Shown: positions 1-32,000, counted from the stretch's first letter. The stretch is DNA of 32,000 bases from Enterobacterales bacterium endosymbiont of Anomoneura mori (GCF_047159375.1 NZ_AP031381.1:90001-122000); one strand, 5' to 3'. The notes: generated by a model from the letters alone, not told the origin. Numbers and translations are program-made.

Positions 1-801
1 TTTATTAAAAAGAATATTGCTGTTTTTGATACAGCGTTTCATCAAAGTATTCCAAAAAAGTTTTTTTTATATGCTTTACCATATAATTTGTATAAAAAAT
101 ATAAAATAAGAAAATATGGTGCACATGGTATAAGTCATAAATTTATAACTTTAAAAACTGCTAATATTTTAAATAAAGAAATTAAAAATATTAATATAAT
201 TTCATGTCATTTAGGGAATGGATGTTCAATATCTGCTATTAAAAATGGTAAATGTATTGATACTTCTATGGGACTAACACCATTAGAAGGTTTAGTAATG
301 GGAACAAGATGCGGTGATATAGATTCATCAATAATATTTTATTTATATAATTTTTTAGGTATAAAAATTGATAAAATTAATAAAATTTTAAATAATGAAT
401 CAGGATTATTAGGAATAAGTGAAATAAGTAATGATTTAAAATATATAGAAAAAAATTATAAAAATAAAAAAAATTTTAAATTAGCAATAGATATTTTTTG
501 TCATAGATTATCAAAATATATAGGTTCTTATATAACATTATTTAATAAAAATTTTGATGCTCTTGTTTTTACTGGAGGTATTGGTGAAAATTCAGAATTA
601 ATAAGAGAATTAACTATTAATTCTTTAAATATATTAAATTTTAAAATAGATAAAATACTTAATAAAAACATTTATTATAAAAAATCTGGTATTATAACTA
701 AATTTAATAGTCGTTTAGCTTTAGTAATTCCTAGTAATGAAGAATTAATAATTGCAAAAGATTCATATAATATAATAAATAATAATAAATTTATTAATTA
801 A
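1..801 (+). CDS. ackA: Acetate kinase, 5'-truncated by window edge
   Basis: Frame 1 is open from base 1. It translates to FIKKNIAVFDTAFHQSIPKKFFLYALPYNLYKKYKIRKYGAHGISHKF, matching the conserved acetate kinase core (E. coli AVFDTAFHQTMP..YALPY..RRYGAHGTSH). pta follows directly, as in the E. coli ackA-pta operon. The TTG at 88 in the ORF track is an internal codon. Confidence 0.9.
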   Translation, partial: FIKKNIAVFDTAFHQSIPKKFFLYALPYNLYKKYKIRKYGAHGISHKFITLKTANILNKEIKNINIISCHLGNGCSISAIKNGKCIDTSMGLTPLEGLVMGTRCGDIDSSIIFYLYNFLGIKIDKINKILNNESGLLGISEISNDLKYIEKNYKNKKNFKLAIDIFCHRLSKYIGSYITLFNKNFDALVFTGGIGENSELIRELTINSLNILNFKIDKILNKNIYYKKSGIITKFNSRLALVIPSNEELIIAKDSYNIINNNKFIN

Positions 802-847
802 ATGTTAATTTAAAAAATATTAAATATAAAAATTTAAAAAGGAATAA

Positions 848-2881
848 ATGTCAAAAACAATTATGTTAATGCCTGTAAATAATAAATTTAATAATTTATC
901 TTTAAGTATTATTAATATTCTTAAAAAAAAAAAAATAAAATTTTGTTTTATGAAACCAATTATAAATTTTAAAAAAAAAAATATTATTAAAAAAAAAAAA
1001 AATTGTTTTATATTAAATAATAATAAAATATATACAAAAAAAATAAAAAATTTAACAATTTTAGAAAAAAAAAATATATTAATAAAAGAATTAATTTCTT
1101 ATTATTATAAAAATATTAAAAAATATGATATTTTTATAATAGAAGGATTTTATTTAATTAATAATAATTATAATTATATGTTTTTAAATTATGAAATATC
1201 AAAATCTTTAAATTTTAAAAATATTATTCCATTATTTTTTAATAAATTTATTAATTATAAAAATATAAATAAATATATTAATATAATATATAATAATTTT
1301 AAAAAATATATAAATTTAAAAATTAATAAATTTATTATTAATCAGATTTATAATAATGTAAATATTAAAAAATTTAAAAAAAATAAAAAAGTAAATTATA
1401 TACCATTAAATTCAAATTTATTTTCAATTCGTATTATTGATATTGGTTATTATATTAAATCAAATATAATTAATAAAGGTGAAATATTAACTAAACGTAT
1501 TAAAAATATAATATTTTGTAAAAATAATATTAAAAATATATTTAAATATTTTTGTTTAAATTCATTTATAATAATTTCATTGAATAAAATAAATGAAATT
1601 TTTAAAATTTGTTTATCTGTATATAATGGTATAAAATTAGGAGCAATACTTATAACAGATTATAATGTATCTAATTTATTAATAAAAAAATTTTTAAATT
1701 GTATATTTTTAACAAATTTAACAGTTTTTGTAATTAATAAAACAAGTTTAAAAATTTTTAAAATTATAAAAAAAATAAATTTTAAAATATTTAATAAAGA
1801 TTATATAAATATCAAAAAAACACAAAAATATATTTCTAAATATATAAATTTAAATTTATTTAAATTTAAAAAATATTCAAAATATAAAAATTTTACACCT
1901 AAAGAATTTATTTATAAAATAACAGAAGTTTCCAAAAATATAAATAAAAAAATAATTTTACCAGAAGGTTACGAACCTCGTATTATAAAAGCTGCTAATA
2001 TTTGTTATAATAAAAATATTGCTGAATGTATATTATTAGGAAATCCAGATAAAATTAAAAAAATTGCAATATTAAATAATATTAAATTTAATAAAAAAAT
2101 AAAAATTATTAATCCTAAAAATATTAGAAATAATTATATTAATAAATTAGTTCAATTACGTAAGCATAAAGGTATGAATGTAGAAAAAGCTATTAATGAA
2201 TTAAAAAATAATACAGTATTAGGTATAATGATGTTAGAAAATAATGAAGTTGATGGATTAGTATCAGGTTCAATAAATACAACAGCAAATACAATTCGTC
2301 CAGCATTACAAATAATAAAAACTAAACCTGGTATTTCATTAGTTTCTTCAATTAATTTTATGTTATTACAAAATAAAGTTTTAATATATGGTGATTGTGC
2401 AATTAATATAAATCCTACATCTGAACAACTTTCTGAAATTGCTATTGAATCTGCTAAAACAGCTAAATTATTTAATATTAAACCTAAAATAGCTATGATT
2501 TCATATTCTACTGGTAATTCAGGTATAGGTAAAGATGTAGAAAAAGTTAAACAAGCAACAATTTTAATTAAAAAAAAAAAACCAAATTTAATAATTGACG
2601 GACCTTTACAATATGATGCTGCAATAATTTCAAATGTAGCTAAAAAAAAAGCACCAAATTCAAAGGTTGCTGGAAAAGCAAATGTAATAATTTTTCCAGA
2701 TTTAAATACAGGTAATACAACTTATAAAGCGGTTCAAAGATCTGCTAATATAATTTCAATAGGACCTATACTACAAGGTATTCGAAAACCGGTTAATGAT
2801 TTATCTCGTGGTGCACTTATTGATGATATAGTTTATACTATTGCAATTACAGCTATTCAATCTAAAAATAATAATTTTTAA
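848..2881 (+). CDS. pta: Phosphate acetyltransferase (full-length, two-domain Pta)
   Basis: 677 aa. The C-terminal half carries PTA catalytic motifs (ILPEGYEPRIIKAA, VDGLVSGSINTTANTIRPALQIIKT, IDGPLQYDAA, FPDLNTGNTTYKAVQRS, VNDLSRGA). The N-terminus (MSKTIMLMPV, FMKPI, LNYEISKSLN, IINKGEILTKRIKNIIFC) is colinear with the E. coli Pta N-terminal domain. An AGGA lies just upstream of the ATG. Confidence 0.9.
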   Translation: MSKTIMLMPVNNKFNNLSLSIINILKKKKIKFCFMKPIINFKKKNIIKKKKNCFILNNNKIYTKKIKNLTILEKKNILIKELISYYYKNIKKYDIFIIEGFYLINNNYNYMFLNYEISKSLNFKNIIPLFFNKFINYKNINKYINIIYNNFKKYINLKINKFIINQIYNNVNIKKFKKNKKVNYIPLNSNLFSIRIIDIGYYIKSNIINKGEILTKRIKNIIFCKNNIKNIFKYFCLNSFIIISLNKINEIFKICLSVYNGIKLGAILITDYNVSNLLIKKFLNCIFLTNLTVFVINKTSLKIFKIIKKINFKIFNKDYINIKKTQKYISKYINLNLFKFKKYSKYKNFTPKEFIYKITEVSKNINKKIILPEGYEPRIIKAANICYNKNIAECILLGNPDKIKKIAILNNIKFNKKIKIINPKNIRNNYINKLVQLRKHKGMNVEKAINELKNNTVLGIMMLENNEVDGLVSGSINTTANTIRPALQIIKTKPGISLVSSINFMLLQNKVLIYGDCAININPTSEQLSEIAIESAKTAKLFNIKPKIAMISYSTGNSGIGKDVEKVKQATILIKKKKPNLIIDGPLQYDAAIISNVAKKKAPNSKVAGKANVIIFPDLNTGNTTYKAVQRSANIISIGPILQGIRKPVNDLSRGALIDDIVYTIAITAIQSKNNNF

Positions 2882-2909
2882 AAATATTAATTTTTTTATA
2901 ATTATATAG

Positions 2910-4046
<1,137 letters not shown>

Positions 4047-4106
4047 TTTTTAATAAATTAAATTTAAAAAATTTAATATATTATTTAAAATAAATTATTA
4101 ATTATT

Positions 4107-5021
4107 TTATTTTTTTAAGAATTTATATATATTAGAATTAATTATTTTTTTAGCTAATTTATAACCAATAATTTTAAAATCTTTTATATTTCCAAAATAT
4201 TCATCATTTATATAATTTTTACCATTTGAAGAACTAATAAAAATACGAAGCCAAATTTTTTTTTTTATAATTTTTGCATAACTTCCAATTGGAGCATGAC
4301 AACCATAATTTAAAATATTATTAAAAATTCTTTCTGTTAATATACAAGAATTAATTTTATAATTAAACAATGATTTTAATATATTTAAAATTTTTATATC
4401 ATTTAAACGATATTCTACTCCTATAGCTCCTTGACCTGCAGCAGGTATAAAATCTTTTATATTAAGTGGTGATCTTAAATAATTATTATATCCTAATCTT
4501 TTAAGTCCTGCAATACTTAAAATTATTGCGTCATATTCATTATTATTTAATTTTTTAATACGAGTATTAATATTTCCTCTAATATTTAAAATTTTTAAAT
4601 CTGGTCTTTTAATTAATAATTGACATTTTCTTCTTAAACTTGAAGTTCCTACTATACTACCGTAAGGTAAATTATTTAAAGAATTATATTTATTAGATAC
4701 TAAAATGTCTCTTGGATCTTCACGATCACAAATAATTGTTAAACCAAATTCTTTAGAAAAAATATTTGAAATATCTTTCATTGAATGAACTGCAATATCA
4801 GTTTTTTTATTTTTAAGTGATTTTTCTAATTCATTTCCAAATAAATTTTTTCCACCTATTTTTTTTAATGATTTATTAATTATTATATCACCTTTTGTTA
4901 TAATAGGTATTATTTTTATTTTAAAATTTGGATAAAAATTAATAATTTTTTTTTTAATTAATTCTGCTTGCCATAAAGCTAAATGACTATTTCGAGTTGC
5001 TATTTTAATTATTTTAGACAT
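4107..5021 (-). CDS. hemC: Porphobilinogen deaminase (hydroxymethylbilane synthase)
   Basis: 304 aa. IKIATRNSHLALWQAE matches E. coli RIATRQSPLALWQA. Also present: GTSSLRRKCQL, RGNINTRIKKL, AAGQGAIGVE. Confidence 0.9.
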   Translation of the reverse strand: MSKIIKIATRNSHLALWQAELIKKKIINFYPNFKIKIIPIITKGDIIINKSLKKIGGKNLFGNELEKSLKNKKTDIAVHSMKDISNIFSKEFGLTIICDREDPRDILVSNKYNSLNNLPYGSIVGTSSLRRKCQLLIKRPDLKILNIRGNINTRIKKLNNNEYDAIILSIAGLKRLGYNNYLRSPLNIKDFIPAAGQGAIGVEYRLNDIKILNILKSLFNYKINSCILTERIFNNILNYGCHAPIGSYAKIIKKKIWLRIFISSSNGKNYINDEYFGNIKDFKIIGYKLAKKIINSNIYKFLKK

Positions 5022-5116
5022 TTTTAAAAAAATTAATATTATTAAATTATTTAATAATTTTTTAAATTTTATAAATATTTTATAAAATATTTAAATATTA
5101 TAAATTATATTTAATT

Positions 5117-5189
5117 AGGGGTGTAGCTCAGTTGGTAGAGCACCGGTCTCCAAAACCGTATGTCGTGAGTTCAATTCTCTCCACCCTTG
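5117..5189 (+). tRNA. tRNA-Trp (anticodon CCA)
   Basis: AGGGGTGTAGCTCAGTTGGTAGAGCACCGGTCTCCAAAACCGTATGTCGTGAGTTCAATTCTCTCCACCCTTG folds as a cloverleaf. It is colinear with E. coli tRNA-Trp, with anticodon loop CTCCAAA. No CCA end is encoded. Confidence 0.92.
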
Positions 5190-5215
5190 ATATTAATTAT
5201 TTAATTAATTATAAT

Positions 5216-5659
5216 ATGAAATCTTTAAAATTAATTTTACAATGTGATTTTAATATTAAAAAAAAAAAAAAAAATAAAATTATATTTTTAATTAAAAATA
5301 CAGTTAAAAAATTTAAAAAAAAAACAAAAGTATTAATTAAATTAGTTAATAAAAATGAAATTTTAAAATTTAATTTAATTTTTAGAGGAATTAATAAATA
5401 TACAAATATATTAACTTTTAATTTTAAAGATATAATAAATAATAAAAATTATATAGGTGATTTAATAATTTGTCATGAATTAATTACATTTAAAAAAAAT
5501 AAAAAAAAAATTTTTTTTTTAAATATTATTATTCATGGTTTATTACATTTATTAAATTTAAATCACATTAAAAACAATGAAAAAAAACAAATGGAAATAT
5601 TAGAAATAGAAATCCTTAAAAATCTAGGATTTGATAATCCATATTATATAATAAATTAA
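5216..5659 (+). CDS. ybeY: Endoribonuclease YbeY (16S rRNA 3'-end maturation factor)
   Basis: TNILTFNF, IGDLIICHELI and HGLLHLLNLNH (the H-x3-H-x5-H zinc motif), followed by EILEIEILKNLGFDNPY, align to E. coli YbeY. The start is set at ATG 5216 because the ORF-track start at 5132 lies inside the tRNA-Trp gene. Confidence 0.85.
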   Translation: MKSLKLILQCDFNIKKKKKNKIIFLIKNTVKKFKKKTKVLIKLVNKNEILKFNLIFRGINKYTNILTFNFKDIINNKNYIGDLIICHELITFKKNKKKIFFLNIIIHGLLHLLNLNHIKNNEKKQMEILEIEILKNLGFDNPYYIIN

Positions 5660-5932
5660 TATTTTAATATTTTTATTTTTAAATATTTTATTTACATATT
5701 TAAAATTATAATATTAATAATTATTATTATATTTTTATTAAACATTTTTAAATTTTTAATTAAATATTGATAAATTTAACTTATTATTAATTATAAAAAA
5801 AACGAGAATTTTTAATATTATTAAAATATTAATGTTTAATAATAATATCTTTAATAAATAATTAAAAAATAAAATATTTAAATATAATATTTTTAAATAT
5901 TATTAAAATAATAGATTTATTTTAATAAAAAT

Positions 5933-6253
5933 TTATATATTAAAACTTTTTCCACATTTACATTTATTTTTAATATTTGGATTATTAAAAATAAGAAATG
6001 TTTTAAATTTTTTTTTAATTAAATCGATTTTAATATTATTAAAATATATTAAATTTTTTTTTTTTATAAAAATAATAATTTTTTTTTTTTTAAAAATGTA
6101 GTCATTATTATTTAAATCATTAATATATTTAAAATTATATTTAAAATTTAAACACTTTGATTTTTTTATTCCTAATCTTATTCCAAATTTTTTATTTTTT
6201 TTTATTAAATTAAAAAAATAATTTATAGCATTATCACTTATATTTATTATCAT
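5933..6253 (-). CDS. iscA: Iron-sulfur cluster assembly (A-type carrier) protein
   Basis: 106 aa, directly downstream of iscS-iscU. FGIRLGIKKSKC and the C-terminal NPNIKNKCKCGKSFNI match E. coli IscA (FGLRLGVRTSGC ... NPNVKDECGCGESFHV). All three Cys ligands are kept. Confidence 0.82.
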   Translation of the reverse strand: MIINISDNAINYFFNLIKKNKKFGIRLGIKKSKCLNFKYNFKYINDLNNNDYIFKKKKIIIFIKKKNLIYFNNIKIDLIKKKFKTFLIFNNPNIKNKCKCGKSFNI

Positions 6254-6291
6254 AAATTATAAAAATATTAATTAATTAATAATAAAAAATT

Positions 6292-6675
6292 TTAAAAATT
6301 ATTTTTACTATAATAATTTTTAATTGCTTCTTTTATTGCATTTTCTGCTAATATAGAACAATGAAATTTAATTGGTGGTAATGAAAGTTCTTTAGCTATA
6401 TTAATATTTTTAATTTTTTTTACTTGTTTAATAGTTTTACCTATTATTAATTCAGTTAATAAAGAACTTGATGCAATAGCTGAACCACAACCATAAGTTT
6501 TAAATTTAGCATTTTCAATTATACCTTTATTATTAATTTTTATTTGTAATTTTATTACATCGCCACATGATGGTGAACCTATCAAACTACTACCAACATT
6601 TTTATCTTTATTATCTAAAGAACCAACATTTCTAGGATTTTCATAATGATCTAATAACTTTTTACTATAAGACAT
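6292..6675 (-). CDS. iscU: Iron-sulfur cluster scaffold protein
   Basis: MSYSKKLLDHYENPRNVGS matches E. coli MAYSEKVIDHYENPRNVGS. The cysteines in SCGDV, GCGSAIASSS and LPPIKFHCS are present. The start is set at ATG 6675 (127 aa); the longer ORF-track start at 6705 would overlap iscS. Confidence 0.93.
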   Translation of the reverse strand: MSYSKKLLDHYENPRNVGSLDNKDKNVGSSLIGSPSCGDVIKLQIKINNKGIIENAKFKTYGCGSAIASSSLLTELIIGKTIKQVKKIKNINIAKELSLPPIKFHCSILAENAIKEAIKNYYSKNNF

Positions 6676-6686
6676 AATAATTAATA

Positions 6687-7904
6687 TTAAATATTTTTTT
6701 CCCAAATAATAGAATTAATATCTATTCCTTGTTTAAAAATTTCCCATAAAGGTGAAATATTTCTTAATTTTTTAATAGATTTATTAATAATATTTATACT
6801 ATAATCAATTTCTTCAATTTTAGAAAAACGACCAAATGAAAATCTAATAGAACTATGTGCTAATTGTTCATTAATTCCTAATGATAATAATACATAAGAA
6901 GGTTCTAAACTTGATGAAGTACATGCTGAACCAGAAGATACAGCAATATTTTTTAAAGACATTATAAGAGATTCACCTTCAATATAATTGAAACTAATAT
7001 TTATTATATTTGGAACACTATTATTAAAATCTCCATTTAAATATATTTCTTCTATTTTTTTAATACCATTCCAAAATCTACTTTTTAATATATGATATAA
7101 ATAATTATCATTTTTCATTTCTTTTATTATAATTTTACATGCTTCACCAATTCCAACTATTTGATGAACAGCTAATGTACCAGAACGTAAACCTTTTTCA
7201 TGACCTCCACCATGTATTTGAGGTGTTATATGAATTTTAGGTTTATTATTAATATATAAAATTCCTATTCCTTTAGGACCATATATTTTATGTGCTGAAA
7301 AAGACATTAAATCTATATTATTTTTTTTAACATCAATATTAATTTTTCCAAAACTTTGAGTTGCATCAATATGTAAAAAAATTTTTTTTTTTTTACATAT
7401 TTTACCAATTTCATTAATATTTTGTATAACTCCTATTTCATTATTAACATGTATAATAGAAATTAAAATTGTATTATTATTAATAATTTTAGATATTTTA
7501 TATAAATTTATAATACCATTACTTTCAGGTTTTATATAACTTATATTAAAATTATTAATTTCTAATTGTCTACAACTATCCAAAACAGATTTATGTTCAA
7601 TTTTAGATGTTATTATATGATTTCCTTTATATTTATAAAAATTTGCAATACCTTTAATTGCTAAATTTATTGATTCAGTTGCGCCTGAAGTAAAAATAAT
7701 TTCTTTATAGTTAGCTTTTATTAATTTAGCAATTTTTTTTCTATAAATATTTATTGATTCTTCTGCTCTCCAACCAAAGCAATGAGATCTTGAAGAAGGA
7801 TTTCCAAAATTTCCATCTAATGTTAAATATTTAAACATTTTTTTAACTATACGTTTATCTACAGGGGAGGTAGCAGAATAATCCATATAAATTGGTAATA
7901 TCAT
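6687..7904 (-). CDS. iscS: Cysteine desulfurase
   Basis: 405 aa. [16 protein letters not shown] matches E. coli MKLPIYLDYSATTPVD. Also present: [15 protein letters not shown], the PLP-lysine region [14 protein letters not shown], and the active-site loop [17 protein letters not shown]. Confidence 0.95.
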
Positions 7905-8240
7905 TATATATATATATTCACATTTTTTAAAATATTCAATTTATTAAAATTTTTTATAAATAATTTAATATAAAATAATTACTAAAAATATTTTAAAATA
8001 TTAATATTAAAAATTTATTAATTAAATAATGAATATTTAATTTTTAAAAAATATTTTTTAAATATAAATTTAAAATATTAATTTTAAATTTTTTTTATTT
8101 ATTATTTAATATAAAAAAATTAATAATAATTAAAAAATTAATCATCAAATATTAATTTTAAATTTTAAAATTTAATAATTAAATATTTTTAATATTTAAA
8201 TATTTTTAAAATTTAAATATTATTATTTTAAAAATAATTT

Positions 8241-9614
8241 TTGAAATATTTACCAATATTTATTAATTTAAAAAATCGCACAGTTTTAGTAATTGGTGGA
8301 GGATCTATTGCTTCTCGTAAAATTGATTTATTAATAAAAACTAATGCGAAAATTAAAATTATTGCTAAAAAACTTACACCTGAACTTAAAAAAAAAAATA
8401 ATAAAAAATATATTAATTGGATAGGTCATAAATTTTGTACAAATAAATTAATTAATGTATTTTTAATAATTATTGCTACTAATAATAATAAATTAAATTC
8501 AAAAATATTTTTTGAAGCAAATAAACGTAAAATATTTACTAATACAGTTGATAACCCAAAAAATTGTTCTTTTATTTTTCCATCAATTATTAATAGAACA
8601 CCATTATTAATTGCAATTTCTTCATGTGGTAAAGCACCTATATTAGTAAAATTAATAAGAGAAAAATTTGAATCTTTATTACCATTTAAACTTGGAAAAA
8701 TTATTAAAATTACTTCAAAATGGCGAGAAAAAATTAAAAAAAAAATAAAATCTATTAAAATACGTCGTTATTTTTGGGAAAATATTTTTTCTAAAAAATT
8801 TTTTTCTTTAATTTTAAATTTTCAATATAATAATGCTGAAAATGAAATTATTAAAAATTTTAAAAATTTTAAAATTAAAAATAATGGAGAAATTTCATTA
8901 GTAGGTGCTGGACCTGGAGATGTAGGATTATTAACTATTAAAGGTTTGCAAGTTATTCAACAAGCTGATGTAGTTTTATATGATTATTTAATAAATAAAG
9001 AAATATTAAATTTAATACGTCGTGATGCAAAACGTATATGTGTTGGAAAAAGAATTGGTTTACATTCAGTATTACAAAAAAAAATAAATTATTTATTAAT
9101 ATATTTAGCAAAATCAGGAAAACGTGTTGTTAGATTAAAAGGTGGAGATCCATTTATATTTGGTAGAGGAGCTGAAGAATTAAAATTAGTTTATAAAAAA
9201 AATATTAAATTTAATGTTGTTCCTGGAATAACAGCTGCAAATGGAGTTACAGCTTATGCCGGAATACCATTAACTCATCGAAAATATTCACAAAGTATTA
9301 CTTTTATTACAGGTCATAATTATTTAAATAATAATTTAAATTTTTTAAATTTTAATAATAAAAAACATACATTTGTTATTTATATGGGAACAATTAAAAT
9401 TAATAATATTATAAAAAAAATGATAAATGATGGTTTAAATAAAAATTTACCTATAGCAATTATAAGTAAAGGAACATATTTAAACCAAAATATAATTATT
9501 AGTACTTTAAAAAAAATTAATTATTTAATAAAAAATATAGAATTACCAAATTTAATTATAATTGGTGAAGTTGTTAAATTACATTATAAATTACATTGGT
9601 ATAAAAAAAACTAA
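8241..9614 (+). CDS. cysG: Siroheme synthase (multifunctional CysG)
   Basis: 457 aa (E. coli 457). (TTG)[26 protein letters not shown] matches E. coli [27 protein letters not shown]. Methylase-domain motifs are [28 protein letters not shown] and PGITAA. A TTG start is inferred from the alignment. Confidence 0.9.
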
Positions 9615-9655
9615 TTTTTAAAAAATTATTTATTTTAAAAATATTAAAATTTTTT

Positions 9656-10558
9656 ATGAATTATAATAGATATACTCATCTTAAACAATTAGAAGCTGAA
9701 AGTATAAATATTATACGTGAAGTAGTAACAGAATTTAAAAATCCAGTTATGTTATATTCTATTGGTAAAGATTCTTCTGTAATGTTACATTTATCAAGAA
9801 AAGCATTTTTCCCAGGTAAAATTCCATTTCCTTTTTTACATGTTGATACTGGTTGGAAATTTAATGAAATGTATAAATTTAGAAAAAATACATCAAAAAA
9901 TTATGATATCAAATTATTAATATATAAAAATAAAGAAAATAATAATGTTAATCCATTTATAGATGGAAGTAACAAATATACTAATATTATGAAAACTATA
10001 GGTCTTAAAAAAGCTATAAATAAATATAAATTTGATGCTGCATTTGGTGGAGCTAGAAGAGATGAAGAAAAATCAAGAGCTAAAGAACGTATATTCTCTT
10101 TTAGAGACCGTTTTCATCGTTGGAATCCTAAAAATCAAAGACCTGAATTATGGAATAATTATAATTGTCAAATAAATAAGGGTGAAAATATTAGAATTTT
10201 TCCTTTATCTAATTGGACTGAATTAGATATATGGGAATATATTTATTTAGAAAATATAGAAATTGTATCTTTATATTTTTCAAAACTTAGAAAAATTGTA
10301 AAACGTGATAATATGTTAATAATGTTAAATGATAATCGTATAAATTTGAAATCTAAAGAAATACCAATGTATTTAATGGTTAGATTTAGAACTTTAGGAT
10401 GTTGGCCATTAACTGGTGCAACAAAATCAAATGCAATTACTTTATCTGATATTATAGAAGAAACACTTTTTATAAATAGTAGTGAACGTTATGGAAGAGC
10501 AATTGATATTGATCAATCTGGATCAATGGAATATAAAAAACGAAATGGTTATTTTTAA
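9656..10558 (+). CDS. cysD: Sulfate adenylyltransferase subunit 2
   Basis: 300 aa, near-colinear with E. coli CysD: [70 protein letters not shown], and a [12 protein letters not shown] end. Confidence 0.95.
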
Positions 10559-10568
10559 TTTTCAAAAA

Positions 10569-11882
10569 ATGATATGTAATAAATATAATATAATAACTAA
10601 AAAAAATATTTTCAAAAAATATTTAAAATTACATAAAAATAAAAGTTTATTGAAATTTTTAACTTGTGGAAGTGTAGATGATGGTAAAAGTACTCTTATA
10701 GGTCGTCTTTTACATGATACTAAACAAATTTGTGAAGATCATTTATTTGAATTAAAAAAAGATATTAAAGGTACACAAGGTTCAAAATTAGATTTATCTT
10801 TATTAGTTGATGGTTTAGAAGCAGAAAGAGAACAAGGTATAACTATTGATATTGCATATAGATATTTTTCAACTGAAAAACGTAAATTTATTATAGCTGA
10901 TACTCCTGGACATGAACAATATACTAGAAATATGGCTACAGCAGCTTCAAATTGTGATTTAGCAATATTATTAATTGATTCAAGAAAAGGTGTTTTAAAA
11001 CAAACACGTAGACATAGTTATATTTGTACATTATTAGGAATACAAAATTTATTAGTAACTATAAATAAAATGGATTTAATAAATTATAATAAATTAATAT
11101 TTAATAAAATTGTTAAAGATTATTTATCTTTTGTAAAATATTTACCTAATAAATTAAATGTTATTTTTATACCAATTTCTGCATTAAATGGTGATAATAT
11201 AATTAAAAAAAGTAATTTTATGAATTGGTATAAAGGTCCAACTATTATAGAAGTTTTAGAAACTGTAGATGTAATAAGTGAATTAGAACTTAAACCATTA
11301 CGTTTTCCTGTTCAATATATTAATAGACCTAATCAAAATTTTCGTGGATATTCAGGAAATATTTCTTCAGGTATTATGAGAGTAGGTCAAAAAATTAAAA
11401 TTTTACCTTATAATATTAAATCAACTATAAAACGTATTGTAACTTTTGATAAAGATTTACCAGATGCAATTGTAGGTGAATCTATTACTTTAGTTTTAGA
11501 AGATAATATTGATATTAGTAAAGGAGATATAATTATTAATGAATTAGATAATATAACATTATCTAATAGAGCATTAATTAAAATTGTTTGGTTAAATGAA
11601 ATTCTATTATCATTAAATGAAATATATAATGTTAAAATATTAGGAAAAAAAATAGAAGCAAAAATTATAACTATTCAATATAAATGTGATGTAAATACAT
11701 TAGTACAATATTCTTCAAATAATATATATTTAAATAATATAGGTTTAATTGAAGTTGTTTTTAATGATTTATTAATATTAGATACTTATTTTAATAATCG
11801 TAATACTGGAAATTTAATTTTTATTAATAAAAATAACAATTCAACAATAGGAGCAGGTTTAATTAAAAAAATTTTTATTTAA
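10569..11882 (+). CDS. cysN: Sulfate adenylyltransferase subunit 1 (GTPase)
   Basis: SLLKFLTCGSVDDGKSTLIGRLLHDT, LVDGLEAEREQGITIDIAYRYFSTEKRKFIIADTPGHEQYTRNMAT and NKMDL match E. coli CysN. The start is set at ATG 10569, 10 nt after the cysD stop. The ORF-track start at 10482 overlaps cysD and aligns to nothing. Confidence 0.93.
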   Translation: MICNKYNIITKKNIFKKYLKLHKNKSLLKFLTCGSVDDGKSTLIGRLLHDTKQICEDHLFELKKDIKGTQGSKLDLSLLVDGLEAEREQGITIDIAYRYFSTEKRKFIIADTPGHEQYTRNMATAASNCDLAILLIDSRKGVLKQTRRHSYICTLLGIQNLLVTINKMDLINYNKLIFNKIVKDYLSFVKYLPNKLNVIFIPISALNGDNIIKKSNFMNWYKGPTIIEVLETVDVISELELKPLRFPVQYINRPNQNFRGYSGNISSGIMRVGQKIKILPYNIKSTIKRIVTFDKDLPDAIVGESITLVLEDNIDISKGDIIINELDNITLSNRALIKIVWLNEILLSLNEIYNVKILGKKIEAKIITIQYKCDVNTLVQYSSNNIYLNNIGLIEVVFNDLLILDTYFNNRNTGNLIFINKNNNSTIGAGLIKKIFI

Positions 11883-11939
11883 ATAATAAATTATTTATTT
11901 AATAAATTTATTATTTTTTATATAATCTAAAAAGGAAAA

Positions 11940-12560
11940 ATGAATAAATTAAATACATTTAAAAATAAAAAAAATATAATTTGGAACAAATCAAAAATTA
12001 ATCAAAAAAAACGTGAAATTAAAAATAAACATAAAAGTGCAGTATTATTATTTACTGGTTTATCTGGTTCTGGAAAATCTACTATTTCAAATGAATTAGA
12101 AAATTTTTTATTTAAAAAAAATATTAATACATATATATTAGATGGTGATAATATTAGATTTGGTTTATGTAATGATTTAGAATTTACAAATAATGATAGA
12201 AATGAAAATATGCGTCGTATAGGAGAAGTATCTAAAATTTTAGCAGATGCTGGATTAATAGTATTAATATCAATTATTGCACCTTTTAGAAAAGGTAGAG
12301 AAAATATTCGTAAAATATTAAAAAATCAAAATTTTTTAGAAATTTTTGTAGATACTCCATTAGAAATATGTAAAATAAGAGATCCTAAAAATTTATATAA
12401 AAAAATGGAAAAAAATAAAATTAAAAATTTTACTGGTTATGATAGTATTTATGAAAAACCTTTAAATCCAGATATATATTTAAATGGTCAAAATTCTATA
12501 AAATCTTTAATATTAATAATTTTTAAAATATTATGTAATAAAAAAATAATTAATTTTTAA
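11940..12560 (+). CDS. cysC: Adenylylsulfate (APS) kinase
   Basis: 206 aa. It has the P-loop FTGLSGSGKSTI plus LDGDNIRFGLCNDLEF, NMRRIGEVSK and SIIAPFR. It follows cysDN as in the E. coli cysDNC operon, and AGGAAA precedes the ATG. Confidence 0.9.
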   Translation: MNKLNTFKNKKNIIWNKSKINQKKREIKNKHKSAVLLFTGLSGSGKSTISNELENFLFKKNINTYILDGDNIRFGLCNDLEFTNNDRNENMRRIGEVSKILADAGLIVLISIIAPFRKGRENIRKILKNQNFLEIFVDTPLEICKIRDPKNLYKKMEKNKIKNFTGYDSIYEKPLNPDIYLNGQNSIKSLILIIFKILCNKKIINF

Positions 12561-12650
12561 TTTTTATTAACAAAAATATTTAAATATTTAATTTATACTT
12601 TTATAAAAAATAAATTAATATATTTAAATAAATTTAAAAAGGAAAAAAAA

Positions 12651-13139
12651 ATGTCAATAAAAGGTATAAATAAAGTAATATTAATTGGTTTTTTAGGGCA
12701 TGACCCTAAAGTGCATTATATGTCAAATGGTAATGCAGTAACTAATTTAAGTATTGCTACTTCAGAAAATTGGAGAGATAAAAAAACTAATGAAAAAAAA
12801 GAAAAAACTGAATGGCATAAAGTTGTTATATATGGTAGATTAGCTGAAATTGCTGGAGAATATCTTAAAAAAGGATCACAAGTATATATTGAAGGATCTT
12901 TACAAACACGTAAATGGATTGATAAAAATAATATTGAAAGATATATAACAGAAATTATAGTTAATATGGGAGGGTTAATGTTAATGTTAAGTAGTCGTAA
13001 TAATAATCAAAAAGACCCACAAGAAATTTTTTGGAATAAAAAAAATGATGATTCTATTTTAAATAATAAAAAAGAATTTAAAAATTCTAATAATATAAAT
13101 AATAATGAAATAAATTTTGAAGATGATATTCCATTTTAA
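12651..13139 (+). CDS. ssb: Single-stranded DNA-binding protein
   Basis: 162 aa. The OB-fold region is [40 protein letters not shown] ... [16 protein letters not shown]. The canonical acidic tail ends in DDIPF. Confidence 0.93.
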
Positions 13140-13152
13140 TAAATTAAAATAA

Positions 13153-13172
13153 GGGGATGTTTAAACATCCCT
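13153..13172 (+). terminator. Rho-independent terminator candidate after ssb
   Basis: GGGGATGTTTAAACATCCCT is a perfect GGGATGTTT/AAACATCCC palindrome 14 nt after the ssb stop, followed by T-rich sequence. It is one of very few G/C-anchored stems in the window. Confidence 0.6.
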
Positions 13173-13305
13173 AATATTTATTATTTATAAAATATTTTAA
13201 TTTAATTTAAAATTTTAAATATTATAAAAAATTTTTTAAAAAAAAATATTTTTTAAAAATTTATTAATTAATTATATTTATAATATTAAAAATAAATATA
13301 TTTTG

Positions 13306-13333
13306 TTGTTTTTTTTAAAAATTATTGTATAAT
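13306..13333 (+). promoter_or_regulatory. Possible sigma70 promoter for tktA (TTGTTT-16 nt-TATAAT)
   Basis: A perfect TATAAT at 13328-13333 has TTGTTT 16 nt upstream, about 75 nt before the tktA ATG. Such hexamers occur by chance in this composition, so support is weak. Confidence 0.25.
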
Positions 13334-13409
13334 ATAATTTTTTAAAAAAATATTATTTATTAAAATATTTTAATAATATAAAATTAAAATATTATTTTAA
13401 GGAATAAAA

Positions 13410-15428
13410 ATGATTAATCGTAAAGAATTAGCAAATGCAATTAGAATATTAAGTATTGATGCTATACAAAAAGCAAATTCAGGTCATCCAGGTATGCCTA
13501 TGGGTATGGCAGATATTGCTGAAGTTTTATGGAGAGATTTTTTAATACATAATCCAAATAACCCTTTTTGGTTTAATAGAGATAGATTTATATTATCTAA
13601 CGGTCATGGATCAATGTTATTATATTCTTTATTACATCTTACAGGATATAATTTATCAATAAATGATATTAAAAATTTTAGACAATTAAATTCTAAAACT
13701 CCAGGACATCCTGAATACGAAAAAAATATAAATGGTATAGAAACTACAACAGGTCCTTTAGGACAAGGTTTAGCAAATGGTGTAGGATTTGCAATTGCTG
13801 AACGTATTTTATCAAAAAAATTTAATAAACCAAATTATAAAATTATTAATCATAAAACTTATATATTTATAGGAGATGGATGTTTAATGGAAGGTATTTC
13901 ACATGAAGTTTGTTCTTTAGCAGGTACTTTAAAATTAAATAAAATAATAGTTTTTTATGATAATAATAATATTTCTATTGATGGTAATATTAAAGAATGG
14001 TATAATGAAGATGTTAAAAAACGTTTTGAATCTTATGGTTGGAATGTAATTGATAAAATAAATGGTCATAATAGTGAAGAAATAAAATATGCAATTAAAA
14101 AAGCACATAAATCAAAAAATAAACCAAATTTAATTATATGTAAAACAATTATAGGTTATGGTTCTCCTAATAAAGCTGGAAACAGTGAAGTACATGGTGC
14201 ACCATTAGGTAAAAAAGAAATTTATAATACTAGATTATTATTAAAATGGAAATTTCCAGAATTTATAATTCCTAAAAATATTTATTTAAAATGGGATGCT
14301 AAAGAAAAAGGAAAAAAATTAGAAAATAAATGGAATTTACTTGTTAAAAAATATAGTAAAAAATATCCAGAATTATATATTGAATATAAAAGATGTTTGA
14401 ATAAAAAATTACCTATTAATTTTAATAAAAATATAGATAAATTTATTAAAGATACACAATTAATTTTTAAAAATATAGCAACAAGAAAATCTTCTCAAAA
14501 TACATTAGAATTTTTAGGAAAAATATTACCTGAATTAATAGGAGGATCAGCAGATTTAACACCAAGTAATTTAAGTAATTGGTCAGGTTCAATATCTTTT
14601 AATAATAATAGTTATGGTAATTATATACATTATGGAGTACGTGAATTTGGTATGAGTGCAATTACTAATGGAATAGCTTTACATGGAGGTTTATTACCAT
14701 ATTCTGCAACATTTTTAATATTTTTTGAATATGCTCATAATGCAATAAGAATGGCATCATTAATGAATTTACATATAATATTTATTTATACACATGATTC
14801 TATTGGTTTAGGAGAAGATGGTCCTACTCATCAACCTATAGAAACATTATCAAATTTACGTATGATTCCTAATTTATATGTTTGGAGACCTTGTGATGAA
14901 GTTGAAACAGCAATTGCTTGGAAATATGCTATAAAGGAACAAAAACCAATTGCTTTAATTTTAACACGTCAAAATGTTAAACAACAAATACGTAATTTAA
15001 AACAAATAAATAATGTATATAAAGGTGGTTATATAATAAAGGAATGTAATAATTTTCCAGATGTAATATTTATTTCTACTGGTTCAGAATTAGATATAAC
15101 AATAAAATCTTCAAAAAAATTAAAAAAAATAGGAATAAATGTACGTGTTGTTTCATTACCATCTACAAATGTTTTTGAAATTCAAAATAAAAAATATCGT
15201 AAAAAAATATTACCAAAAATAATTAAAAATCGTATTGTAATAGAAGCAAGTTTTAAAGGTTATTGGTATAAATATACAGGATTATATGGAAAAATTATTG
15301 GTATGAAAAATTTTGGAGAATCAGGACCAGCAGAAAAATTATTTAATAAATTTGGTTTTACAATTAATAATATAATAAAAAAAACAAAAAAAATGTTAAT
15401 TAAAAATTATTCAAATAATGACATTTAA
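13410..15428 (+). CDS. tktA: Transketolase
   Basis: 672 aa. RKELANAIRILSIDAIQKANSGHPGMPMGMADIAEVLW, SNGHGSMLLYSLLHLTGY, GDGCLMEGISHE, GSADLTPSN, HYGVREFGM and GEDGPTHQPIE are present. Confidence 0.95.
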   Translation: MINRKELANAIRILSIDAIQKANSGHPGMPMGMADIAEVLWRDFLIHNPNNPFWFNRDRFILSNGHGSMLLYSLLHLTGYNLSINDIKNFRQLNSKTPGHPEYEKNINGIETTTGPLGQGLANGVGFAIAERILSKKFNKPNYKIINHKTYIFIGDGCLMEGISHEVCSLAGTLKLNKIIVFYDNNNISIDGNIKEWYNEDVKKRFESYGWNVIDKINGHNSEEIKYAIKKAHKSKNKPNLIICKTIIGYGSPNKAGNSEVHGAPLGKKEIYNTRLLLKWKFPEFIIPKNIYLKWDAKEKGKKLENKWNLLVKKYSKKYPELYIEYKRCLNKKLPINFNKNIDKFIKDTQLIFKNIATRKSSQNTLEFLGKILPELIGGSADLTPSNLSNWSGSISFNNNSYGNYIHYGVREFGMSAITNGIALHGGLLPYSATFLIFFEYAHNAIRMASLMNLHIIFIYTHDSIGLGEDGPTHQPIETLSNLRMIPNLYVWRPCDEVETAIAWKYAIKEQKPIALILTRQNVKQQIRNLKQINNVYKGGYIIKECNNFPDVIFISTGSELDITIKSSKKLKKIGINVRVVSLPSTNVFEIQNKKYRKKILPKIIKNRIVIEASFKGYWYKYTGLYGKIIGMKNFGESGPAEKLFNKFGFTINNIIKKTKKMLIKNYSNNDI

Positions 15429-15639
15429 AAATTATCAAATAATATAAATTAATTTATAAATATTTTTTAATAAAAAAATTATAAAAAATAAAATAAATAT
15501 ATTTTATATTAATATTAAATAAAATTATTATATTAAATATTTTAAAAAAAATTTTTATTAAATAAATTTTATAATTATAATTATTAATAAAATATTAAAT
15601 ATTTTTATTATTTTTAAAATATTAATATTTAAGGAAAAA

Positions 15640-16698
15640 ATGAATTTTTTAAAAAAAGGTGTTATTTTAGGAAAAAATGTTAAAAAAACATTTGAATTTG
15701 CTAAAAAAAAAAATTTTGCTATACCAGCAATTAATTGTATAAATATAGATTCTATAAATTCTATTTTAGAAATATCAGCAAAAATTAATTTACCTTTAAT
15801 TATTCAATTTTCATATAGAGGATCAATTTTCTTAACTGGAAATGGTTTATTAAAAAAAAAATCTATTACTGAAACAGCTATTTTAGGAGCTGTAACAGGA
15901 GCTAAATATGTTCATAAATTAGCAAAACATTACGGAGCAAATGTTATGTTACATACTGATCACTGTTCAAAAGAATTATTACCATGGATTGATGGTCTTT
16001 TATATGAAAATGAAAAATTTTATAATATAAATAAAAAACCATTATTTTCTTCTCATATGATAGACTTATCAAAAGAAACTATTGACACAAATGTTAAAAT
16101 ATATTCTAAATATTTAAAACGTATGAAAAAAATGGGAATATTATTAGAAATTGAATTAGGTTGTATTGGTGGTGAAGAAGATGGAGTAAATAATAATAAT
16201 ATAGAAAAATCTAATTTTTATACAAATCCAAAAACTGTTTCATATATTTTTAAAAATTTAATAAAAATAAGTTCAAACTTTACAATAGCAGCAGCTTTTG
16301 GAAATGTACATGGTGTATATAAACAAGGAAATGTTAAATTAATTCCAACTATTTTAAAAGATATTCAAAAATATGTTTCAAATAAATTTAATTTACCTAA
16401 AAATAATTTAAATTTTGTTTTTCATGGAGGTTCAGGATCTCTTGAAAAAGATATTAAAGAATCTATTAAATATGGTGTGGTTAAAATAAATATTGATACA
16501 GATATTCAATGGGCTAATTGGTTAGGTATATTAAATTATTATAAAAAATATAAAAATTATTTACAAACACAATTAGGTAATCCTAAAGGAATTAATGAAC
16601 CAAATAAAAAATATTATGATCCAAGAAAATGGATTAGAAATGGACAAAAAAGTATAATTTCACATTTAAAAAAAACAATTAATAAAGTAAAATTATAA
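15640..16698 (+). CDS. fbaA: Fructose-bisphosphate aldolase, class II
   Basis: 352 aa, colinear with E. coli FbaA: FAIPAINC, MLHTDHC, LLPWIDGLL, KPLFSSHMIDLS, LEIELGCIGGEEDGV, FTIAAAFGNVHGVYK, FVFHGGSGS, NIDTDIQWA, PNKKYYDPR. Confidence 0.95.
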   Translation: MNFLKKGVILGKNVKKTFEFAKKKNFAIPAINCINIDSINSILEISAKINLPLIIQFSYRGSIFLTGNGLLKKKSITETAILGAVTGAKYVHKLAKHYGANVMLHTDHCSKELLPWIDGLLYENEKFYNINKKPLFSSHMIDLSKETIDTNVKIYSKYLKRMKKMGILLEIELGCIGGEEDGVNNNNIEKSNFYTNPKTVSYIFKNLIKISSNFTIAAAFGNVHGVYKQGNVKLIPTILKDIQKYVSNKFNLPKNNLNFVFHGGSGSLEKDIKESIKYGVVKINIDTDIQWANWLGILNYYKKYKNYLQTQLGNPKGINEPNKKYYDPRKWIRNGQKSIISHLKKTINKVKL

Positions 16699-16737
16699 TA
16701 AAATATTTAAATAAATTTTTAATTTAAATATTTTATT
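16697..16737. terminator. Possible bidirectional terminator between convergent fbaA and secA (A/T-only hairpin)
   Basis: Perfect 16-bp inverted repeat AATAAAATATTTAAAT / ATTTAAATATTTTATT with a 9-nt loop. It starts in the fbaA stop codon and is followed by TTTTT. It contains no G/C pairs, so stability and function are uncertain. Confidence 0.3.
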
Positions 16738-16786
16738 TTTAATAATTTAAATAATAAAAATTTATAAAATTTTTAAAAATAAATTA

Positions 16787-19261
16787 TTATATTTTAATAA
16801 AATTTGTTTTTGTAATTATATAAAATATTTCATATTTAATAGATTCTAAAATATTTAAAAAAATATAAAAAGATTCACGTTCAAATTCTTGTTTTAAATC
16901 TTTTTGTAAATAAATAAATAAATAAATTCCTTTTTTTAAATTATCTATTAAATATAAATATTCTTTCCATAATAAATCAAATATTTTTAATGTAATATAT
17001 TTTTCAAAATTTCTCATATTTTTAAAACCTATTAATTTTTCTTTTTCAATATAATTAATTTTAAAAATTAATAAAATGTATTTTAATATTTTAATTTTAT
17101 TTTTTTTATTATTTATTTTTTTTAAATATTTAAAATTTAAAAAAAATTCTTTTTTTAAAAATTTTTCTAAATTTATTAAATTTATTTTTTTAAAAAAAAA
17201 TATTCTATAAATATATTGATTAATTATAGATTTTATTACATCTTTTCTAATATTATTAATTATTTTATAAATTTTTAAAGTATTTAAAATTTTATTTCTT
17301 TTATTATAAAAAATAATTCTATGTTCATTAATAATATTATCATATTCTAATAATTGTTTACGAATTTGAAAATTTCTATGATCAATTTTTTTTTGAGCAT
17401 TTTTAATTATTTTTGTTATTAAATTATTTTCAATAAATTCATTTTTCTTAAATCCTAATTTATATATTAAATTAGATATATTATATGAAGAAAAAATACG
17501 AATTAAAGTATCTTCTAATGATAAATAAAATTGTGTAGAACCAGGATCACCTTGTCTACCTGATCTCCCTTTTAATTGATTATCAATACGTCTAGATTCG
17601 TTTCTTTCAGTGCCTATAATATGTAAACCACCAAGTTTAACAATTATATCATGTTTTTTTTTCCAATATATTTTTTTTTTATTATCTATATAATTATTAA
17701 TTTTAAATTTATAATTTCCACCTAATATAATGTCTGTACCACGACCAGCCATATTAGTTGCTATAGTTATTGAACCTTTTTTACCAGCTTTTGAAATTAT
17801 TTCAGATTCTATTAAATGAAATTTAGCATTTAATACTTGATGTTTAATATTATTTTTATTTAATTTTTTTGATAATTTTTCAGAATTTTTTATAGATGTT
17901 GTACCTATTAAAATAGGTTGATTATTTAATTTATAATTTTTAATTTCTTTAATTATAGCATTGTATTTTTCGTTTTCTGTTAAAAAAATTTTATCAGGCA
18001 TATCTTTTCTAATATTTTTACAATTAGTAGGTATTACAATAGTTTCTAAATCATATATTTCTTTAAATTCATTATATTCAGAAAATGCAGTTCCTGACAT
18101 TCCAGATAATTTTTTATATAAAAGAAAATATTTTTGAAATGTAATAGAAGCTAAAATTTGATTTTCATTATTTATATTTAAATTTTCTTTTGCTTCAATA
18201 GCTTGATGTAAACCGTCTGACCATTTTCTATCATTCATAATTCTTCCAGTATGTTCATCAATAATTTCAATTTTATTATTTTTTATAATATAATCAATAT
18301 TATTATTAAATAAAAAATGAGCACGTAAAGCATTATTTATATGATACATTAAATAAATATTTTTTGATAAATAAAGTGATTTTTTATCTTTAATTAAATT
18401 ATTTTTAATTAAAATATCTTCAATTAATATTAATCCATTTTCAGTTAAATATATTTCATTATTTTTTTTATTAATTATAAAAAAATTTTTTTTTTTATAA
18501 TTATTAAATTTTTTATTTTTTTTAATTAAAATTAATATAATTTTATTAATTTTATAATATATTTTAGAAATATTTTTTAAACTAGAAGATATTATTAATG
18601 GTGTTCTAGCTTCATCTATTAATATTGAATCTATTTCATCAATTAAAGCAAAATTTAAACAACGTTGTACTTTTAATATTTTTTTAAATATCATATTATC
18701 ACGTAAATAATCAAAACAAAATTCATTATTAGTACCATATGTAATATCACATAAATATGCTTTTTTTTTTTCTTCTATTGACATATTTGATAAATTTATT
18801 CCAACTGTTAAGCCTAAAAATTCAAATAAAAATTTATTATTTTCAAAATCACGTTTTGCTAAATATTCATTTACTGTTATAACATGTACACCTAAACCAG
18901 TTAAAGCATTTAAATAAATAGGTAAAGTTGATGTTAAAGTTTTACCTTCTCCTGTTTTCATTTCTGCAATACATCTATTATTTAAAATTATACCACCAAA
19001 TAATTGAACATTAAAATGACGTATACCAAAAATTCTTTTACTAACTTCACGAACTATTGCAAAAACTTCTGGTAATATATATTCTAAAGTTTTACCTTTT
19101 TTTAAATATTTTTTAAATTTTTTAGTAAATTTTTTAATTTCTATATTTGATAAATTTTTATAATATAATTCTAAATCATTAATTTTTTTAATAATTCTAT
19201 AAATTTTTTTTAAATTATAATTTTTTTTATTTAATATTTTTTTAATTATTTTATATATCAT
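16787..19261 (-). CDS. secA: Preprotein translocase ATPase SecA (C-terminally shortened)
   Basis: 824 aa. RHFNVQLFGGIILNNRCIAEMKTGEGKTLT, VHVITVNEYLAKRD, DEIDSILIDEARTPLIIS, MSGTA, ATNMAGRGTDI, GGLHIIGTERNESRRIDNQLKGRSGRQGDPGS and RKQLLEYD are present. The protein ends near E. coli residue ~835. Confidence 0.95.
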   Translation of the reverse strand: MIYKIIKKILNKKNYNLKKIYRIIKKINDLELYYKNLSNIEIKKFTKKFKKYLKKGKTLEYILPEVFAIVREVSKRIFGIRHFNVQLFGGIILNNRCIAEMKTGEGKTLTSTLPIYLNALTGLGVHVITVNEYLAKRDFENNKFLFEFLGLTVGINLSNMSIEEKKKAYLCDITYGTNNEFCFDYLRDNMIFKKILKVQRCLNFALIDEIDSILIDEARTPLIISSSLKNISKIYYKINKIILILIKKNKKFNNYKKKNFFIINKKNNEIYLTENGLILIEDILIKNNLIKDKKSLYLSKNIYLMYHINNALRAHFLFNNNIDYIIKNNKIEIIDEHTGRIMNDRKWSDGLHQAIEAKENLNINNENQILASITFQKYFLLYKKLSGMSGTAFSEYNEFKEIYDLETIVIPTNCKNIRKDMPDKIFLTENEKYNAIIKEIKNYKLNNQPILIGTTSIKNSEKLSKKLNKNNIKHQVLNAKFHLIESEIISKAGKKGSITIATNMAGRGTDIILGGNYKFKINNYIDNKKKIYWKKKHDIIVKLGGLHIIGTERNESRRIDNQLKGRSGRQGDPGSTQFYLSLEDTLIRIFSSYNISNLIYKLGFKKNEFIENNLITKIIKNAQKKIDHRNFQIRKQLLEYDNIINEHRIIFYNKRNKILNTLKIYKIINNIRKDVIKSIINQYIYRIFFFKKINLINLEKFLKKEFFLNFKYLKKINNKKNKIKILKYILLIFKINYIEKEKLIGFKNMRNFEKYITLKIFDLLWKEYLYLIDNLKKGIYLFIYLQKDLKQEFERESFYIFLNILESIKYEIFYIITKTNFIKI

Positions 19262-19352
19262 ATTTAAAATTATTAATAATTTTAAAATATAAATAAATTT
19301 TTTATTTTTTTAAAAAATTTATAAATAATAAATATTTTTTAAAAATTTAAAA

Positions 19353-20249
19353 TTATATTTTTTCAGCTATTCTAAGTATTGCACTTCTAGAACGATAATT
19401 ATTTTTAATTTCAAATAATGAAGGTCTAAATTTACCTATAAATTTTAATTTATTTTTTTTAATATTTTTATTATTTTTAATATATTTAATATTATTAAAT
19501 TTAATAAAATTTTTAACAATTCTATCTTCTAAAGAATGATAACTAATAATAGATATTCTTCCTTTATTAGAAAGTAATTTTAAAGAATATTTAAGTGCAC
19601 ACTCTAATTCTTTTAATTCATTATTAATATATATTCTAATTGCTTGAAAACTACGTGTTGCAGGGTGTTTATTTTTTATATTATTTTGATTATAATTTAA
19701 TTTAATTAAATTAGATAATTCTTTAGTATTATTTATTGGTTTTACTTTATTATATTCATATATTGCTTTAGCTAAACGTTTTGAATTTTTTTCTTCACCA
19801 AAATTTTTTAATACAAAATTTAATTTTTTAATATTAGTTGATTTAATCCATTTTAATGCTGTTATTTTTTCTTTTTGATTCATACGCATATCTAAAGGTC
19901 CATTATTAATAAAAGAAAATCCTCTTTTAGGATCATCTAATTGAAAAGAAGATAAACCTAAATCAAATAAAATACCATTTATTTTACCTTCCAATTTTAT
20001 TTTATGTAAATTTGAAAAATTTTGATTAATAAAAAAAAATCTTTTATCTTTTATTTTATTTATAAAATAAATAACTTTTGGATCTTTATCAAATGAAAAT
20101 AATTTGCCTTTTTTTCCTAATTTTGATAAAATCATTTTAGAGTGACCACCACAACCGAATGTAGAATCAATATAAATACCATTTTTTTTAATATTTAAAT
20201 TTTCTATTGATTCTTTTAATAAAACTGAAATATGATATTTTTTTTTCAA
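19353..20249 (-). CDS. rsmH: 16S rRNA (cytosine1402-N4)-methyltransferase
   Basis: 298 aa. HISVLLKESIENL, YIDSTFGCGGHS, FDLGLSSFQLD, RGFSF, GPLDMRM and SYHSLEDRIVK are typical of RsmH/MraW. Confidence 0.9.
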   Translation of the reverse strand: MKKKYHISVLLKESIENLNIKKNGIYIDSTFGCGGHSKMILSKLGKKGKLFSFDKDPKVIYFINKIKDKRFFFINQNFSNLHKIKLEGKINGILFDLGLSSFQLDDPKRGFSFINNGPLDMRMNQKEKITALKWIKSTNIKKLNFVLKNFGEEKNSKRLAKAIYEYNKVKPINNTKELSNLIKLNYNQNNIKNKHPATRSFQAIRIYINNELKELECALKYSLKLLSNKGRISIISYHSLEDRIVKNFIKFNNIKYIKNNKNIKKNKLKFIGKFRPSLFEIKNNYRSRSAILRIAEKI

Positions 20250-20414
20250 AATATTATTTATAAATAATTATAAAATTATTAAATTTTAAATAATTATATT
20301 ATTTAATTTATATAAAATTTTTAAAAATATATAAATATAATTATATTAATAATTTAATTTAAATATAAAAATAATTTAAAATTATTAAATATTTAAATAT
20401 TTTTAAAATTTTAA

Positions 20415-21281
20415 ATGACTTTTCAAGATTTAATAATAAAATTAAAAAATTATTGGTTTAAAAAAGGTTGTACTATAATTCAACCATTAGAATTAGAAGT
20501 TGGTGCTGCTACAACACATCCAATAACATTTTTTAATTCTATTGGGAAAAAACCAATATCTGCAGTTTATGTGCAACCATCACGTAGACCTACTGATGGA
20601 CGTTATAGTAAAAATGCTTATCGTTTACAAAGATATTATCAATTACAAGTAATTATAAAACCACCTTTAAATAATATACAAGAATTATATTTAAATTCAT
20701 TAAATAATTTAGGTTTAAATTTAAATATTTATGATATTCGTTTTATTGAAGATAATTGGGAAAATCCAACATTAGGAGCTTCAGGTTTAGGTTGGGAAGT
20801 TTGGTTAAATAGTTTAGAGATAACACAAATTACATATTTTCAACAAATGGGAGGATTAAATTGTAATCCTGTTACTGTTGAAATAACTTATGGATTAGAA
20901 AGAATTGCTATGTATATTCAAAAAATATATAATATTTATGATATTGTTTGGAATATTGGAAAATTTGGTAAAATAACTTATGGTGAAATGTTTTATAATA
21001 ATGAATTAGAATATTCTAAATATAATTATAAATATGCTAATATAGATTTTTTAAAAATTTGTTTTAAAGAATATAATAAAGAAATAATAAGATTATTAAC
21101 ATTTAAAAAACCTCTTCCAATACCTGCATATGAATATATTTTAAAATCTATTCATATATTTAATATTTTAGATTCTAGAAAAGCTATTTCATCAACAGAA
21201 AGACAAAGATATATTCTTAATATAAGAAATTTAAGTAAAAAAGTTGCAAAAATATATAGTAATTTTTATTTAAAAAAATAA
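20415..21281 (+). CDS. glyQ: Glycine--tRNA ligase alpha subunit
   Basis: 288 aa, colinear with E. coli GlyQ: [96 protein letters not shown]. Confidence 0.95.
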
Positions 21282-21292
21282 TATTAAAAAAA

Positions 21293-23242
21293 ATGAAAAA
21301 AAAAAATTTTTTGATAGAAATAGGAACAGAAGATTTACCTTCTAAATTATTAATTAAAATTTCAAAAAATTTTTTTTTAAATTTTATTAAAGAATTAAAA
21401 AAAAATAAAATTGAATATTATAAAATTTATTTATATTCAACATTACGTCGTTTAGCAATTAAAATAAATAATTTAAAAATAAATAAAACTATTTTAAATT
21501 ATAAAAAAAAAAAAATAAAAATTGATAATATATTAAAAAATAATAAAAATAAAAAAAAAATATTTGAAAAAAAAATAATTAAAATAATTAATAATTCATT
21601 AAATAAAATAAACAATTTTAAAAAAATGAGATGGAATAATAATAATTTTTATTTTATACGTCCAATCCGTAATATTATAGTTATGTTAAATAATAATATA
21701 ATTCCAATTTATATTTTTGGAATTAAATCTAAAAGAAAATTGTATGGACATCTTTTTATGAGTAAAAAAAGTATAAATATTAAAAATGTTAATGAATATC
21801 CAAATATTTTATATTTAAAATGTAAAGTAATAGCAGATTATAATATTCGTAAATTTTTAATTATTAAAAAATCTTTATTTAAAATTAAAAAAAAAAAAGA
21901 AAATATTGATTTTGATAAAAATCTTTTAAATGAAGTAACTTCATTAGTTGAATGGCCTGTAATTTTAATTGGACATTTTAAAAAAATTTTTTTAAAATGT
22001 CCAATAGAGTTACTTATTAATATTATGAAAAATTCTCAAAAAATATTTCCAATTTATAATAATAAAAAAAAAATAATTTCTAAATTTATTTTAATAATAA
22101 ATATTAAATCAATTAATAGTAATATAATTATTAAAGATAATGAAAATCTTTTAAATTCACGTTTTAATGAAATTAATAATTTTTTAAAAAATGATTTTAA
22201 AAAACCTTTAGAAAATAATTTAAAAAAATTAAAATATATAATTTTTAAAAAAAAATTAGGTTCATTATATGAAAAAACTTTTAGAAATCAAATTTTATCT
22301 TTTTATTTTTTATTTAAAAATAATATAAATGTAAATTATATTATACGTTCTAGTTTATTTTTTAAATGTGATTTATTAACTAATATAGTTTATGAAAATA
22401 TTAATTTACATAGTATAATAGGAATGTATTATTTACATTATTATAAAGAATCTGAAATAATTTCTATTTCAATAAATAAAAAAAAAATTTTTTTAAATAA
22501 AAAAATTAATAAATTAACATCATTATTAATAATTTCTGATAAAATAGATTTTTTAGTTGGAATTTTTGGAATTAAAAATTTTCCAAAAAAAAAAAATGAT
22601 CCTTTTGAAATTAAACGTTGTGTTTCAAATATATTAAATACAATAATAAAAAATAAAATAAAAATAAATTTTATAAATATTATAAAAAAATCAATTTTAT
22701 TATATGGAAATAAATTAAATAATAATAATGTAATAAATGATGTTATTAATTATATATTTAAAAGATTTTGTTATTTATATATTAAAAAAGGATATTCAGA
22801 AAAAATTATTAAATCTATAAATAAAAATAAATTTTTAAATATTTTAAATTTTATTAAAATTTTAAAATCAATTAAATATTTTTTAAATTTTAAAGAATCT
22901 AAAAATTTAATTTTTTCTAATAAAAGAATATTAAATATTTTAAAAAAAACAAAAGAAATTTTAAATAATAAAATTAATAAAAAACTATTAATAAAAAAAT
23001 ATGAAATAAAATTATATAAAAAAATAAATATTTTAAAAAAAAAAATTAAAAATTTAATAAATAAAAAAAAATATAAAGATATATTTAAAGAATATATAAA
23101 ATTTAATAAAATAATTGATATTTTTTTTAAAAATGTTTTAATTATGGACAAAAATAAATTATTAAGTGTTAATCGTTTAAAATTATTAAATGAAATTAAA
23201 AAAATATTTTTAAAAATTTTAAATATTTCAAAACTAAATTAA
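21293..23242 (+). CDS. glyS: Glycine--tRNA ligase beta subunit (heavily K/N/I-biased)
   Basis: 649 aa, immediately after glyQ. FLIEIGTEDLPSK matches E. coli FLVEIGTEELPPK. TLRRLAI, EVTSLVEWPV and the C-terminal FFKNVLIMDKN..SVNRLKLLNEIKKIF (E. coli FFDNVMVM..RNNRLALL) are recognisable. Confidence 0.85.
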   Translation: MKKKNFLIEIGTEDLPSKLLIKISKNFFLNFIKELKKNKIEYYKIYLYSTLRRLAIKINNLKINKTILNYKKKKIKIDNILKNNKNKKKIFEKKIIKIINNSLNKINNFKKMRWNNNNFYFIRPIRNIIVMLNNNIIPIYIFGIKSKRKLYGHLFMSKKSINIKNVNEYPNILYLKCKVIADYNIRKFLIIKKSLFKIKKKKENIDFDKNLLNEVTSLVEWPVILIGHFKKIFLKCPIELLINIMKNSQKIFPIYNNKKKIISKFILIINIKSINSNIIIKDNENLLNSRFNEINNFLKNDFKKPLENNLKKLKYIIFKKKLGSLYEKTFRNQILSFYFLFKNNINVNYIIRSSLFFKCDLLTNIVYENINLHSIIGMYYLHYYKESEIISISINKKKIFLNKKINKLTSLLIISDKIDFLVGIFGIKNFPKKKNDPFEIKRCVSNILNTIIKNKIKINFINIIKKSILLYGNKLNNNNVINDVINYIFKRFCYLYIKKGYSEKIIKSINKNKFLNILNFIKILKSIKYFLNFKESKNLIFSNKRILNILKKTKEILNNKINKKLLIKKYEIKLYKKINILKKKIKNLINKKKYKDIFKEYIKFNKIIDIFFKNVLIMDKNKLLSVNRLKLLNEIKKIFLKILNISKLN

Positions 23243-23298
23243 AATTAATTAATTTTATTTATTAATTTTAAATTATTTTAAAAAAATATAAGGTTAAT

Positions 23299-23820
23299 AT
23301 GACAACTATTATAAGTGTACGTAGAAATGGTAAAACAGTGATGGGTGGAGATGGACAAGCTACATTAGGAAATACAATAATTAAATCAAATTCTAAAAAA
23401 GTAAAATATATGTATAATAAAAAAATAATTGCTGGTTTTGCAGGAAGTACAGCAGATGCATTTACATTATTTGAAATTTTTGAAAATAAATTAGAAAAAA
23501 ATAATGGTAAATTAATAAAAGCTGCAGTAGAATTAGCAAAAGATTGGAGAAACGATAAATTTTTAAAAAAACTTGAAGCTTTTTTAGCTGTAGTTGATAA
23601 AAAAAATTCTTTAATTATTACTGGTTATGGAGATATTATAAAACCTGAAAATGATATAATTGCTATAGGATCTGGTGGAACATATGCATTAGTAGCTGCT
23701 AGAATATTAACAGAAAATACACAATTAAATGCATATAAAATAGTTAAAAAATCTTTATTAATTGCTAGTGATATTTGTATTTATACAAATAATAATTTTA
23801 CAATTAAAGAATTAAATTAA
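23299..23820 (+). CDS. hslV: ATP-dependent protease subunit HslV
   Basis: 173 aa. The N-terminus is [29 protein letters not shown] (catalytic Thr2). [14 protein letters not shown] and GSGG are present, and AAGG lies upstream. Confidence 0.93.
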
Positions 23821-23837
23821 ATATAAGGAAATAAAAT

Positions 23838-25148
23838 ATGTTTAAAATGACATCTAATAAAATTGTTTCTAAATTAAATTTACATATAATTGGACAAAAT
23901 AATGCAAAAAAAAAGATAGCAATTGCTTTAAGAAATCGTTGGCGTATAAAAAATCTTGAAAAAAAATTAAAAAAAAAAATAAAAACAAATAATATTTTAA
24001 TGGTTGGACCAACTGGAGTTGGAAAAACAGAAATTTTTCGTATTTTATCAAAAATAACCAATTCTCCTTTTATTAAAGTAGAAGCTACAAGATTTACTGA
24101 AATTGGTTATGTAGGAAAAGAAGTAGATTCAATTATTCATGAACTTGTTGAAAATTCATATAAAATAGTTAAAAAAAAAAATATTAAAAAAAATATAAAA
24201 AAAATTAAAAAATTATCAGCAAAACGTATTATAAATATTTTAATTAAAAATATTATTATAAAAAAAACATTTAAACAAATAATATATTTATATAAAATTT
24301 TAATTAAAAAATTATATAATAATGAAATAAATAATATAAAAATTAAAACAAAATTATTTTTAAAAAAAACAAATAATGAAATTTTAATAAATAATAAAAC
24401 AAATAAAATTGTTAATCAAATACAAAATATTATAAATAATTTTAATAATTTTAAAAAAAAAATATCAATTAAAAAAATTTTATTTTTTTTTGAAGAAGAA
24501 GAAATTTTAAAAATATTTAAAAATAAAAAAATAAATAAAGAAATTATTGATAACGTTGAACAAAAAGGAATTGTTTTTATTGATGAAATAGATAAAATTT
24601 GTAAAATTTCAAATTATAGTAATTCAGAAATTTCTAGAGAAGGAGTACAACGTGATTTATTACCTTTAATTGAAGGATGTAATGTTTTAACAAAATATGG
24701 TAATATTAAAACAGAAAATATTTTATTTATTGCTTCAGGAGCTTTTCATTCTTCTAAACCATCTGATTTAATGCAAGAACTACAAGGACGTTTACCAATA
24801 TATGTAAAATTAAATTCATTGAAAAAAAAAGATTTTGAAAAAATTTTAATTGAACCTAAATTTTCATTAATTGAACAATATAAAAGACTTATTTTAACTG
24901 AAGGTGTAAAAATTGAATTTACAAAAGATAGTATTTTAAAATTAGCAGAAATTGCTTATATATATAATAAAGAAATAAAAAATATAGGTGCAAGACGTTT
25001 ACATACAATATTAGAAATATTATTAGAAGATATTTTATATAATATTGAAAATATAAAAAATAAAATAATTATTATAGATAAAAAATATGTTAAAAAAAAA
25101 TTTAAAAATTTTTATGTTAAAGAAGATTTAAATAAATTTATTTTATAA
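23838..25148 (+). CDS. hslU: ATP-dependent protease ATPase subunit HslU
   Basis: 436 aa. IVSKLNLHIIGQNNAKKKIAIALRNRWR, Walker A MVGPTGVGKTEI, FIKVEATRFTEIGYVG, Walker B GIVFIDEIDKI, REGVQRDLLPLIEG, FIASGAF and IGARRLHTILE are present. AAGGA lies 8 nt before ATG 23838. Confidence 0.92.
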   Translation: MFKMTSNKIVSKLNLHIIGQNNAKKKIAIALRNRWRIKNLEKKLKKKIKTNNILMVGPTGVGKTEIFRILSKITNSPFIKVEATRFTEIGYVGKEVDSIIHELVENSYKIVKKKNIKKNIKKIKKLSAKRIINILIKNIIIKKTFKQIIYLYKILIKKLYNNEINNIKIKTKLFLKKTNNEILINNKTNKIVNQIQNIINNFNNFKKKISIKKILFFFEEEEILKIFKNKKINKEIIDNVEQKGIVFIDEIDKICKISNYSNSEISREGVQRDLLPLIEGCNVLTKYGNIKTENILFIASGAFHSSKPSDLMQELQGRLPIYVKLNSLKKKDFEKILIEPKFSLIEQYKRLILTEGVKIEFTKDSILKLAEIAYIYNKEIKNIGARRLHTILEILLEDILYNIENIKNKIIIIDKKYVKKKFKNFYVKEDLNKFIL

Positions 25149-25154
25149 TATAAA

Positions 25155-25361
25155 TTAATTAATATTTTTAAAACGTTTATTAAATATATTAATTCTACTT
25201 CCAGAAATATTATTACGTTGTGAACCAGTATAAAAGGGATGACAATTATTACAAATATCTAAATTTATATTTTTACATAAAGTTGAATAAATTTTAATTA
25301 TATTTCCACATGAACAATTAAAATTAACTTTTTTATATTTTGGATGTATATTTTTTTTCAT
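25155..25361 (-). CDS. rpmE: 50S ribosomal protein L31
   Basis: 68 aa. MKKNIHPKY.., CSCG, and CHPFYTG are present. AAGGAAA lies upstream. Confidence 0.9.
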
Positions 25362-25443
25362 TTTTTTCCTTTATTTTAAAATATTATTAAATTTAAAAAT
25401 ATTTTTTAAAATTATTAAATATCAAAACTAATAAAATTATTTC

Positions 25444-25471
25444 TTGACTAATTTTTTAAAAAAAATAATTT
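25444..25471 (+). promoter_or_regulatory. Possible sigma70 promoter for tRNA-Glu/rpoZ (TTGACT-16 nt-TAATTT)
   Basis: TTGACT (5/6 match to TTGACA) at 25444-25449 is the only near-consensus -35 I found in a spacer. TAATTT lies 16 nt downstream. This would give a ~24-nt tRNA 5' leader. The -10 is weak and the call is not testable here. Confidence 0.3.
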
Positions 25472-25502
25472 AATTTTATAAATATATAAATAATTATATT
25501 AT

Positions 25503-25575
25503 GTCCCCTTCGTCTAGAGGACTAGGACATCGCCCTTTCACGGCGGCAACAGGAGTTCAAATCTCCTAGGGGACA
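25503..25575 (+). tRNA. tRNA-Glu (anticodon UUC)
   Basis: GTCCCCTTCGTCTAGAGGACTAGGACATCGCCCTTTCACGGCGGCAACAGGAGTTCAAATCTCCTAGGGGACA is colinear with E. coli tRNA-Glu. The anticodon loop is CTTTCAC. The acceptor stem (GTCCCCT/AGGGGAC) and T stem (AGGAG/CTCCT) are perfect. No CCA end is encoded. Confidence 0.95.
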
Positions 25576-25602
25576 TTAATTATTTTTTAAATAATATTAA
25601 AA

Positions 25603-25812
25603 ATGTCTTATAATATATCTGAAAAAATTATATATAAAATAGGTAATAGATTTGATTTAGTAATAATAGCAGCACATAGAGCTCGTCAAATACAATTAGG
25701 AATTAAATTATCTTTAATAAAAAAAAAAAATGAAAAATATTTTATAACTGCATTAAAAGAAATTGAAATGGGTTTTGTTACTAAAAAAATATTAAAAAAT
25801 ATTTATAAATAA
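25603..25812 (+). CDS. rpoZ: DNA-directed RNA polymerase subunit omega (short form)
   Basis: 69 aa. [21 protein letters not shown] and [10 protein letters not shown] match E. coli [21 protein letters not shown] and VIALREIEEG. The acidic C-terminal tail of the 91-aa E. coli protein is absent. Confidence 0.85.
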   Translation: [69 protein letters not shown]

Positions 25813-25862
25813 AAAATATAATTAATAATTTTCAAATAATTAAAATAAATTAATTAAAATAT

Positions 25863-25899
25863 TTTATAAAGTAAAAGGATTATCCTTTTACTTTATAAA
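25863..25899. terminator. Bidirectional terminator candidate between convergent rpoZ and rplQ
   Basis: 37-nt near-perfect palindrome TTTATAAAGTAAAAGGAT-T-ATCCTTTTACTTTATAAA with a GGAT/ATCC core and A/T runs on both sides. It lies between the stops of rpoZ (25812) and rplQ (25924). Confidence 0.5.
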
Positions 25900-25923
25900 T
25901 TTTAAAATGTTTAATTTATATAA

Positions 25924-26283
25924 TTATTTTCTATCTACTAATTCTATATATGCCATTTTAGCATTATCACCTTTACGATAACCACATTTTAATATACGTG
26001 TATACCCACCATATCTATTTATATATTTTGGAGCAATTTTATTAAATAATTTATTAACAATATTATTATTACGAATTCTTGAAAATATTATTCTTCTATT
26101 TTTTATTATATTATTTTTTGAAATTGTAATTATAGGTTCTATAAAACGTCTTAATTCTTTTGCTTTTTGTAAAGTTGTTTTTATAATTTCATAATTAATT
26201 AATGAACAAATTATATTTCGAAACATTAATTTTCTATGACTACTAGTTCTACTAAAAAATTTCCCACTTTTTTTATGTCTCAT
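25924..26283 (-). CDS. rplQ: 50S ribosomal protein L17
   Basis: 119 aa. [42 protein letters not shown] and [25 protein letters not shown] are present. It is the last gene of the alpha operon. Confidence 0.93.
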
Positions 26284-27295
26284 TTTTTCCTTTTAAAAAA
26301 TTATTTTTTTTTTTAATTTTATATTTATTTGATGGTGGCCAATTTTCAATTCTCATACCTAAATATAAACCATGATTATTTAATATTTTTTTAATTTCAG
26401 AAAGCGATTTTTTACCTAAATTAGGTGTTTTTAAAAGTTCAATTTCAGTACACTGTACTAAATCTCCAACATAATTTATAGATTCAGATTTTAAACAATT
26501 AATAGAACGTACAGTTAATTCTAATTCTTCAATACTTCTTAATAACATGGGATTCATTTTATTCATTTTAGAATTAGGATAAATTCTAACAAAACTTTCA
26601 GTATCCATAAAAATTGAATATTGTTCTGATAAAAGTTGTGCTGCTTTTTTAAACGCAATTTCAGAATCAATTGCACCGTTTGTTTCTATTAAAATATTTA
26701 AACTTTCAACATCATCATGATCTTTTAAAATATATGGTTTTACACTATATGAAACACATTTAACTGGATTAAAACAAACATCTAAAAAAATTTGTCCAAT
26801 TTTTTTAGGAGTTTTTTTTCTTTTATTTATAGGAAAATATCCTCTACCTTTTTCTATTTTAATCATTATTTTAATATTAGAATTTTTATTTATTAAATTA
26901 CATATAATAATATTAGGATTTATAATTTCAATATTTTTATTTTCTTTCATAATATCTTTACCAGTTAATTTACAAATACCAGATTTTTCAATTTTTACTA
27001 TTATAGTATTTTTATTTTTAATATTTATTGCTAAAGATTTTAAATTTAATATAATTTCTAATACACTTTCTTTAATACCATCAATTACACTGTATTCATG
27101 TAAAATTCCATCAATATTAATTTCTGTTACTGCATAACCAGGAATATATGATAATAAAACTCTTCTAATTGAATTTGCATAAGTATGACTATAACCTTTT
27201 TCAATTGGTTCTAGAATTATTTTTGAACTCATATTTGAAAATCTTTCAAGTTTTTTAATTGTTGGTTTTATAAAATCTTTTAAAAATTCTGACAT
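26273..27295 (-). CDS. rpoA: DNA-directed RNA polymerase subunit alpha
   Basis: 340 aa. [28 protein letters not shown], and the C-terminal domain ([39 protein letters not shown]) are present. AAGGAG lies upstream. The 3' end overlaps the rplQ start by 11 nt. Confidence 0.95.
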
Positions 27296-27320
27296 TTTTT
27301 AATCTCCTTATTTAATAAAA

Positions 27321-27941
27321 TTATTTTGAATATAATTCTATTATTAATTGTTCATTAATATTATTATAAATATCTAATCTATCAGGTAATTTTATTAAAG
27401 TACCGTAACATTTTTTATGATTAATATTTAACCATTTAGGTTTTTCTCTATTTTTAAATAATTTTATTGCTAATTTAATACATTTATAATTTATAGCTTT
27501 TTTATTAATTTGAATTTTATCACTTAATGATACTTGATATGAAGGAATATTTACAATATAATTATTTACTAAAATTAATTTATGACTTATAAATTGACGA
27601 GCTTCAGAACGAGTTGAACTAAAACCCATACGATAAATTATATTATCTAATCTTAATTCAATTAATTTTAATAAATTTATACTAGTATTACCTTTTAATT
27701 TATTTGCTTTTATATAATAATTTTTAAATTGTTTTTCTAATATTCCATAAATTCTTTTAACTTTTTGTTTTTCACGTAATTGTAAAGAATATTCAGAAAA
27801 TCTAATTTTACGATTTTTTTTTTGTCCAGGTATTTTTTTTATATTACATTTAGAATTAATTTCACGAATTCCAGATTTTAAATATAAATCTGTATTTTCG
27901 CGACGACTTAATTTAAGTTTTGGTCCTAAATATTTTGCCAT
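27321..27941 (-). CDS. rpsD: 30S ribosomal protein S4
   Basis: 206 aa. MAKYLGPKLKLSRRENTDL, YSLQLREKQKVKRIYGILEKQF, LELRLDNIIYRMGF and RSEARQFISH are present. Confidence 0.95.
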   Translation of the reverse strand: MAKYLGPKLKLSRRENTDLYLKSGIREINSKCNIKKIPGQKKNRKIRFSEYSLQLREKQKVKRIYGILEKQFKNYYIKANKLKGNTSINLLKLIELRLDNIIYRMGFSSTRSEARQFISHKLILVNNYIVNIPSYQVSLSDKIQINKKAINYKCIKLAIKLFKNREKPKWLNINHKKCYGTLIKLPDRLDIYNNINEQLIIELYSK

Positions 27942-27965
27942 AATATATCCTTATTTTAAAAATAA

Positions 27966-28589
27966 TTAAATACGACGTCTTTTTGGAGATCTACATCCAT
28001 TATGAGGTATTGGAGTAACATCTACTATACTAATTATATTAAAACCTAAAGAATTTAAAGTACGAATAGTAGAATCACGTCCAGGACCAGGTCCTTTAAC
28101 TTTTATTTTTAAATTATTAATTCCACGTTTTTTCATAAATTTAGAACATTTTTCAATTGCAATCTGTGCTGAAAAAGGTGTAGATTTTTTAGAACCTTTA
28201 AAACCAAATAATCCAGGAGATGAAAATGATAAAGTGTTTCCTTTTAAATCAGTTAATGTAATAATTGTATTATTAAAAGATGCATGTATATTTATAATAC
28301 CATCTAAAATAATATTATTTTCATTTATTTTTTTTTTTTTTTTTTTTTTTAAATTATTTACTTTATTTATATTTTTTTTATTAATATTAAAATTATTTAT
28401 TTTTTTTTTAAAATTATTTACTTTATTTAAATTTTTTTTTTTAATATTAATTTTATTTATGTTTTTTTTAAAATTATTTAATTTATTTAAATTTTTTTTT
28501 TTAATATTAATTTTATCTATATTATTTTTAAATTTATTTACTTCATTTGTATTATTTTTTAAAATGTTATTTTTTTTATTAACATTCAT
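27966..28589 (-). CDS. rpsK: 30S ribosomal protein S11 with a ~80-residue repeat-derived N-terminal extension
   Basis: The C-terminal ~110 aa ([64 protein letters not shown]) is canonical uS11. ATG 28589 is preceded by GGAG with a 6-nt spacer and lies 12 nt after the rpsM stop. The ORF-track TTG at 28601 abuts that stop. There is no other in-frame ATG/GTG/TTG before the core. The true start is not proven. Confidence 0.85.
28328..28350. repeat. Homopolymer T23 (+ strand), equal to A23 in the rpsK mRNA, encoding seven consecutive AAA Lys codons
   Basis: Counted in the sequence: 23 consecutive T at 28328-28350. It lies between the repeat array and the conserved S11 core (residues LKKKKKKKI). 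Confidence 0.9.
28351..28560. repeat. 60-bp tandem repeat, ~3.5 copies, in frame within the 5' part of rpsK
   Basis: Read directly from the sequence. Unit 28381-28440 vs 28441-28500 is 56/60 identical. Unit 28441-28500 vs 28501-28560 is 51/60 identical. The half unit 28351-28380 matches the second half of the unit at 28/30 (the first 10 nt identical). The period is exactly 20 codons. Confidence 0.9.
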
Positions 28590-28601
28590 AATAAACTCCA
28601 A

Positions 28602-28958
28602 CTATTTTTTTATTTTTTTATTTTTTTTTTTACAAGTTTTAGCATTTGTTTTAGTTCTTTGACCATGAATTGGTAAATTACGACGATGTCTTATTCCTCT
28701 ATAACAGTTAATATCTATTAAACGTTTAATATTTAAATTAATTTCTCTACGTAAATCACTTTCAATTATAAATTTAGAAATATATTTACGTATAATATCT
28801 ATTTGTTTTTTATCTAAATTTTTAATTTTAATGTTTTCATTTATATTAGAAGATAAACATATACTTCTTGCTCTAGATTTTCCAATACCAAAAATTGATG
28901 TTAATGCAATTAATAAATTTTTATTTTTTGAAATATTTATTCCTGATATACGTATCAT
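28602..28958 (-). CDS. rpsM: 30S ribosomal protein S13
   Basis: 118 aa. [67 protein letters not shown] are present. AGGAA lies upstream. Confidence 0.95.
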
Positions 28959-29000
28959 ATTTATTCCTAATATTTATTAATTTTAAAAAAAATTTAAAAA

Positions 29001-29117
29001 TTAACCTTGTCTTTGTTTATGCTTTAATGAAAAACTACATATTACTCGAATTACTCTATTTCGTTTAATTATTTTACAATTTCTACAAATTTTTTTAACA
29101 GACGCACGAACTTTCAT
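29001..29117 (-). CDS. rpmJ: 50S ribosomal protein L36 (not in ORF track)
   Basis: Hand translation of the minus strand gives [39 protein letters not shown]. coli L36 is [38 protein letters not shown]. The gene sits between secY and rpsM, as in the spc/alpha operon junction. Confidence 0.93.
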
Positions 29118-29136
29118 ATTATTTACTCTTTTAAAA

Positions 29137-30474
29137 TTAACATTTTAAATTTGTTTTTTTAATTACAGAATTATACTGATTTGACATTAATAATGATTGA
29201 ATTTGAGAAATAAATTCCATAATAACTAAAGTTACTATTAATATTGAAGTTCCATTTAAATATAAAGATATATTAAATATTTTAAATATTTCTGGAAATA
29301 AACAAACAATAATTATATAAATAGAACCTAATATATTTAAACGTGATATTATATTATTAATATATTTTTCAGTTTTTATACCAGGTCTAATACCATATAT
29401 ATAAGCATTTGATTTTTTTAAATTATTTGCAGTTTCTTTAGAATTAAAAAATAATGATATATTTAAAAAATTAAAAATTAAAATAAAATTTATATATAAT
29501 AATACATAAATTAATTTACCAGGTTTTAAATATAAAATAATATTTTTAATTAATATTAAATTATTAAATTTAATTAATAAAAAAGATATTAAATTAATTA
29601 AAAATAAAACAAAACTTGTAGAAAATATAACAGGTGTTATTCCTGCAATATTAATTTTTAATGGTAAATAAATATTTTGTAAAGTATAAAATTTATTTTT
29701 AATTTGATTACTTTTATAATTTACAGATATACGACGTTGTGAACATTCAATAAAAATAATAAATAAAACAAATAAAAATAATAAAAAAATATATAAAATA
29801 ATTTTTAAAAAAATTAAATTTTTTAATTGTTCTTGAAATATATTATTAATTGAAATTGGAATGTTAAATAATATTCCTAAACAAATAATTATAGAAATTC
29901 CATTTCCAATACCATTTTCATTAATTTTTTCACCTAACCACATTAATAACATAGAACCAGTTACTAAACTTATTAAGATAATTAAATTTAATAAAAAATT
30001 ATTATAAATAACAAAATTTTTTAAAAAAATAAATTTATTTAAATTTAATAAAATAATAATTGATTGTATTAATGAAATTATAAATGTTAAATAACGAATA
30101 AATTGGTTAATTTTATTATTAATATTATATGAATTTTTATATTTTTTTTTAAAATTAGGATAAATAAAATTAATAATTTGTACAATAATTGTAGATGATA
30201 TATATGGAGTTAAACCTAAAAAAAATATTGAAAAATTATTAATATTATTTTTTAAAAATATATTAAAATTTTCAAATATATTAAAATTATTATTTTTTAA
30301 TAAAAAATCATTTATAAAATAAATATTAAAACCTGGAATTGGTATAAAATTACCAATACGAAAAATTATTAAAATACAAATTAAAAATAAAATTTTATTT
30401 TTTAAATAAAAAAATTTATTATTATAATTTTTAAATATATTTTTAATTTTTTCAGTTTTCAATTTTTCCTCCAT
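29137..30474 (-). CDS. secY: Protein translocase subunit SecY
   Basis: 445 aa (E. coli 443) with a multi-span hydrophobic profile. [46 protein letters not shown] and GIRPG are present. ATG 30474 overlaps the rplO 3' end by 23 nt. An alternative TTG at 30462, preceded by GGAGG, is possible. Confidence 0.9.
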
Positions 30475-30883
30475 TTTTTTTTAAAATATTCTGTGCACCT
30501 TTTGTAATAAATAAATTAATAATTTTAAATGGTTTAATTATTTTTCCATTATGAATAATTTTAACAAATTTTATTTTTTTGTCAACTATTTTATATTTTT
30601 TTAAAATAAATAAATTTATATATTTTTCTTTTATTTTATTTAATTCATATAAACGAATTTCTTTTTTAATTAATTTTTTTTTTGAAATAAAACCGAATTT
30701 TGGTAAACGTTTATATAATGGTGTTTGACCACCTTCAAATCCTCTTTTAAAATTATTTCCTGAACGTGATTTTTGACCTTTATGTCCTCGACCACAAGTT
30801 TTTCCTAAACCAGATCCTATTCCTCTACCACAACGTTTTTTTTTTTTGTATTTATTAATTAAAATAAAATTATTTAAATACAT
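30452..30883 (-). CDS. rplO: 50S ribosomal protein L15
   Basis: 143 aa. [44 protein letters not shown] are present. It ends in a TGA stop. GGAG within the rpmD 3' end serves as the SD. Confidence 0.93.
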
Positions 30884-30885
30884 AA

Positions 30886-31065
30886 TTACTCCAAAATTTT
30901 TATCATATAATATATAAGTTTTATCATTCCATTAATAGATTCAGTTTTTTTTATTTTAATAATTTTATTTATACGACCTAACCCTAAACTTATTAATGTT
31001 GCTTTATGTTTTGGTTTTTTCCCTATTGAACTTTTAATTTGTTTAATTTTAATTATTTTACTCAT
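30886..31065 (-). CDS. rpmD: 50S ribosomal protein L30 (not in ORF track)
   Basis: Hand translation gives [60 protein letters not shown]. coli L30 is [65 protein letters not shown] lies upstream. Confidence 0.9.
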
Positions 31066-31083
31066 TTTATATTCCTTAAATTA

Positions 31084-31566
31084 TTAAATTATTTTTCCTC
31101 TTTTATCAGAAATATATTTTAAAGTTTTCATGTTAGATAAAGCTTTAATAGTTGCTTTAACTACATTAATAGGATTAGTTGATCCATATGTTTTTGCTAA
31201 AACATTATTAATTCCAACAACTTCTAATACAGCACGCATTGCACCACCTGCAATTATTCCAGTTCCTTCTGAAGCAGGTTTCATAAATACAATAGATTTA
31301 ATATATTTACTTTTAATAGAGTGTTGTAAAGTATTTTTTTTTAATGTTATATTTATTATATTACGTTGAGCTTTTTTTGTAGCTTTTTTAATTGCTAAAG
31401 GAACTTCTTTAGATTTTCCATATCCAAAACCAACTTTTCCTTTACCATTTCCTATTACAACAAGAGCTGTAAAACTAAACACTCTACCACCTTTAACAGT
31501 TTTTGAAACACGATTAACATTAATTAATTTTTCTTTAAATTCAAAAGATTTTTTTTCTTTATTCAT
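31084..31566 (-). CDS. rpsE: 30S ribosomal protein S5
   Basis: 160 aa. [68 protein letters not shown] and [12 protein letters not shown] are present. Confidence 0.95.
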
Positions 31567-31575
31567 TTAAATTCC

Positions 31576-31923
31576 TTAAAAAATTAAACCTGATTCACGG
31601 GCAGCTTCTGCTAAAGCTTTAATTCTACCATGATATTTATATCCAGATTTATCAAAAATAACATTTTCTATTCCATTTTTAATACAACGTTTTGCTATAA
31701 TTTTACCAATTATTGCTGCAGCATATTTATTTCCAGTATAATTAATATTTTTATTAATTTTTTTTTCTAAAGTTGATGCAGATAATAATGTTTTATTTTT
31801 AAAAATTATTTGTGCATATATATTACGAGAAGTACGAAATACTACTAATCTAATTTTTTTTAATTTTTTATTTTTTATACGAGATAAACAAGCGCGTTTT
31901 AAACGTGAAATTTTTTTATACAT
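31576..31923 (-). CDS. rplR: 50S ribosomal protein L18
   Basis: 115 aa. [58 protein letters not shown] are present. Confidence 0.93.
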
Positions 31924-31925
31924 TT

Positions 31926-32000
31926 TTATTTTTTTTTAGTTTCTTTTAATTTAATTATTTCATTATAATAACGTATTCCTTTACCTTTATATGAATCTGG
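31926..32000 (-). CDS. rplF: 50S ribosomal protein L6, 3' end only (gene continues beyond window)
   Basis: The minus-strand frame reads [24 protein letters not shown], matching the E. coli L6 C-terminus [23 protein letters not shown]. It sits upstream of rplR, as in the spc operon. Confidence 0.8.

Follow-up and report, generated by a model that had tools for sequence, protein, structure and literature searches.

In Secondary_AM, the Enterobacterales co-symbiont of the psyllid Anomoneura mori, whose genome comprises 229.8 kb (229,822 bp) at a GC content of 17% (PMC11427311), the gene rpsK for ribosomal protein S11 (uS11) is probably 207 codons long, with translation running from an ATG at position 28589 through a tail of tandem repeats and into the uS11 fold. 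The sequences show the anatomy of the tail, the context and ancestral position of its start, and a frame that is conserved across six genomes (this one included) and between strains. No description of a uS11 with such an extension, hypervariable, specific to the lineage and built of repeats, turned up in the literature that we searched, although database entries show it in part. The search for a described S11 extension in symbionts returned nothing relevant, and the genome papers on Secondary_AM and “Ca. Psyllophila” make no mention of S11 or of repeats. An earlier reading of this DNA, made from the sequence only, knew of no described uS11 with this architecture; however, the extension is clade-wide, and versions of 151-155 aa have already been deposited as S11.

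The DNA analyzed, a stretch of 32,000 nucleotides that we call the window, corresponds to genome positions 90001-122000 of Secondary_AM (rpsK is listed at 117966..118370, PMC11427311). All positions below are counted from its first letter. The GC content across the window is 13-21%.

An S11 reading frame with a repeat-built 5' end

The full rpsK frame lies on the minus strand at 27966..28589 and consists of 207 codons and a TAA stop. Its product is identical to GenBank BFI91111.1, “hypothetical protein SSAmo_1020”, and S4 and RpoA, encoded next to it, have their matches in the Enterobacterales endosymbiont of Anomoneura mori. The conserved uS11 domain occupies residues 97-206 (27972..28301, minus strand) and covers profile positions 1-110 of 110 of the Pfam family Ribosomal_S11 (PF00411, E 8.5e-42), with a score of 142.5 bits against a cut-off of 25.1. 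The 16-residue C-terminal S11 motif is present, and solved bacterial (E. coli-type) uS11 structures match at E ~1e-47, the best of them aligning from residue ~87-94 on. The S11 core starts at residue 96, close to where the sequence-only reading had placed it (about 96 codons after the ATG). The 95 residues that precede the core go beyond the typical bacterial S11, in which some 17-24 residues stand ahead of the first beta-strand: native bacterial S11 chains in the PDB have 114-139 aa, and among the 69 proteobacterial loci listed, which provide a background length distribution, 18-35 codons separate the first ATG from the core.

The surroundings of the gene are conventional in order. The ORF list of the window retains the alpha-operon arrangement rpsM-rpsK-rpsD-rpoA-rplQ, and the same order is common to the five Psyllophila loci described below. 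Searching the window with Rfam recovered two tRNAs only and no known RNA element at the rpsK locus. The 16S rRNA gene lies outside the window, and rpsU, rpsA and infC are retained in the genome.

The tail itself is built in a regular manner. Codons 2-14 (28548..28586, minus strand) form a leader, which is followed at 28308..28547 by four head-to-tail units of 60 bp (20 codons) with a 30-bp sub-period, as delimited by TRF, a unit table and best-phase identity. TRF reports a period of 60 with 4.2 copies, 85% matches, 1% indels and a score of 337 at 28331-28580, the top score in the 32-kb window (the runner-up scored 206). In codon phase, the units lie at 28547-28488, 28487-28428, 28427-28368 and 28367-28308 (codons 15-94). 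Units 1 and 2 are identical at 54/60 positions, units 2 and 3 at 54/60, and units 1 and 3 at 51/60; the fourth unit is degenerate, sharing 41-44/60 positions with the others. The previous description of about 3.5 copies with identities of 56/60 and 51/60 was approximately right, and the segment that it took for a half copy (28351-28380) is actually the first half of the degenerate fourth unit. In their best phase, adjacent copies are up to 58/60 identical, which indicates that the last duplication was recent. The 60-bp unit and its 30-bp half have no dispersed copies elsewhere in the window, and a mobile or dispersed repeat was therefore rejected.

The composition of the tail is highly biased, with 33 Asn, 30 Lys and 13 Ile among its 95 residues and a net charge of +27. 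All seven G residues of the tail, the start codon aside, sit at codon position 1. The sense-strand skew of A over T is 0.38-0.43 in the tails of Secondary_AM (SSAmo) and four Psyllophila, and the SSAmo value was reached by 0/6135 windows in other genes. The differences among the units are almost all non-synonymous and thus give no sign of selection on the tail sequence, in a composition in which counts of synonymous and non-synonymous differences are without power. The fourth unit contains a homopolymer of 23 A on the sense strand (28328..28350, minus strand), comprising seven AAA lysine codons, which sets the frame between tail and core. No homopolymer in the window is longer than this run, which the sequence-only reading missed; the second longest has 17 nt. 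Other Secondary_AM genes, such as rpsU, also hold long A-runs.

Start site and frame in Secondary_AM and its relatives

The existing records disagree on where the gene begins. The DFAST/GenBank annotation gives a “hypothetical protein” of 207 aa, whereas RefSeq/PGAP (WP_412728858.1) and Table S2 of the genome's authors give a 134-aa product from an ATA codon (28368..28370, minus strand) and leave 231 nt as spacer; PGAP also cuts the gene of PSmel to 121 aa from ATT. On the internal-start explanation, translation would begin at a non-canonical codon, either ATA 28370 (134 aa) or ATT 28313 or 28310, and the array would be an untranslated rpsM-rpsK spacer, whose A-rich, unstructured RNA perhaps aids SD-independent initiation. 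The predicted mass of S11 differs accordingly among the starts, being 23.5 kDa if the full form is made and 14.8 or 12.6 kDa if translation starts at ATA 28370 or ATT 28313, respectively. The authors' and RefSeq annotations picked the ATA independently of each other, in-frame ATA and ATT codons are available at 28370, 28328, 28313 and 28310, and the annotation gives infC of the same genome an ATA start as well. Furthermore, about half of the window's genes carry no SD-like motif, and part or all of the 23-A run would escape translation if S11 started internally. We nevertheless consider an internal start unlikely, given the evidence on the start context, the openness of the frame and the related genomes.

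The start context points upstream of the array. The gene rpsM (uS13, 118 codons, 28602..28958, minus strand) ends with the stop TAG (28602-28604), in frame with rpsK, and is separated from the proposed start ATG (28587..28589, minus strand) by a 12-nt spacer, ttGGAGtttatt (28590..28601), in which an SD-like GGAG (28596-28599) stands 6 nt before the ATG. Apart from a TTG at 28601, this ATG is the sole canonical start in the frame: no other in-frame ATG/GTG/TTG occurs between it and the core, and from 28599 to 28242 the sense strand is free of GGAG/GAGG/AGGA. ATA 28370 has no SD-like motif upstream. The earlier reading had described this start, its spacing and the lack of other candidates up to the core, and the sequence bears it out on each point, the TTG lying upstream. 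The genome still makes use of SD motifs: GGAG, AGGA or AAGG precede 16/33 gene starts in the window, while GGAG, GAGG or AGGA is found in 5% of random 19-nt windows. The SD-bearing genes include rplQ, rpoA, rpsD, rpsM, rplO, rpmD and rpsE, and most of the operon's ribosomal protein genes are among them.

The spacing of the operon agrees with this start. The other spacers in the same operon measure -23 to 25 nt, whereas an internal start would leave 231-294 nt, about ten times any other. In free-living Enterobacterales, the rpsM stop is followed by a spacer of 15-16 nt with GGGGT or GAGGT, the ATG, and 18 codons to the core. Since its position matches the rpsK start in these bacteria, as in Psyllophila, ATG 28589 is the ancestral start, with the added DNA placed inside the 5' coding region. 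Initiation factor IF3 discriminates against non-canonical start codons, and its gene, infC, is kept in Secondary_AM, which speaks against an ATA codon being used efficiently for initiation.

The frame downstream of the ATG is open against expectation, as the sequence-only reading had remarked for an A/T-rich stretch in which TAA should be frequent. Over the 95 codons of the tail, frame 0 contains no stops, while the other two sense frames contain 14 and 28. Nucleotide shuffling predicts 13.4 in-frame stops, and 0/100,000 shuffles were open (P < 1e-5); with the array reduced to a single unit, an open frame came up with a probability of 2.8e-4. An untranslated spacer would thus have remained free of the roughly 13 stops expected in it.

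The closest S11 proteins belong to “Ca. Psyllophila symbiotica”, the sister group of Secondary_AM (PMC11427311), and are annotated with 151, 155, 151 and 121 aa. We compared five genomes of “Ca. Psyllophila”, whose hosts are four species of Cacopsylla. Every Psyllophila locus has a single ATG 8-12 nt past the rpsM stop, behind AGGA, AAGG or GGAG, and the arrays are open in frame 0 only, in 5/5 genomes. The distance from ATG to core is 95 codons in Secondary_AM (dominant period 60), 39 in PSpic2 (PSpicST2; period 12/24), 43 in PSpicST1, 43 in the C. pruni symbiont (period 9), 39 in PSpyr (period 18/24) and 80 in PSmelAO1 (period 12). The corresponding lengths of 285, 117, 129, 129, 117 and 240 nt are all multiples of three and stop-free, and the dominant TRF periods in the arrays tested are all multiples of three as well. 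The probability of an open frame in shuffles was 2e-5 for PSmelAO1 and 2-3e-3 for each of three shorter arrays. The PSmelAO1 frame, open from ATG 1288, encodes 192 aa that begin with MINKNINKK and include KTNL repeated seven times; the annotated 121-aa gene, which starts at ATT and whose product is shared by five further C. melanoneura strains, leaves a 220-bp “gap” that is this open frame. The tails of Secondary_AM and four Psyllophila are all basic, with net charges of +13 to +27.

Variation at the site is rapid. Across 3.46 kb, PSpicST1 and PSpicST2, both from C. picta, differ by seven SNPs and a single indel, which is one 12-bp in-frame unit (NINK) of the rpsK array and accounts for the annotated lengths of 155 and 151 aa. 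This copy-number polymorphism is seen in the Psyllophila of C. picta, and Secondary_AM is known from one genome. On a longer scale, the arrays of the C. pruni and C. melanoneura symbionts differ completely, although these two hosts are described as closely related. These genomes show, by comparison, that the whole Secondary_AM/Psyllophila clade has a hypervariable coding repeat at this site. Its length changes fast, yet only in-frame, stop-free versions persist, as would be expected if ribosomes read from the upstream ATG and would be unexpected for an untranslated spacer. Orthologs with stops or frameshifts in this segment, which the earlier reading had named as evidence against a coding tail, were absent from the five Psyllophila arrays. 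Of the two readings it had offered, start position, SD use, the relatives, the strain-level indel and the operon spacers favor a real polybasic N-terminal tail, which is very probably translated, and disfavor an unrecognized internal start.

The 23-A run and the reliability of the assembly

A further explanation concerns the A-run, on whose exact length the frame from tail to core depends. Should the frame across the run be wrong or heterogeneous, the upstream frame would encode a short Lys/Asn peptide of its own or be what is left of a decayed 5' end, and either S11 would depend solely on slippage-corrected transcripts or the gene would be eroding; we regard this as quite improbable. Both alternative frames hit stops within a few codons past the run. 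The sequence derives from MDA-amplified DNA, read on 2x300 MiSeq, assembled with Newbler at ~100x coverage and completed by in-silico gap filling. The weak point of this assembly is the exact length of the 23 A, a run that no other in the window equals. Slippage climbs steeply with run length: in Buchnera, for runs of up to 11 nt, transcription insertions rise exponentially with it (PMC5574713). Since E. coli ribosomes also slide on iterated AAA codons (PMC4363877), expression through a 23-A tract should be error-prone. Efficient synthesis of the essential S11 through seven AAA codons would be surprising, which, among the biological arguments, weighs most against the simple reading of the gene. 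Nevertheless, tail and core share one frame in the run as deposited, with 23 A. The core has no other canonical start, so run lengths that break the frame would leave an essential gene startless. The coverage of ~100x also speaks for the deposited length, as do the relatives, in which the A-runs are much shorter (~9-12 nt by eye) and the frames are intact.

It is very unlikely that the tandem array as a whole is an artefact of assembly or amplification. MDA followed by short-read assembly can mis-size repeats; however, the copies show 2-9 mismatches per 60 positions (the number varies with phase), unit 4 shows more, and hence they are not collapsed or duplicated identical reads. A single 300-nt MiSeq read is longer than the whole array of ~240 bp, the 800-bp inserts exceed it by far, and arrays occur at the same site in five related genomes that were assembled independently (one of them in a later study). 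As an array of this size with diverged copies fits within the read length, its copy number, as read from the assembly, appears credible.

Finally, the idea that the real gene is an antisense ORF on the plus strand (28234-28662, 142 aa, rich in Phe, Leu and Ile) is hardly tenable and was rejected: its 142 codons are open, but Pfam yields no match for it, it runs across the conserved S11 core and the 3' end of rpsM, and its openness is the mirror effect expected of Lys/Asn codons, as a T-rich strand seldom forms stops.

Origin and possible role of the tail, and its place among known systems

On our preferred reading, a 207-codon rpsK, translation would initiate at ATG 28589, the ancestral and translationally coupled start that follows GGAG by 6 nt, and the ribosome would read a 95-codon Lys/Asn/Ile tail before the normal uS11 fold. 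The N-terminal tail of uS11 is naturally basic, and in the AT-rich DNA coding for it, slippage during replication or an unequal exchange has probably added sequence, the outcome in Secondary_AM being a 14-codon leader and four 60-bp units, the last of which has decayed into the 23-A run. Because initiation would be anchored upstream of the array, only stop-free variants that differ by multiples of three would survive. Most likely, though this is speculative, the tail represents a tolerated lengthening of the naturally disordered, basic uS11 N-terminus in a genome under weak selection.

What the tail does, if anything, is a matter for speculation. uS11 sits on the 30S platform near the mRNA exit. 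We think it most likely, speculatively, that the tail is a tolerated, nearly neutral appendage of this platform, left by DNA slippage, and not a new function. As a speculative guess, it may bind rRNA non-specifically, and a stabilizing or mRNA-binding role is possible but unsupported. It seems improbable, though conceivable, that the clade shares a long, fast-evolving polybasic uS11 helix, placed next to the mRNA exit and the anti-SD site, with a function, for example, in stabilizing an eroding ribosome or capturing A/U-rich mRNA leaders; if it did, this helix would be a bacterial parallel to the expansion of mitoribosomal proteins, observed while it is still growing through slippage of its repeats. 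AlphaFold2, run with a 40-sequence alignment, predicts a normal S11 core and a single helix over residues 3-91, with block-mean pLDDT values of 80-95 up to residue 80 and of 58 over residues 81-90. Confidence values in the tail are unreliable for such low-complexity sequence with almost no alignment depth, and we give the structure prediction little weight: the predicted helix is a weak hint, and the model provides no evidence of docking. The hydrophobic moment of the tail peaks at 105-110 degrees, a value reached by 2.5 in 1000 shuffles. The amphipathic helix that this might indicate was set aside, as the 10-residue periodicity of the repeat inflates the signal.

If the gene is as we propose, several points would follow. 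Proteins usually shrink in tiny symbiont genomes, whereas here an essential S11 would have grown by 60% through repeat slippage, making the array a natural experiment in how much disordered basic appendage a ribosome tolerates. Annotation pipelines that match starts to the family length have shortened the gene in two genomes, to an ATA or an ATT start, and in a third record it is called “hypothetical”. The array could also be used for typing strains of unculturable psyllid symbionts. Were the protein confirmed, the 23-A run in an essential gene would test how such a cell copes with slippage-prone lysine tracts.

Among known S11 genes, E. coli RpsK (129 aa, PF00411) has the same domain, the same gene order and a start site right after rpsM. 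It differs in length: free-living Enterobacterales have 18 codons from the ATG to the core versus 95 here, and the Secondary_AM protein is ~60% longer (207 vs 129 aa), its gene having some 78 additional codons, rich in Lys and Asn, at the start. The S11 of Psyllophila is the closest counterpart, with a basic Lys/Asn/Ile repeat tail at the same site, in frame and behind an ATG and an SD motif. Its unit periods, however, are 9, 12, 18 and 24 bp versus 60 bp, its tails have 39-80 versus 95 codons, it has no 23-A run, and it has been deposited as 151-155 aa or truncated to 121 aa. Carsonella_AM, from the same insect and with a similar GC content (16.2%), has an rpsK of 119 aa that overlaps rpsM, indicating that AT bias alone does not produce the extension.

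The poly(A) tracts of Buchnera and Blochmannia likewise are A-runs in coding regions of AT-rich obligate symbionts. The run in the Secondary_AM rpsK frame, at 23 nt, is longer than the ~9-10 nt from which a poly(A) tract counts as slippage-prone and than the maximum of 11 nt analyzed in Buchnera (PMC5574713), but it is in frame as deposited, so that no slippage rescue is needed.

The mitoribosomal protein uS11m (PDB 7pkq chain k, 233 aa, core residues 120-233) also has a long N-terminal extension, and both proteins belong to highly reduced, endosymbiont-derived translation systems. The extensions of uS11m, in contrast, are nuclear-encoded, are not tandem repeats and are resolved structural parts of a remodeled ribosome; the resemblance suggested by the sequence-only reading therefore holds as an analogy only. 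In Plasmodium falciparum, AT-biased DNA and slippage produce in-frame Asn/Lys-rich repeats in conserved, essential proteins. These insertions are eukaryotic and genome-wide, whereas S11 is the only clean case of an in-frame Asn/Lys repeat in the window. Coding VNTRs, or contingency repeats, are known in bacteria from surface or phase-variable genes. Here, unlike in those genes, the repeat lies in an essential ribosomal protein gene of a clonal, vertically inherited symbiont, and no on/off switching is implied; as in them, the number of units varies among lineages and strains while the frame is kept.

Low-complexity growth in rpsK and other coding DNA

The rpsK gene contains a 23-nt A homopolymer (window 28328-28350, read as A on the minus-strand sense) that supplies seven AAA lysine codons; its length is based on MDA and Illumina data. 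It is the longest homopolymer in the window, followed by a run of 17 nt at 5258-5274, and both polymerase slippage and ribosome sliding should be expected on it. According to the supplement of the genome paper on the A. mori symbionts (PMC11427311), rpsU of Secondary_AM carries an in-frame A-run of ~19-20 nt, and the annotated start of infC is ATA. It may be a genome-wide trait of Secondary_AM that translation genes carry long A-runs coding for lysine.

Weaker, indel-rich AT tandem arrays lie within pta (848-2881; array at 927-1398) and glyS (21293-23242; arrays at 21474-21627 and 22932-23124), and therefore low-complexity growth in coding DNA extends beyond rpsK. These arrays have periods of 44-93 and matches of 66-79%, and the rpsK array is cleaner than every one of them.

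Reading frames around rpsK and in a putative sulfur assimilation region

At the rpsM-rpsK junction (28587-28604), the two genes share a reading frame, with just TAG, TTG and three sense codons between them, such that read-through of the TAG ending rpsM would yield an S13-S11 fusion. The common frame is probably coincidental, because rpsM and rpsK lie in different frames in the Psyllophila relatives from C. pruni and C. pyri. Opposite the rpsK tail, a 142-aa antisense open reading frame (28234-28662, plus strand) is rich in Phe, Leu and Ile. Having no Pfam match and mirroring the Lys/Asn tail, it is most likely a compositional artefact rather than a gene.

Elsewhere on the plus strand, inspection of translations by eye suggested a cysG-like frame (8241-9614), for which the first start listed is only a TTG, and next to it a cysD-like frame (9656-10558), which overlaps a third (10491-11882) by 68 nt. 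These by-eye identities fit the published finding that sulfur assimilation genes are kept in Secondary_AM only (PMC11427311).

S11 arrays in Psyllophila relatives

In the rpsM-rpsK locus of PSmelAO1 (CP102980), S11 is annotated as a 121-aa protein with an ATT start, preceded by a 220-bp “intergenic gap” (locus positions 1281-1500). This gap is an open frame from the ATG at 1288, and the 12-bp array within it specifies some seven copies of KTNL. The annotation is probably wrong, with 192 codons as the likely length of the gene. Between PSpicST2 and PSpicST1, symbionts of one host species, the sole indel in 3.46 kb is one 12-bp unit of the S11 array (151 versus 155 aa), a difference that could serve as a strain-typing marker.
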